The notes under the pieces were generated by a model. The model was not told where the DNA came from, did not search any database, and saw nothing but the letters and a program-made list of their open reading frames with translations. A stretch of DNA of 64,000 bases. Origin: Candidatus Poribacteria bacterium. GTDB taxonomy: Bacteria; Poribacteria; WGA-4E; WGA-3G. The stretch spans positions 864,001 to 928,000 of the forward strand of contig OZ219753.1 of the NCBI GenBank assembly GCA_964291315.2, read 5' to 3'. Numbering within the stretch: position 1 is the stretch's first letter; the number at the start of each line of letters is the position of its first letter. The position numbers were made by a program, and so were the translations under genes. Below are positions 1 to 64,000 of this stretch, piece after piece.

Positions 1-1
1 T

Positions 2-1270
2 GCGCTTGCTCTCTGGAATGGTATCAACTTTCTGTATCCGATTTTACCTGAATTACGAACGCGTGTGCGGAGTGTTCAAATCTTTACAGAGAGTCCGTGG
101 AACGCTATGGGTAGAATCCCGTTTTCATTCTATCCTTTTGCTATTGGACTTGGTTTCTTTATCCCGCTGGATCTTTCGTTCTCTTGTTGGTTTTTCTTCT
201 GGTATTGGCGGTTTATGCGGGTTTTTGGTGCTGCGCTTGGGCTGCGCAGCCTCCCTGGCTTCCCTTATATGAGTGAGCAAGCGTCTGGTGGCTATCTTGC
301 GCTATGCATTTTGGCAATTTGGGCAAGTCGAAGGCATCTTTTGCGGGTTGGAAGAACTGTTCTTGGCCTGAATACCCAGCGGAAAAACAGTGAAACGTCT
401 GCTTCAAGCGAACCGATGTCGTATCGGGCAGCTACTTTCTGCCTGATAGCCGTAATGGGGTTTCTTACTGTTTTCTGTTACTACGGTGAGGCTGAAGTGT
501 GGGTGATGTTCACATTTTTTGTAGTTTACTATATGATTTCCATTGCTATAACTCGGATGCGCGCTGAGTTAGGTACTCCTGTTCATGACTTACACTATTC
601 TGGTCCGGATGAAATATTGACTCGCACTGTCGGCACACGCCGGTTGGGTAGAAACAACCTTATTATGTTTTCCATGTTTTGGTTTATCAATCGTGCATAT
701 CGGAGTCATCCGATGCCGCACCAGTTGGAGGGTTTCAAAATCATGGAGCGTACAAACATGACAATGCATCGCATAGTTTTCGCTTTGACGTTAGCAACTG
801 TTTTGGGTTCATTGGCGGGGTTTTGGGCGTTGATTGATCGTGCTTATCGCTTGGGCATGGAAGTGCGGGCTTATTCGCCGTCTCTGAGTGCTTTCGGCAT
901 AGAGCCGTATCGTCGCCTTGCTGGATGGTTACAAGCGCCTGAAGGGGCGCTTATACCGGAGAGCGGGTTTATGGGGGTCGGTTTTCTGTTGACAACGGTG
1001 CTTATGTTTTTTCGGATGCGTTTCGTTTGGTGGCCATTTCATCCTGCTGGATTTGCTATCTCAACAAGTTGGGGCATGAACGTTACGTGGAGTTGTCTAT
1101 TCCTGAGCTGGTTGATCAAGTGGCTTATTCTTCAATATGGCGGTGTGATTCAACATCGCAAGATATCTCCGTTCTTCTTGGGATTAATCTTAGGAGAGTT
1201 TACAGTCGGCAGTCTGTGGACAATTCTCGGAATTATCGCTGGAATTCCTACCTACGGGTTTTGGGTTTAA
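2..1270 (+). CDS. DUF6785/DUF6784-like polytopic membrane protein (putative peptide transporter), 5'-truncated by the window edge
   Basis: Frame is open from position 2 (ALALWNGINFLYP...). Many TM segments; shares PWNAMG, SFYPFAIG, IPLDL, NRAYRxHPMP and WWPxHP motifs with 51090..53063. Confidence 0.75.
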   Translation, partial: ALALWNGINFLYPILPELRTRVRSVQIFTESPWNAMGRIPFSFYPFAIGLGFFIPLDLSFSCWFFFWYWRFMRVFGAALGLRSLPGFPYMSEQASGGYLALCILAIWASRRHLLRVGRTVLGLNTQRKNSETSASSEPMSYRAATFCLIAVMGFLTVFCYYGEAEVWVMFTFFVVYYMISIAITRMRAELGTPVHDLHYSGPDEILTRTVGTRRLGRNNLIMFSMFWFINRAYRSHPMPHQLEGFKIMERTNMTMHRIVFALTLATVLGSLAGFWALIDRAYRLGMEVRAYSPSLSAFGIEPYRRLAGWLQAPEGALIPESGFMGVGFLLTTVLMFFRMRFVWWPFHPAGFAISTSWGMNVTWSCLFLSWLIKWLILQYGGVIQHRKISPFFLGLILGEFTVGSLWTILGIIAGIPTYGFWV

Positions 1271-1319
1271 CCGGTTCAGGTTATCCGGGTGCTGCTGTTC
1301 TCTAACGTCTGATGTAATG

Positions 1320-4193
1320 TTAATACCCTTCATCAGGGCGTGTATTTATCGCTAGGTTTAGTGGTAAGAAAAATAGTGTCAGACTGAACAAAACTGCCCA
1401 CTGCCATTCCCATTTGAGATGTGCCATCCCCAAGAATTGCCTAATAGGTTCGACATAGACAGCAATCAGATGAAGTGCGATGCAGGTGAAGAAGACGATG
1501 AGGAGTTGGGTATTGGCAAACATCCGCTGGAAGAGCGGTTCCCATGGATACCGCAATGTTTGCCAACATGTCGTCAATTGTGTAAGAATCAGCGTGGTAC
1601 ATGCGACTGTTCGCGCTATTGAGATATCCGGGATTTCCTGATTTGTCGGATTTGAAGTGGAGAATACATTTTTCAGTAATGTCGAAATGCCGAGCGGATC
1701 AGAGAGGGCAGGCGAGTTCCAAAGCAGGAAGAAAAACGGGATAACCGTCATCAGCGCGATGGTTGCAGAACGGCAAATAATATCTACAAGTGTTGTTTTC
1801 GAGAAGAAGCGGGAAGTGGAAAAAAGGGTTGGTCGGTGATGTTTTTCATCTGCAAATATTTTTTCTGTTCCGACCGCTAATGAGGGCAGTAAGGTTAGGA
1901 GGAATTGCACCCAAATGACTTGTGTTAACGTCAAAGGCATAGGCAGTTTATAGAGGTAATGTAAGATTGTGCCGAAGGTAAGTGTTAGGAGTAAGGAGAG
2001 CGTGCAGGAGAAACTCCATCTTAGAAAGCCGGCGATATTGTGATATGCTTCTCGTGCGTAAAGTAGTCCGTCTCTTACTGCTTGAAAGCCTTTTGTGTCG
2101 ATTAATCCGTCAGCGACGGCTTGAACGACATGTGATGCTCGGTTGCTATCTGCGAGCGTAGTGTTGGCGACGTTCATGGCGCGCAGGTCTGCGCTATTTT
2201 CGCCGAGGAATCCCACGATTTGTCCTTGTCGTTTCAGGCTGAGAACAATATTTCTGCGTTGTTCCCAGTTGGGTTGAGAATAAGCAAGCCACTTTGAGTT
2301 TTCTGCGTCGAATTTTTCACGTGGAATTTCTTCTAGTTCGTCGGCGGATACGACTGATTTTCTGTTGTGAATTAACCCGAGGTCCTTGGCGAAATCGATT
2401 GTCTGTTGTTTTGTATCTTCTGCCATGAGGATAATTTTAAGTCCGGTATCAAGGCTGGATTTGAGCACCTTCTTTGTTTGTTCACTGTTGCTGACAGAGA
2501 GCGCGATAAACCCCAAAAATGTTGCGCTGTTTTCCATTTCCTGTGGTTTCAAAATAACGTCGGAGGAGTGGAAGGCGACTCCGTAAATCTGGGCTCTAGT
2601 GGTAAGTAGGTAGTTAATAGCTTCGCAGTATTTCTCGTATCGGTCATCTTGCATCGGTACAATTTCGCCACCGATAAAGACTTCTGCACAAGTATCAAGC
2701 ACTATCTGTGCGTCCCCAAAAATGACATTGGAATAGTTCTCTGGTTCTGCCTCGAACACCTTCATCTGATATCCGTAATTACGTGTGGCGGGGTATGAAT
2801 CTACCAAGGGGAGTTTGTGGTGCAGCGCATTGAGTTGGTAGCCGAGTTGTTGGATCGCTTTTTGAATGGTTGCTTGTGCTGAAAGAGCCTCGTTTGGTGT
2901 TCGTGTGTTTGAGTCTTCCTCTATATTGGGAGTCTCGGAATTATCTGTTTGTTGTTGGTTAGAAATACAGAGTCCAGCTGTAAATAGCAGGTGAGGCACA
3001 CCTTGCGGGATTTTTCCGCGGGTCGGCATTGTCTCAACCGTCTCTTGTCGTTCTCTGGGGGACAGGCTTTGCAAAGAGTCTAACCACTGCTGCAAGGCGT
3101 TACCGTCAACGAGTTGTTCATCCACAAAGAGATTAGAGATTGTTAATGTTCGTGTTGTAGAGAGGCCTTCTTCATTTGCGCAGAAGGCGGTAATGCGGCT
3201 CAATTTTTCAAGGCTGCGTGGGTTTCGTAATATAATGCCTTTTGCCAATAGTTTTTGGGTATGCTGCGAAAAAGAGACCCGCAGCAATGAAATGGCATCG
3301 TGTGGTGTAGCGGCAAGGATGAAGAGTACTCCAAGGTATAGCAGTGCGTACCAATCGGTTGACTGCTTCTGATATTCAAACCACCAAGCGACTCCAACAG
3401 TTATGCTGGCAACAATTGCTCCTGCCACTTTCATAGTGTTGTGGAGGTTTTGCGCCTCATTTTCTGCCAGGGTGTTCCGGGTTTTCGGTGCATGGACATC
3501 ACGTCGTTGTTTTCGTATTTCCAGGTCTTTTCCTGTCTGTACAACAATTGCGAATCCGTGTCCTGCCGTGATGTATGTTCCCCCGAATGCCATATTTTTT
3601 TGTTTTTGTGGTGGTACGCCTGCCTCAGTAATATCCGAGCTTGTTTTCATTACTGGTTCTTGAGTACCAAAGAGTGCGGATTCGTCGATCCTCAGTCCTT
3701 CAGATTCGATAATTCGGGCATCAGCTGGCACATAGTCGCCTGCCGTGAGGGGGAGTAGATCACCCGGCAAGATGTCTTCGGGGGGGTATCTGTCTGTTTT
3801 TCCGTCCCGGATGACTTTGACACTGTGTGCCATAAGTTGGCGTATGCTCTTGTCGCGGTTGCGGTTTTGATGGTTTGTCAGATACGCCCATCCGATATGC
3901 AGAATTAAGACAGCTGCAACAACTCCTATCGTAGAAAGACTAATACCGCTTGCTTCCTTGGTAAAGGCGATAATCAAGGTAATCATTGCTAATGTCAGAA
4001 CGATGATGCGCCATGTAACCAGTGGCCCTAGGATCTCTTTAAGAGGCGGCGTTTTTTCCATGGGTTCCAGATCGTTCGTGCCATACTGTGCTTTCGCTTT
4101 TTCTACAGCGGAAGCGCTCAACCCTTGGTTGATACTGGAGTTGAATTTATTCAATATGGATGCAATGTTTTCGGTATAAAAATTTGGTATCAT
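1320..4193 (-). CDS. P-type (PII-like) cation ATPase homolog, catalytically degenerate
   Basis: N-terminal GLS...YGxNxL, PGD...GDYVPADARI, KNMAFGGT and the C-terminal TM bundle are present; DKTGT reads NEEGL, TGES reads FGTQ, GDGVND reads GENSAD. Confidence 0.85.
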   Translation of the reverse strand: MIPNFYTENIASILNKFNSSINQGLSASAVEKAKAQYGTNDLEPMEKTPPLKEILGPLVTWRIIVLTLAMITLIIAFTKEASGISLSTIGVVAAVLILHIGWAYLTNHQNRNRDKSIRQLMAHSVKVIRDGKTDRYPPEDILPGDLLPLTAGDYVPADARIIESEGLRIDESALFGTQEPVMKTSSDITEAGVPPQKQKNMAFGGTYITAGHGFAIVVQTGKDLEIRKQRRDVHAPKTRNTLAENEAQNLHNTMKVAGAIVASITVGVAWWFEYQKQSTDWYALLYLGVLFILAATPHDAISLLRVSFSQHTQKLLAKGIILRNPRSLEKLSRITAFCANEEGLSTTRTLTISNLFVDEQLVDGNALQQWLDSLQSLSPRERQETVETMPTRGKIPQGVPHLLFTAGLCISNQQQTDNSETPNIEEDSNTRTPNEALSAQATIQKAIQQLGYQLNALHHKLPLVDSYPATRNYGYQMKVFEAEPENYSNVIFGDAQIVLDTCAEVFIGGEIVPMQDDRYEKYCEAINYLLTTRAQIYGVAFHSSDVILKPQEMENSATFLGFIALSVSNSEQTKKVLKSSLDTGLKIILMAEDTKQQTIDFAKDLGLIHNRKSVVSADELEEIPREKFDAENSKWLAYSQPNWEQRRNIVLSLKRQGQIVGFLGENSADLRAMNVANTTLADSNRASHVVQAVADGLIDTKGFQAVRDGLLYAREAYHNIAGFLRWSFSCTLSLLLTLTFGTILHYLYKLPMPLTLTQVIWVQFLLTLLPSLAVGTEKIFADEKHHRPTLFSTSRFFSKTTLVDIICRSATIALMTVIPFFFLLWNSPALSDPLGISTLLKNVFSTSNPTNQEIPDISIARTVACTTLILTQLTTCWQTLRYPWEPLFQRMFANTQLLIVFFTCIALHLIAVYVEPIRQFLGMAHLKWEWQWAVLFSLTLFFLPLNLAINTRPDEGY

Positions 4194-4283
4194 ATTTTTT
4201 TAAGTGCAAGGCTTTAGCGGATTGGGGAACCTATGTCCCCATGAAATTCCAAAGTTAGCAATCCTGATTGATATTTCGGGGTG

Positions 4284-5207
4284 CTAGCAAAACACATGCA
4301 CCTTTGTTCCGTGTGCATCTGGCTTTAGGATCTTGCTGTTGCAGATTATTTGATGGTTTTTGAATGCACGCTGCATCTCTTTTGCAATCTTTTCGGGGTT
4401 TTCTAGACAATAGGCTGCTATGGTTGGACCTGCGCCGCTCAGAGCAACGCTAAGTGCCCCAGCGTCAGTGGCAGCTTCAGCAACCTCTTTAAACCCTGGG
4501 ATCAGTGAGGTTCGATAGGGCTGATGGAGTTTATCCTTCATAGCGACTCTCAACATTTCAAATTGCTTGGTGGCGATGCTAGCAATGAGGAGTGTACTGC
4601 GGCTTGTATTATAGATCGCATCCGAGAAGGGAACATATTGTGGTAGAACCGTGCGTGCTCTTTGGGTTGAGAGCGGAAAATCTGGAATAGCGAGTACAAC
4701 AGAGAGTTCAGGCGGACATGGCATCTGAATGGTATGCACTTCTCCATTCTCTTGTGCTGAGACAACGATACCCCCATATAAAGATGCTGCCACGTTGTCT
4801 GGGTGTCCCTCCATTTGTGTTGCAAAGTTAAGGAGTTCAACGTCAGAAAATGGTGTGTGACACAGGGCGTTTGCGGTCAACAATCCCCCGAGAATAGCTG
4901 TACCACTGCCCCCCAATCCGCGAGTTGCCGGTATGCCGTTGTTTATATATAATTTGAAGCCGTTTGGGCGTTTGGTTCCACTTTGCTTGAAAACTAGTTC
5001 TACTGCTTGGAACGCTATGTGTTCTGGTGTACTTTGTATTTTATCGGTGTCTACGCCGCTTACAACGACTTCAGTTTTTGTTTCGGATGGTTCCAATGTG
5101 ACTGTACTATAGAGCTGTAAAGCGAGTCCTAGCACATCAAAGCCGGGCCCCAAATTTGTTGTGCTGGCTGGGATCCGGGCGGTAGCTTTCTTGAAATTGT
5201 GAGGCAT
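4284..5207 (-). CDS. thrB: homoserine kinase
   Basis: PASTTNLGPGFDVLGLAL, IPATRGLGGSG, EGHPDNVAA, HQPYR, LSGAGPT. Confidence 0.95.
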   Translation of the reverse strand: MPHNFKKATARIPASTTNLGPGFDVLGLALQLYSTVTLEPSETKTEVVVSGVDTDKIQSTPEHIAFQAVELVFKQSGTKRPNGFKLYINNGIPATRGLGGSGTAILGGLLTANALCHTPFSDVELLNFATQMEGHPDNVAASLYGGIVVSAQENGEVHTIQMPCPPELSVVLAIPDFPLSTQRARTVLPQYVPFSDAIYNTSRSTLLIASIATKQFEMLRVAMKDKLHQPYRTSLIPGFKEVAEAATDAGALSVALSGAGPTIAAYCLENPEKIAKEMQRAFKNHQIICNSKILKPDAHGTKVHVFC

Positions 5208-5251
5208 ATAAAAAAGATCCTATTATCCTCTACGATTGTTTGTCAGTCTTA

Positions 5252-5299
5252 GGTTATCAGTTAGGAGTTTTCGTTAACAGAGGTCTCTGAACTGATACC
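5252..5299. repeat. intergenic palindromic (REP-like) element
   Basis: GGTTATCAGTT...AACTGATACC inverted arms; similar arms occur in other intergenic regions. Confidence 0.4.
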
Positions 5300-5310
5300 T
5301 ATTGGTGTTG

Positions 5311-6483
5311 CTACAATTTCATAATTGCAGTTTTCATTCTATCCAATGCCTCTTGGATATTTTCCAATGAGTTCGCGTACGACAGGCGGAGATAACCGTC
5401 GCCATATTTGCCGAAGGATGTGCCTGGCAATAAAGCGACATCTGCTTCATCCATTAGATGATCAGCGAGCGTTTCACAGGAAAGAGGGAGTTGTGTGACG
5501 TTGGGGAATACATAGAATGAGCCGAGCGGTTTAATGCAGCTCACTCCTTCGATAGCGTTCAGTCCGTTCACAATAGCGTCACGTCGTTTCTGAAATTCGC
5601 TTACCATTTCTGTGACAAATGTTTGTGGGCCGGTGAGTGCCTCTATTCCGGCGATTTGTGTGAAGGTAGCGGTACATGAATTGGAGTTAATCGTTAGCTG
5701 TGTAATCTTATCTGCGATTTCTCGTGGAGCGATTCCGTATCCGAGTCGCCATCCTGTCATTGCGTAGGTTTTAGAGTGACCATCAATGAGAATAGTTCGC
5801 TTCTTCATGCCGGGGAGGTTGATGATGCTGTGGTGTTGTCCTTCATAGAGAATGCGAGAGTAGACTTCATCGGTAAGCACATAAAAGTTATGTTTTTCTG
5901 CAAGTTCTGCGATGGCTTTGAGGTCTTCTAGGGTTAGTGTTCCGCCTGTGGGGTTCTGCGGGGAGTTGAGAATCAGTAATTTTGTTCGATCGGAGATTGC
6001 GCTGGACAGCTCGTCGAATCGGAACCGGAAATCTACTTCCTCGCGGAGCGGCAGGGGTACAGCTTTCCCGCCGATGAAGTCGATGACTGATTCATAAACG
6101 GGGAAGCCCGGTTCTGGATAAATTACTTCATCGCCATCATCGATGAGTGCCAAGATCGTAAAGAAAATGATTGGCTTAGCCCCAGGTGTCACCGTCACTT
6201 CGTCGGGGTGTATATTGACTCTGCGGGTTTCTGTTATGTGTTCTGCGATAACTTCTCGAAACTCTGGTAACCCTGCGGATGGACAGTAGCCGGTATGCCC
6301 GTCCTTCATTGCTTGGTATGCTGCCTCGATGATGTTAATCGGTGTTGTGAAATCTGGCTGCCCTATCTCTAAGTGGATGATGTTTCTGCCTTGTGCTTCT
6401 AATTGTTTTGCTTTGGCAAGCACTTCGAAAGCGGATTCTGTTCCCAATCGATTCATCCGCGGGGCGAATGTGGATATTTCCAA
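5311..6483 (-). CDS. PLP-dependent aminotransferase class I/II (aspartate aminotransferase family)
   Basis: IGQPDF, NSPQNPTG, DEVY, SKTYAMTGWRLGY; TTG start at 6483 follows an AGGAGG RBS. Confidence 0.9.
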   Translation of the reverse strand: MEISTFAPRMNRLGTESAFEVLAKAKQLEAQGRNIIHLEIGQPDFTTPINIIEAAYQAMKDGHTGYCPSAGLPEFREVIAEHITETRRVNIHPDEVTVTPGAKPIIFFTILALIDDGDEVIYPEPGFPVYESVIDFIGGKAVPLPLREEVDFRFRFDELSSAISDRTKLLILNSPQNPTGGTLTLEDLKAIAELAEKHNFYVLTDEVYSRILYEGQHHSIINLPGMKKRTILIDGHSKTYAMTGWRLGYGIAPREIADKITQLTINSNSCTATFTQIAGIEALTGPQTFVTEMVSEFQKRRDAIVNGLNAIEGVSCIKPLGSFYVFPNVTQLPLSCETLADHLMDEADVALLPGTSFGKYGDGYLRLSYANSLENIQEALDRMKTAIMKL

Positions 6484-6629
6484 AATTATACCTCCTATAC
6501 CACAAAAAATGGTTCGTTCAGGTTTGGACGGCAAGTGGCAAACCTGAGTTCTAGAATTGTATATTGGTTTCAGATGTGGATCTAAGGAGTAGCAGTATCT
6601 GTGATGCTTCTACTCCGTTATGTGATGCT

Positions 6630-7688
6630 TTATTCCAGATGCATGATGGTTCCTGTGGAGCTTGCTAGCCACACGTTTTTTTCATCAAGTACAAAGACTT
6701 TGACCAATTTTTCCTTATATTCTTCGAGTTGCCAAGTTTTGCCGCCATCTGTTGTATGTAGGATGGCCCCAACTCCCAGGTCGCCTCCGGTGGCCCATCC
6801 GTTATTTTCGTCAGCGAACCCGACGCTTCGCAGGGTTTCCTGTGTGCCGCTGGTCTGATCTGTCCAAGTTTCGCCGCCGTTGTTGGTGTGAAGGATTACG
6901 CCATTTTCGCCGACTGCCCATCCTATTGAGGCATTAAGAAAGAAGATGTCTTCGAGAATGTCTTCTCTCCCGGTGTCTTGCGTGACCCAGCTCCGCGCCC
7001 CGTCAGTGGTTTTCTGAATGAGGGAGCTCTGCGTTTTTGCGCTGGGGCTCACGTGGACTCCTGCGAGCCAGCCTGTTTCTTCATTTAGGAACTGGACAGC
7101 GTTGTACATATTCGCGTCGTCATCACCAATTTGCCCGAGGAGTCCTCCTTGGAGGACTTTCCATGAACGTCCGCCGTTTCTTGTGGAAAGGATTGTGTCG
7201 CTTTCTCCTACGGCGAACCCGATATCTTTATTAGCGAAGTAGATGTCTTTAAGACCGTTTCCGACTTTGCTTGCTTGCAGGTCCCAGTCTTGACCGTTAG
7301 TAGTTGCTACGATTGTACCGTTTGCGCCGACTGCCCATCCGTATTTATCATCTAAGAAGTAAACTTCGGCTAAATCGGCGCTAATTTTGACCTCCGATTT
7401 CTTCCAGGATGCTCCGCCGTTTGTCGTGTAACCGATAAACCCGGGGTTCTCGAAGTCCTCGAATGATGCTGCGCCGACTACCCACCCCGTGTTTTTGCTA
7501 GTAAAGGTGAGCGACATGTAATCTCGGAAGTCTGGATCACGTTCTTGCAGGACTGTCCAGGCTTCCGCGGATGGTAAAGCAGCAAAAATGGAGTAAGCGG
7601 TTGCTACGGCTAGAAGGGTTGCTAAATGCAATGTGAGTTTTAAACTGTTTCGTCTGAACCGAAGTCCGTGTGACTTCAATTTATTCAT
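6630..7688 (-). CDS. YCF48-related / BNR-repeat beta-propeller secreted protein
   Basis: Signal peptide; repeated F.....GW.VG..G.I..T.DGG.TW units. Confidence 0.85.
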   Translation of the reverse strand: MNKLKSHGLRFRRNSLKLTLHLATLLAVATAYSIFAALPSAEAWTVLQERDPDFRDYMSLTFTSKNTGWVVGAASFEDFENPGFIGYTTNGGASWKKSEVKISADLAEVYFLDDKYGWAVGANGTIVATTNGQDWDLQASKVGNGLKDIYFANKDIGFAVGESDTILSTRNGGRSWKVLQGGLLGQIGDDDANMYNAVQFLNEETGWLAGVHVSPSAKTQSSLIQKTTDGARSWVTQDTGREDILEDIFFLNASIGWAVGENGVILHTNNGGETWTDQTSGTQETLRSVGFADENNGWATGGDLGVGAILHTTDGGKTWQLEEYKEKLVKVFVLDEKNVWLASSTGTIMHLE

Positions 7689-7740
7689 CTTTATTCTTTC
7701 TCCTTTATTTTATCAGCTTCTATAAGCAGGTTTTCAAGCG

Positions 7741-7769
7741 TTGAGGTACACCGAAGATATTATTACACT
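7741..7769 (+). promoter_or_regulatory. putative sigma70 promoter for the candidate ncRNA
   Basis: TTGAGG-17bp-TACACT ending 5 nt before a long hairpin. Confidence 0.35.
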
Positions 7770-7773
7770 AGCG

Positions 7774-7863
7774 GTGTGCCTTTAAATATGAGGCTGTGAA
7801 TAGAAGGTGTCTTAGTCTATCTCTCGGGAGATTGGGTTCTGAACACCTATAGCCAAGGCATAT
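7774..7863 (+). ncRNA. candidate ~90-nt rod-shaped RNA, family unknown
   Basis: Nested pairings GTGTGCCTT/AAGGCATAT, GGCT/AGCC, AGGTGT/ACACCT, ATCTC-TCGG-GAGAT; G-U pairs favour the + strand. Confidence 0.35.
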
Positions 7864-7887
7864 TGTGTTGACAAAAGCCATTTTTAT

Positions 7888-7917
7888 ATTATAACCGTGA
7901 ATTAAAAAATAAGTCAA
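7888..7917 (-). promoter_or_regulatory. putative sigma70 promoter for the YCF48-like gene
   Basis: TTGACT-18bp-TATAAT on the minus strand in AT-rich DNA. Confidence 0.45.
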
Positions 7918-8006
7918 TAATTTTTTTTGTAATTTCAGTTGTGTTCGTGATCTTCTCACGTTCCTATGTAGAAATGCGGGTTTGGCATTGCTTGCGACGT
8001 TGCAAT

Positions 8007-9392
8007 CTACTTAGCAACAATCAAAGTGCCTGTTTCAAAACTTTCGCCTACTTGAAGTTGATACACATAAACGCCGCTTTCTACAATTTCCGCGTTTTCG
8101 TCGCGTCCGGTCCATGTCAAGACTGTTTCTCCCGGCATCGCGGTTAAGGTTTTGACGAGGCTTCCATCAATACTGTAAATAAGCACTGTGAATTCGCCCG
8201 AGGCATCTTCAAGTGCGCGTGCGGGGAACACAACTTGATTGAAATCTGGATTTGGAGAGAGCGGTGTGAATGGGTTTGGATAGGGTTTGTCAAACAGACG
8301 GAGTTTTTTCTGTATAGGTTCGGATCTGTTATTTGCTTCGTCAACAGCGATAACTGCGTAAGTAAAGCTTCCTATAGATAAAGGTCGGGTATCAATAAAT
8401 TTATATTCTGTTTTTGTTTCGCGTATTTCTCCGTTTGGGAGAGGGGTGAGTCGGTTGGTTTCAGGTGATCCGAAGAGTACCCGGTAGGTTGTTACGTCGC
8501 GACTGACGCTCGGTTTCCAAAGCACTTCGACACCATCGCTTGAGTTAATAATGCTCAGCATCGACGGCGGTTCTGGTGCAGCAGTATCGGTTGATACTTC
8601 TACTGTTTGAACTGTGGAACGTTCGGATTGCAAAAAGAGCGTTTTATAAGCGGTTATCTGATATGTGTGACTTCCTGGTGGCACGTTTATCTCGCGAAAC
8701 GTTGTTGCGGAACGGTTTTCAACATTGATAGGGGGTTCTTTATCTCTGTAGATGAGGTAGCCGTTGATGTCCAAGTCCTCGGATTTCTGCCAGCGTAGCG
8801 TCACATCGTTCTCGCCTGTTGCATCGGGGCTAGCAATAAAATCGATGACTGGCTCGGGCGGGACGTTGGCAATTACCTCTAAGGTAAAGTCATCATTGTT
8901 GAGTTTCCCGTCTGCCTGGCCGGATCGGATAAATTCTCCGATAGGAGTGTCTTGGAGGTTACGCAGTCGAGCTCTGAACACCGTTTCTAAGATGACGGTA
9001 TTTGGTGTTCGGGCGTCGAACGTAATTTCATAGATTGAGTTCTGAAAATCGACGACGGCATCTGCTAACTCAACGCGTAGGACGGTTCCGCCAGAGACTA
9101 CCGCTCTCGCTGCAATTGGATTTCCGTCTCGTCTGATTTGTTTAAAAGAGGGCGGTTGGGTCAGAAATCCGGTGGGCATTAAGACTTCGATGGTTTTAAT
9201 TTCTTCACCTGGTTCTGCCAAAGATCTATCAACGACAAGGGTTACAACCAATGGCACTGTTGAACTAGCGGGGACAACGCCTTTGGTTTCGCCTGTGACA
9301 TTAATTTCTCCGACGGAAGTAACTGCCCCAAAACTCTTGCTGTTGCTGAACAAACTACAGATGATTATGAGAACGATGACTGTTTTTTTCAT
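8007..9392 (-). CDS. secreted fibronectin type III protein with C-terminal FlgD-Ig (T9SS CTD-like) domain
   Basis: Signal peptide; two FN3-like units (V.L.W..S.D.....Y..Y, Y.V.AVD.A.N.S); C-terminal YPNPF...WTGRDENAEIVESGVYVYQL. Confidence 0.8.
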   Translation of the reverse strand: MKKTVIVLIIICSLFSNSKSFGAVTSVGEINVTGETKGVVPASSTVPLVVTLVVDRSLAEPGEEIKTIEVLMPTGFLTQPPSFKQIRRDGNPIAARAVVSGGTVLRVELADAVVDFQNSIYEITFDARTPNTVILETVFRARLRNLQDTPIGEFIRSGQADGKLNNDDFTLEVIANVPPEPVIDFIASPDATGENDVTLRWQKSEDLDINGYLIYRDKEPPINVENRSATTFREINVPPGSHTYQITAYKTLFLQSERSTVQTVEVSTDTAAPEPPSMLSIINSSDGVEVLWKPSVSRDVTTYRVLFGSPETNRLTPLPNGEIRETKTEYKFIDTRPLSIGSFTYAVIAVDEANNRSEPIQKKLRLFDKPYPNPFTPLSPNPDFNQVVFPARALEDASGEFTVLIYSIDGSLVKTLTAMPGETVLTWTGRDENAEIVESGVYVYQLQVGESFETGTLIVAK

Positions 9393-9407
9393 GAAGCGAA
9401 GTCCTCT

Positions 9408-10376
9408 TTAAAATAGTAGGTTAAGTGAGAACCGTTGGGTTGTACCGTTTTGGAGGTCTCCGGTGAGCGTTTGAAGGCCATAGTCGAGTTGGAGATGGGT
9501 GCTGCTGATCGGAATTTTAGTGCTTCCGCCAAAACAGAGCATTGTTGCGGTGTTTACACCATTTTTCGCGGCATATCCGCCGCGGAGGGCGATGTTTGTG
9601 TTTAGCCAGATTTCTATGCCTGTGCGTATATAGATTTCACCGTTTCGGGAGGCGATCTCGAGCGTTCCTAGACTTGATTTCAACAAGTTGCTAACGGTTT
9701 CGCCTTGGGTACTCATTTCCGCTATAGATTCGAGTCTATATACTAGACCTGCGCGGACGTTCAGTGGCACCGAGTCTGTGTGTGTCTCAGAGATACTTGT
9801 GTTTGCTGGAAGTAGGTTTTCTACGGAGGCGCCGAGGCTCAAGCTCTGAAATGGTTTGGCAATCACGCCGAGGTCTAATGAGAGGGCTGAGCTGGAGGTA
9901 TTGACAAAATACGGATTCTCGGCGACGAATTCGTTTGTTTCATCGAAAGCGGTACCGAAGAGTTTCAAATTGACACCGATCGCCAATTGTTTGAGAGGGG
10001 CGTTTCCGTAAGAGATACGGATTACCTGTTCCTGATATATCTCGGAATCTTCTGCCAAGACCTCGAGGCTCGCGCCGAGGGATCCTATTCGTTGGAGCGG
10101 GATAATACCGCTGATACTATTGTACGTGATAAACCCATTGAATCGCCGTGCATGTGTTGCTCCAATTTGAGTTGTGTCTATATAGCCGAGTCCAGCGGCA
10201 TTGTAGCTTGCAGCGTTGCTATCATCGGCGAGGGCAACAAAAGCGCCTGCTAAACCCAAGGGTCTTGCCCCGATCCCGATGTCGTTGAAGGTCGCGGAGG
10301 CACCTATTGGGAAAAATAGGGCGATCAGTAGAATTATATGAGGTCTGTGTTTCAAGCTATTGTTTCCTTTTAGCAA
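9408..10376 (-). CDS. PorV/PorQ-like outer-membrane beta-barrel
   Basis: GARPLGLAGAFVALADDSNAASYNAAGL signature, alternating beta-strands, C-terminal Phe. Confidence 0.75.
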   Translation of the reverse strand: MLKGNNSLKHRPHIILLIALFFPIGASATFNDIGIGARPLGLAGAFVALADDSNAASYNAAGLGYIDTTQIGATHARRFNGFITYNSISGIIPLQRIGSLGASLEVLAEDSEIYQEQVIRISYGNAPLKQLAIGVNLKLFGTAFDETNEFVAENPYFVNTSSSALSLDLGVIAKPFQSLSLGASVENLLPANTSISETHTDSVPLNVRAGLVYRLESIAEMSTQGETVSNLLKSSLGTLEIASRNGEIYIRTGIEIWLNTNIALRGGYAAKNGVNTATMLCFGGSTKIPISSTHLQLDYGLQTLTGDLQNGTTQRFSLNLLF

Positions 10377-10465
10377 TATTCATTTTTGCGGTTTGCACGC
10401 TTCAGGTTCGGTAGGTGTGCTTTGTCAATGAATCGCTTGTCTTTTGGAGAATCTTGATAAAAAGT

Positions 10466-11128
10466 TTAGTTAGAAGAACCGGTCATAGGTACGAAGCTGA
10501 CTCCTATAACCTTTGTAGTTTCCAGCAATGGTTCGGAGTCCGCTTTAGTGTGTGCTTTTTTCTGAATTAAAAGGAGGTCTTGTTGGTCGTCACCGATTGG
10601 AATAACCATTCTTCCATCGTTCTTGAGTTGCTGGACCAAGGGCTTTGGAACGGTTGTGGGTGCGGCTGCTACAAGCACAGCATCATAGGGAGCATGTTCT
10701 TGCCAGCCGTAATGGCCGTTGCCTTCTTTAAAATAAATATTCCGATAGTTAAGGTGCGTTAATCGGGTTTTGGCAATTTTGGCAAGGTGCGGTAAAATCT
10801 CGACTGAATAAACCTTATTCGCTAGTTCTGCTAAGATAGCTGTTTGGTAGCCACATCCTGTTCCGATCTCTAGTACTTTTGAAGCGGGTGTCAGTTTCAA
10901 CAAATCCGTCATTAATGCAACGATATATGGCTGGGACACTGTTTGTTGAGAGTTGATTGGAATTGGGCTGTCTTGGTATGCTATATTCAGATATTCTGGT
11001 TCTACAAAAAGGTGCCGCTCTATTTTTTTCATGACAGCAAGTATTTGCGGGGTGTGGATGCCGCGCGCTTTGATTTGCTTCTCGACCATCTTCTTGCGTA
11101 GGTTCTCATAGTTTTGGGATAATAGCAT
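10466..11128 (-). CDS. pcm: protein-L-isoaspartate O-methyltransferase
   Basis: RHLFV, QTVSQPYIVALM, VLEIGTGCGYQTAILA, APYDA. Confidence 0.95.
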   Translation of the reverse strand: MLLSQNYENLRKKMVEKQIKARGIHTPQILAVMKKIERHLFVEPEYLNIAYQDSPIPINSQQTVSQPYIVALMTDLLKLTPASKVLEIGTGCGYQTAILAELANKVYSVEILPHLAKIAKTRLTHLNYRNIYFKEGNGHYGWQEHAPYDAVLVAAAPTTVPKPLVQQLKNDGRMVIPIGDDQQDLLLIQKKAHTKADSEPLLETTKVIGVSFVPMTGSSN

Positions 11129-11214
11129 TTTAATGGTGGCTCCGAGGCGCTGTTTTTCGTTTTTTCGTCATTTGAAAGGTTCTGTCAGAGATTCATGAAA
11201 CGATCCGTTGCCAT

Positions 11215-13647
11215 TTATTGACCGATCGCTATGTGGTACGGCATCAGGAGAAAAGTTCGCTGTTGCTTAAGGATATTTATGAGTTTCAGTGTGTCCGTGA
11301 AACCTCCGTACTGTGTTGTGGCTGGCAGGTTCACGGTTGGGTTCTGCGGATTGGTCTGGTTGGATGCAGCTTTATAGAGTGGGTGAAGGCCTCTGAGAAG
11401 TTGTGACATCCATGTCTGCTTAGGGAGATAGACTATGTCAGCTGTTTTTCCTTTTAGGTCGGCATATTCTTGTGCAATCGCGAGGGCGAGATTCAGTCCA
11501 CCGAGTTCATCTACCAAGCCGTTTTCTTTTGCCTGTCTGCCTGACCAGATGCGTCCTTGTCCAAGTTTATCGACCTCATTTATTGTTAATTGGTTTCGTC
11601 CGAGGGCGACTTTTGCAATGAATTCATCATAGATTTCCTTAATTTGTTTGTGTATAATTGCTTGTTCGGAGGGCGGGTAGTCGCTGTAGTCTGTATAAAA
11701 ATCGGCGTGTTCTCCGCGTTTAAGGATTTCCTTTCGGACTCCAAGTTTTTCATAGAGGCCTTTCAAGCTATACTTCCCGCCAATTACCCCGATGGAACCA
11801 GTGATTGTCCCGGGTTCGGCAACGATAATGCTTGCGGGTGCGGCGATGTAGTAGCCGCCTGATGCTGCCACGTCGCCCATTGAGACTATCAAGGGTTTCA
11901 CCTTGGTAAGTTTGACCAATGCCCGCCATATAGTGTCAGCGGCGACAACAAGTCCTCCGCTACTGTCGATTCGTAAGACAACGGCTTTAATAGTATGGTC
12001 ATATTTTGCTGTCTCGATTGCGTCCACAATCGTGTCCGCGCCCATTACTTGTGTGCCCGTAAACGGGTCGATGAAGCTGTTTCCTGTTACCATTAATCCT
12101 TTGGCTTCGATGACTGCAATCTTCGGTCGCGGGACCTGCCAGTTCTGTGTATACAATCTATTTCCTGCGTATTCATCGAGGGTTAACAGGTCTGTTGGTT
12201 TATCGGTGAGTTGGGTGACAACTTCTTTCAGCTGGTCTTCATAGACAAGTCGATCGACGAGTTCTGCGCGGAGGGCCTGGCGTGCTGTATAGGGTCCCTC
12301 GTCGATGCGTTTTTTGACTGTCTCGGGGGTCCACCCTCGTCCGGCCGCGATGGCGTTTACGAGTTGTTGATAGAGGTCGTCCAAGATGATGTTCTGGACT
12401 TCGCGTTGTGCCTCGGACATTTCCTTTTTTGTGAGTGATTCAGATGCCGATTTATATTTGCCGATGTGTTCGATATCGGCTCTAATGCCGAGTAGGTCTA
12501 AGCTGCCTTTGTAGAAGGAGCGTTCTGTCCGCAATCCGATCAATCGGACTTCGGCGAAGGGGTGTATTAGGATGCCATCACAGGCGGATGCGACAATATA
12601 GTCTCCGGTGGAGCAGTTGGTCAGGTAGCAGAGAACAAGACGGTCAGATTCCTTGAATTTCTGTAGGGCGTCGGCCATTTCTTGAAGTTCCGCCATGCCG
12701 TATTGGCTGCCGTTGATACGGACAAGGATACCGGCAACATCTTCATCCGCTCTCACAATTGACGAAACGTGTTTGAGGGAATCCATCTGGAGATCAATGA
12801 ACATACGCCGGCGCCGCAACCGCTTGGTTGTCTGGGTATTAGAAAAATGAAAGTAACCGACACTGGTTTGTGTTTCCCTGTTTTTGCCGAAGCTGTTTTG
12901 TGTGCCGAATCCCCAATTTCCGATGTTAATGCCAAACCTGATGTCGAAACTCATATCGCTATTTAAAGTGCTTTGAAGCATCACTTCGCGAATTGGACGT
13001 ATTTCTAAAGCGTACCGGAGATCGATGCCTTCTATCCCTTGTGTTTTTTGCATATCGATAGAGAGCGTTGTTCGCCATGTTCTGGGTCGAATGGCTAAAC
13101 CTACATCGTAAGTGCGCCCGAGCTTTTCACCGGGCAACTTGGGTTGATTCAGGTCGCGAGCCATTGCCCCGATTGAAAAGTAGCGTTGGCGGTACATCAG
13201 TCCAAGGGAGAGGGATCGGAAATCGTTATAGGTTTTATTGTCTGAATTTATCCAACTGTAGCCGGTACCTAAGTAGAGCGAATTTCCGAGGTGCCGTCCA
13301 CCGGAGAGTGTATAGCGCGTAAAGGTTGTATCTGTGTCAGCGGTAGCGAATTCGATACCAAAACCCGCATTTGGTACAGCAAGAAAGAAAGCATCGTCCC
13401 CTGACCAATTGCTCTGATATGTTCGGAGATAATATAGGTTTAAGCCCCGCCCGGTAGCGAGTCCAGATGGATTAAAAAAGGTGGCTAAAGCATCATCGCT
13501 GACAGCGATAGAGCTAACGGGTAGATGTGTGCGTGCCTTAGGGGACGCGGCAGCCGACATACTGATCCCGTAAATCAGGGCAACCGAGATGATAATTTTA
13601 CCAATAATATAGCGCAGGCAATTGTTATAGGTTGATATGACAATCAT
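11215..13647 (-). CDS. sppA: signal peptide peptidase SppA (67K type) with N-terminal beta-barrel-like extension
   Basis: GKYKSA, AVVLRIDSSGG, SMGDVAASGGYY, TITGSIGV, GRIWSGRQA; N-terminal ~270 aa contain DDALATFFNPSGL and amphipathic strands. Confidence 0.9.
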   Translation of the reverse strand: MIVISTYNNCLRYIIGKIIISVALIYGISMSAAASPKARTHLPVSSIAVSDDALATFFNPSGLATGRGLNLYYLRTYQSNWSGDDAFFLAVPNAGFGIEFATADTDTTFTRYTLSGGRHLGNSLYLGTGYSWINSDNKTYNDFRSLSLGLMYRQRYFSIGAMARDLNQPKLPGEKLGRTYDVGLAIRPRTWRTTLSIDMQKTQGIEGIDLRYALEIRPIREVMLQSTLNSDMSFDIRFGINIGNWGFGTQNSFGKNRETQTSVGYFHFSNTQTTKRLRRRRMFIDLQMDSLKHVSSIVRADEDVAGILVRINGSQYGMAELQEMADALQKFKESDRLVLCYLTNCSTGDYIVASACDGILIHPFAEVRLIGLRTERSFYKGSLDLLGIRADIEHIGKYKSASESLTKKEMSEAQREVQNIILDDLYQQLVNAIAAGRGWTPETVKKRIDEGPYTARQALRAELVDRLVYEDQLKEVVTQLTDKPTDLLTLDEYAGNRLYTQNWQVPRPKIAVIEAKGLMVTGNSFIDPFTGTQVMGADTIVDAIETAKYDHTIKAVVLRIDSSGGLVVAADTIWRALVKLTKVKPLIVSMGDVAASGGYYIAAPASIIVAEPGTITGSIGVIGGKYSLKGLYEKLGVRKEILKRGEHADFYTDYSDYPPSEQAIIHKQIKEIYDEFIAKVALGRNQLTINEVDKLGQGRIWSGRQAKENGLVDELGGLNLALAIAQEYADLKGKTADIVYLPKQTWMSQLLRGLHPLYKAASNQTNPQNPTVNLPATTQYGGFTDTLKLINILKQQRTFLLMPYHIAIGQ

Positions 13648-14260
13648 AAGGTGTTTAAATATGAATTTATGAAATTTATCAATTGTAGGCGATGCGCGGT
13701 TTTATATGATCAGATAGATCGCCCTCTTCGCAAAACAGCGAGAATTGAATATCTACATACTATAGCAGGCATTGTATCTATCCCGCGATTTCTGCAGTAC
13801 CGTGTTAAAAAATCAGTTAACTTTATACTATCATAGTCAACGTAATTTGTCAAGACAATCTGAAGATGTTTTTGACAACATTCGTGCTTGTGTATAATTC
13901 CAACAATCTGTTTAGTTCTCATTGCACAATCCAGCAGTTATGCTGCACAGGGCATCGTTCCGATTGCACAACCCAAGTCATCTGCGTTAATCCTCACAGT
14001 AGTAAGTAACTGCCAGCTGCCTTGGTTAGAGACTGAAAAGTGTTAGCATTTACGGTTCAGAGGGTGTATAATGTCTGTTAATGTGAGTTTGAAAAAGATT
14101 TAGAGGTCCAAAAAGCATCGGTAACTCTGCCCGGTGAAAAAAAAAGAAAAGGTTCCTCTTTATTTTTTCTTTATCAAGCCTGTGTTAAGTTAATATCTGT
14201 GAAACGTAGTGCACGAAATAGCAGAGACGAGATCGCCTTGGATAAAAGGATTGAACACCG

Positions 14261-15289
14261 ATGAAACACTGCCTTCTCACTTTTTCGTTATTACTTTTCG
14301 TTCTTTTTGGTACAGTGGCTGCTGACTATGCCGATGATTCGATCAGAACGTTGCTCCCTTTTGATGCTATTCCGGCTATTACGGATCCACAATTTGTGTC
14401 TGCTAACGAGGCGGAGCTTGATGCGGCTGCCCCTGTTATTGGGGTCAGTTTCAATGGCGAAAACCGTGTCTACTCGCTCTATCTGCTCAATGGGCACGAA
14501 ATCGTCAACGATGTTGTTGGTGGGCGCAAAATTGCGGTTACTTGGTGACCCCTCTGCAAAACGGCTATCGTGTATAGCCGGGAGCTTAAGGGTAAAACCT
14601 ATATCTTCGGTGTCAGTGGTAAATTATGGCGGGATGCGCTCTTGATGTACGACCATCAGACGCGCACCCTTTGGTCACATATAACAGGAGAGGCAGTAAA
14701 GGGTCCTTTAAAAGAGGAGCGCCTAAGACCTTTGGTTTCTACCCCACAGATTGCGTGGCAAACCTGGCGGCTGAATTATCCTGAAACCAGGGTGCTATCT
14801 GTTTCTACGAGAGGTGAGATGCGTGAGAGTCTAGGCCAAGATATCTACGCAGACTATCACGCTAGCGATCGTGCGGGTGTCATCGGAATGAAGTACACCG
14901 ATGATAGGTTACCGAACAAATCCGTTGTGATAGGTGTTCGGGTGTCAGCGAAAGATGGTACGCCGCGTTTCCGTGCTTACCCATTAACGCGCTTCGCTAA
15001 AAATGCGGTGATTAACGATACACTTGGCGGGATTCCGCTGCTTATTTTTCACGACAAGAGCTCGTTCGCGACGGCAGTCTTCACGCGGCATGTGGCGGGC
15101 GAGACCCGAACCTTTAGCACACAAGACCGGCAATTTGTAGAGGACAACACCGGCATTCGGTGGAATCTCATTACAGGTGCGGCGGCATCTGGAAGAGAAA
15201 AAAGAACGAAGTTGGAGCGTTTGCCTGCTGTTAACATTTATTGGTTCGCTTGGGCACGCTACCATCCTGAAACTTCTATCTATCGTTAG
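14261..15289 (+). CDS. DUF3179 family selenoprotein (UGA at 14546-14548 read as Sec; TW-U-PLC)
   Basis: Two in-frame ORFs joined by one TGA at the position of the family's CPLC motif; DAIPAI, HEIVND, FGVSGKL, MYDHQTRTLWS, YWFAW; SECIS-like hairpin follows. Confidence 0.85.
14552..14584 (+). promoter_or_regulatory. bacterial SECIS element
   Basis: CGGCTAT-CGTGT-ATAGCCG hairpin; apical loop containing GU begins about 20 nt after the UGA. Confidence 0.7.
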
Positions 15290-15317
15290 TTCGGACTCAC
15301 CGGGGCGTATGCGGCAA

Positions 15318-16079
15318 TCAGTTGTCTAGTTCGACAATTTCGCCTGTCATATTGCGATGCATTGTCGGGCGTATAACTAATTCTGGAATGTTGCTGCGCT
15401 GCGGCAGAGCTGCGATGAGTAGGATAGCGGCTGAGGTTTCGTCAACGTCTACCATTGTTGCGCGAGCATCGGCATCTGGTGGGATTGGGCGTTTGTCCAG
15501 AATGGGTGTTGCTACCTCGCCTGGTACTACGACACTCGCGCGGATGCCGGTATTCCGTAAGTCGGCATTGAGAAATTCAGTGAAGTTGATAATGGCTGCT
15601 TTCGCGGCGCCGTAAGCAAAACCGCTAAAGGGTCCTGGGGTGACCGCCGCAAGCGATGAGATATTAATGATAGTGCCTGATTTTGCTTTCAGCATTGCTG
15701 GTACAACTGCTTTTGTGCAGAAAAATGTACCAATCAGGTTTGAATTAATAACCGATCGTATTTCTTCAGGGGTTGTGTTCAGAATTCGCCGGTGATGTGA
15801 GCTGTGTCCGGCGTTGTTCACAAGCACATCGATTTGTCCGAAGGTGTTGAGCACATCGGTAACCATTTGTTCGACGGCGTCATAGTCAGCCACGTTGAGG
15901 ACGTAACTCACTGCTGTTCCCCCGGCTGCCGCAATTTTGGAAGTGACAGTCTCTAATTTTGATTCGGTTCTACCTACGATAACAACGGTTGCTCCTTCTT
16001 CTGTCATCGTCAAGGCGGCGCCGCGGCCAATGCCGCTTCCGCCGCCTGTAATAATACATACTTTGTTCTTTAAACGCAT
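15318..16079 (-). CDS. SDR family oxidoreductase
   Basis: TGGGSGIG, DVLVNNAG, NISS, YGAAK. Confidence 0.92.
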   Translation of the reverse strand: MRLKNKVCIITGGGSGIGRGAALTMTEEGATVVIVGRTESKLETVTSKIAAAGGTAVSYVLNVADYDAVEQMVTDVLNTFGQIDVLVNNAGHSSHHRRILNTTPEEIRSVINSNLIGTFFCTKAVVPAMLKAKSGTIINISSLAAVTPGPFSGFAYGAAKAAIINFTEFLNADLRNTGIRASVVVPGEVATPILDKRPIPPDADARATMVDVDETSAAILLIAALPQRSNIPELVIRPTMHRNMTGEIVELDN

Positions 16080-16260
16080 TCTGCTCCTCCGTTGGCGATT
16101 AGATAAACATTGATTCCACTCCGTGGTTTCTATGCTTGTTATGTATAGAGGTTAGCAGGATTAGATAAAGTTTTCAACGTTATTATTTGATTAGCGTAAG
16201 GGCATATTTAGGCAGGAATTGGGAAGGGTTAATTGTCTGCTCTAGAGTCTTTTTGTATAA

Positions 16261-16294
16261 GAGAGGACACCTTCGACGTTGGAGGGTGCCTCTC
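16261..16294 (-). terminator. hairpin, possible terminator downstream of 16401..17762
   Basis: GAGAGGACACCTTC...GAGGGTGCCTCTC. Confidence 0.4.
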
Positions 16295-16400
16295 TATAAC
16301 GTTGCGCGTGTTATATTCTATGTCCGCAGACAGTTTTCAAACTGCTGATGACGATGTGCATTCGCCCCAAGGGGTAACACGCGATTTAGTTGTAGTCGGT

Positions 16401-17762
16401 CTATCTTTCGTTTGCTTTCTCTTGTGGGAGGTGGGGTTCCAGTTGTTTTGCGATGTCTGGATCAACCTCCTTGACTCTACGGAGCCCTTCCTCAGGACCA
16501 TACTGATTTATGATAGCGACAGCGCGGTTCACACGTACTGGAGAGAAACGGGTGCGAAGATCCTCTACAAAGCTGCCTTCTGATGTGTTGGGTATCTGGC
16601 CTTGTTGCGGTAGGCGTGAGCTTCTAATTTCTGAGGGGCTGGAGGTAAATAGTTTTCCTAGTGCTTCTTCAATTTCTGCGTCACTCATTTCTAGGAACCG
16701 ATCTATCGGTATGCCGATGGCTGTCTCTAAGAACTTAGAAAGTTCTTCTGTTGGCATCTCGCGTGTGTCCGTATTTTCCAAGGTGTCCTGCAGCGCAAAC
16801 GCCTTATCTATGGTATGCTGCAATTCTGTCGGATCTGTGGGGCTGTTTGCTGCCGTATCAGGATCAGCTGCAGAAGGGGCGGTAGCTGTCTCCTGCTGCG
16901 TTTCGCTTGTTGTGATGCCGCCTTCCGTAGTGGGATATACCTCTTCGAAATCAAAAGAGATTCGTAATCCTTCAATGTCCGGGGTTTGAGGAAGTGGCTC
17001 CCAAGGCGGGGTATTTTCTACTGCCTTGCTATACGCTTCTAATGCTTGTTCATTCGCTGGACTGTTGGACATCGCCGATAGCCCTGTAACGAACCTTTCG
17101 ATGGTTCCGTCGGCGTGATGGATTCTCCGCCCTTCAACGGTCAGCATATTGGGGTAGAGTTTTATATATTCGCCTGTTTTTAAGTTTTTCTCTACACCGA
17201 CGATTTCTGGGTCGGTCTTTAAGTATTCTGCGAAAACGTTGTTCAGCTCCGCAGTTTCTTCCTCGGTTCGTAGAAGCGAGCGCTTCCGCAGAGAGAGAAT
17301 CGCGCGGAGCCCCTCTTTAGTGCCCTCTGGCAGGTCTGATGCCTCCAATTCTTCCATGGCTTGCTGAATGCTATCAAGTTCTTCCTGTTTTTCCGAATCC
17401 GCATCCGCGTCTAAGGTTCCGTGTGTATGTCCATGGAGGTGTCCACCCCGGCGGTCATATTCCTGGGCACTCAGAATCAGGTCTGGATTGTGAGCGACTA
17501 ATTGCCGGAGGTGTTTTGTCAGTAGGTCCATCTCTTCCTGAGGGAATCTCCCCTCTTCGACAGAGATTTTTTCTAAAGTCGAAGCGCTCTGAAAATAGGT
17601 CTCTTTTTGTTCAGGGGTGAGTTTTCCTGAGAGAGAATAGATTTTGTCAAAATGTGTGCGGGCTTCTGCGCTTATTTGCTGGCGCGGTTTGAGGAGAAAA
17701 AAAACGCTGACGATGAGGGTGATGCCCAAGAACCCGCCTATGATAAGATTTTTTCGTGACAT
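16401..17762 (-). CDS. hypothetical membrane-anchored/secreted acidic protein
   Basis: 453-aa ORF with AAGGA RBS, N-terminal hydrophobic anchor, HLHGHTH patch and C-terminal helical motif FSPVRVNRAVAIINQYGPEEGLRR. Confidence 0.75.
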   Translation of the reverse strand: MSRKNLIIGGFLGITLIVSVFFLLKPRQQISAEARTHFDKIYSLSGKLTPEQKETYFQSASTLEKISVEEGRFPQEEMDLLTKHLRQLVAHNPDLILSAQEYDRRGGHLHGHTHGTLDADADSEKQEELDSIQQAMEELEASDLPEGTKEGLRAILSLRKRSLLRTEEETAELNNVFAEYLKTDPEIVGVEKNLKTGEYIKLYPNMLTVEGRRIHHADGTIERFVTGLSAMSNSPANEQALEAYSKAVENTPPWEPLPQTPDIEGLRISFDFEEVYPTTEGGITTSETQQETATAPSAADPDTAANSPTDPTELQHTIDKAFALQDTLENTDTREMPTEELSKFLETAIGIPIDRFLEMSDAEIEEALGKLFTSSPSEIRSSRLPQQGQIPNTSEGSFVEDLRTRFSPVRVNRAVAIINQYGPEEGLRRVKEVDPDIAKQLEPHLPQEKANER

Positions 17763-17858
17763 GGCTTCAATCCTTTTTAGTTAAGAGCCCTTTCTACCTT
17801 CGTAAGGATAGAAAGGAGTTTTCATAATTGACGTTTTGCCTCTTAAGAATTGTTTATA

Positions 17859-17874
17859 AGCAAGTCTTGTGCCA
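17859..17874 (-). promoter_or_regulatory. sigma54 -24/-12 promoter
   Basis: TGGCAC-AAGAC-TTGCT on the minus strand, about 100 bp upstream of 17762. Confidence 0.8.
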
Positions 17875-17921
17875 ATTTAAAGTATCTATACTGTTAGAGA
17901 GATTTAGGTATGCTTCGGCGT

Positions 17922-17976
17922 TTATAAAATATGGTAATTTTCCATATTTTGGAAAATTATCCTCCAAAATATGGAA
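17922..17976. promoter_or_regulatory. tandem palindromic upstream activator sites (putative bEBP binding)
   Basis: TTCCATATTTTGGAA (17940), CTCCAAAATATGGAA (17962) and a weaker TTATAAAATATGGTA (17922). Confidence 0.6.
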
Positions 17977-18185
17977 TATATTCTACGTCAAGCTACTATT
18001 AGAAACATCAGAGACTAAACATTTCGCTTGTCACGTTTTGCGTAATGTGTTAGCATTTTGAAATATACGCAGTTTCTCCTCGCTGTATCTATGAAGTACT
18101 AAATAGCAGCGAACGTGCTTGAAAAGTTCATGACTCTATTTCAGTAAGATCAGCACTCCAAAAAGTGAAAGGGGAGGTAGAAGTG

Positions 18186-19292
18186 ATGAAAAGCAGCAAA
18201 AGGTCTCATGATAGGAAAAGAGCTAGAACGGAAGAGGATCGGAGTCGGTACAGATTGCATGGAAATTATACCGGTATCTTTGGCACAAGTCCAGAGCTTG
18301 TTGCGGCCCTCGAAAAGGTGCAGACTGTTGCGGACACAAACGCCCCCGTGCTGATTCAAGGGGAAACCGGAACAGGCAAAGAGCTGATCGCGCATGCCTT
18401 ACATCAAAGTAGTAGTCGTTCGCCGGAGGAGATGGTGGTTGTCAATTGTGCAGCAATACCGGACACCCTATTCGAAAGCGAGCTGTTTGGACATGAAAAA
18501 GGAGCATTTACGGGTGCTACGGCGCGACGCATAGGTAAGTTTGAAAGGGCACACAAGAGCACGATTTTCCTTGATGAAATCGGTGAAATGCCCTTGTGCC
18601 TCCAACCGAAGTTGCTACGGACACTTCAAGAACGGAAAATTGAGTGTGTCGGCGGCACGAGGTCAATCCCGGTGGATTTTCGGGTTGTTGCAGCGACCAA
18701 CCGCGATCTTCAGCAGTGTGTTAAAAATGGCAGCTTGCGCGAGGATCTCTATTATCGATTGAATGTAGTTTCTCTGTCGTTGCCTGCGTTGAGAGAACGG
18801 CGGGGAGACATTCACTTGTTGGCAGAACACTTTGTGTGCAAACACTGGCAACCCCAAGGGGCCTCTGGCCCCAAAATAGCATCCGCTACCCTAGAATGTC
18901 TCCAAAGTTACCCCTGGCCGGGCAATATACGCCAATTAGAAAATGTCATCTTCCGCGCCTGCCTTTTCGTCAAAAATGGCGTTATCTTACCGCAGGACCT
19001 GCCGCAAGAAATTCAGGATTCGAAGGGACAAAGATCGTCTTTAGTGTTGGAAAGGGGCAGATCGTGTACGCCAGACACGGTGGAACTGCCGATCGGGTTA
19101 ACGCTAAAGGAAGTAGAAAGAATGTGGATCTTGAAAACTCTGGCGCAGTTCGATGGGAATAGGGCAAAAACAGCAAAAATACTAGGAATGAGTTTAAGTT
19201 CTTTGTATAACAAATTAAATGGCTATAAAGCGAAGCGAGAGCGAGAGGCAAAGGGTATCTCCGATTCTGCAGATACGTTGTCGTTGCCTTAG
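18186..19292 (+). CDS. sigma54-dependent Fis-family transcriptional activator without sensory domain
   Basis: GETGTGKE, ESELFGHEKGAFTGA, FLDEIG, LYYRLNV, WPGNIRQLEN and C-terminal HTH; only ~30 aa precede the AAA+ domain; GGAGG RBS. Confidence 0.92.
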   Translation: MKSSKRSHDRKRARTEEDRSRYRLHGNYTGIFGTSPELVAALEKVQTVADTNAPVLIQGETGTGKELIAHALHQSSSRSPEEMVVVNCAAIPDTLFESELFGHEKGAFTGATARRIGKFERAHKSTIFLDEIGEMPLCLQPKLLRTLQERKIECVGGTRSIPVDFRVVAATNRDLQQCVKNGSLREDLYYRLNVVSLSLPALRERRGDIHLLAEHFVCKHWQPQGASGPKIASATLECLQSYPWPGNIRQLENVIFRACLFVKNGVILPQDLPQEIQDSKGQRSSLVLERGRSCTPDTVELPIGLTLKEVERMWILKTLAQFDGNRAKTAKILGMSLSSLYNKLNGYKAKREREAKGISDSADTLSLP

Positions 19293-19344
19293 TAGTATAC
19301 TCCGGGGGACTAATCCTTAACTCTTTTCGCGACCTCAAAATGCC

Positions 19345-19372
19345 TTGACAAAAATCTGTAAGTCTCTATAAT
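19345..19372 (+). promoter_or_regulatory. sigma70 promoter
   Basis: TTGACA-16bp-TATAAT. Confidence 0.65.
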
Positions 19373-19658
19373 AAAACTGACACTATCTTAATAAGACAGA
19401 TGCCATTTTTAACGCAAGATGCTTCAGAACCTGCGGCGTTTTGTAGTGAAAGCTGAATAAAGATTCAGAATTTGACTGATAATGTAAAGATGAATTTTCT
19501 GAATCACGGATGAGGCGGAAAACGGGTTTGTTAATTGGAGGTGTCTTTTCGTAGAAGGTCCGAAATATTTTTTCAAACTTCAGACAGATTGGGCATCAGC
19601 GGAGGCTTAAAGTTATAATAATTACATAACTTAATTGGTCTCCAAGGAGGATAGCATA

Positions 19659-20324
19659 GTGTCTTTAAAGCAGCGTATTCATAGTAAAGCAGCGATTAAC
19701 ATCGCCTCTGGCATCCCGTTTGGTTGCACGCGAGATGACATGGAAGCTGTTCTCGGTCAAAGCAACTACGATTTAGTCAGTGTTGACCATCAACACGGGC
19801 CCGCAAATGAAGACAAACTGGTCGAATATTGCGCAATGGCGAGCGAATTCGATGTGGGTGTGCAGCTTCGCATCAAACATACTCGCCACGCGTATCTCAT
19901 AGGTAATCTCTTGGATCTGGGTCCTCTGGCGATTGTCGTGCCGCAAGTGGAGACTGTGGAGACAGTGAACGAGGCAATTGATGCTTTCTACTATCCTCAG
20001 ATGGGGAGACGGAGTTGGGGTCCTAGCAGTAGCTACGGCATAAAACAGGGCTTGGGCCGTCTTGGCTACGCTGAGTGGTGGAACAGCACCGGTATTCTTA
20101 TTTTGCAAATCGAATCAGTTAATGCTGTGATTAACGTCAGCAGATTTGCCAAACCCGGTGTAGATATGGTAACCTTCGGCGAAAATGACCTTAACTTTAG
20201 CATAGAGTCCTATCCGCATTCGCCCTTCAAAAACTTGCAAGAGTGCATTGCACATGTGCAAACCCAGTTAGCTGATACACACGTCAAAGTAGGAGCGGGA
20301 CATACGCCCTCAGGCTTATTGTAA
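19659..20324 (+). CDS. HpcH/HpaI aldolase/citrate lyase family protein
   Basis: VDHQHG, LDLG...VPQVET, YPQMGRRSWG, LQIES, FGENDL; GTG start follows AAGGAGG. Confidence 0.8.
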   Translation: MSLKQRIHSKAAINIASGIPFGCTRDDMEAVLGQSNYDLVSVDHQHGPANEDKLVEYCAMASEFDVGVQLRIKHTRHAYLIGNLLDLGPLAIVVPQVETVETVNEAIDAFYYPQMGRRSWGPSSSYGIKQGLGRLGYAEWWNSTGILILQIESVNAVINVSRFAKPGVDMVTFGENDLNFSIESYPHSPFKNLQECIAHVQTQLADTHVKVGAGHTPSGLL

Positions 20325-20445
20325 AGTACTCCGTTGATTGCTGTGAGGTTCTGGCATTGAAAAGTAGTAGGTTCCATAGTGGGAGATATACACATCAACG
20401 CTCGCGGTTAGGAAAACAGTATCAACGTTATCAAGGAGCATCAGA

Positions 20446-21690
20446 ATGTCAAAACGGATCAAAATTGGACTTATTGGATGTGGTATGATATCGGGTTCCC
20501 ATATCCGTGGATACCTTGCACATCCGCAGCATGCCGACATCGTGGCTATCTGCGATACGGTGGAGGCGAACGTAAGACGGAGAGCCGCGGAGGTAGTTTC
20601 TGTTGCAGCGTCTAATGCGGAGGCGACGTCTGCTGCTGCGGAAAAAGCAGAGACCTCGGAGGCACGCGAGCATTTGAGGGTCGATGCTGCACTCTTGAGA
20701 GAATATGCTAACAAGGGAGTCAAAATCTTTAGCGACTACAACGAGATGTTGAAGGTATGCGATTTAGACGCGGTCAGTCTTGCGTTACCGCCGTTCGTTC
20801 ATGAACCTGCGACAGTTGCAGCTGCGAAAGCGGGGTTGCATGTTTTCTGTGAAAAGCCGATGGCTCGTACCGCGACAGAGGCGCGGAATATGCGGGATGC
20901 TTGTGATGCAGCTGGCGTTAAACTCGCTTATCAGAGCGGGGGTACTTGTCTGGATCCGACAAGTTATGCGATTCGCGATTACATCACCTCTGGCAAGCTC
21001 GGCGATGTCTACTACGGACGCCTGACTAGTTACCGCGTCCGCGGCAGACCCAATGTGGATATGTTCGGTTACGGCGGGTGGTTCCTCAATTCCGTTTTTA
21101 GTGGTGGTGGAACGATATATGATACCGGTGTCTATCTCATCAACCGTTCTCTGTATTTGCTCGGTTCTCCGCAACCTGCGACTATTAGCGGGATTGCCTA
21201 CCGTGGAATGCTTCCTGAGTACACAGGTAAAGAAATTAACGATGTTGAGGAACATGCCTCTGTCTTTGTGCGGTTTACCAACGGCATGTCCTTCACTTAT
21301 GAAAATGGTTGGTCAAGTAATATGTCAGGCCAGCCACAAGGCATCTTTATTTTTGGGTCTAAGGGTTCGTTTAACAACGATAAGCTCTTCCTTGAAAAAG
21401 GCAAATGGGACACTGACGATCAAGGCAATCGTAGGCGTTATCAAGGGGATCTCGTCGAGACTTCGTTGGAGCTGCCAGATAAGGCTTTCCCCGATAAGTT
21501 TCGTGATTTTCTTGATGCTTGTAACAGCGAGGCGCAGCCTGTTAGCAACGGTGGTATCGGTCTGAATGTTACCGAGATTATGAGTGGTGCACTTTTGTCT
21601 GCCAAACTCGGTCGCGAGGTTAGTGTTGAGGAACTTTATCAACTAGAGGCGCTCCGCGCTGAACCGATACCGGGTTGGCCGATTCCATAA
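20446..21690 (+). CDS. Gfo/Idh/MocA family oxidoreductase
   Basis: IGLIGCGMIS, HVFCEKPMA, SGGGTIYDTGVY. Confidence 0.9.
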   Translation: MSKRIKIGLIGCGMISGSHIRGYLAHPQHADIVAICDTVEANVRRRAAEVVSVAASNAEATSAAAEKAETSEAREHLRVDAALLREYANKGVKIFSDYNEMLKVCDLDAVSLALPPFVHEPATVAAAKAGLHVFCEKPMARTATEARNMRDACDAAGVKLAYQSGGTCLDPTSYAIRDYITSGKLGDVYYGRLTSYRVRGRPNVDMFGYGGWFLNSVFSGGGTIYDTGVYLINRSLYLLGSPQPATISGIAYRGMLPEYTGKEINDVEEHASVFVRFTNGMSFTYENGWSSNMSGQPQGIFIFGSKGSFNNDKLFLEKGKWDTDDQGNRRRYQGDLVETSLELPDKAFPDKFRDFLDACNSEAQPVSNGGIGLNVTEIMSGALLSAKLGREVSVEELYQLEALRAEPIPGWPIP

Positions 21691-21714
21691 GGTTGTATTC
21701 TGAGGAATTTAAGG

Positions 21715-21743
21715 TTGACAATAAACCCTTAATCAGATATGAT
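21715..21743 (+). promoter_or_regulatory. sigma70 promoter of the molybdenum hydroxylase operon
   Basis: TTGACA-17bp-TATGAT. Confidence 0.6.
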
Positions 21744-21820
21744 TTAAGATGTCGCTGGGTGTGCGGCACCTATAGACTGCAAACTCCTTTTTTGGAGGAA
21801 CGTAAAACGGAGGATTAAAT

Positions 21821-22669
21821 TTGAGAAGTTTTGAGTTTTTTGAACCGACTACCCTTGCAGAGGCATCTCGTCTGTTTAGGGAGGAGCAAGCGCAGCTTCT
21901 TGCTGGCGGGACTGACCTTGTTATCGGTATGAAAGCGCTCACTGAAACGCCACAATCTGTGATTAGTCTTCAGAAAATTCCCGGGTTGGCTGGCATTAGC
22001 GCTGCAGCCGACGGTAGCATTAAGATTGGTGCGATGACGAAAGTTCGAACGGTTGAATTATCAGCGGATATCCAACAACGGCATGCTGCTTTGGCAGAGG
22101 GTGCTGCAGAAATTGGTTCTATCCAGATCCGGAACCTCGCTACTATCGGTGGAAACATTGCGCATGCTTCTCCGGCAGCGGATACTGTTGCCGGTCTGCT
22201 TGTTGCTGATGCTCAGGTCGACATCGCCGGTGCTGATGGTGAGCGGACTCTGCCAATCAGCGAGCTCTTCACGGGCCCGGGTCAGACCGCCTTGGTACCG
22301 GGTGAGATCATTACGTGTTTTCGTCTGCCGGGTGCTGTATCTGGATCCCACTATATCAAGCACAAAATCCGGGAGGTTATGGATTTAGCGTTTATCGGAG
22401 TTGCTGCTGCTGTCAATGTTGACAACGGTGTAATTAGAGAGGCGCGGATTGGACTTGCAGCGGTTGCCCCTACCCCGATTCGCGCGATTGAAGCAGAAAA
22501 TCTACTATCAGGGAAGGAGCTGACGGCTGAACTTCTAGCACAGGCGGGTGAAGCCGCTGCGGCTGCAGCTAGTCCGATATCTGATTTACGGTGCTCCGCG
22601 CAACATCGCAAAGAAATGGTTGACGTGCTTACGAAGCGAACTTTACAAGAGGCTGTCGCGAGAGCATAG
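21821..22669 (+). CDS. xanthine dehydrogenase family FAD-binding (medium) subunit
   Basis: LAGGTDL, IGSIQIRNLATIGGN, ASPAAD; TTG start with GGAGG RBS. Confidence 0.92.
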   Translation: MRSFEFFEPTTLAEASRLFREEQAQLLAGGTDLVIGMKALTETPQSVISLQKIPGLAGISAAADGSIKIGAMTKVRTVELSADIQQRHAALAEGAAEIGSIQIRNLATIGGNIAHASPAADTVAGLLVADAQVDIAGADGERTLPISELFTGPGQTALVPGEIITCFRLPGAVSGSHYIKHKIREVMDLAFIGVAAAVNVDNGVIREARIGLAAVAPTPIRAIEAENLLSGKELTAELLAQAGEAAAAAASPISDLRCSAQHRKEMVDVLTKRTLQEAVARA

Positions 22670-22770
22670 ATCCCAAAATTTGTTTCCAAACAGATCTGCC
22701 CGGGAATAAAGATGCGGCTCGTTTTGAACTATGGCATTATTATAAATATGTTATATATAAAGGGAAAAAT

Positions 22771-23250
22771 ATGGCAAAATACCAAGTCAATCTGAAGGTT
22801 AATGGCGACACACACGATTTACTCATCGAACCACGTAAGACCTTGTTGGCTGTACTTCGCGACACGGTTGGTTTGACTGGAACCAAAGAAGGGTGTAGCA
22901 CAGGGGACTGTGGTGCCTGCACTGTGATCGTTGACGGCAAAGCCGTCACCTCTTGTATGGTGCTTGCTGTCACTGCTTCTGGCAAAGAGATCACGACGAT
23001 TGAGGGCCTAGCGAGCGGAGGTGAGCTCCATCCTATTCAACAGGCGTTTATTGACACTGGGGGGTATCAGTGTGGTTTCTGCACGCCCGGTTTTATTATT
23101 GCATCAAAAGCGCTCTTAGATGAAGATCCGGATCGGAGCGAAGAAGAATTCAGGCATGCTCTTGGTGGGAATATCTGTCGCTGTACAGGATACACGAAGA
23201 TTCTTGAGGCGGTCATGAAAGCCGCGGAAGAGATTCGCGCAACTGCTTAA
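22771..23250 (+). CDS. xanthine dehydrogenase family 2Fe-2S (small) subunit
   Basis: GCSTGDCGAC, QCGFCTPG, NICRCTGY. Confidence 0.95.
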   Translation: MAKYQVNLKVNGDTHDLLIEPRKTLLAVLRDTVGLTGTKEGCSTGDCGACTVIVDGKAVTSCMVLAVTASGKEITTIEGLASGGELHPIQQAFIDTGGYQCGFCTPGFIIASKALLDEDPDRSEEEFRHALGGNICRCTGYTKILEAVMKAAEEIRATA

Positions 23251-23331
23251 AAATTATTGGACTGCCTGAAAGGTTATTTTAATAGGTACGTTTTTGAGTG
23301 CGCCTATGCTATCTGCTGAAAGGAGTATTAG

Positions 23332-25629
23332 ATGTCAGAATATACTGTTGTCGGTCAAAAGGTCGAACGGGTTGATGCGGTTGAAAAAGTGACTGGTGCT
23401 GCGCAATACGGGGCGGATGTACATCCGCCCGGAATGCTCTACGGTAAGCTTGTGCGTAGCAAGCATGCCCATGCTAACATACTCGGTATTGACACTAGCA
23501 AAGCCGAGAAGCTTCCCGGAGTCAAGGCGATTATTACCCAGGACGCTGTGCCGAGCGGGCGTAGGGTTTTCGCAACAGGTAAGGTGCTTTATTTCGGTGA
23601 ACCCGTTGCTGCTGTTGCTGCAACGGATCCTGATATTGCTGAGGAAGCAGCTGAACTCATTAAGATTGATTATGAGGTTCTACCGGTTGTTCAGGACGTT
23701 ATGGAGGCGATTAAACCGTCTGCTCCGCGTCTACACAGCGATGACACAAAGGATGGCCCCAACCGACGGGAGACCGCAGCGAAAATCCGCAGACTTTCGC
23801 GTGATAAAGAGAACGATCATAGTGATGAAATTAGCAAGCTTGAAGCTGCATTAGAGGCCTATCCTGATGAAGTTTATTACAACATTTCTGCCGAAAGCCA
23901 TTCTGAGGCGGGGGATGTTGAAAAAGGGTTTGCTGAGTCCGATGTTGTTGTTGAAGATACGTACGTGATTCCCCGTGTTCATCAAACCTATATGGAACCT
24001 CATGTTTCTGTTGCAAGTGCTGACTCGTCTGGCAAAATCACTGTCTGGGCGTCGACCCAGGGTCCCTTCGCTATCCGTTCTGGCATTGCTGGAACATTGG
24101 GGATTCCGTTGACTCGAATTAATGTTATCGGGACAACGATGGGCGGCGGTTTTGGTGGACGTTTTGGGGTTATCATTACGCATGTTCCGGCTGTTCTGCT
24201 TTCCCAGAGAACAGGTCGGCCGGTTCGGGTCCAGATGACGCGCGAAGAGGAATTTACAGATGGGAGACCGGCCCCGGGCTGTGTTATTAAGTTGAAGACA
24301 GGTGCTTCTAAAGATGGTCGTATCCTTGCGCGCCAAGCACTCGCTTTTTGGGATTCTGGTTCTGTCTCCGGTGCGTCGATCGGTAGCACAATTCGTGTTC
24401 GTGGGGTCTACAAGATTCCCAATCTCAAGGTAGACGCTTACGGTGTTCATACCAACAAGTCTGGTACAGCTGCCTATAGGGCACCCGGTGCGCCACAGGC
24501 CATTTTTGCGGGAGAATCCCAGCTCGACGAAATTGCTGAGCGGGTCGGTATGGATCCAGTTGAATTCCGTCTGCTGAATATGCGCGAAGAGGGTGATTCT
24601 GTTCCGGCGGGTGGGAGTGAACCTAAGGTCGGATACAAAGAGACTTTACAAGCTGTGGCTGATGCTGCTGGATGGTGGGATCGGAAAGCAGGTGAAAACC
24701 AAGGATGGGGCGTTGCTGTCGGGGATTGGACAAACGGATGTGGGCCTGGCGGCGTCTATGTTTCTGTGCATGAGGATGGCAGTGTTCGTATCTTTCACGG
24801 TTCTATGGACATCACTGGAACAGACACTGCAATTTCACAGATTGTTGCCGAAATTTTGACTGTGCCTTATGAGAATGTCACGATTCGGCGGGGAGATACT
24901 GACTCTGCCCCTTATTCAACGGGTTCGGGTGGAAGCGTTGTCACCTTCACAATGGGTAACACTGCTAAATTAGCGGCTGAAGATGCACACTGCCGTATTC
25001 TTGAGCTGGCATCGGAGCGACTCAACATGAACGTTGACAACCTTGAGCTCAGGGAAGGTGCTGTTCATGTTGTCAGCGCTGATCCACCGAAATCTATTTC
25101 ATTGGGTGAACTCGCTGCGTATAGTCTCTCCACAACAGGTGGGCCTATTGTTGGAAAGGGTGCCTTCGCGCGCCAATCCAGTACACCTGCACTTGCTGCG
25201 CAGATTGCCAAGGTTGAGGTGGACCCGGAGACCGGCAGGACTCGGGTGCTTAAACTGGTGGCTTCGCAAGATGTGGGCTTCGCTATTAATCCAATGGCCG
25301 TCGAAGGCCAGATTGAGGGCGGAACCGTTCAAGGCTACGCTTGGGCGATGATGGAGGAGATGCAATACTGCGAAAGCGGTAATATCAATCCTGGGTTTGT
25401 TGACTACCGCGTCCCGACCTCTGCAGATCTTCCTACAGTAAAGTCTGTTATCGTTGAAGTCCCGGCACCCAATGGTCCTTACGGTGCTAAAGGTGTTGGT
25501 GAACCGCCAATCACGCCGACATTGGCAACCATGGCAAACGCCGTCAAAAATGCTGTCGGTGTGCGGATTACCGAATTGCCCATTAAACCTGAAAAGGTTG
25601 TTCAGGCATTAAGAAACAACGGACGCTAA
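23332..25629 (+). CDS. xanthine dehydrogenase family molybdopterin-binding (large) subunit
   Basis: GGGFGG, AYRAPG, GQIEGG, GPYGAKGVGE. Confidence 0.93.
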   Translation: MSEYTVVGQKVERVDAVEKVTGAAQYGADVHPPGMLYGKLVRSKHAHANILGIDTSKAEKLPGVKAIITQDAVPSGRRVFATGKVLYFGEPVAAVAATDPDIAEEAAELIKIDYEVLPVVQDVMEAIKPSAPRLHSDDTKDGPNRRETAAKIRRLSRDKENDHSDEISKLEAALEAYPDEVYYNISAESHSEAGDVEKGFAESDVVVEDTYVIPRVHQTYMEPHVSVASADSSGKITVWASTQGPFAIRSGIAGTLGIPLTRINVIGTTMGGGFGGRFGVIITHVPAVLLSQRTGRPVRVQMTREEEFTDGRPAPGCVIKLKTGASKDGRILARQALAFWDSGSVSGASIGSTIRVRGVYKIPNLKVDAYGVHTNKSGTAAYRAPGAPQAIFAGESQLDEIAERVGMDPVEFRLLNMREEGDSVPAGGSEPKVGYKETLQAVADAAGWWDRKAGENQGWGVAVGDWTNGCGPGGVYVSVHEDGSVRIFHGSMDITGTDTAISQIVAEILTVPYENVTIRRGDTDSAPYSTGSGGSVVTFTMGNTAKLAAEDAHCRILELASERLNMNVDNLELREGAVHVVSADPPKSISLGELAAYSLSTTGGPIVGKGAFARQSSTPALAAQIAKVEVDPETGRTRVLKLVASQDVGFAINPMAVEGQIEGGTVQGYAWAMMEEMQYCESGNINPGFVDYRVPTSADLPTVKSVIVEVPAPNGPYGAKGVGEPPITPTLATMANAVKNAVGVRITELPIKPEKVVQALRNNGR

Positions 25630-25637
25630 TCTATTTA

Positions 25638-25705
25638 CAGGTGTCAGCTACTTGCTGGTGGCAGAGAAAGCATCTCTAACGACCACACCTCTTAATTGAC
25701 ACCTG
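25638..25705. repeat. intergenic inverted repeat (REP-like element or terminator)
   Basis: CAGGTGTCAG...TTGACACCTG. Confidence 0.4.
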
Positions 25706-25728
25706 ATTCCGATATAAGCAGGGAAAAT

Positions 25729-26445
25729 ATGTTTGGTGAAATTAGAAACGAACACGGTGAACGTCTCGATTATACCTTTCATGAGGGCAAGGCCGGCAGA
25801 ATTGTGGTGATTGGACATGGTGTCACTGGCAATAAAGATCGTCCTGCCCTCGTTGCTTTGGCGGAAGGGCTTGCGGCTGCAGGTATCTCTGCCCTGCGCT
25901 TCTCATTTTCAGGCAACGGTGAATCGGAAGGCGCATTTACAGATTCAACTATCACAAAAGAGGTTGCGGACCTGGGGAGTATCATTGATACGATCAAAGG
26001 ATATCGTGTGTGCTATGTCGGCCATAGCATGGGTGGCGCGGTTGGTGTCTTGCGCGCCGCTGGCGATCAACGCATCCAAATTCTCGTCTCGCTTGCCGGG
26101 ATGGTGAATACACGAGCGTTTGCAGCACGCGAATTTGGCGACATCACACCGAACGAGGGCTTCATGTGGGATGAACCGGACTGTCCGCTGTCACAGGCCT
26201 ATATGGATGACATGGCAACGATTGGCAGTGTTGCAGAACGTGCAAGTGAATTCGAGGTGCCCTGGCTGCTCGTCCACGGCACCGAAGACGATATTGTCCC
26301 TATCGAAGATAGCCACGACATTCTTCAATACGCAAGTGAGCAAACAGATCTCCTTGAGATGCCGGGCGTAGATCATGTTTTTTCTGGCGAGGGTAGTGCT
26401 GTCATGGTCGAAAAAGTTGTGGCGTGGATTGATAAAAGGTTGTGA
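25729..26445 (+). CDS. alpha/beta hydrolase
   Basis: GHSMGG nucleophile elbow, HGTEDDIV, DHVF. Confidence 0.9.
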   Translation: MFGEIRNEHGERLDYTFHEGKAGRIVVIGHGVTGNKDRPALVALAEGLAAAGISALRFSFSGNGESEGAFTDSTITKEVADLGSIIDTIKGYRVCYVGHSMGGAVGVLRAAGDQRIQILVSLAGMVNTRAFAAREFGDITPNEGFMWDEPDCPLSQAYMDDMATIGSVAERASEFEVPWLLVHGTEDDIVPIEDSHDILQYASEQTDLLEMPGVDHVFSGEGSAVMVEKVVAWIDKRL

Positions 26446-26565
26446 TGGAATACATCTGATATCGAGTCAAGTGTCTAAAAGGCGATAAGAAACACATGGA
26501 TTTATCCGTTGTGGGTATCACAAATTGATTTGCATCAAAAAAAAGAGTTTAGTAGACTTTAACAT

Positions 26566-26916
26566 ATGTTGAACTCGTTTTTCTTCGGTGGTAAAAGTCG
26601 GGGTCCCCTTCGATTTTTACGTTTTCTTTTTCATATTCCAAACTTTGCCAAACTCACATGGCGACTCTTTGGCGATCAACGGATCCCTATCCATCGCAAG
26701 GCGATTCTGATTCTCGCTGAATTCATCGCTATTATATTTGCTGCTGCCTACTTACTCAACCCCCTCGATTTCGATTTTCTCCCGATTTTCGGTCGCATTG
26801 ACGACATTTTCATCGGAGCTTTTGTGATTCTTGTACCGGGGGCATGGTTGTTCATTCGATTATGTCCGAAGAATATTGTCCAAGAACATGTCGACCAAAT
26901 TTCACGTGGCACGTAA
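26566..26916 (+). CDS. DUF1232 (YkvA) family membrane protein
   Basis: YLLNPLDFDFLPIFGRIDD. Confidence 0.8.
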   Translation: MLNSFFFGGKSRGPLRFLRFLFHIPNFAKLTWRLFGDQRIPIHRKAILILAEFIAIIFAAAYLLNPLDFDFLPIFGRIDDIFIGAFVILVPGAWLFIRLCPKNIVQEHVDQISRGT

Positions 26917-27090
26917 ATACAACCTCACCACGCAGCTATTCCAACACAGTATTTTGCCAGAGACGCTACGTTTTTCTTTTTTGCAACTTTATTTTGTAAT
27001 AGGTGTATCTGTAAGGCGAAAAAACGGACCAATTAAAAAAAGGTTACCAGATTCGGTACCTGCTCAAAATTACATCAGGAGGTTTATATA

Positions 27091-28656
27091 ATGTCCAAAC
27101 TCAGGAGCAGACTACATAACCCAGTACGGGTATTATTGATTTTAGCGGCGTTTGTCATCGTAGTAGCGGTTGTTATTGACCGGGAAGCGGATGATCTCAC
27201 GTTGCAAACTGCAATCGGGCAGACCAATGACACACTTCAAACATCGGATGATTTTCAGTACTTGGAGCGCTCGAATCGTGCTTTTATTGATCTAGTAGCA
27301 CGAACGCGCCCGGCCGTTGTGCAAATTACGACCAAAACAGTGCGTGAACAGAGGCGGCCGCCGAGCAGTCGTTTCGGTGATGATTTTTACAGGTACTTCT
27401 TTGGTCCTGAATTCGAAGTTGATCCAGAAGCTGAAATAGAACCAATCACGGGCCTCGGTTCAGGCGTGATCGTTCGCGAGGATGGCTATATTTTAACGAA
27501 CAATCATGTCATTGACGGCGTTGACGATATTACTGTCATCCTCGCAAACGGTCGGGAGTATGAAGGCGAATTAGTCGGTAGTGATTCGGCAAGTCGAAGG
27601 GGTGGTGGCAGCGATCTTGCCCTCATTAAAATAGATGAGAAAGCCCTACCCACTTTACAATTCGGCGATTCAGATGCCCTTGAAGTTGGCGAATGGGTGA
27701 TTGCAATAGGATCACCGCTGGGTCTTTCGCAGAGTGTAACGCGCGGCATCGTTAGTGCAAAAAGCAGGACTGAATTCAGCGCTAGTGTTCCGTACAGTGA
27801 CTTTATTCAAACCGACGCACCCATTAACCGTGGCAACAGTGGCGGTGCCCTGATTAACATTCGCGGTGAGCTAGTCGGTATCAATACCTTAATCGCCACT
27901 GGCGGTTATTCTAGAGGGAACATCGGTCTCGGTTTCGCTGTTTCGGGTAACATGGCGAAACAGCTGATACCAGATCTGATCGAAAACGGAAAAGTTGTAC
28001 GCGGCTGGCTCGGAATCCAGATGGATGCAGTCGGATATGATTTAGCAGATAAACTGCAATTTGAAGAACCAAAGGGTGTCATTGTCGAACGAGTTATCAA
28101 AGATAGCCCCGCTGAAAAAGCCGGAATCCAACCCCGCGATATCATCCTCGAATTTGATGGAAAAACGGTTCGAGGCATACAGCATATGATGTACACTGTT
28201 GCTGCCACAAAAGTAGGCAAACCTGTGGAATTAAAGGTGCTACGACGGGGGAGTCAAGAGAAACAACTCACTGTCGAGTTAGCAGAGAGAACAGCTGAAG
28301 TTGTCAATACACCCGAAGACAGAATATTTCGCCGAGAGCAAGAAGAATTGTTTGCGGGCATCCGCGTTCAAGATCTAAATCCGGTAATTGCGCAGCGCTA
28401 CGGATACTCTCCAAGCGAAACGGGTGTAATCGTCACGGAGGTCGAAAGACGTAGCGATGCTCAGAAAAAAGGTATCAGACGCGGGTATCTCATTCAAGAG
28501 ATAGAATGGAGATCCGTGGAGGATCTTAAGACGTATTCTGAGCATGTTAAGAAAGTGAAAAAAGAGAAAAAGGAAAAAGTTCTCCTCTATGTCAAATCGC
28601 CAGATGGACGTGGCGGGGGCTATGTTACGGTGAAAGTTTCGACATCGGATCGATAA
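27091..28656 (+). CDS. degP: DegP/HtrA serine endoprotease with two PDZ domains
   Basis: GSGVI, LTNNHV, SDLAL, IQTDAPINRGNSGG, RGWLGI. Confidence 0.9.
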   Translation: MSKLRSRLHNPVRVLLILAAFVIVVAVVIDREADDLTLQTAIGQTNDTLQTSDDFQYLERSNRAFIDLVARTRPAVVQITTKTVREQRRPPSSRFGDDFYRYFFGPEFEVDPEAEIEPITGLGSGVIVREDGYILTNNHVIDGVDDITVILANGREYEGELVGSDSASRRGGGSDLALIKIDEKALPTLQFGDSDALEVGEWVIAIGSPLGLSQSVTRGIVSAKSRTEFSASVPYSDFIQTDAPINRGNSGGALINIRGELVGINTLIATGGYSRGNIGLGFAVSGNMAKQLIPDLIENGKVVRGWLGIQMDAVGYDLADKLQFEEPKGVIVERVIKDSPAEKAGIQPRDIILEFDGKTVRGIQHMMYTVAATKVGKPVELKVLRRGSQEKQLTVELAERTAEVVNTPEDRIFRREQEELFAGIRVQDLNPVIAQRYGYSPSETGVIVTEVERRSDAQKKGIRRGYLIQEIEWRSVEDLKTYSEHVKKVKKEKKEKVLLYVKSPDGRGGGYVTVKVSTSDR

Positions 28657-28692
28657 TTAACGCTCATTGGTATTGAGAGGAACAGACTGCTG

Positions 28693-29694
28693 ATGAAAGC
28701 CCAGCGGGTCGTTTGGCCCAGTCATGCCAAGGTTGAAATTGAGACGTTTACCTTGCCCTCTGTCGGGGATGATGAGGTGCTTGTTGCTACGGAATGCACG
28801 CTCATCAGCCCCGGCACAGAGCGTGCCTTTTTATTACACCTCCCGAACGCCCAGGGCCGATATCCGTCGCGCCCTGGGTACAGCAATATCGGTAGAGTCG
28901 TAGAGGTTGGAAAATTGGTTACGAGCTACAAGGTGGGCGAACGGGTTGCTTCAACCCAGGGACACACTAGTCACTTTGTAACCTGCCCCAGCCGCTTGTT
29001 AAAGGTTACCTCTAGCGATGTTCCTGCCGAAGAAATTGTCTTTTTCAATTTGGGTGCGATCGCATTACAGGGCGTTCGCAAGGCAAGGATTGAATTAGGT
29101 GAGGCTACGTTGGTTTTAGGACAAGGTCTTATCGGCTTACTTGCTATGCAACTCTCAAAACTTAGTGGGGCTATGCCGCTTATTGCAGCTGATCTTACTG
29201 ATGCTCGACTTGAGCTTGCTAAAGAGGTCGGAGCAGACTATGTTCTCAATCCAGAGGCTGCCGATTTCTCCGCACAGCTAAGGGATGCCACTAACGGTAA
29301 TGGTCCGTCGATCAGCATTGAGGCAACCGGGCATCCAGATGGCATTAGGACCGCCTTGGCTGCAGCTGGTTGGGGGGCGCGTGTAATCCTATTGGCAAGC
29401 ACACGCGGGGAAACGTCGAGTGTGAACTTCTACCGAGACGTGCATAAGAAGGGACTTATCCTTTATGGCGCACACAACTCAATCCGTCCACGGCAAGAAT
29501 CTTCATCGAATTTCTGGACGCTTGAAGACGATAGTCGCTTGTTACTATCGCTGATCGTACAGAAACGGCTTAATGTTGCCTCGTTGATTAGTCATCGTGT
29601 GCTTGGCGAGGATGCCCCGAAGGCGTATCAACTGCTCATGGAATGGGATCCCGGTTTCCTCGGTGTTGTCCTGCAGTGGAACAACGGCCGGTAG
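28693..29694 (+). CDS. MDR/zinc-binding alcohol dehydrogenase-like oxidoreductase
   Basis: [23 protein letters not shown]. Confidence 0.85.
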
Positions 29695-29714
29695 GGGCGG
29701 GACCAAAGGAAAAG

Positions 29715-31844
29715 ATGGCACGCGAATACCCGATTGAAAATGTTCGCAACATCGGCATTGCTGCACACATTGATGCTGGTAAAACAACTACAACTGAACG
29801 GATCCTGTTTTACACCGGAAAAAAGCATAAAATCGGTGCAGTAGATGATGGCACTGCTGAGATGGATTGGATGGTACAGGAACGGGAACGCGGTGTGACG
29901 ATTACAGCTGCCGCGACTACCTGTTTCTGGCGTCAACATGCAATTCATCTCATTGATACCCCTGGACATGTAGATTTCACCGTAGAGGTGGAGCGCTCAT
30001 TCAGGGTCTTAGATGGTGCTATTGCACTTTTTTGTGCTGTTGGCGGTGTCGAACCGCAATCTGAAAATGTCTGGTGCCAGGCGGAACGTTATAACGTACC
30101 ACGTATCGTTTTCATCAATAAAATGGATAGAGTTGGTGCGAATTTCGATCGCGTTCTAGAGATGATTCAAGAGCGTTTAGATGCAACGCCTCTTCCGCTC
30201 CAATTACCTATCGGTGAAGGCCCCGATTTCACGGGTATTATCGATGTGCTGACACAAAAGGCGATGCATTGGGATGCGACTGATTCTGGACAGACCTATA
30301 CAGAAACGGAGATTCCTTCTGAACTTGAAGCTGAGGTGGCCCAGGCGCAAGAGAGTCTGCTTGAAAATATCGCTGTTGAAGATGAAATCTTGCTTGAAAA
30401 ATACTTAGGCGGGGCGGATATCAGCTACCGCGAGTTATTGGCAGGTATTCGCGCAGCGACGCTAAAAGGAGCATTAGTGCCTGTATTGTGTGGAAGCTCC
30501 CTCAAGAATCAGGGGGTTCAGCCTCTGCTTGATGCGGTGATCGATTTTCTTCCTTCTCCTGTTGATGTCCCGCCCATCGAAGGCACCTTGCCACATACAG
30601 TCTCTCTAAAGCGGCATTCGGGAAGCTCAAAAGATACAACTACCGAAACAGGTAGGATGACTCGCACTGCAGATGAAGCAGGCCCCCTCGCAGCTTTAGC
30701 GTTTAAGGTAGTAAGTCATCCGACTGTAGACAAACTCGTGTATTGTCGTCTCTATTCAGGCGCGTTGAAACGGGGAGACGTTGTTTATAACGTCCGTTCT
30801 GAGAAGCGAGAACGCGTTAATCGGATTTTGCAGATGCACGCGAATAAAGAGACTGTATCTGACACTGCTTATGCCGGCGATATTGTCGCCTTGGTCGGAC
30901 TCAAGCACACGAAAACGGGTGACACGGTCACCGATGAAAAAGAACCGATTCTGCTCGAAGCGATCACATTTCCAGAACCGGTGATATCTATCGCTATTGA
31001 GCCTGAACGTGCTAGCGATGCGGATACATTGGAGGAAACCCTCGAAAAATTGATGGACGAGGATCCGACGTTTACAGTCGGGATCGACAAGGATACCGGG
31101 CAGCGGGTTATCTCAGGAATGGGCGAACTCCATCTGGAGGTTTTGACCGACCGGATGATACGTGAATTTGGTGTTAAGGCCCGGGTTAGTAAACTTCAGG
31201 TCGCGTATCGCGAAACGATCGGCATTGTGGCAGAAGCTCGCGGGACATATATTCATAAAACGGATGAGGAAGGTATTTATGGCGACGTGTTGCTCAGGGT
31301 CGAACCCTTAGAACGCGGCAACGGATTTCAGTTTGAGGATGAGACAGACGAAACGCAGATTCCGCGGCAATATATAGCATCTATTGAGAATGCACTTGAA
31401 GGTGCGATGGGAACCGGACCACGTATCGGCTACCCGCTGCAAGATGTCAAAGTAACACTGACGGGAGGTACTTATCATCCGACTGATTCCTCGGAAATTG
31501 CATTCGAAGCAGCAGCTGTTCTTGCGTTTGAAAATGCTGTCGGAAAGGCGAGGCCCTTACTCTTAGAACCGATTATGCGGATACATATCACCGTTTCTAA
31601 TGAACATGTCGGCAGCGTTATCGGAGACCTAAATTCACGTCGTGCTCAGATTAATGAGAGTGCTATGCAAGATGCCTCTGTAAACGTCATCAATGCCTTT
31701 ATCCCTTTGTCAGAAACGTTTCAATACACAACCCAACTCCGCTCGATGACGCGGGGGCGTGGGGCTTTTACATTGGAATTTTCGCACTACGATGTTGTGC
31801 CGGAGTCTCTTGGCCCCGGAGTCAAGGGTTCTACTTCGGCTTAG
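29715..31844 (+). CDS. fusA: elongation factor G (orphan copy)
   Basis: [44 protein letters not shown]; ATG at 29715 follows AAGGA. Confidence 0.92.
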
Positions 31845-33033
31845 GCGAAGTTCGGTTTTTGTTGGCTTTCATCACGTCTTGCAACTCGTCCAAGGGAATT
31901 GCAAACATCGTCCGTCCGTTAATACCGGTTGTTGTGGTTGCCATCGTCATTGAATTGATAATAGCTTCCTCTGTTGCCTCAATGACTGCTTGGAACAGTG
32001 CGCTTAAACGGCTATTGACTAACATCTTGATTTGAAAGGTGCCGCTTTCAGTGGTGCGTGGGAAAACATTTGCGTTGGAAAAAGCGATAACGAATTCGCC
32101 GCTGCCATTAGTACTCGGTGTTCCTGTTCGAGCGAGTCCGTGTGTTGCCCGTATGGCGAGCTGTTTGAGTTGGCGATGCGTCAAGGGAGCATCAGTCGCG
32201 ATAACGATGATAAAAGAGCCCTCTCTGCCCAATTTGGGTGGGGAGTCTATGATTGCTTTGCCAACTGAAACACCGTCAATTCGCAATTCGGAACGTCTGC
32301 CTCCGTTAGCGTTAACGAGGACCCCTATTGTCCAGCCGCCTTGTTTTTCGGGGAGAACGCGTGAGGATGTGCCGATACCTGCTTTGAACCCGTAGCATCG
32401 CATGCCCATTCCGCCGCCAACGCAACCTTCTGCGACGGGGCCGCTTGTGGCGTTTTCTATAGCTTCAATCACGTGTTCTGCTTTGACATGGAGGCCGCTG
32501 ATGTCATTCAACCCTCCATCGTAGCATTCAGCCACGATTGGTAGGACAATGTTGTCGTCCGGGTAACGCTTCACAATGTAGCGGACAATGCCATCATGAA
32601 CTGCTCCTACGCTGAGCGTATTTGTAAGCAAAATGGGGGATTCAATCCAACCTGCTTGATTTATACGAGCGATGCCTGTTGCTTCCCCGTTGCCGTGAAT
32701 GGTATGTGCTGCTCCAAACAGACGTGTTGTCCAGATATCATCGCTTGGCAGAATAGCAGTAACGCCGGTACGGATCGAATCACCTTCGTTCAGAGTGACG
32801 TTCCCGACCTTGACCCCGGTTACGTCCGTAATGGCATTGTGTGGCCCGGTTGGCATGGTGCCAATCTGGATGCCGAGGTCACGTGCCCGGGCTCGAGGGG
32901 CTGGGTCTGTAGGATCGGCATTTAGACTACCTATAGAGCATACGCAAAAAACAACTGTAAGAACGATCGAAAACGCTATTTTCTGGTCGTATACAGAGAC
33001 CCTTTTTCGTGTTTTTTTAAGAAATTTCTGCAT
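31831..33033 (-). CDS. P1 family (DmpA, S58) aminopeptidase with signal peptide
   Basis: [41 protein letters not shown]. Confidence 0.9.
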
Positions 33034-33568
33034 TTTCTACTAATTGATTCCTATAGATTGCGCGAATTTGATTAAAGATAGCAATATATGTTGGAGAACG
33101 GTAGTCAGGATAACTCCATTCCCAAGGTTGAAAGGTTTTGCGGTAGAAGCGGAGTGTAATTTCGGCATAAATGCCGTTGCGCAGGTAGAGGCGGTGCGCG
33201 TTGTCTTTAGTTGAGGCGAGTACAAGTTTCGCCATGCAGAGGTATCCTGCATCTAAATTTACACGGCGCGCCGCTCCTGCCGACTTTTTTATAGCGAAAG
33301 TTTGCTCCACTTTATTTGTAAATAATTTCATTTCTGCCAATATGCTGGCATCAATCAATCTTTCAAAACTGATAAACTGTCTTTGAATACCGGTTCCCAT
33401 CTCACTCTCGTAATACATTGTACTTGTGAAAGGTATCAGTTCACTCGTGAAATCAATGGGACCCAAATGGTGTGTTAGTTGAGAGTAAACAGTTGGCAGC
33501 AGGCAAGGTTCTGGAGTCAGCACTCCAATGATAGCTTTAACAGGTCGCGGTATTGTAATTGTCCCCAT
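33017..33568 (-). CDS. DUF4416 family protein
   Basis: YYESEMG, RRVNLDAGY, LASTK...HRLYL..GIYAE, WSYPDY. Confidence 0.85.
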   Translation of the reverse strand: MGTITIPRPVKAIIGVLTPEPCLLPTVYSQLTHHLGPIDFTSELIPFTSTMYYESEMGTGIQRQFISFERLIDASILAEMKLFTNKVEQTFAIKKSAGAARRVNLDAGYLCMAKLVLASTKDNAHRLYLRNGIYAEITLRFYRKTFQPWEWSYPDYRSPTYIAIFNQIRAIYRNQLVENAEIS

Positions 33569-33793
33569 GCTGCTCTCCATAGCCTAACCGATAGCATGAG
33601 CTGCATGCGCTGCTATCCAGAATTGTGTACTGTCGAGTATACCAGACAATTTTTATCGTGTCAACGCTTCGTTGTTTGAACCAGGGGCATTTAGTTTTCC
33701 GATAATTTACGCCTGAATACTCATCTTATTTGTGGCAAGTAAACGTTCCGGATTATTTCTGAAAAGGGAAAAAATATATTTTTTTATTTTTTC

Positions 33794-33822
33794 TTGACAT
33801 TTGCTGAATTATAATGTATAAT
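33794..33822 (+). promoter_or_regulatory. consensus sigma70 promoter upstream of rpoBC
   Basis: TTGACA-17bp-TATAAT preceded by an A/T-tract UP-like element. Confidence 0.8.
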
Positions 33823-33833
33823 ACTCTGTTATG

Positions 33834-33987
33834 CTATGTTGCTATATTCGAAAAGGAAAAGGCATTTAACAGGGACGGGCTTTTTTATTATATCTGCCCG
33901 CTAGAACAGCCACTCGTACGATGGCAGGTGTAGGCAGGCACCCTGGCATATTTTATCGCTTTTCTTTTGAAATGTGTTAACACATAG
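33834..33987 (+). ncRNA. candidate structured RNA (rpoB leader or 6S-like)
   Basis: Starts just after the promoter; long basal stem (TTCGAAAAGGAAAAG/CTTTTCTTTTGAA, CTATG/CATAG), internal bubble, multi-way junction with three short hairpins. Confidence 0.45.
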
Positions 33988-34826
33988 GCATAGAAACTAA
34001 CATCTTGGTGAGTTGACTATGCCCTCAAATTTGAAACAAAAGACCCTCAATACGAATCAACGGGTAAAACGGTCTATACCAGCGATGTACCAGGTTCTGA
34101 TTGTGAAAGTCGTTCGCACCAGGAAGTTAAAGCTCCCCACACCCCTATTTATGCGGAGTCTGCGAAGGTGTGGAACGAGTGTGTCGAGTTGATGAATCTG
34201 TTTCGACATCAACGCGGGTATCCACTGCACGTCGCGGCTTCTACATCGTTAGTGCCTACAAAGGGCCGGGGATAAACACCTCTCCCCAAAGACAGATTTA
34301 TGTCCGCCAATACTAAGTAGATTGTTTTGATGAGACTTATCTGGCCACAAGTTTTTGAATTGCATTTTACGTATTCCGACAATCTCCTTCCGTCTGATAG
34401 CGGGTGGGGCTGTCTCCGTGTGGATGTTAGTGAAATCTGCTCGTTTCTTACGGACAACGCGTAGAAAACTATAAGGGGCGGTATATCGGGTCTCTATACT
34501 GTCTTCGGCATAAAGGATCTGCGTGGTTTCGTAGAAAGTTGGCTCAGTGTCAAAAGGGTTCTATTCAGTGGGCCAGATATCTGCGGTGCAAGTGGAAACG
34601 GCATCATCAGCTTAGGAAGGTTGTTATTAGCGATCTGACAGGTATTCACAACAGGTATGGTTTTAAGTAAGTATCATCATGACGGTGTTTGCGCGATCAA
34701 TATTTAGAGTAAAGTATCTGGGAGGGTTGCTCCCAGTAGCGGGGCTTGTGGCAGCCCGCAGAGGTTACCAACTACAAGTGTCTCAGTTGGTTTACGCGCA
34801 AGGGAAGCAATGTTAGCATGACTCAC
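33987..34826 (+). mobile_element. decayed IS200/IS605-family (tnpB-only) element
   Basis: Left-end-like hairpin GGCATAG...CTATGCC (33987-34023), tnpB remnants, right-end-like GAAGC...TCAC (34804-34826). Confidence 0.55.
34085..34816 (+). pseudogene. tnpB: TnpB (RNA-guided endonuclease) pseudogene with frameshifts, stops and deletions
   Basis: Collinear fragments across frames: VVRTRKLKL, ESAKVWNECV, FELHFTY...VDVSEIC (RuvC-I), GRYIGSL...KLAQCQKGSIQW, VVISDLTGI (RuvC-II), HHDGVCAINI..KYL (RuvC-III). Confidence 0.75.
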
Positions 34827-34916
34827 AGCGGTATTTAACCAAATCTCGCTGGCAGCGGATGTCAAAAAGTCTATTTTACGCTGCATAACCACCGCCAAAT
34901 AGGGAGGCTTCATTCA

Positions 34917-37900
34917 GTGAACACAAAGCCAAGTCGAAAAAAGAACAGACTATCGTTTGCCAAGACACAAGTTAGAGCCCCGCTCCCAGATCTCATAGAA
35001 ACTCAAGGCCTCTCGTATAACAAATTTTTACAACGAGATGTTCCGCCGGATGAACGTAAAGACACCGGTCTCCAAACTGTATTTAAGGAGATCTTTCCTA
35101 TTCGAGACTTTTCGGATGTCAATAGTCTTGAATTTGTCAGCTATAGCCTGGGTACGCCGAAGTACACGCTCCAAGAGTGCATTGCCCGTGGTGTAACGTA
35201 TCAGGTATCCCTCACTGCCCGTATTAGGTTAGTTCTACGCGAGGCAGATCCAGATGCAGATGATCCTCATGTTGTTGATATTCGCGAATCCGATGTCTAT
35301 CTCGGTGAAGTTCCGTTAATGACTGAGACTGGCAGTTTCGTTGTCAACGGCAGTGAGCGTGTAATCGTAAGCCAGTTACATCGCTCCCCGGGTGTTATTT
35401 TTCTTGAGAAGTTGTTACAAACCGGGCGCCGCACAACAACAGCACAAATTATTCCTTATCGAGGTGCTTGGGTCGAATTTGAAGTAGATGCCAAGGACCA
35501 TATCTATGTGCGTATTGACAAACGCAAAAAATTGCCTGCAACCGTCTTACTTCGAGCCCTTGGTTGGGAGTCCGATGCGGATATCCTGAAGCTCTATGCC
35601 AAAACGGAAAGGCTTGTATTTGATGGGTGGCGTGTTACCCATGTGGAAGCGCCTGCAAAGCAGATTAAACCCGGTGACTTGCTGAATAGTTCGGAATTCC
35701 GGCAGGCAAAAAAGGATTATCCAGGAATTGAAGCAGAGAAGTGCTATCGGGTTACTGCTGTAACCGACAAAGACTGCTCTCTCGACGTTGGACAGGAAAT
35801 TTCATATGGAGAGCGTATCCGTCTTCGTAGAAAATGGAAAGGCTTTGAAACTGATCTCCTCCGACGCGTCCTTGACCTTCCTAACAGTCGATGTGAGTTT
35901 GTTGTTGGGCAGATTTTAACAGATTCGGAGTACGAGGCGGCATGCACCCGTTATGGCAAAACGGCCTTCACAGTCGAGAAAGCGTCGTCCGAAGACTGTG
36001 AAGGCCGTGTCTGCGCCGAAGATGTTATCAGTCAAGACACCGGCGAAGTACTTCTCACAGCAAATACACTCCTCACTAAAACCGAGTTAGAGCGCCTGCA
36101 AGAATCCGCTGTTGAGGCACTCACAGTGCTTGATGAAGTAGATTGTCAGCATATTCGGTTTTTACGCAATACTTTAGAGCAAGACCGGCAAGCAGATTAC
36201 CCGGAGCAGCATAGTTTGAAAGATGCGGCATTACTCGACATTTTTCGCACGTTAAGACCTGGTGAGCCAGCTAGTATAGAAAATGCAAGCAAACACCTAT
36301 CATGGTTACTTTTTGATCCGAATCGTTATGATTTGGCGGTAGTTGGAAGATACAAGCTGAATAAAAAGTTTCAGAATACCGCTGTTTACGGAGAACCGCC
36401 GTCAGAGACTGTGCGCACTCTGCGCCCGGAAGATATCGCTGCCACGCTAGCCTATTTTCTTAGAGTGCATAATGGACTCAACCCAAAAGACGATCTCGAT
36501 CACCTCGGCAATCGGCGTGTGCGTGTTATCGGAGAATTGCTCGAAAATCAGTTTCGGATAGGACTATTTCAGATTCGCAGAACGACGCGTGAGCGGTTGA
36601 GTACCGCGAGCGATATTGATAAGATCTTACCGTCTACACTCGTCAATCCGAAACCTCTGATGATGGCCCTCCGTGAATTCTTTGGTTCAAACCAGCTGTC
36701 CCAGTTTATGCAGCAAATTAATCCGTTGGATGAACTGACACACAAACGTCGTATCTCGGCGATTGGGCCTGGTGGTCTCCAGCGAGATAGGGCGACTGCG
36801 GCTGTCCGAGATGTACATCCTACGCACTATGGCCGGATCTGTCCCTTGGAAACCCCTGAAGGTCCCTCGATTGGACTCATTGTTTCTCTAGCTTGCTATG
36901 GACGAATAAATCCTTACGGTTTTATAGAGACTCCGTATCATAAAGTTGAGGCAGGTAACGACGCTAAGAAAAAAGAGGGCGGTAACGGTTCGGTAGTTTA
37001 CTTATCTGCTGACAGCGAGGACACCGCCTACATTGCAGCGAAGGCGATACCCCGCGCTGCCAATGCAGATGTTGATGCTGTTGACCGGCTTTTGCCTGTC
37101 CGCACTGGAGAGGACGTATTCTCTCTTCCTATGGAGAGCGTCAATTATATCGGGGTTGCTCCGCAACAAATTGTTGGTGTTTCTGCTGCACTTGTCCCGT
37201 TCCTAGAGCATGAGGATGCGAACCGCGCCTTGATGGGATCCAACCACCAGCGCCAAGCTGTGCCGCTCATCCGGCCAGAGGCACCCTTGGTCGGAACCGG
37301 GATGGAGGAGCCGGCTGCGCGATATTCGGGAGCACTCATAACAGCGACACGTGCCGGAACCGTTACAAGCGTCTCCGCGGATGAAATTCTCATTTACACG
37401 GGCGAAACGCTGCATCAGGATAAGGGCGAAAATACATTCAGTGAGATGGGTTACGATATCTACAAACTTCAGACGTTCAAGCGCAGCAACAGTGGAACTT
37501 GTATTCACCAACGTCCTATTGTCGCTGTTGGGGATAAAGTAGAAATCGGACAGGTGATTGCTGATGGTACTTCTACAGAGAACGGAGAACTCGCCCTCGG
37601 ACGCAATGTCCTCTGTGCTTATATGCCCTGGGGTGGACACAACTACGAAGACTCTATTCTCATCAGTGAGGGACTCATTAAGAGGGATACCTTTACTTCT
37701 GTCCACATTGAAGAATTTGAGGTGGAGGCGCGTGAGACAAAAGTAGGTCCGGAGGAAATTACGCGTGATATTCCAAACGTTGGTGAACAGCAACTTACGC
37801 AACTCGACGAAGAGGGAATTATTCGGATTGGCAGTGTTGTTGGTACGGGAAGCATACTCGTCGGAAAGATTACCCCTAAAGGTGAAAGTGAGTATGGACC

Positions 37901-40175
37901 TGAGCAGAAGTTACTCCACGCAATCTTTGGTGAAAAGGTTAAGGAGGTCAAAGATGCTTCTACTTATGTCCGTCCTGGTGTGGAAGGTGTTGTCATTGAT
38001 GTAAAGGTATTCTCGCGGAAGCTGGATACTGCCCCGCGACGGGGCTGGTCACTAAGTGACTCCGATCCCTCAATTCCTGAGGCGTTGCATTTTGAGTCGA
38101 AACGCAAGCAGATTGAGCAGACTTGGCGCGAGCAGCTCGCTTCTATACGTCATCGGAAAATTGAGGAGATTCGTAAAACACTCATCGGATGTGAGCTCGC
38201 CGCCCCACTTTACGTATTTGCTGGCCCTGATACTGCTACTCCTTTCGCTGATGTCGGGGAGACGTTAACCGCCGAGATTTTAGATACCTATATTTCCGGC
38301 TTCACAGCTGATTCGTACTATACGATAATCGAGGACACAGTCTCCGCGTCTTTCAGAGCTGAAACGCTGTATCACGTAACAGAAGTGCCTGAATCTATCC
38401 CGACTATTGCTGTGCATTATCCTGACTTTTCAGTTGAAGAGCCGATAGCTGCTGAACCTGATGGAAACGATGGGATGATAAAAGATGTTTCCGGATCGTC
38501 ACACTTTGATCCTGAGACCGTTAACCAAGTACAAGCATATCTCAGTCGGATTTGTGCGCCACTCTTAGAAAATGCTGAGCCGATTCTCAACGAGACGATA
38601 GAGCCCTTAAGAATGCAGTCGGATTTTGTCGATGTTGTGCTTCATGGTGCCGATGGTAGCGCGGTTGCGGTCGTTGTGTGTGAGGAATCTCACCGTGAAG
38701 AGGGTTATCATTCTGAGCAGCTTAAAGAAGCTTTTACTGAGGCGGGGGCTCGATTTGGAGTACTGATAACCGAAGAAAACTCAGAACCTGATAATTGGGA
38801 TTTCTATGAATTAGCGGACAATACCGAATTGCAACCGGTAGCACGTTCTGAATTTGAGCAGGCTGTTGTCACACAACTCGAAACGGCTAGCAACGTCCCC
38901 AAGAAGGGACAAATGCTTACCCAAAGTGAATGGGAGGAATTCAGCCAAACGTATCCGGATCTACAAATAGAGATATTTTGGCGCATTACGCAAGTTTTTG
39001 ATGATGAGTTTCCATTGGCGGTTGACCAGACCGTTTCTGATGTCGAATATCAGCAAATCTGCAGAGACTTTCCGGAACGTCCTATTGCAGCCGGTCAGTA
39101 CTTAACGCCTCAGGCGCGCGACTCACTTGCGCTAACTGCTAAAGATCTTAAGACCGAGAATGTTTGGCGTGTCACCACAATTTTCGACCCGAGTTGCACA
39201 CTACCGCTTGAGGAGTATGTTTCTGATACTGAGTACCAAAAGGCTCGCAAGACCTCTAGGTTGTCATTCTCGGACATCCGGGTAACCGATGTGGAAGCGA
39301 TGGAACACATTCAACGGGTTGAAGAGATGGCGCAGGGCAGAATAACCGATTACACGGGAGAAAGAGAGCGCGCCCTCCATCAATTGGAAATGGGAGATGA
39401 ATTGAAACCCGGTGTCATCAAACGTGTGAAGGTCTATGTTGCGAGTAAGCGTCCGATTTCTGTTGGCGATAAGATGGCAGGCCGTTATGGTAACAAAGGA
39501 GTTGTTGCCAAAATCTTGCCTGAGGAAGATATGCCGTATCTTCCGGACGGCACCCCGGTTGAATTGGTGTTGAACCCGTTGGGGGTACCTTCTCGAATGA
39601 ACGTAGGTCAAATATTGGAGATCCATCTTGGGTGGGCGTGTCATGAACTCGGTATCCGAGCGGAATCTCCTGTTTTTGATGGGGCAACAGAGGAGGAAAT
39701 TTTTGAGATGCTCAGCAAAACCGATCTCCCGGAACGCAGTAAGCAGACTGGTAAAAGTATTCTTTATGACGGTAGGACAGGCGAGCCTTTTGCACAAGAG
39801 GTAACAGTCGGACATGTCTATTTCCTGAAGCTCAACCACCTTGTTGCTGATAAGATGCATGCTCGTTCTACAGGTCCCTATTCCCTCGTTACGCAGCAGC
39901 CTTTGGGGGGTAAGGCGCAGCATGGAGGGCAACGTCTTGGTGAGATGGAAGTTTGGGCGCTAGAGGCTTATGGTGCGGCACATACACTCCAAGAGATGCT
40001 CACTATCAAGTCAGATGACACTGAGGGCAGACGCGACATCTATGAGACGATTGTTAAAGGATTTAACCCGCCGCCCCCGGGTACCCCAGAATCGTTCAAA
40101 GTTCTCGTCCGTGAACTCCAAACACTCGGAATCCATGTCTCTCTTGACAAAGACAGTGATGATGGTGAGGATTAA
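34917..40175 (+). CDS. rpoB: DNA-directed RNA polymerase subunit beta with large lineage-specific insertions
   Basis: [70 protein letters not shown]. Confidence 0.98.
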   Translation: [1752 protein letters not shown]

Positions 40176-40261
40176 TAATAAGTATCAGCTGACAAGCATG
40201 AATAACTTAAGCGCCAAAGTGAGCGTAGTGAAAACCGACAACCTTAAAATAAGGAGGACTC

Positions 40262-43200
40262 ATGAACAAGACGTTTGACAGCATTACCTTAAAGATAGCT
40301 TCGCCTGAACAGATTAAAGACGCAGCGAAGCAGACCAGTTGCAGACGTAGGAAACCTACTAAGGCTACAGACGGTCCTTTTATTTGTCCAGAGAAAGGAA
40401 CATGTAACTGCGGTGAGGTCAAGAAGTCAGAGACAATTAACTACCGTTCTTTTCGACCTGAATCCGATGGGCTTTTCTGTGAGGCCATTTTCGGTCCTCA
40501 AAAGACTTGGGAATGTAGTTGCGGCAAGTATAAGCGTAAGAAGCATGCGGGGATAATATGTGACCGTTGTGGTGTTGAAGTTGCGAAACACAAGGTTCGC
40601 AGAGAGCGACTTGGTTACATCCAACTCGCTGCGCCTGTTTCTCATATATGGTACTTCAAAGGTATCCCCTCTCGCCTTGGTATTTTCTGTGAGCTCTCTT
40701 CTCGGCAGGTTGAGCTTGTGCTTTACTTCGATGCTTTTATTGTGATTGAGGTAACGGATCCGGAGTGCCCCTTGGACCCTCGGCAGGTTTTAACTGAGCT
40801 TGAGTACCTTGAAAACATGAAGAAATACCCGGGTGGATTCCGTGCTGGAACAGGTGCCGAAGTAATCCGCGAAATTTTGAGTGGTATTGATCTTGAAGAA
40901 GAGGTGAAGCAGTTAAGTGAGGCCTTGAAGGAAACCTCGAGTCATCAGAAAAAGCTTAAACTCACTAAGCAGTTGAAGCAAATAGCTGAGTTTGCAGACG
41001 TTGGACAACGCCCTGAGTGGATGATTCTCGATGTAATCCCGGTTATCCCGCCTGATTTGCGACCGCTTGTCCCCCTTGAAGGTGGGCGTTTCGCTACGAG
41101 TGACCTCAATGATCTCTATCGTCGCATTATTAATCGCAACAACCGACTCCGTAAGTTGATACAACTCCGTTCTCCAGAGGTCATTCTCCGGAACGAGAAG
41201 CGGATGCTCCAAGAAGCAGTCGACGCATTTTTCGACAACGGTCGGCACGGTAGGCGTGTCACCGGTCCCGGTAACCGCCCGCTCAAATCGCTTGCTGATG
41301 TTCTTAAAGGTAAGACTGGGCGTTTCCGCCAGAACCTTTTGGGAAAACGGGTTGACTATTCTGCCCGGAGTGTTATTGTGGTTGGTCCTGAATTGGCGCT
41401 GCACCAATGTGGTATTCCGAAACAAATGGCGGTGGAGCTGTTCAAACCGTTCATTATTGAAAGACTCCAAACGCATAACTATGCGCAGACGATTAAACGC
41501 GCCAAATATTTGGTCGAAAACCTTAGCGCTGACTCGCCTATATGGGAAGTCGTAGAGGAAGTGATTGCAGACCATCCGGTCTTGCTTAACCGGCCACCGA
41601 CATTACACCGGTTGGGCATTCAAGCATTTCAGCCGGTTTTGGTAGAGGGAAAATCGATCAGAATTCCGCCGCTCGTCTGTAAGGCATTCAACGCTGACTT
41701 TGACGGAGACCAGATGGCAGTTCACGTACCAATCACCGTTGAGGCGCAGGCTGAAGCGAAACTTTTGATGCTCAGCAGTCATAATATTCTCAAACCCTCA
41801 CATGGGGAACCTGTTACTGTTCCGGAACTTGACATGGTCCTTGGAGCCGGCTTCCTCACTAAGACGTTGCCTGAACACGCTGAAGATGCGACGCTCTTGC
41901 ACGACGCATATACAGTGAAGTCCCCCGGCACTTTTGATGCCCTTCGGGACAAACCGTGGTATCACCGGCGCTACACCCGTTCTGAAGATGTAATCGCTGC
42001 TCATGTAGCGGGTCAACTGCATCTACATGATAGCATTCAATACTTCTGTAGTCCTCGCGGAAATGGAAAAGCTATAGAGCCTATTTTGACAACGGTGGGG
42101 AGGATTATCTTTAACGAGGTATTACCAGATGAGTTAACGTGGGAAGATACATATTCTCATCAGCAGCTCCCATTTTTCAATGATGAGGCGGGTGGGAGAG
42201 CACTGTCTGCTCTAACCCGCAAATGTTTTAACCACCCCGAATTGGGTACGCGTGCAGCAACCGAGATGCTTGAGAAAATCCAAAAACTTGCTTTGGAGTA
42301 TGCAACGTTGAGTGGCATTTCACCCGGTATCAAGGATTATCTGACTCCTGAGAACCGGAATGCCTTGGTCAACAATGCACAGTCACAAATCGATACGCTT
42401 CTAGAAGATGCGTCTGCAAGTGATGGGGAGGAGTACGAAAACAAGCAGATCCGCATTTGGATGGACGCAATGAATAAAATAGAAGATGAGATGTTCAGTA
42501 CCTTGCCTAAGATAAGGACCCCGCTTGTTGAACGCGGGGATATGCGCAAACTTCATCCGTATGTCGATCCCGATGGTACAGAGACAGAAAATGAAGCGGT
42601 AGAAGGGTTCAGTCCAGTGCATATCATGGCAGACAGCGGGGCGCGTGCGCGCAAAAATCCGTTTATGCAGATCAGTGCTTTCATCGGGTTGAAGGCAAAA
42701 CAGGACGGCAACATTCTCATTCCGCCCATAGGGACATCTAATTACAGTCAAGGGGACGAGCTTCCTAACTATTTCTGCTCTTATCGTGAAGGTTTAGATG
42801 TTATTGACTATTTTAATTCTACCTACGGTTCGCGTAAAGGCCTGGTTGACACTGCGATGAAAACCGCTGCATCCGGATATCTCACTCGGAAGCTGGTGGA
42901 TGTTGCGCAAGAGGTCCGTGTTACCGCCCAAGACTGTGGAACGTTTAATAGTATCCAGAAATTTTCGACTGCGCGTTCAGATATCGCTTTTCAGATTAAT
43001 GGGCGTGCTGCTGCGGAAGACGTCGTGCATCCAGAGACTGATGATGTGTTGGTTCCTGCGAATCATATCATCTCAGCAGAGAGAGCGGAAGAGATTGGCA
43101 AGCTTGGTATAAGAGTAGTAAAAGTCCGTTCTGTATTGACCTGCGAAGCGGAGGAGGGTGTGTGCGCCAAGTGCTACGGCAACGATCTCACGACGAATAG

Positions 43201-46174
43201 TCTCGTCAATGTTGGCGAAGCTATCGGCATCATTGCGGCGCAATCTATCGGGGAGCCGGGAACACAGCTCACGATGCGGACGTTCCATACTGGGGGTGCT
43301 GTAGAAGACGTTTCTGAAGCCCGTCAGCGCAGGATTTTATCTAAGGTTAGCGGAACTACGCGGTTTCTCGATTTCCAACCTGGCCGCACGGTCCGAAAAG
43401 AGGGCAATCTCTGGATAGCGACTGAGGATCGTATGAACCTTGATGGACCTGCCTATAAGGTCTTGAAAGTTAATCACCCGGAGTGCCAATTGCGTCAAGG
43501 CGAGCTTCTCAGCGAGAAGCAATATGTCGAAAATACTGAACGTTACAAAGGTTTTGACACTAAAGCGTGGCAGTATAAAGTTACTGATGTATTAGATAGG
43601 TACTGCGATTTGAAGGCCGGTGATCGCCTATCTCAGGTTCAATACGTTGAGGCACAAGAAAAACACGGTTTCCAGCGTTTCGCAGAGATTCACGTTCGCG
43701 TGACAAAGGTAAACCATCCGGATGTCGATCTGAAGTCGGGTGATCTGCTTACCGTCGATAACGCGGAAACGTTGAAGAACGAAATTCGACAGCAGTTTGG
43801 CGGAAAATGGCACTATGTAGATTCGGAAACAGACGCTCGTCTCACCTTCGATACTCTCGCCGAGAATGCTGTGGTTGATGCTTCTCTTAGTAGTGAAGAA
43901 CGAGATGCTAATTTCAAGCGGGTTTATCATATCGACGAGAAGACAAGTGAAGCCTTTCCGTTTGAAGTAGGGGAAGAGATTTCGGCGGAAGAGATTATGC
44001 CGTGGCTTACGCCCTTTGAGGTGGATTCAAAGCCTGTCTACGTCATGAGTACTGAAATTCCGGATGCTCCTGCTCTTCTTAAGCAGCCGGCTCGGTCGGA
44101 GGAAGACACATCCTCGGAGGTTCCGCCGCTTAGGAAGGGGCAAGAGCTAACTGAGCGTCAATACGCGGAGGCTTGCACGCAGTACAAGCGGCTTGAACGG
44201 TCATTTAAAGTTGAGAGGCAGGAAACTGAACAGTACATTGTCACAGCTGTGTATCATCCTGATTGTCTTTTTGAAGTCGGCGATGAGCTAACAAAGGACG
44301 AGGTAGAACGCGCGCATCGGAAATTCCCTGGTTTTGAAGCACCGCCTCTGAAGCACCGCGTAGGACGAGTCTATCATCCTAGTTGCCCGCTCAAACAAGG
44401 TGACCTGCTTACGGATACTGAGAAAAAACAGTTGGGTATAGAATATCCTGCTGTTACCTTTGATGAAAAAGCATCCGAGACGCCGAGTGATGCGATTAAG
44501 GCGGAGCGTCTCTATCGGGTCACAGCTGTTAACCGCGACGATTGTCCCTTCGAGGAAGGAGATCAACTCACATCCAAGGAGGTCAACGCGTCGCGTCGCC
44601 AATACAGAGGGTTTGATGTTGAATCCTATTTTGAGGTAACAAAGATTGAGGGCGAGACTACAACGTTAACTGTTGGCCAGCGCCTCACAGAAACGCAAAA
44701 GAGGGCGCTCTTGAAATCGGAGACTTCTCTTAAGGTTGAGCTTACAAGAGGGTACACGGTTCTTGCTGTGTATCACCCTGATCTCAAGGGGGAATTAGAA
44801 GTAGGTGGGGAACTGACCGAGGCTAAGTACAAATCATACAACCGAAAGTTCAAAGGTTTCGATGCTGTAATTGAGAATTACCGGATCCTTGAAGATAAAC
44901 GGAATATTGAGGATCCTCTTAAGCTTGGGGCTGAATTTTCCACCAAGGAATATCGTAAACTTAAGAAGGAAAGCCAGCAACCCACCTACACTCTCACTGA
45001 TGTTTACCATGCAAGCTTTGTGACAACAAAAACTGCTAACCCGAATAGCGCTCTCGAATCGGAACGCGCCCACTTTGTTCCGATCGGGCATCGGGAAGCG
45101 GCTAGCGCAAAGCTGGCTGCGGAGACACCTTCTGAGCATAGCGCAGATCGCTTCTATAGTGAGGGGGATGTGTTACCACCTGCGACAGCTGATAGTGTCA
45201 AGAAGGGGGAATGTCCTGGATTTGAAGTGGACGAGCTGGCCTTACGGATGCGTATTGAGATTGAGATGGGCGATGGAACTCGCGTGCCGCATGTGATTCC
45301 GCTAGGTTACTCTTTTGATATTAAAGAGGGTGATAAAATTCAGGCGGGTGAAACTCTTGCGGAGCTCCACGAAAGAACTGCGAACAGCGACATTGTGGCA
45401 GGTATTCCACGTGTCACTGAACTATTTGAGGCGCGCCCTCCGAAAACCGATGATGCCGCTGAGATTGCCGAAATTGAGGGATACGTCAGGTCGGCGGGGA
45501 TAAAGAACGGTGTGCCCAACTATCGGGTTGAACATGGAGACTACAAAAGTCGGCTCTATCCGATCCCTGATGAAAAACGCCGCGTCGCTGAGGGCGATTG
45601 GGTCAATGCAGGCGATACTTTGACTGATGGCTTTCTGAATCCACACGATATTTTACGCATTGGGCGTACTACGATCGAGGGGGTGTCTGTTGAAGGTGAG
45701 GAAGCAGTTTGGGCATACCTTGTGGACGAGGTCCAAAAAGTCTACGGTGCGGGCACTATCAATGATAAACACGTTGAGACAATCGTTCGGCAGATGTTAA
45801 CCAAGATTCGTATCAAAGAACCGGGAGATACCCGTTTCTATTCAAACGATGAGGTACAGCGCAGAGAATTCCAACGTGTTAACAGTGAAGTTGAGGCAAG
45901 TGGCGGTATCCCTGCTGTTGGTGAACCGATTCTCCAAGGCATCAGTAAGGCTTCCTTGAGCACAGATAGCTTTATTTCTGCTGCTTCTTTCCAACAGACG
46001 ACGAAAGTTCTGACCGATGCCGCGGTCACTGGACAAACCGATAAACTCTACGGGTTGAAAGAGAACGTCATCCTCGGGCGACTGATCCCTGTCGGTAGTG
46101 GATTCCCTGATTTTCGGAGCTTAGAGGTTCACTCTGTTGACCCCGAAATGGTAGAGACCGGGGACGATGATTAA
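40262..46174 (+). CDS. rpoC: DNA-directed RNA polymerase subunit beta' with ~690-aa trigger-loop insertion
   Basis: Zn ribbon CSCGKYK...CDRC, GRFRQNLLGKRVD, NADFDGDQMAVH, IGEPGTQLTMRTFH, GLKENVILG. Confidence 0.98.
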   Translation: MNKTFDSITLKIASPEQIKDAAKQTSCRRRKPTKATDGPFICPEKGTCNCGEVKKSETINYRSFRPESDGLFCEAIFGPQKTWECSCGKYKRKKHAGIICDRCGVEVAKHKVRRERLGYIQLAAPVSHIWYFKGIPSRLGIFCELSSRQVELVLYFDAFIVIEVTDPECPLDPRQVLTELEYLENMKKYPGGFRAGTGAEVIREILSGIDLEEEVKQLSEALKETSSHQKKLKLTKQLKQIAEFADVGQRPEWMILDVIPVIPPDLRPLVPLEGGRFATSDLNDLYRRIINRNNRLRKLIQLRSPEVILRNEKRMLQEAVDAFFDNGRHGRRVTGPGNRPLKSLADVLKGKTGRFRQNLLGKRVDYSARSVIVVGPELALHQCGIPKQMAVELFKPFIIERLQTHNYAQTIKRAKYLVENLSADSPIWEVVEEVIADHPVLLNRPPTLHRLGIQAFQPVLVEGKSIRIPPLVCKAFNADFDGDQMAVHVPITVEAQAEAKLLMLSSHNILKPSHGEPVTVPELDMVLGAGFLTKTLPEHAEDATLLHDAYTVKSPGTFDALRDKPWYHRRYTRSEDVIAAHVAGQLHLHDSIQYFCSPRGNGKAIEPILTTVGRIIFNEVLPDELTWEDTYSHQQLPFFNDEAGGRALSALTRKCFNHPELGTRAATEMLEKIQKLALEYATLSGISPGIKDYLTPENRNALVNNAQSQIDTLLEDASASDGEEYENKQIRIWMDAMNKIEDEMFSTLPKIRTPLVERGDMRKLHPYVDPDGTETENEAVEGFSPVHIMADSGARARKNPFMQISAFIGLKAKQDGNILIPPIGTSNYSQGDELPNYFCSYREGLDVIDYFNSTYGSRKGLVDTAMKTAASGYLTRKLVDVAQEVRVTAQDCGTFNSIQKFSTARSDIAFQINGRAAAEDVVHPETDDVLVPANHIISAERAEEIGKLGIRVVKVRSVLTCEAEEGVCAKCYGNDLTTNSLVNVGEAIGIIAAQSIGEPGTQLTMRTFHTGGAVEDVSEARQRRILSKVSGTTRFLDFQPGRTVRKEGNLWIATEDRMNLDGPAYKVLKVNHPECQLRQGELLSEKQYVENTERYKGFDTKAWQYKVTDVLDRYCDLKAGDRLSQVQYVEAQEKHGFQRFAEIHVRVTKVNHPDVDLKSGDLLTVDNAETLKNEIRQQFGGKWHYVDSETDARLTFDTLAENAVVDASLSSEERDANFKRVYHIDEKTSEAFPFEVGEEISAEEIMPWLTPFEVDSKPVYVMSTEIPDAPALLKQPARSEEDTSSEVPPLRKGQELTERQYAEACTQYKRLERSFKVERQETEQYIVTAVYHPDCLFEVGDELTKDEVERAHRKFPGFEAPPLKHRVGRVYHPSCPLKQGDLLTDTEKKQLGIEYPAVTFDEKASETPSDAIKAERLYRVTAVNRDDCPFEEGDQLTSKEVNASRRQYRGFDVESYFEVTKIEGETTTLTVGQRLTETQKRALLKSETSLKVELTRGYTVLAVYHPDLKGELEVGGELTEAKYKSYNRKFKGFDAVIENYRILEDKRNIEDPLKLGAEFSTKEYRKLKKESQQPTYTLTDVYHASFVTTKTANPNSALESERAHFVPIGHREAASAKLAAETPSEHSADRFYSEGDVLPPATADSVKKGECPGFEVDELALRMRIEIEMGDGTRVPHVIPLGYSFDIKEGDKIQAGETLAELHERTANSDIVAGIPRVTELFEARPPKTDDAAEIAEIEGYVRSAGIKNGVPNYRVEHGDYKSRLYPIPDEKRRVAEGDWVNAGDTLTDGFLNPHDILRIGRTTIEGVSVEGEEAVWAYLVDEVQKVYGAGTINDKHVETIVRQMLTKIRIKEPGDTRFYSNDEVQRREFQRVNSEVEASGGIPAVGEPILQGISKASLSTDSFISAASFQQTTKVLTDAAVTGQTDKLYGLKENVILGRLIPVGSGFPDFRSLEVHSVDPEMVETGDDD

Positions 46175-46201
46175 GGTCGTAAGTAAATGTGAATAGAAAA
46201 A

Positions 46202-46240
46202 ACGAAAGGGTGGAAGGTATATTACCTTCCACCCTTTCGT
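46202..46240. terminator. intrinsic terminator between convergent rpoC and fumC
   Basis: Perfect 18-bp stem ACGAAAGGGTGGAAGGTA-tat-TACCTTCCACCCTTTCGT with an A-tract on its left. Confidence 0.8.
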
Positions 46241-46337
46241 CGTCTTAATAATTATCGGGAACCCCCGGGGCGTGTTATGTAAAATGTATAACGTTCATAG
46301 AGTTTTGTCGCTGACCGCTAGCCGCCGGGATCTAATT

Positions 46338-47729
46338 TCAACCCAAATTCGGGTGCGTCATATCCGCTGGCACGACAAGGTTGTCGAAAGCCTCTCCGGT
46401 CAATACCTCTAAGGCAACGGCAGCTTCGCGGAGTGTGCATCCCTGCTCATGGGCATATTGTGCCACCTTTGCTGCTCTGTCGTACCCGATATGTGGGGTC
46501 AGAGCAGTTACGAGCATTAGAGAGCTCGACAAGTGATGTCCAATCACTGCAGTGTCTGGAAGGATACCTTCAACACAATTTGTTTGGAACGATTCACATG
46601 CGTCCCCGAGAAGTTGTATAGATTGCAGGGCGTTATATGCAATCACAGGCATAAACACATTCAATTGCAACGTACCGTTCGCCCCTGCGAATGCCAAGGT
46701 GGTATCGTTCCCTATAACTTGTGCGCACACCATCGTGACGGCTTCGCATTGGGTTGGGTTTACCTTTCCGGGCATGATAGAGCTCCCTGGTTCCATTTCT
46801 GGTAAGCGTAATTCGCCGAGGCCGCACCGTGGTCCTGAAGCGAGCCATCGGATATCGTTTGCTATTTTAAACAACCCGACGGCGAGCGTTTTCAACGCGC
46901 CGCTTGTGCTCACCACTGCATCTCTTGATGCTAGCGCCTCGAATGCGTTCGGTGCCCGTTTCAGTTGACGGATTCCTGTTGTTTCCGAAAGCTTCTCCAC
47001 AACTTGTGCTGCGTAGTCAGGATGGGTATTTAATCCTGTCCCAACAGCCGTACCGCCAATTGGGAGCTCACAAAGTTGTGGAAGTGAAGTCTTGATCCGT
47101 TGTTCTGTTGCGGCCAGTTGTTGGACATAAGCGCTAAATTCTTGTCCGAGCGTAAGCGGGGTTGCATCCATCAGATGTGTCCGTCCAATTTTAACAATAT
47201 CTGAAAATTCGGACACTTTCTCGGAGAATGCGGTTTTCAGCTCAACCAAGCGCGGCAACAAATGCTCCTCAATTTGTTTGACCATCGCCAGATGGATAGA
47301 TGTAGGGAAAACGTCGTTTGTTGACTGCGATTTGTTAACATGGTCATTCGGATGAACGGGATCTTTACTGCCAAGTTCTCCGCCGAGCATTTCAATGGCG
47401 CGATTCGCTATCACCTCATTGACGTTCATATTTGTTTGTGTGCCACTACCTGTCTGCCAGATACGGAGCGGGAAATGGCTATCCAACGTACCATCAATGA
47501 CTTCTGCTGCTGCCCTGCTAATTGCTTGGGCAAGCCTGGGTTGGAGTAGTCCAAGATCAGCGTTCACTTGGGCCACTGCCTGTTTGATGGTTCCGAGTGC
47601 CCATATAGAGGCGCGTGGCAGCTGTTCAGTCCCAATCTTAAAATTTTGGAGCGCGCGCTGCGTCTGTGCCCCCCAATATCGATTATCCGGAACTTGAAGC
47701 TCGCCCATACTGTCTGTTTCAGTTCGCAT
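46338..47729 (-). CDS. fumC: class II fumarate hydratase
   Basis: [45 protein letters not shown]. Confidence 0.97.
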
Positions 47730-47891
47730 TATCTATTTGTGCCTTTCGTTACATAGAATTTTTATTATCTACATTCTAGTACAAGCTACTGTATTGACAA
47801 ATTTTACCACAGTTTCGGTAGCTGTTTCAACTGATTTGTATAAGCGTTCTGGTTCTTCTGAATGTTTATAGTCCCTTATAAGTCCTTTAAT

Positions 47892-47920
47892 TTGCTATTT
47901 TCTCTTAGACATGTTATAGT
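47892..47920 (+). promoter_or_regulatory. putative sigma70 promoter (extended -10)
   Basis: TTGCTA-17bp-TATAGT with TGn upstream of the -10. Confidence 0.45.
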
Positions 47921-48043
47921 TAATAGTTGTCAGTTATGGATTAAGCGTGATCGGTGAGGTCTCCAGCGTTTACGGCTGCCGTAAAGAACGAGCCGGTGCC
48001 TGACAGTTGGGGCCCAACAACTATAAAAGGAGGTGTATCGCGA

Positions 48044-49099
48044 GTGGATTCAACATTGGCCAATCCGTATTTAACGAATGCTTTGATGCCGCCGCCGCCG
48101 CAGACCTATTCTTATAAGCGCTGGCAGGACCGCGGGTATCATCCTCATCTACGTCCAATTTCGCCTGACAGTGAATGTGGGACGTTAATAGGTCAGATGG
48201 GTTGGGTGGGTGCCCATGCCCATGCTCATGAATATTTGTGGGCGACTGCTGGAAATATGGGCTATCTCTTAACGGAGCCTGTTGAAGATGCATGTCTCAT
48301 CCCTTATGAAACCTCGCCACGTTATCAATTACCCCCGCAAATCGTTGTTAAAGAGTTAGCTGGCAGACATGTACTGCTGACAAAATCGGGATCACGTTTA
48401 GACATGATTGGTATTGAACATCCGGCACTCAATGTAACGTTGATTGAGGTTGAGCCGGATGGAGAGCATTATCGGATGCGTTTCGGCACGCCAGATCAGA
48501 TAACATTGGATGAAAAGTGCCCCGGTGTTGAACCGCCGGCACCAACAAGTGAGATGTTCCACTATCTTCTCATTTTTGAACAGTTAGAGGAACGAGGGTT
48601 TAATGCGCTTGTCCATTTGCAGCCAAAGTTTTTGAACCTGATCTCTCGCACGGAGCATGGCGCGCCGGATCGATTTTATGACTTCCTCAGGGGGTACGAG
48701 CCAGAAACCCCAATTATATACGATGCGTCCAGCGGAATTGGATTCGTGGAGGAGCGAGCTCCGGGGATTCCGGAACTGTCCTATGAGAGTCTGCGCCTTT
48801 TTCAGAATAGTGAGGGTCCAGAACGATATATCCTCTATTGGATAGGGCATGGCACGTTTTCACGAGGCAGCGACCTCCTTGATGCCTATAAACATGCTGA
48901 ATACTTCGAGGCTGCGGCACGGATGGCTTGGGAAGCAAACCAGCAGACTGTTAGAGCACAAGCCTATACAGAAGAGATCGTTAGCTGTATTTTACGCGAG
49001 TTCCATGCGAACCGCGAGGTCAATAATAGACACTCAGATATGGATTCCACAGAACCTGATACACTAGGGCAGTCTGAAAACGTTTATAATTATCCATAA
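48044..49099 (+). CDS. class II aldolase/adducin family protein (RhaD-like, divergent)
   Basis: AGNMG, LLTKSGS, PTSEM, VHLQP, WIGHG, AEYFEAAA; GTG start follows AAGGAGGT. Confidence 0.7.
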   Translation: MDSTLANPYLTNALMPPPPQTYSYKRWQDRGYHPHLRPISPDSECGTLIGQMGWVGAHAHAHEYLWATAGNMGYLLTEPVEDACLIPYETSPRYQLPPQIVVKELAGRHVLLTKSGSRLDMIGIEHPALNVTLIEVEPDGEHYRMRFGTPDQITLDEKCPGVEPPAPTSEMFHYLLIFEQLEERGFNALVHLQPKFLNLISRTEHGAPDRFYDFLRGYEPETPIIYDASSGIGFVEERAPGIPELSYESLRLFQNSEGPERYILYWIGHGTFSRGSDLLDAYKHAEYFEAAARMAWEANQQTVRAQAYTEEIVSCILREFHANREVNNRHSDMDSTEPDTLGQSENVYNYP

Positions 49100-49155
49100 G
49101 CAGCGTTTGGGGGCATCAGAGCACGAATATTCTCAGAACAGGAGGAACAAAATAG

Positions 49156-49827
49156 ATGCGAGAACCTATGGACTTCCAAGGCCTAGAGCATGAGAACACG
49201 GAAACCGAAACGGAACCGGCACGAGAGCAGTTAGAATCCCAGCTTCGTGACAGCATTCTGGGTAGGTATATCAGGAGTTATAATAGACGTTTGCGTACTC
49301 TCAGCCAAGAATTAGAGGGCATGCGACACCAAGTTGATGACAAACTCACTCGTATAGACAGGCGGGTTACCGAAGAAATAGCAGAGGTTAAGGCTGATAT
49401 TCGTAGTGTTTCTGCCAAGTTTGGGAACGAAGATGCTGGGCTCTCCTTAAACAAAATTGAGGGGCTCATTGACGCAAAGATCGATGCGAGGTTAGACGGA
49501 ATTACTGCGCGTGGCGAAGCAGATCTCCAAAAATTATCAACGTTAGTAAACGAATTCGCCCATGAATTTCAAACGGAAATTGATCGACTCAGCGGTGAAA
49601 CCAAACTACTCCGAGAACAAGCACGTCGGAATCAGGAGACCTTACGCACAGAGTTAGTCTCTGAAACTGAAACCCTTGAAACCACAAAAGTTGACCGGCT
49701 AACTTTAGCGGAAACCCTCATTATGCTGGGAATGAAATTGAAAGACGAGAATTTGTTGAATGAATTCGGAATAAATCTGGAGCTTGATGAAGTCTTAGAT
49801 GGGATCTCAGAGAATGACGAAAGCTAG
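49156..49827 (+). CDS. hypothetical coiled-coil protein
   Basis: 223-aa ORF with AGGAGG RBS and heptad-rich helical sequence. Confidence 0.7.
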   Translation: MREPMDFQGLEHENTETETEPAREQLESQLRDSILGRYIRSYNRRLRTLSQELEGMRHQVDDKLTRIDRRVTEEIAEVKADIRSVSAKFGNEDAGLSLNKIEGLIDAKIDARLDGITARGEADLQKLSTLVNEFAHEFQTEIDRLSGETKLLREQARRNQETLRTELVSETETLETTKVDRLTLAETLIMLGMKLKDENLLNEFGINLELDEVLDGISENDES

Positions 49828-51064
49828 TGGTATTATTATTGCGGGTGCTAGTTATCAGGGCGTTCATGATACCGCCTTTCAGTTATCGGTTAAACGTTCC
49901 GCAGTTGTAAATGTTCATAATATTTACGATGTCCTCTGTACTGAAAACCGACATCTGAAAGCTTGGGCAGCAGGTGCTCTGATAGCTGTTCTTCTGACAA
50001 TTTTGGGTGGGATCTCTAAGGGTATTGCTGCGGATGAAGCAGAGGCACCAACCGAGATTTCAGTTCTCGCTGTGGGTGATATTACCGTCAGTAGTCGTAT
50101 GACCTCGTTAATTAGGGAGGGAGCAGGAGTATTTTTTCAAGGCACTGCTGCCTTGATTCAGTCCGCGGACGTCGCTACTGCTTCCCTAAACGCCAGCATC
50201 TCGGAAAGAGGGGAGCCACGGTACGGTGTCAAAAACCCGTTTCGATCGGCCCCGGGGCTTGGGCGTGCTATCGCTAACGCCGGTTTTGACGCTGTGTGTT
50301 TAGCTTCTCCGCATGTGATGGACTTCGGTTTTGAAGCGTTGGAAGATACAATTGCAGAATTGGAATGGTACAACGTGAAACCGATTGGGGCCGGTAAGGA
50401 TACTGAAACGGCAAGACTTCCCGCGTGGGTCACGGTTAATACTGGGACCCAGTCTGCACAAGTCTGCCTGCTTGGCTATTATCGGTTAAATGAGTTCAGT
50501 CGTTACACTGAGGACCCGCTGGCTTATGCGGTTTATAGCGAAATGATACAAGCGGTTGAGCAGGCAAGGGCGGAGGCAGCGCTCGTGATTGTCTGGTTAC
50601 ACTGGGGCAGACAAGATCGGGCTGTCGATGACAGCATCGGACGACAACGGATTTTTGCGCAGGCGCTCATTGATGCTGGGGCAGATATGATTTTGTGTCA
50701 GCAGCTACATACCTTTAACGGTATTGAGTTGTATCAGAGAAAACCGATTGTCTATAGTCTTGCGGATTTCATCTATGATACCTACGATAAGCAGCACTCA
50801 CACATAGTTATTCCGAAGGCAAGGTTTGAATCGGGCGAGCTCAAATCGATTGAATTAATTCCAATTTTGGCGGATCCATCGAGGGTCCCTGTACGGCCTG
50901 TGGAATCTATGCAAAAACCGACTGATTCCGAAATTGGAGCGGATCAGTTCCCGAGCATTCTTACGGGAGATCAAGCAATAAAGACTTTACAGAATTATCA
51001 ACGGCACTGCGCGAAATTCGAGACGGAGGTAATCATTGAAGGCGAGCGCGGATGGATTCGGTGA
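49799..51064 (+). CDS. CapA/PgsA family metallophosphatase-fold protein, degenerate active site
   Basis: AVGDI, AGFDAV.LA..H.MDFG, LHWG, LIDAGAD, PIVYSL; start codon uncertain. Confidence 0.8.
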   Translation: MGSQRMTKASGIIIAGASYQGVHDTAFQLSVKRSAVVNVHNIYDVLCTENRHLKAWAAGALIAVLLTILGGISKGIAADEAEAPTEISVLAVGDITVSSRMTSLIREGAGVFFQGTAALIQSADVATASLNASISERGEPRYGVKNPFRSAPGLGRAIANAGFDAVCLASPHVMDFGFEALEDTIAELEWYNVKPIGAGKDTETARLPAWVTVNTGTQSAQVCLLGYYRLNEFSRYTEDPLAYAVYSEMIQAVEQARAEAALVIVWLHWGRQDRAVDDSIGRQRIFAQALIDAGADMILCQQLHTFNGIELYQRKPIVYSLADFIYDTYDKQHSHIVIPKARFESGELKSIELIPILADPSRVPVRPVESMQKPTDSEIGADQFPSILTGDQAIKTLQNYQRHCAKFETEVIIEGERGWIR

Positions 51065-51089
51065 GTGCAGGGATAGATAAGGGAGTAAT

Positions 51090-53063
51090 ATGACAAGCAA
51101 CATGGGGAAGGTAGATGGAACCTCCCAGGTGCGCTTCGATTTCAGAGGCGAACGCGGTTTAACACTCAAGGCATTTACCGTCGCGATGCTTCTGATCCCG
51201 CTCAATATTTTTTGGATTATAGAGCTAGAGGTAGTCCGTTATACACATCCGACATTAATCCATCCGCTCTCGAATGTGATTTTCATTATTTTTTGGTTGC
51301 TGGTTTTCAGCGCTGCATTAGGGAAAATCTCATCGAAACTGCGGTTGACCTCGCCTGAATTGCTAACGGTCTATGTCATGTTGTGCATTGTTTCGTCGCT
51401 TTGTTCGCACGATATGATGGAAATCTTGGTTACTATCCTTGGGCATCCGTTTCGATTTGCAACGTCTGAGAATGAGTGGCAGCAACTTTTTTGGAAAGAC
51501 CTTCCAACATGGTTAACTGTCCAGGATCCTGGTGTCTTGTCCGGATATTATGAGGGTCAATCAAGTCTTTACCGTAAGGCCCACCTTTCTGCTTGGGCAG
51601 CTCCTGTTGCATGGTGGACAGTTTTTATTGTTGTGTTAATGTTCGTCATGTTGTGTATCAATACGTTCCTTCGTATCCAGTGGACGGAGCGAGAGCGTTT
51701 AACGTATCCAATTATCCAGTTGCCGCTTGCGATGACGGAGGCGAATACTCGTTTTTTCAAAAATAAGTTGATGTGGTTAGGGTTCGGGGTTGCAGCGGCG
51801 ATTAGTCTCCTAAATTTGCTGAATTCCATTTATCCTGCGGTGCCGTATCTGCCTGTTAAGCGGCAAAACATTAGTCAGTTTTTTACGGGGCGTCCTTGGA
51901 ACGCGATGGGAGGTGTTCGGCTTTCGTTTTATCCTTTTGCGATCGGCATAAGTTTCTTGATTCCATTAGATCTACTTTTTTCTTGTTGGGCGTTCTATTG
52001 GATATACAAATTTGAGTTGATGGCGGGGAGCATTATCGGTGTGCGAAGCTTGCCGGGATTTCCTTATGCGGATTCGCAGAGTTTTGGTGCATATATAGTG
52101 CTTCTTGGAGCCGCTGGTTGGGTTGGTAGAACACATTTCAGGCGAATTTTCAACGGGATTGTAGATGGTTTCCGCGGCACATCGAAAATGGATATGCGGC
52201 GGGAACCGATGCCTTACCATATCGCTTTCTTGGGCATTGTAATCGGGTTTCTATTTTTGAGCGTCTTTTCCTACAAAGCTGGAATGTCGCTTTGGGTGAT
52301 CCCGATCTTTTTTGGTTTGTACTTCCTCCTTGCGACTATGGTCGCGCGTCTTCGCGCGGAATTGGGGTTTTTAGTTCATGATTTACATAGGGTTGACCCC
52401 CATGGGCTAATCGTGACGGCCTTTGGCACACAACGTTTGACGACGGGCACAAAAACCGTTTTCTCACTGTATATGTTCTTTAATCGGGCATATCGAGCGC
52501 ACCCGATGCCACAAGAACTTGAGGCCTTGAAAATTTCAGAACGCCGGGGGATACATCCGCAACATACTGCTGCTGCGATTCTGATCGCGACCGTTGTTGG
52601 GGCGATAGCTGTGTTTTGGCTACTTTTAGATAGTTACTACCGACATGGTGCTGAAACGGGTTATTATGGACCGTGGGCGCTCGGCTTCGGGAGAGGCGTT
52701 TATAGACAGCTTGAAAACTGGTTAAACTATCCGCAAGGGACAGATCTTCCTGCGCTTGCCTTTATCGGAGGCGGAGCAGGAGTCGCATTCGGCCTCACAC
52801 TTTTGCGCACCCGATTCCTCTGGTGGCCTTTGCACCCGCTCGGCTATGCGATGGCGAACAGCTGGGGGATGTACAACCTCTGGAGTTGTCTTTTTGCCGC
52901 CTGGGTAGCGAAAGCACTTGTGCTACATCAAGGCGGGCTTAAAGCCTATAGGCGCATAGTGCCGTTTTTCCTCGGTCTCGCTCTCGGAGACTACTTGTGT
53001 GGAAGCTTGTGGAGCATTGGTAGTATTTTTGCGAATACCACCCTATATCAGTTTTGGCCGTGA
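51090..53063 (+). CDS. DUF6785/DUF6784-like polytopic membrane protein
   Basis: ELLTVYVML, QWTERERLTYPI, RLRAELG, WWPLHPLGY, PFFLGL; paralog of 2..1270. Confidence 0.75.
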   Translation: MTSNMGKVDGTSQVRFDFRGERGLTLKAFTVAMLLIPLNIFWIIELEVVRYTHPTLIHPLSNVIFIIFWLLVFSAALGKISSKLRLTSPELLTVYVMLCIVSSLCSHDMMEILVTILGHPFRFATSENEWQQLFWKDLPTWLTVQDPGVLSGYYEGQSSLYRKAHLSAWAAPVAWWTVFIVVLMFVMLCINTFLRIQWTERERLTYPIIQLPLAMTEANTRFFKNKLMWLGFGVAAAISLLNLLNSIYPAVPYLPVKRQNISQFFTGRPWNAMGGVRLSFYPFAIGISFLIPLDLLFSCWAFYWIYKFELMAGSIIGVRSLPGFPYADSQSFGAYIVLLGAAGWVGRTHFRRIFNGIVDGFRGTSKMDMRREPMPYHIAFLGIVIGFLFLSVFSYKAGMSLWVIPIFFGLYFLLATMVARLRAELGFLVHDLHRVDPHGLIVTAFGTQRLTTGTKTVFSLYMFFNRAYRAHPMPQELEALKISERRGIHPQHTAAAILIATVVGAIAVFWLLLDSYYRHGAETGYYGPWALGFGRGVYRQLENWLNYPQGTDLPALAFIGGGAGVAFGLTLLRTRFLWWPLHPLGYAMANSWGMYNLWSCLFAAWVAKALVLHQGGLKAYRRIVPFFLGLALGDYLCGSLWSIGSIFANTTLYQFWP

Positions 53064-53259
53064 TCGTCATGTAGACTGGGTTAAAGATTAAGTGGTTCTA
53101 GTAATGTAGGAGTCCGGTGTCAACAGTCGGTTATGTGTCAGAAGAGGAAGGTTGATGTAACAATTCACTACGTCATGAGACCGAAGAAGGAGTAGATTGT
53201 TAAAAAACGTCTATTGGCCGGCAACTGATAATCGATAGATATTAAATAGGAGAAAAAAC

Positions 53260-55704
53260 ATGGTAACCAAACAAAGAGACAAGGAAAAGATAGAAGATAT
53301 CATTGATCAAGAGGAACTCGTCCAAGAATTACCGCTTCTTCCTCTGGATGACTTGGTTGTTTTTCCGTATATGCCGCCTGTACCGCCTTTCCCGCCGCAT
53401 CACGTTGCGCTTTCGGGGAAAATGGCAACTGCGGCTGTTGAAGAGGCTATGCAAGCCGAAAGAATGCTTTGCATCTTTCGTCCCAAAAAGGACGATATTA
53501 AGGATATTACCGCGGGCGATCTTAGCCCGATTGGAAGTCTAATTCATATTCTCCGCTACAAAACTGAAGGTAATGACGTGCTGTTTCTTGCACACGGGCG
53601 AGAACGCGTCCGGATTGAAGAAATTTTGCATATAGAGCCTTTCATTAAAGCGAGAGTTAATATTATTGGCAACGATGAGGAAGAGCCTGATACCAGTGAA
53701 GATCAGAATTTGGAGATTGAGGCGTTGGTGCGCAGCAACGATGAAGTATTCCAGCGGATTGTGCAGTTGTCGTCTCGTTACCAGGAAGAGTACGGAAGTA
53801 TCACGAAAACGATGTTTGATGAACCGTGTAGCTTCGCTGATTACATCGCCGCCGTACTGGACTTGAAACCACACGACAAACAGCGGATTTTAGAGATTGT
53901 GCCTGTGTATGAACGGTTGAGCGCGCTCGCTGTTATTCTGGCTAAAGAACTTAACTTGCATGAATTAGAGAGCAAAATACAAAACAATGCCCAAGCTGTC
54001 ATTAACAAGGGGCAACGCGAGTACTACCTTCGAGAACAACTTAAGGCGATTCAGAGCGAGCTCGGTGAAGCAGATGATCTCAGTCTTGAAATTGACGAAA
54101 TGCGGGAACAGTTGCACAAAGCTGAAATGCCTGACAAAGCGAAGCAAGCAGCTGAAAAGGAGCTAAAACGTCTATCCAAAATGCAGTCGTTCTCACCTGA
54201 ATCGACTGTTTCTCGAAATTACTTGGATTGGCTGCTTAACCTGCCGTGGAGTGTGAGTACCGAAGATATTTTAGATCTACCGGTTGCCCAGAAAATTCTG
54301 GATGCAGATCACTATGATCTCGAGAAAGTCAAAGAACGAATCTTGGAGTATCTCGCTGTATGTATGCTGAAAACGGAAATGAAGGGTCCCATTTTCTGCT
54401 TTGTTGGTCCTCCTGGTGTTGGCAAGACCTCACTCGGTAGATCAATCGCTCGTGCGATGAACAGAGAATTTGTCCGTATTTCATTGGGCGGCATGCACGA
54501 TGAAGCGGAGATCCGAGGGCATCGGCGCACCTATATAGGTTCCATGCCCGGCAGGATCATCAAAGGGCTCCGTCAAGCGGAATCTAACAACCCGGTCTTC
54601 ATGCTTGATGAAATTGACAAACTTGGTTCTGATTTCCGGGGGGACCCGGCTGCTGCCCTGCTTGAGGTTCTTGATCCGGAACAGAATCACTCATTCACTG
54701 ACAACTATCTTGATGTTCCGTTTGATCTATCAAAGGTGATGTTTGTCACAACGGCGAATCAACTTCACACTATTCCGCCGCCGTTACGTGACCGGATGGA
54801 AACAATAGAGCTCCCGGGTTACACGGCTAACGAAAAATTGGTTATCGCCAAGCAGTACCTTATTCCGCGCCAAGTGGACGCAAATGGGCTTAAAAAGAAT
54901 CTGATAAGCATCCGAGCTAAGGCGATTAGAAAAGTAGCGGGTGAGTATACCCGTGAAGCGGGCGTTCGAAATTTAGAGCGCGAACTCGGCACGCTCTGCC
55001 GGAAAGTTGCACGTCGTGTTGCGGAAGGGCACACTGAAAGAACGACCATTACAGATAAGGACATTCCGACGTATTTAGGTCCCCCGAAATTCGATTCTGA
55101 GATTGCGAGTCGTAGGGCGGATATCGGAGTTGCGACTGGTTTATCCGTTACTCCTGCGGGTGGCGAAATTCTTTTTGTTGAAGCTGCTGCTACTAAGAAG
55201 ACAGATAGAGATGCGCAGCTTCGCGTTACGGGCCAAATTGGTGAGGTCATGCAAGAATCTGCACAAACTGCGCTCACTTATGTCAAATCCCAGGCGGATG
55301 CTCTCAAATTTGACCCGGTTGTACTAGAGAGCGACCTCCATATCCATGTGCCTGCGGGGGCGATTCCAAAAGATGGGCCGTCAGCGGGCATTACGATCGC
55401 AACTGCTCTTGCTTCTATTGCCACCCGGAAGCGGATTAGTCCTAAAATTGCTATGACAGGTGAGCTGACGCTCAGGGGTCGGGTGCTTCCTATCGGTGGT
55501 GTCAAGGAAAAAATTCTTGCGGCAAAGCAGGCCGGCATCAAAAGAATTATTATGCCACAGGGCAACGAGAAACACTTTATTGAGGTGCCTGAAGACATCC
55601 AAACCGGTGTTGAGTTTCTCTTCGTAGAACATGTCACTGAAGTCTTCAAGGAGGTATTCCATTTAGAACCTGTCACTGAAGTTTTCAAGGAGATCTTCCA
55701 TTAA
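53260..55704 (+). CDS. lon: ATP-dependent protease La
   Basis: GPPGVGKTS, EIRGHRRTYIG, LDEIDK, PKDGPSAG, IGGVKEK. Confidence 0.97.
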   Translation: MVTKQRDKEKIEDIIDQEELVQELPLLPLDDLVVFPYMPPVPPFPPHHVALSGKMATAAVEEAMQAERMLCIFRPKKDDIKDITAGDLSPIGSLIHILRYKTEGNDVLFLAHGRERVRIEEILHIEPFIKARVNIIGNDEEEPDTSEDQNLEIEALVRSNDEVFQRIVQLSSRYQEEYGSITKTMFDEPCSFADYIAAVLDLKPHDKQRILEIVPVYERLSALAVILAKELNLHELESKIQNNAQAVINKGQREYYLREQLKAIQSELGEADDLSLEIDEMREQLHKAEMPDKAKQAAEKELKRLSKMQSFSPESTVSRNYLDWLLNLPWSVSTEDILDLPVAQKILDADHYDLEKVKERILEYLAVCMLKTEMKGPIFCFVGPPGVGKTSLGRSIARAMNREFVRISLGGMHDEAEIRGHRRTYIGSMPGRIIKGLRQAESNNPVFMLDEIDKLGSDFRGDPAAALLEVLDPEQNHSFTDNYLDVPFDLSKVMFVTTANQLHTIPPPLRDRMETIELPGYTANEKLVIAKQYLIPRQVDANGLKKNLISIRAKAIRKVAGEYTREAGVRNLERELGTLCRKVARRVAEGHTERTTITDKDIPTYLGPPKFDSEIASRRADIGVATGLSVTPAGGEILFVEAAATKKTDRDAQLRVTGQIGEVMQESAQTALTYVKSQADALKFDPVVLESDLHIHVPAGAIPKDGPSAGITIATALASIATRKRISPKIAMTGELTLRGRVLPIGGVKEKILAAKQAGIKRIIMPQGNEKHFIEVPEDIQTGVEFLFVEHVTEVFKEVFHLEPVTEVFKEIFH
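55625..55702 (+). repeat. 39-bp tandem duplication at the lon 3' end
   Basis: TAGAACATGTCACTGAAGTCTTCAAGGAGGTATTCCATT twice, 4 mismatches. Confidence 0.85.
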
Positions 55705-55748
55705 CGTCCTCACCCCGCTAAAGGGGTTAATCGGAGACTCTCAACTTT

Positions 55749-56294
55749 ATGGAGAAGCCCAAAGAGTTCCAAGTAGAGGTTCAGGACATGGTTATCCGTT
55801 TCAAAAAAGGTAGGCATCAATGGAAACACAAACCCGATACACTCACCTGTGTCCGGGACGACGGTAGTTTTACTTGGACACATCTCTACGGCGGGTTTGT
55901 GCATCACGACTTTGCTCACTATGTCATTGAAACAACGCTCGGTTTTGAAAACGCCTTTTTCGGGCTTGTCGCAAAAGGGTATAATATACCCGATTTCAAC
56001 GTTCCAAGATCGACGCGTCCTTTTAAAATTCCGAAAGAAGCGGTCAACGTTGAACCGATTGTGGCGCTATTACAAGCAGATGTGTTGGAGGGAGCCCTAG
56101 AAGCTGACGGTATATTTCAGAGCCACAGTGAGACACTTCCTGTGCACATCACGGACGAGCAGCTAGAGGCCATGCGGCAGAAGCTATACGACCTATTAGA
56201 GGAGTGGCACGATTTGCAGCCCGGAGAGTCAATGACCTTGCAATTTGTGGTAAATGGTGAAAATGGACAGACACCATCGTCCCCCGGTGGGTGA
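55749..56294 (+). CDS. hypothetical protein (HDxxH..E, possible metal-binding)
   Basis: 181-aa ORF with LTCVRDDGS.TW and HHDFAHYVIETTLG...FFGLVA. Confidence 0.65.
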   Translation: MEKPKEFQVEVQDMVIRFKKGRHQWKHKPDTLTCVRDDGSFTWTHLYGGFVHHDFAHYVIETTLGFENAFFGLVAKGYNIPDFNVPRSTRPFKIPKEAVNVEPIVALLQADVLEGALEADGIFQSHSETLPVHITDEQLEAMRQKLYDLLEEWHDLQPGESMTLQFVVNGENGQTPSSPGG

Positions 56295-56395
56295 GGTTTC
56301 CTAACCGTTCTGATTGACGATGTCCAAATAAGAGTAAAGAACGGTTATAAAATGTAACGCACAAGCTAAATTTCGTAAGTCTTATCTAATAGGGA

Positions 56396-56548
56396 GACTG
56401 GGCCGGGGCGAGTATCGCTTACGGTCTTAGCAATATGCATAAAAACCGATGTCGCGGATCTTAAAGCTAAGATTGAGAGAGCTCTTGAGCTGCTTAGATA
56501 AAAATAAGAAATTGATGCGGTATCTTCTAAGTGAGCCCCGGCGCAGTT
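56396..56548 (+). ncRNA. candidate ~150-nt rod-like RNA with central bubble (6S-like?)
   Basis: GACTGGGCCGGGGC/GCCCCGGCGCAGTT closing stem, TTAG..ATATGCAT/ATGCGGTAT..CTAA, A-rich bubble, apical stem. Confidence 0.3.
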
Positions 56549-56608
56549 GGCATGCGGATCTCATTCAGTGAGCGATCAGCAATTGTGCGAACACCCACAT
56601 TCTACGAC

Positions 56609-56941
56609 TTATGTAGATGAAACAGAAGCTGCCATTTGGACCTGCTGCGACTTTGCCATTGCATCTTCTGCCTCTTGAATCATGCCTTTGCGTTGGTAAC
56701 AAACGGATAAACTGGTATAGACGAGCGGGTCCTTGGGATCGATCTCTATTGCTTTCTGAACAGCTTCAATGGCTTCATCGTATAAACCTAGCCGCTCATA
56801 AGCGTGCCCCAGCCCAAGGTACCCTTCGATGTACTTCGGATAAGCCTCAATTAATTCTTTGAACGCTTGGATAGCTGCCTCAAGATCGTTTTTTGCAAAA
56901 TGAGTAAGTGCGGCATCGTAGAGTTCTGCTTCGGTTGGCAT
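56609..56941 (-). CDS. tetratricopeptide repeat protein
   Basis: Three TPR-like units (YLGLGHAYERLGLYDEAIEAVQKAIEIDP). Confidence 0.85.
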   Translation of the reverse strand: MPTEAELYDAALTHFAKNDLEAAIQAFKELIEAYPKYIEGYLGLGHAYERLGLYDEAIEAVQKAIEIDPKDPLVYTSLSVCYQRKGMIQEAEDAMAKSQQVQMAASVSST

Positions 56942-57121
56942 CTTTTGTGTCCTTGGCGATACAGATTTAGCAAAATTCTATCAGAAAATACGGTAGATGT
57001 CAAACACATTTTTTGTAGAGCGGCCCGCATTCCATGCTGGAGGCAATCTGTCCGTTCAGCATGCCTTCTATAACTGCTACTACATCCGCGCCACAGAGGA
57101 ACAGGGTTTATAGCCGAACTT

Positions 57122-57880
57122 TTGATAATTACATCTGTTAAGGAGCTTCTAGACTTGCGCAATTACGTTGGCATTATTGAGCGTTTGAAACACTCAAACC
57201 GACCTATGGAAGTGATCGGCAGCGTCCACGGCTACCCGATACATCAAATTCACTTGACAGCGTCTGCCTCGTGCCCGCGCCTTGTTCTTATCACAGGCGG
57301 TGTGCATGGTGATGAACCTGCAGGTGTTGAAGCGGTCTTACAATTCCTTGAGCGTGATAACACTCAACTCCTGAAAAACTTTTCGTTTTTAGTAATTCCT
57401 TGTATTAACCCGTACGGTTATGTTCGTAACACGCGAGAGACATTTGATGGTATAGACATCAACCGTGCTTTTGAGGCCGATGATGTCGCTGAGGTTACTG
57501 TCGTCAAAAAAGCGCTGACACAAATCCAATTCCGGCTCACGATAGATTTCCACGAAGATTACGAGGCGGCGGGTTTCTATCTCTATGAGGGCAATCGGAA
57601 CGAGAAGTATATCGGATCTGATCTTGCGGCTGCTGCGAAAGCAATTGGGCCGATAGATCTAGAGGATCCTGGTGAAGAGGCACCAAACCTTTCAGAAGGG
57701 GTCTACAAAGTGGCTGCTTCATGGGGCACGCAAGGTCTAGCCCCGTATCTATTGCATTTTCACAGCGAACATGTTATTATTTCCGAGACACCGACGGCGT
57801 GGCAAGTTCAGCAACGTGCAGCGCTCCATCTAACCGTATTGGATACCGCTTTAGATATCATATTAGGAAAGGATCTATAA
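57122..57880 (+). CDS. M14 family metallocarboxypeptidase
   Basis: GGVHGDEPAG, NPYG, DINR, DFHE, ETP; start codon uncertain. Confidence 0.85.
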   Translation: MIITSVKELLDLRNYVGIIERLKHSNRPMEVIGSVHGYPIHQIHLTASASCPRLVLITGGVHGDEPAGVEAVLQFLERDNTQLLKNFSFLVIPCINPYGYVRNTRETFDGIDINRAFEADDVAEVTVVKKALTQIQFRLTIDFHEDYEAAGFYLYEGNRNEKYIGSDLAAAAKAIGPIDLEDPGEEAPNLSEGVYKVAASWGTQGLAPYLLHFHSEHVIISETPTAWQVQQRAALHLTVLDTALDIILGKDL

Positions 57881-59140
57881 ATGGAAGATCAACAGATACT
57901 CTCGAATGTTAACACTTCTTCCGTGCCATCAGCCCTAAAAATCACTGACATGCGTGTGGTTCGGACTGAAACGGGCGGTCCGATCTTGAGGTTGGACACG
58001 AACCAAGGCATTTACGGCCTCGGTGAAATACGTGACGGTGCGAGCTCGACATACGCGCTTATGCTTAAGAGCCGCATTTTGGGTGAAAATCCGTGTAACG
58101 TAGATAAAATCTTCCGGCAGATCAAACAGTTTGGTCACCATGCCCGACAAGGCGGAGGCATTTGTGCTATCGAAATGGCTCTCATGGATTTGGCAGGCAA
58201 AGCTTATGGGGTTCCGTGTTATCAACTCGCTGGTGGCAAATTCCGGGACAGAATCCGATGCTATAGCGATACGCCTTCGCTCAGAGATCCCGAGGAAATG
58301 GGCAAGGTGCTCCAAGCCCGTATGGAGAGCGGATTCACCTTTCTGAAGATGGATCTCGGCATCCAGATGCTTCGCGAAACGCCTGGGACGCTTTCTGCGC
58401 CAGCGGCACATCTGGAAACCTCTAACCTGATGCATCCGTTTACCGGTATCCGTCTCACTGAAAAAGGCATTGCTATACTGTGTGAGTATGTAGAAACTGT
58501 TCGGGAAATGATTGGTTATGAGGTTCCACTTTCGGTCGATCACTTTGGGCATATCGGCATCGAGGATTGTATTCGTTTGGCGCGGGCATTGGAGAAATAT
58601 AACCTCGCGTGGCTAGAAGATATGGTGCCCTGGCAGTATACGGATCAGTACGTTCGTCTCTCAAATTCGTGTGCAACACCGATCTGTACTGGCGAGGACA
58701 TCTACTGCAAAGAGGGCTTCATGCCGTTGTTCAGGAGTCGAGGGATTGCCATAGCGCATCCAGATATTGCGACATCTGGCGGAATCTTAGAGACAAAGAA
58801 GATTGGTGATCTTGCAGAGGAGTACGGCATTGCAATGGCACTCCACATGGCAGGCACCCCTGTCGCTGCAATGGCAAGCGTCCATTGTGCTGCATCGACA
58901 TCGAACTTCCTGGTGTTAGAAAACCACTCTGTTGACAACCCTTGGTGGGATGAAATGGTGACCGGCTTGCCGAACCCAATCATCCAAGATGGCTATATCA
59001 CTGTCCCCGAAACTCCCGGGCTAGGCATTGACCTAAATGAAGAGGTCATCCGAGAACATCTGCATCGCGATGAGAAGGCGTACTTTGCACCGACAACAGA
59101 ATGGGATTCTGAACGGTCGCACGATAGATTATGGAGTTAG
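57881..59140 (+). CDS. mandelate racemase/muconate lactonizing enzyme family protein
   Basis: EMALMDLAGKAYGVP, FLKMD, VDH, WLED, TGED, PGLG. Confidence 0.9.
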   Translation: MEDQQILSNVNTSSVPSALKITDMRVVRTETGGPILRLDTNQGIYGLGEIRDGASSTYALMLKSRILGENPCNVDKIFRQIKQFGHHARQGGGICAIEMALMDLAGKAYGVPCYQLAGGKFRDRIRCYSDTPSLRDPEEMGKVLQARMESGFTFLKMDLGIQMLRETPGTLSAPAAHLETSNLMHPFTGIRLTEKGIAILCEYVETVREMIGYEVPLSVDHFGHIGIEDCIRLARALEKYNLAWLEDMVPWQYTDQYVRLSNSCATPICTGEDIYCKEGFMPLFRSRGIAIAHPDIATSGGILETKKIGDLAEEYGIAMALHMAGTPVAAMASVHCAASTSNFLVLENHSVDNPWWDEMVTGLPNPIIQDGYITVPETPGLGIDLNEEVIREHLHRDEKAYFAPTTEWDSERSHDRLWS

Positions 59141-59204
59141 AGCCGCTTTCCGCATCTATCTTATCACAGGTCTGATCTTCTAAGCAGGCTCAGCATGTTC
59201 CTGG

Positions 59205-60332
59205 TTATGAAATCAGGGCGACATAAACCTGTGAATGCCCCGACAGATCCGATGTGTAGACAACAGCTGTTTCATCTGGACTGAAAGAGGGGTGTGGATG
59301 CGTCCACTGCGGTCCGTAAACTGTATCCACCTTCATTTCCATCCAGCTCAAGGATTTCTTCCGATCGCCGGCTTGCTGCGCTGCCGCCCAGTCTTCGGCA
59401 AGGGCATATCGATCTGTTTTCCATTGGCTACCGCTTGATGAACTCTGCGGATAACAGATAGGTATGTGTTCACCTGATTCTACATCTACCAACCTTAGAC
59501 CGATGTCAGGGTGAACGGTGTCGCACAACACTTTCGTTCCGTTGCGATTGCTGGCAATATGCCATGCATTAAAATCGGCTATTGTCTGCATCTGTAGCGT
59601 TTCCAGCGACATCCGGCGAAGCGCATAGGGCCAATGCGTCACAATCAGTTCGTCTAGCGTGCCGAGGAAGGTTTCGTGGACAAGAAACTCGTTATTATCA
59701 TGTTGATAGAGGCTTTTGTTTTGCGTGCCATCTCGTTTGATAGTCCACATACGCGGTGCTGGATCACCGGAATACGCGATGAGTTCTGGGTGCTTCGGAT
59801 GAAACTGTGGATGGATAATTGTCTGATTCGGAGATGTATAGATAACGTTGCCGCCACTGCCATCGGTAGCGGTCACCGTAATGTGTGATTTATCATCGTG
59901 CTTCATTGCGGTCACGATAAACTGTTCATCCGTGCTGACGCTGCATTCTCCGAGGCTTCCGCCCGGAAATTCTGCGAGCACACGTTCCGTCAATGTATCG
60001 AGGCAAATCGCTTTTATAGTTTCGCCTTGCGTGTAAAAGAGCTCGGTGCCGTCTTTGGAAATTACCCCGGAGTAGCCGTGGATGTCATCGGCATCTGTCA
60101 GCTGCACGATATCGCCGTTAGGGAATCGTAGTTTGAAAAAGTTTGGTTTTCCTGAACGGTAGGAAGTAAAGATGAGGCATTCTTGATTGGGTGTGAAGGA
60201 AGAGGTCAAAAAGTAGAGATTATGATTGATAGAGGTATCGTTTGTGAGTTGATAAATATGTGTGCCTGTCTGATTGTCTCGAAATTCAAGTAGTTCTGAA
60301 GGGTGAACGGATCCTTTCGCGTATGTTGCCAT
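59205..60332 (-). CDS. oligogalacturonate lyase family beta-propeller
   Basis: D..TG....QLT, LYF, HPQF, HE, WH, HPHPSFSPD....YTSD. Confidence 0.8.
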   Translation of the reverse strand: MATYAKGSVHPSELLEFRDNQTGTHIYQLTNDTSINHNLYFLTSSFTPNQECLIFTSYRSGKPNFFKLRFPNGDIVQLTDADDIHGYSGVISKDGTELFYTQGETIKAICLDTLTERVLAEFPGGSLGECSVSTDEQFIVTAMKHDDKSHITVTATDGSGGNVIYTSPNQTIIHPQFHPKHPELIAYSGDPAPRMWTIKRDGTQNKSLYQHDNNEFLVHETFLGTLDELIVTHWPYALRRMSLETLQMQTIADFNAWHIASNRNGTKVLCDTVHPDIGLRLVDVESGEHIPICYPQSSSSGSQWKTDRYALAEDWAAAQQAGDRKKSLSWMEMKVDTVYGPQWTHPHPSFSPDETAVVYTSDLSGHSQVYVALIS

Positions 60333-60368
60333 AGAGGCCTCCTCGTTGGTTTAGTTATGAAATAAGTT

Positions 60369-61202
60369 CTACGAGTTGAATAGATAATCTAGTAGCTGTT
60401 TGCCCTCGCTGAAATCTCGGATGATAATATCTGCCCCGGCGCGGATGAGGCGCTCCCGTTTGTTGGCGTTCATGTTGTATCTATTGTCTTCTACAGATGC
60501 GACACCGATGGCAATTGCCTCGACTTCTTTCGCGTTTTCGATTTCCACGTATCCGTCTCCAACAATGAGGAGTTCGTTTCCGTTAAGCTTAAAATCTGTG
60601 ATGATTTTCCGGATGACCATTGCTTTAGAAAATTTTTTATATTCCCGCAGTGCGCCGAAAATTCCGCCGTCAAAGTATGCTGCAACTTCAAGGAGCGCCG
60701 CCTCATTTTTCACGAATTCGACATCGGTTCCGCTTGCAAGATAGCAGCTTATCTGCATTTCACGCAGGTTGTGTAGAAACTCGGCACACATGGGAACGCG
60801 CAAGGGCTCGGCAGACAAACTCCCGGCTGCGAGTCCGGCAATGCGTTTCTCAACGATAGGGAGCAGCCGGTGGTTATATTCGTCTTTATAAAGGAGGGGG
60901 TCCTTCGGTTTTCCGCCGCGCTTGGAAATTTCGGCGCTTAATTCGATCATCTGATAGATAGTCTGTTTGCCTGTCAATCTATCCACGAATTCAACGACCA
61001 GTGCTTCAAGTTGTTCTTGCGTCTCGGTTGTGCTTGTTTCAGTTTGGAGGCATTCAATCATCATCGGGACCATCACGTTTTGCCAGCCGTCTCGGATAAG
61101 GGAGATTGTGCCGTCAAAATCAAAAACAACGTGACGAATGTTCCCCGGTTGAATTTCACGGTGGATTTCAATTGCGGTATCATCCAAAAAAATATTTTGC
61201 AT
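60369..61202 (-). CDS. HAD family hydrolase
   Basis: FDFDGTISL, LASGTD, SK, VGDG.VE. Confidence 0.85.
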   Translation of the reverse strand: MQNIFLDDTAIEIHREIQPGNIRHVVFDFDGTISLIRDGWQNVMVPMMIECLQTETSTTETQEQLEALVVEFVDRLTGKQTIYQMIELSAEISKRGGKPKDPLLYKDEYNHRLLPIVEKRIAGLAAGSLSAEPLRVPMCAEFLHNLREMQISCYLASGTDVEFVKNEAALLEVAAYFDGGIFGALREYKKFSKAMVIRKIITDFKLNGNELLIVGDGYVEIENAKEVEAIAIGVASVEDNRYNMNANKRERLIRAGADIIIRDFSEGKQLLDYLFNS

Positions 61203-61216
61203 AGGTATCCTGAAAT

Positions 61217-61278
61217 CGGTTATCGGTTCTCAGGCTCCGGCGAGGGCAATTTCTGGCATCGCTGACTGCCGACAGCCG
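61217..61278. repeat. intergenic palindromic (REP-like) element
   Basis: CGGTTATCGGTTCTCAG...CTGACTGCCGACAGCCG. Confidence 0.4.
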
Positions 61279-61368
61279 CTAGAAAGTCTTGATATTTCTT
61301 TTCTTTCTTGATAGTATAATAACATTTAGATCATTAAGCAACTATTTTGATTCCACAATACAGAACCG

Positions 61369-62244
61369 ATGAACGAAAAAGAGATAGTGAAAAAAATTCA
61401 ACGGATAGAGATATTTACCGATCGGCTCGTCAATACCGTTTTTGCTGGAGAATATGAGAGCGTGTTCAAAGGACAGGGGATCACCTTCGATGAGGTCCGT
61501 GAATATCAGGCAGGCGATGAGATCCGGACGATCGATTGGAATGTGACTGCACGCATGGGACAGGCTTACATCAAAAAGCATGTAGAAGAACGGGAACTTG
61601 CTCTGATGTTGGTTGTTGATATGAGTGCTTCCACCGGGTTCGGAAGTATTGCGAAGACGAAGTCAGAAATCGCGGCCGAAATTGCAGCGCTCCTCGCTTT
61701 TTCTGCTATTAAGAATAACGACAAGGTGGGATTGATCTGTTTTACTGACACCGTTGAGCACTTCGTCGCGCCACGGAAGGGGAGGAGACACGTCTTGCGC
61801 GTTGTTCGAGATATTCTCCGTTTTGAACCGGAGCAGCGTGGCACAAGGATCGAGGACGCGTTGGCATTTCTCGACCGCGTCCTCAAACCGCACAGCGTTG
61901 TGTTCCTCATCTCTGATTTTAAGGATACAGGCTACGAAAAGCAGTTGCGTTTAAGCAGTAAACGGCATTCCCTTATTGCTGTGATTCTACAAGACAGACG
62001 GGAGACGGAATTACCGAATGTTGGACTTATAGAATTAGCGGATGCTGAGAGTGGAGCGACAGTCGTTATTGATACTCGTTCCGGGGAAGCCCGGCAATTA
62101 TATAGAGAAATTAACCAGCGCCTTGATGCTGATCGGAGGCAAATGTTCCGATCAAATCAGATTGATTCTATTCATATCAGAACAGATGAGCCGTATGTAA
62201 AACCGCTTATCCGATTCTTCCGCCAGCGTTCTGCCCGGGGTTAA
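61369..62244 (+). CDS. DUF58 domain (vWA-like) protein
   Basis: FDEVREYQAGDEIRTIDWNVTAR, EEREL, VDMSAS, LISDF. Confidence 0.9.
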   Translation: MNEKEIVKKIQRIEIFTDRLVNTVFAGEYESVFKGQGITFDEVREYQAGDEIRTIDWNVTARMGQAYIKKHVEERELALMLVVDMSASTGFGSIAKTKSEIAAEIAALLAFSAIKNNDKVGLICFTDTVEHFVAPRKGRRHVLRVVRDILRFEPEQRGTRIEDALAFLDRVLKPHSVVFLISDFKDTGYEKQLRLSSKRHSLIAVILQDRRETELPNVGLIELADAESGATVVIDTRSGEARQLYREINQRLDADRRQMFRSNQIDSIHIRTDEPYVKPLIRFFRQRSARG

Positions 62245-62316
62245 ACGTCATACGTTCTGTTTCCCGCGCCTGTTTCTTTGTGTAAGAAAAATTTCACGGT
62301 CCCGTCCCGCTGCGGC

Positions 62317-63210
62317 CTAATCTTCTTCATGGTTGGATTCTGCTGTCAATGCCTGCCAAAATGAGAGCGATGGGCGGTTCATATTGTCGAACATCTGGTG
62401 ATTTCCTTTTTTACAGAACTCGTAAAGTGTTTCGGTCAATGGGATCTGAAATCCGCTTGCTTCTGCTGCTGCAAGGAAATAGGGCAGCTCTGGGTATTTA
62501 ACCACTAGTGCTGCTCCTTTTCCGTCAATGATTCGTTTCGCGATCCTATCGAACTGTCCACGCCATCCGGTCCCCATACTAATTGCTGCTCGGATAGCCT
62601 CCGGATCTACACCTGCGCGGATCCCGAATGCCATCGCTTCCATGAATGCTGCATCGCCAAGCCCCATAGCGAGTTGATTCACACCTTTAACAATCTGTCC
62701 TGAACCACTGGGGCCGCAGTAGACCACGTAGCTCGGTTCTCCGAGAACTTCCAAGATCGGGCGACATTTTTCGACGACTGCCGCGTCGCCTCCAACGAAA
62801 ATACGGAGCGTTCCTGTTTCAGCTCCGTGGGTGCCGCCACTGACCGGTGCGTCTATCAACGTAGCCTGTTTTTGGGTGAGTGCTGTTGCTATCTCGCGTG
62901 TCCTCTCTACTTCTGTTGTACCTAGATCGATAAAAACTTGTCCGTCGCGAGCAGCGGGGATGAGGAGTTCCTCGGCAACCCTGCAAAAAACCTGGGAAGA
63001 ACGCAAGCTGGTCATGACGACCTCGCTGTTTTTTACGACTTCGGTCGCGTCTTTGGCAGCAGTTGCTCCTATTGTGGCAAGGGTTTTGCATTTTACTGCA
63101 TCAATATCATATCCAATGAGCGGGTATCCGGCGCTGTGAAGATTCTCTGCCATCCTTCCGCCCATGTTTCCAAGTCCAATAAAACCAATTCTAGCAAATT
63201 GAGATTGCAT
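62317..63210 (-). CDS. NAD(P)-dependent oxidoreductase, 3-hydroxyisobutyrate dehydrogenase family
   Basis: IGFIGLGNMG, DAPVSGG, GSGQIVK.VNQ. Confidence 0.9.
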   Translation of the reverse strand: MQSQFARIGFIGLGNMGGRMAENLHSAGYPLIGYDIDAVKCKTLATIGATAAKDATEVVKNSEVVMTSLRSSQVFCRVAEELLIPAARDGQVFIDLGTTEVERTREIATALTQKQATLIDAPVSGGTHGAETGTLRIFVGGDAAVVEKCRPILEVLGEPSYVVYCGPSGSGQIVKGVNQLAMGLGDAAFMEAMAFGIRAGVDPEAIRAAISMGTGWRGQFDRIAKRIIDGKGAALVVKYPELPYFLAAAEASGFQIPLTETLYEFCKKGNHQMFDNMNRPSLSFWQALTAESNHEED

Positions 63211-63370
63211 TTTTTTATGGTCTCCTGGGTATTGTCCGACTGTGCTCCGCGAGGGTTTTCGGTTAGCGCCGATGTATCGGATTGTGGCTAGAAGCGCCCT
63301 CGAGAACTAGCAGCCGTTTGAAATAGCTATCCGTTAGATAAAACATGACTTGATGCCTATCTTATATTCG

Positions 63371-63399
63371 TTGACATCTATCTCTAATTGTGATAGGCT
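63371..63399 (+). promoter_or_regulatory. putative sigma70 promoter
   Basis: TTGACA-17bp-TAGGCT. Confidence 0.5.
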
Positions 63400-63466
63400 A
63401 GTGTCAATTCGGTGTCGTCACGTCGAAACCGAAAAGAGAGTTAGATAAAGATTAGGAGGAAAGAGT

Positions 63467-63787
63467 ATGTATGTTATCATCGCCCCCCTTCAGATTAAAG
63501 AAGCACACAGAGAGGCGTTCCTCGATGCAATGCTTGACGATGCGAAAGGTTCTATTGAGAATGAGCCCGGTTGCCTGAGGTTCGATGTTATTCAAGATGG
63601 TGCAGATCCGAACCGAATCTGGCTGTATGAGGTGTATGTAGATAAAGCGGCCTTCGAAGAGCATCTGAAAACCCCACATTTCATCAAGTGGCGAGATACT
63701 GTCAAAGATTGGTTCGATGAGAGCGAACTTAAAGGCGCAGGCCGCGGCAGTTCCAACATTTACCCGCCGGACGACGACTGGAGGTAG
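63467..63787 (+). CDS. antibiotic biosynthesis monooxygenase (LsrG-like) protein
   Basis: EPGCLRFDV, LYEVY, HLKTPHF..W; AGGAGG RBS. Confidence 0.88.
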   Translation: MYVIIAPLQIKEAHREAFLDAMLDDAKGSIENEPGCLRFDVIQDGADPNRIWLYEVYVDKAAFEEHLKTPHFIKWRDTVKDWFDESELKGAGRGSSNIYPPDDDWR

Positions 63788-63944
63788 GTCAATATATCTT
63801 TCAAATAGACCGAAACGTTCGCCTATTCCTTAGGTTCCCGGTTTTCTTGTAGGGCAGAGAATGTTTCTTTGTAGAAGTGATTTCTAACCTCGTTATCTCC
63901 TTGGGGTTGAAGCCCCAGTCTCCATACGAAAGGCAGGCACAGGT

Positions 63945-64000
63945 ATGATGCAATTCACCGAGGCACTTGTTAAGACGTACGAAAAGTACGCTCACGAAAG
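63945..64000 (+). CDS. possible start of a CDS running off the window
   Basis: MMQFTEALVKTYEKYAHE... open to the edge, purine-rich upstream. Confidence 0.3.
   Translation, partial: MMQFTEALVKTYEKYAHE

Follow-up and report, generated by a model that had tools for sequence, protein, structure and literature searches.

An ancient, selectively maintained homologue of P2A-type ATPases in Poribacteria with replaced catalytic motifs

The Asp of the DKTGT motif is treated in textbooks as universal among P-type ATPases. The window analysed here (the whole stretch of 64,000 nucleotides from a Candidatus Poribacteria bacterium) carries a full-length homologue of these pumps in which that motif reads NEEGL. 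The locus raises the question of whether such a gene is the remnant of a pump or a maintained protein, and of what a P-type fold might do once its chemistry is gone.

The gene product, called the pseudo-pump below, is a homologue of the P2A-type ATPases and can be aligned with them over its full length (Listeria LMCA1, 6zhf, E = 1.8e-50; SERCA2 over query residues 3-940). It matches the Pfam families PF00122 E1-E2_ATPase at residues 120-308 (E = 7.3e-27, 94.5 bits, cut-off 28.1), PF00689 Cation_ATPase_C at residues 751-946 (E = 4.3e-18, 66.1 bits, cut-off 27.3) and PF00690 Cation_ATPase_N at residues 7-71 (E = 2.9e-09, 36.9 bits, cut-off 20.4). No match to HAD/Hydrolase (PF00702) or to an N-domain family was found in Pfam at E <= 1. 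The score with the generic P-type model TIGR01494 lies just above the cut-off (63.3 bits against 62.3), and the scores with the PMR1-type equivalog TIGR01522 (189.1 bits against 798.3) and the SERCA-type equivalog TIGR01116 (146.1 bits against 703.4) lie far below theirs. Both by its sequence and by its A/N/P and ten-helix architecture, the protein belongs to the P-type ATPase superfamily as a homologue and as a fold. Its parts are arranged as follows.

1320..4193, minus strand: pseudo-pump gene; ATG start, 957 amino acids, no internal stop, stop codon at 1320-1322
4044..4193, minus strand: N-terminal part of the actuator region, residues 1-50 (approximate); Cation_ATPase_N, 2.9e-09
3858..4043, minus strand: M1-M2 helices, residues 51-112 (approximate); helices 61-78 and 86-120 in the model
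3489..3857, minus strand: A (actuator) domain, residues 113-235; conserved in its core but without TGES
3228..3488, minus strand: M3-M4 helices, residues 236-322; helices 242-275, 281-294 and 300-317 in the model, break at P297
3108..3227, minus strand: first half of the P domain, residues 323-362; segment with the strongest constraint
2508..3107, minus strand: homologue of the N (nucleotide-binding) domain, residues 363-562; retains 2 of the 10 columns conserved in canonical homologues
1989..2507, minus strand: second half of the P domain, residues 563-735; retains 11 of the 39 columns conserved in canonical homologues
1323..1988, minus strand: M5-M10 helices, residues 736-957; Cation_ATPase_C, 4.3e-18

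The AlphaFold model (pLDDT 84.9, pTM 0.82) has the expected helices, with M4 broken at P297. The homologue of the N domain contains a disordered acidic insert at residues 413-436, where the pLDDT is below 50. In a Foldseek search the model matched whole structures of Na,K-ATPase, SERCA and SPCA, with E-values down to 2.9e-47 and TM-scores of up to 0.76, showing that the full-length P2 pump fold is retained; a comparison of the model with LMCA1/SERCA had been proposed in a preliminary description of the gene. The model is nearer to cytoplasm-open E1-type states, including the palytoxin-opened Na,K-ATPase (TM-scores of 0.75-0.76), than to E2 states (0.58-0.61), although an AlphaFold conformation is no evidence of the physiological state.

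The motif equivalences were set by a HMMER alignment to LMCA1 (6zhf), and the seven stretches were re-translated from the DNA of the window. Both procedures are in agreement with the preliminary description, which had reported an intact frame of 957 residues with all seven motifs replaced:

3660..3671, minus strand: FGTQ in place of TGES, residues 175-178, A domain
3294..3305, minus strand: PHDA in place of PEGL (PEAL in LMCA1), residues 297-300, M4
3162..3176, minus strand: NEEGL in place of DKTGT, residues 340-344; phosphorylated Asp changed to Asn, Lys to Glu
2709..2720, minus strand: FGDA in place of KGAP (KGGP in LMCA1), residues 492-495, N domain
2484..2495, minus strand: VSNS in place of DPPR, residues 567-570
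2415..2423, minus strand: AED in place of TGD, residues 591-593
2187..2204, minus strand: GENSAD in place of GDGVND, residues 664-669; G664 and D669 alone kept

The pseudo-pump keeps 45 of the 107 columns that are at least 90% conserved across 122 canonical P2-type homologues. Losses cluster at the catalytic, nucleotide and ion sites and are heaviest in the N domain and the second half of the P domain, as listed above, and in M3-M4 (2 of 8 columns kept); the core of the A domain retains 17 of 25. The aligned positions of the nucleotide site are occupied by F492, A469 and Q535. These are the counterparts of SERCA K515 (the Lys of KGAPE), F487 (adenine-stacking) and R560. The ion-ligand positions (M4 PEGL Glu, M5 Asn/Glu and M6 Asn/Thr/Asp) are now H298, T731, L734, Q763, L766 and T767. 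Canonical features still present include the core of the A domain, together with the proline of M4 and the final Asp of GDGVND.

Judged by this alignment, the extent of motif replacement is far beyond chance. The exchange of Asp for Asn and of Lys for Glu would abolish formation of the aspartyl-phosphate. The TGES dephosphorylation loop, the adenine and phosphate pocket of the N domain, the Mg2+/phosphate ligands and the charged ion ligands of M4 and M6 are lost as well. Lacking all of these, the protein should neither hydrolyse ATP nor pump Ca2+. It keeps a complete A/N/P headpiece and a membrane part of ten helices.

The replacements are not peculiar to this genome. DKTGT is missing from all 120 best homologues of the pseudo-pump, the phosphorylation site being Asn in 118 of them and the adjacent residue Glu, likewise in 118. 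The replacement residues F175, N340, E341, F492, E592, R646, T731, L734 and Q763 are fixed in this set, which answers the earlier question of whether the substitutions are fixed, and T767 is fixed within the family in the same set. The M4 proline (P297) is invariant, and the position of the former ion-binding Glu next to it is hypervariable (Q, H, G, Y, S or D; 94th entropy percentile). None of the 120 has a precomputed HAD/Hydrolase Pfam match. A search for a new active site specific to the family yielded scattered conserved residues (F356-V357-D358, W726, L756, D804, R808, R881 and R890) and no recognisable motif. The invariant charged residues among them, D804, R808, R881 and R890, are situated at helix ends in the model and not in mid-membrane.

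The pseudo-pump is present in 174 of 176 Poribacteria genomes at E <= 1e-20, nearly always as the single match per genome, and in 133 of the 133 of high quality, these being related genomes whose counts are not independent observations. All 57 genomes in which the orthologue was read have an intact frame of at least 800 amino acids without DKTGT, TGES or GDG[VI]ND. In a FastTree phylogeny of 161 proteins, the Poribacteria pseudo-pumps, including that of the window, form one clade of 33 tips with a support of 1.0. This clade holds no canonical member and none with DKTGT, its topology follows the genome taxonomy, and the catalytic Glu of TGES is kept in none of its 33 members.

The motifs have decayed to different degrees across the phylum, from a nearly intact state in the deep-branching family f10, where only the phosphorylated Asp (now Asn), TGES and the M4 Glu are lost, to a fully eroded one in family f1. 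The order made up of families f1-f4 has a signature of its own, C-x-[DN]-E-x-G at the phosphorylation site, F-G for T-G-E-S and G-x-x-x-x-D for GDGVND, and the protein of the window conforms to it with CANEEGL, FGTQ and GENSAD. The Lys next to the phosphorylation site has become Glu across most of this order. Some families keep the Asp and the M4 Glu (D-E-x-G, PEGL), families f2-f4 keeping a Glu or Asp in an M4 motif PEGL or PDGx; some residual chemistry is conceivable in the families with both residues. The residue at the phosphorylation site is D, N, E or S among families, and within genus g6 it is D in 10 of 13 genomes and N in the other 3. Such toggling between Asp and Asn within one genus shows that the position is free of the absolute constraint expected of a nucleophile.

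For estimates of selection, dN/dS between the gene of the window and its orthologues was set aside, since the synonymous sites are saturated (dS of 1.3-3.8), and omega was taken from close pairs within a genus. In these pairs it is 0.09-0.21 at a dS of 0.03-0.44. No domain exceeds an omega of 0.18; the lowest values are found in the first half of the P domain (0.067), in M5-M10 (0.070) and in the second half of the P domain (0.087), followed by 0.138 in the A domain, 0.165 in M1-M2 and 0.175 in residues 1-50. The preliminary description had ascribed the loss of motifs without stops to selection for a non-catalytic role, and was to be given up if the orthologues kept DKTGT and the gene evolved neutrally. 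Neither is the case: the low omega, the 57 intact but motif-less orthologues and the phylum-wide clade all point to selection and not to decay. As judged from its evolution, the gene is a selected pseudoenzyme rather than a decaying one. We are highly confident that the protein is, all at once, catalytically dead, under selection and ancient.

The genes next to the pseudo-pump may bear on its role. A DUF6785/DUF6784 membrane protein is encoded downstream of it, and the upstream side is arranged as follows.

4194..4283, minus strand: spacer of 90 nucleotides between thrB and the pseudo-pump gene
4284..5207, minus strand: thrB, homoserine kinase, directly upstream (TIGR00191, 286.6 bits against a cut-off of 168.25)
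5311..6534, minus strand: class I/II (aspartate-type) aminotransferase, upstream of thrB (Pfam Aminotran_1_2, 1.6e-69)

The aminotransferase scores below the NCBIfam equivalog cut-offs, and such a gene is found upstream of thrB in distant loci also. In 125 of 147 genomes thrB lies directly upstream of the pseudo-pump on the same strand. Genus g15 has lost this linkage (0 of 19 genomes, with the two genes separated by 20-28 kb or more), as have 3 of the 10 genomes of g8, yet the pseudo-pump is retained in both; f10 does not have the linkage either. Because the linkage has been lost without loss of the gene, the function cannot depend strictly on co-transcription with thrB. The 90-nucleotide spacer contains no promoter-like or terminator-like site, and its RNA fold is not significant (z = -0.52). 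Scans of positions 1000-7000 gave 10 promoter candidates against 7.9 in shuffled sequence and 7 terminator candidates against 6.9, that is, not above the shuffles, and an Rfam search of positions 1-8000 gave a single match at the level of chance (E = 0.19). The arrangement suggests that the pseudo-pump is most likely transcribed together with thrB. A prediction of a complex between ThrB and the N and P headpiece (residues 323-735) scored 0.00 without a verdict and bears neither way.

On balance we think it probable that the pseudo-pump arose long ago from a P2A (Ca2+-pump-type) ATPase, has been inherited vertically and is catalytically dead, with a non-catalytic scaffold or regulator as its favoured role. 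It would then be a scaffold or regulatory module anchored in the membrane, and its function would lie in the conserved cytoplasmic headpiece rather than in the old ion site. The operon context of thrB and the aminotransferase makes a link with the aspartate-to-threonine branch possible. This mechanism is favoured on conservation patterns and gene order, and taken by itself the scaffold or regulator role is plausible without being quite probable; the remaining likelihood is left unassigned. The constraint on M5-M10 equals that on the P domain, and the family has fixed T731, L734, Q763 and T767, so that the sequences would be equally compatible with a function embedded in the membrane, such as a solute pathway. 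An ATP-independent channel or carrier, in which the ten-helix domain forms a passive or gated path for ions or small solutes (conceivably an amino-acid pathway metabolite, given the context of thrB) and the headpiece acts as its gate, would account for the second lowest omega being that of M5-M10, for the fixed polar replacements T731, Q763 and T767 at former ion-site positions, for the acidic M4 residue of f2-f4, and for the E1-like, cytoplasm-open appearance of the model. However, the hypervariability of the M4 gating and ion-binding position in close relatives speaks against a channel built on the old ion site. Family f1 has lost the charged ligands, the invariant charged residues lie at helix ends, and the predicted conformation says nothing about the physiological state. 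We regard a channel as unlikely. It is quite improbable that the P-type machine was converted, at or near the origin of the phylum, into an ATP-independent module working with the threonine-branch enzymes (aminotransferase and homoserine kinase). Such a module could, for instance, sense metabolites of the homoserine/threonine pathway at the membrane, act as a regulator or let these metabolites through.

Pseudoenzymes often regulate active paralogues, and the preliminary description had included a regulator of an active paralogue among its proposals. Here the pseudo-pump would be a subunit modulating a catalytic pump, for which the coexistence of a canonical P2 gene with the pseudo-pump in f10 and the degenerate halves of the mycobacterial proteins described below might be cited. 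However, this genome has just one E1-E2 ATPase besides the pseudo-pump, a P1B pump of the CopA type, encoded on the same contig at a distance of about 650 kb. With a canonical P2A query (E <= 1e-70), no second P2 gene was found in any genome of f1-f9 (0 of 111 in f1); the matches listed for f2, f3, f6, f7 and f9 all fall at the listed coordinates of the pseudo-pump itself, and separate canonical P2 genes occur only in f10 and f11. This proposal has therefore become very unlikely, while the non-catalytic role in general is borne out by selection on an intact gene without motifs, be it as channel, sensor or scaffold. An energy-coupled pump of unorthodox chemistry, with another nucleophile or phosphoryl donor, would fit the complete architecture, the strong constraint on the P domain and the Asp at the phosphorylation position of several families. 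It conflicts with the Asn at that position here, with the loss of TGES, the N-domain pocket and the first Asp of GDGVND, and with the change of the adjacent Lys to Glu in most of f1-f4, and we give it very little weight indeed. There is hardly any likelihood of a slowly decaying pseudogene or a functionless annotation artefact: every catalytic motif is lost and public annotations are generic or contradictory, but the frames are of at least 800 amino acids in 57 of 57 loci, omega is low, a single copy is retained throughout the phylum and the full-length fold is predicted with confidence.

The bacterial Ca2+-ATPases are the nearest ESM Atlas clusters, and the P2A pumps (Listeria LMCA1, 6zhf and 9euq; SERCA1a and SERCA2; SPCA1/PMR1) share full-length homology and the A/N/P ten-helix fold with the pseudo-pump, in which all seven signatures and the M4 Glu, M5 Asn and M6 Asn/Asp ligands are replaced. 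Apicomplexan and other alveolate guanylate cyclases carry a fused P4-ATPase-like domain, a P-type scaffold employed in signalling or regulation and not in classical pumping. Some of these cyclase-fused copies are catalytically degenerate. In P. falciparum GC-alpha, the ATPase activity of the P4-like copy is reported to be essential (10.1101/2020.09.07.285734). These cyclase-linked proteins are eukaryotic and of the flippase class, whereas the pseudo-pump has no fused output domain. A bacterial parallel is provided by mycobacterial CtpH and CtpI, whose N-terminal P-type-ATPase-like half is described as degenerate in PMC13460109; by that description they, too, contain a degenerate P2-type module, which suggests non-catalytic reuse of the fold. 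Their degenerate module is fused, in the same account, to a canonical and presumably active half in one giant protein, whereas the pseudo-pump is a protein by itself, has no second P2-like gene beside it in the genome and forms its own phylum-wide clade.

In a literature search no paper turned up that treats a dead P-type ATPase standing alone in a prokaryote, or the Poribacteria pseudo-pump family. The present analysis contributes the graded decay, the Asp/Asn toggling, the count of thrB linkage, the absence of canonical P2 paralogues in f1-f9 and the fixed replacements. A stand-alone, full-length member without catalysis or ion site, strongly selected as the sole P2-like gene across almost a whole phylum, would mean that the fold can carry a function other than pumping. 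The natural decay series is material for separating the structural from the catalytic parts of a pump; if the module did come to work with the threonine branch, the series from f10 to f1 would record stepwise the conversion of a pump into a non-enzyme. The conserved linkage to thrB is a concrete handle toward the new function.

Public records name the homologues cation-transporting ATPase, HAD family hydrolase or hypothetical, and label pseudo-pump proteins "Ca2+-transporting ATPase" or "cation-transporting P-type ATPase". Given the identity of the protein as a dead pump, a Ca2+ pump credited to these sponge-associated bacteria in metabolic reconstructions is probably wrong. In genus g15 some loci carried a flag "1 TAG", which was considered as a possible gene break and rejected. 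The loci read (G048, G052, G045, G051 and G039, of which G052 and G039 are without the flag) have uninterrupted frames of 915-918 amino acids, and the flagged alignments evidently ran past the end of the gene.

The pseudo-pump is encoded by an uninterrupted frame with an ATG start, flanked as follows.

Genes around the pseudo-pump
2-1270, plus strand, running past the window start: DUF6785/DUF6784 polytopic membrane protein, convergent, about 50 nt from the pseudo-pump stop
1320-4193, minus strand: pseudo-pump, 957 aa
4284-5207, minus strand: thrB (homoserine kinase), directly 5' of the pseudo-pump; TIGR00191 286.6 bits, cut-off 168.25
5311-6534, minus strand: class I/II aminotransferase, aspartate-type, 5' of thrB

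The Pfam matches above cut-off are E1-E2_ATPase (7.3e-27), Cation_ATPase_C (4.3e-18) and Cation_ATPase_N (2.9e-09); the HAD/Hydrolase and N-domain families are absent from the same scan. All specific P2 equivalogs of NCBIfam lie far under their cut-offs (189.1 vs 798.3 bits for the PMR1 type, for example), and the sole model passed, narrowly, is the generic P-type one (63.3 vs 62.3). The best PDB matches are the Listeria Ca2+-ATPase LMCA1 (E 1.8e-50) and SPCA1, and in the search of solved structures the SERCA2 alignment spans residues 3-940. When aligned with LMCA1, TGES is replaced by FGTQ, PEAL by PHDA, DKTGT by NEEGL, KGGP by FGDA, DPPR by VSNS, TGD by AED and GDGVND by GENSAD. Re-translation of the window DNA confirmed all seven stretches, showing that the preliminary description of seven motif replacements in an intact 957-residue frame was right in every detail.

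A469 stands at the column of the adenine-stacking Phe (F487 in SERCA), F492 at that of the KGAPE Lys (K515) and Q535 at that of the N-domain Arg (R560). At the ion site, the M4 Glu is replaced by H298, the M5 Asn and Glu by T731 and L734, and the M6 Asn, Thr and Asp by Q763, L766 and T767. The replacements at catalytic, nucleotide and ion sites therefore leave the protein without nucleophile, dephosphorylation loop, nucleotide pocket, Mg2+/phosphate ligands or charged ion ligands. When the pseudo-pump is aligned with 122 canonical homologues of P2 type, 107 positions prove at least 90% conserved, and it retains 45 of them.

The architecture of the pump is nevertheless complete. An AlphaFold2 model built from a 100-sequence alignment has a mean pLDDT of 84.9 and a pTM of 0.82, with disorder limited to residues 413-436 and the last residues. 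It contains ten long membrane helices, M4 being interrupted at the invariant P297. Foldseek matched it to whole Na,K-ATPase, SERCA, H,K-ATPase and SPCA chains in the PDB (E down to 2.9e-47), so that the comparison with known pumps proposed in the preliminary description finds the full P2-pump fold kept. The TM-score is 0.75-0.76 against E1-type, cytoplasm-open states and 0.58-0.61 against E2/E2P states, a preference that belongs to the model and is no indicator of the physiological state.

None of the 120 top-scoring public homologues, which are 59-100% identical to the pseudo-pump, has DKTGT or a precomputed Hydrolase domain. The phospho-Asp column is occupied by N in 118, T in one and H in one, and the next residue is E in 118. 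In a survey of 176 Poribacteria genomes, one per species, the gene was matched at E<=1e-20 in 174, including 133/133 high-quality genomes, with a single match in nearly all. Four of the 174, those of the three f5 genomes and the f11 genome, lie at E 1e-23 to 1e-30 and are not strong enough for family assignment; completeness is 79-81% in the two genomes that gave no match. In all 57 genomes whose gene was read, the frame is open over at least 800 residues, and none of the 57 orthologues carries DKTGT, TGES or GDG[VI]ND.

The dN/dS ratio (Nei-Gojobori) is 0.09-0.21 at a dS of 0.03-0.44 in the 25 closest pairs drawn from 20 loci of the same genus; those that include the copy in the window were left out for saturation (dS 1.3-3.8). 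Summed over seven pairs, omega shows constraint on all domains. The pseudo-pump is a real gene under selection.

Canonical columns retained and per-domain omega
N-terminal segment: 4/4; omega 0.175
M1-M2: omega 0.165
A domain: 17/25; omega 0.138
M3-M4: 2/8; omega 0.163
P1 (first P-domain half): 5/13; omega 0.067
N domain: 2/10; omega 0.153
P2 (second P-domain half): 11/39; omega 0.087
M5-M10: omega 0.070

Many of the replacement residues are fixed in 120 close homologues, namely F175, N340, E341, F492, E592, R646, T731, L734 and Q763, and likewise D669. The substitutions are not fixed throughout, however: the old M4 Glu column, at the 94th entropy percentile, is one of the most variable (Q 53, H 32, G 12, Y 12, S 9, D 1).

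When 1.84 billion cluster representatives were searched exhaustively with HMMER, 23,054 matched at E<=1e-3, and exact DKTGT is missing in 27 of the best 150. In a midpoint-rooted tree of 161 full-length proteins (FastTree, LG+gamma, 869 columns after trimming), 18 proteins from Poribacteria loci fall together with 15 database representatives in a single clade of 33 tips with support 1.0, no tip having DKTGT. The other 128 proteins lie on the opposite side of the root. Source names are present for two members of the clade, both Poribacteria. Six others with variant motifs, such as DKTGM, or NKTGT in proteins intact in all other respects, lie outside it. The clade follows genome taxonomy (families f1; f2+f3+f4; f6/f7/f9; f8; f10), as would be expected for vertical descent, long-branch attraction being still possible with this method. 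The clade is ancient, and erosion of the motifs is graded from family to family.

Motifs within the pseudo-pump clade
f10 (another class): phospho-site C-[ST]-N-K-K-G-I; T-K-G (KGA motif) and GDSAND retained; Asp, TGES and M4 Glu lost
P0265 (f10 relative): C-[ST]-N-K-K-G-I; T-R-G, GESVYD; DPPR retained; Asp, TGES and M4 Glu lost
f2, f3: M4 PEGL or PDGx; phospho-site mostly C-V-D-E-x-G (with N in g10 and g13, both genera)
f4 (one locus read): C-V-N-D-V-G; M4 PEGL retained
f1 (the window's family): C-A-N-E-x-G-L; M4 Glu lost too

The former nucleophile column holds D, N, E or S between families, and within genus g6 it is D in 10/13 genomes and N in 3/13; the position is thus free of absolute constraint.

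Two genes match E1-E2_ATPase in the window's genome, which is 95.2% complete: the pseudo-pump and a CopA-type P1B pump of 744 residues about 650 kb away (contig C4, 1520135-1520674; TIGR01525, 635.8 bits). The latter has TGES, DKTGT, GDGIND and an N-terminal CopZ-like metal-binding domain, and is the only catalytically intact P-type ATPase there; a P2-type pump for Ca2+, Mg2+ or K+ thus seems to be missing from the genome. A canonical P2A query (P0132, E<=1e-70) matched none of the 111 other f1 genomes, and all 22 listed matches in f2, f3, f6, f7 and f9 fall at the pseudo-pump's own coordinates. The pseudo-pump is the sole P2-like gene in most of the phylum. With this query, separate canonical P2 genes (41-50% identity) were found in f10 and f11 only, which places the duplication, or the separation from the canonical lineage, before f10 diverged.

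The 90-nt spacer between thrB and the pseudo-pump was searched for promoter-like and terminator-like sites, Rfam matches and unusual structure, and none was found, which is compatible with, without proving, co-transcription. Among 147 genomes with listed places for both genes, thrB is immediately 5' on the same strand in 125, with 20-589 nt between match ends (g1, 64/64; g2-g5, 7/7; g6, 38/38; g7, 1/1; g8, 7/10; g9, g10 and g11, 1/1 each; g13, 4/4; f7, 1/1; g15, 0/19). Inspection of reading frames found the same order in one f4, one f9 and one f8 locus, thrB close by in f6 and thrB missing from the f10 locus. The linkage covers lineages whose pseudo-pumps are only about 25-35% identical, related genomes being non-independent. 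In g15, thrB lies 20-28 kb away on the opposite strand in 17 genomes (for example, G048:C1 3869431-3894836), 1.7 Mb away in one and on another contig in one, suggesting a single inversion or insertion in the genus ancestor. Despite the lost adjacency, the pseudo-pump is intact in the four g15 loci read. The convergent DUF6785/DUF6784 gene, whose full-length orthologues have about 650 residues, is 3' of the pseudo-pump in f1 loci of g1, g2, g3, g4 and g6 and not in other families. Just 5' of the aminotransferase-thrB-pseudo-pump row is a gene (6630-7688, minus strand) for a secreted-looking BNR/Ycf48-like beta-propeller of 352 residues (PSII_BNR, 4.4e-26), in a non-photosynthetic bacterium. A 461-residue frame at 8007-9392 (minus strand) has a signal-like segment at its N-terminus.

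A Post-Albers cycle is impossible for a protein with these replacements, while the complete pump architecture is kept, with purifying selection acting on every part of it. We infer a structural, regulatory or sensory function at the membrane. The earlier claim of a selected non-catalytic role is borne out by the motif loss, the intact frames in 57/57 genomes and the purifying dN/dS. The conserved cytoplasmic headpiece may carry the role, a reading with somewhat less than an even chance that is favored because the P domain is most constrained, the A-domain core is kept and drift is unhindered at the position of the old ion-site Glu. A less likely alternative, a passive pathway through M5-M10, would fit the equally strong constraint on that half and the fixation of its polar replacements.

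Three other explanations are poorly supported. Regulation of an active pump, which had been offered earlier as regulation of an active paralogue, is very improbable, there being no second P2 gene in the window's genome. Residual catalysis is scarcely more than conceivable, and neutral decay, set against purifying dN/dS and intact frames in 57/57 loci, is the least credible. Linkage to thrB and the aminotransferase hints at a tie to the threonine branch of aspartate metabolism, but in g15 the linkage was broken without loss of the pseudo-pump. It provides a testable lead to function.

By descent and fold the protein is a P2A-type ATPase, though a non-working one by every catalytic criterion tested: a pseudoenzyme built on the P-type ATPase fold, in a family that is well established. 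Public labels of its homologues are Ca2+-transporting or cation-transporting ATPase, HAD hydrolase and hypothetical protein, and full-text literature searches brought up neither a dead P-type ATPase standing alone in a prokaryote nor any account of this family. The closest analogues that they turned up are the degenerate halves at the N-terminus of CtpH and CtpI in mycobacteria (PMC13460109) and the P4-ATPase-like domains of alveolate guanylate cyclases. The public representative P0177 (1543 aa) is a P-type ATPase of double length that matches the pseudo-pump over its residues 673-1448, the CtpH/CtpI-like architecture of which PMC13460109 speaks.

Another representative, P0260 (850 aa), is an otherwise canonical P2 ATPase with W in place of conserved Gly in several motifs (DKTWT, KWA, TWD, TWDGVND). 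It looks like the gene of an organism reading TGA as Gly that was translated with TGA as Trp. Reading TGA as Gly is code 25.
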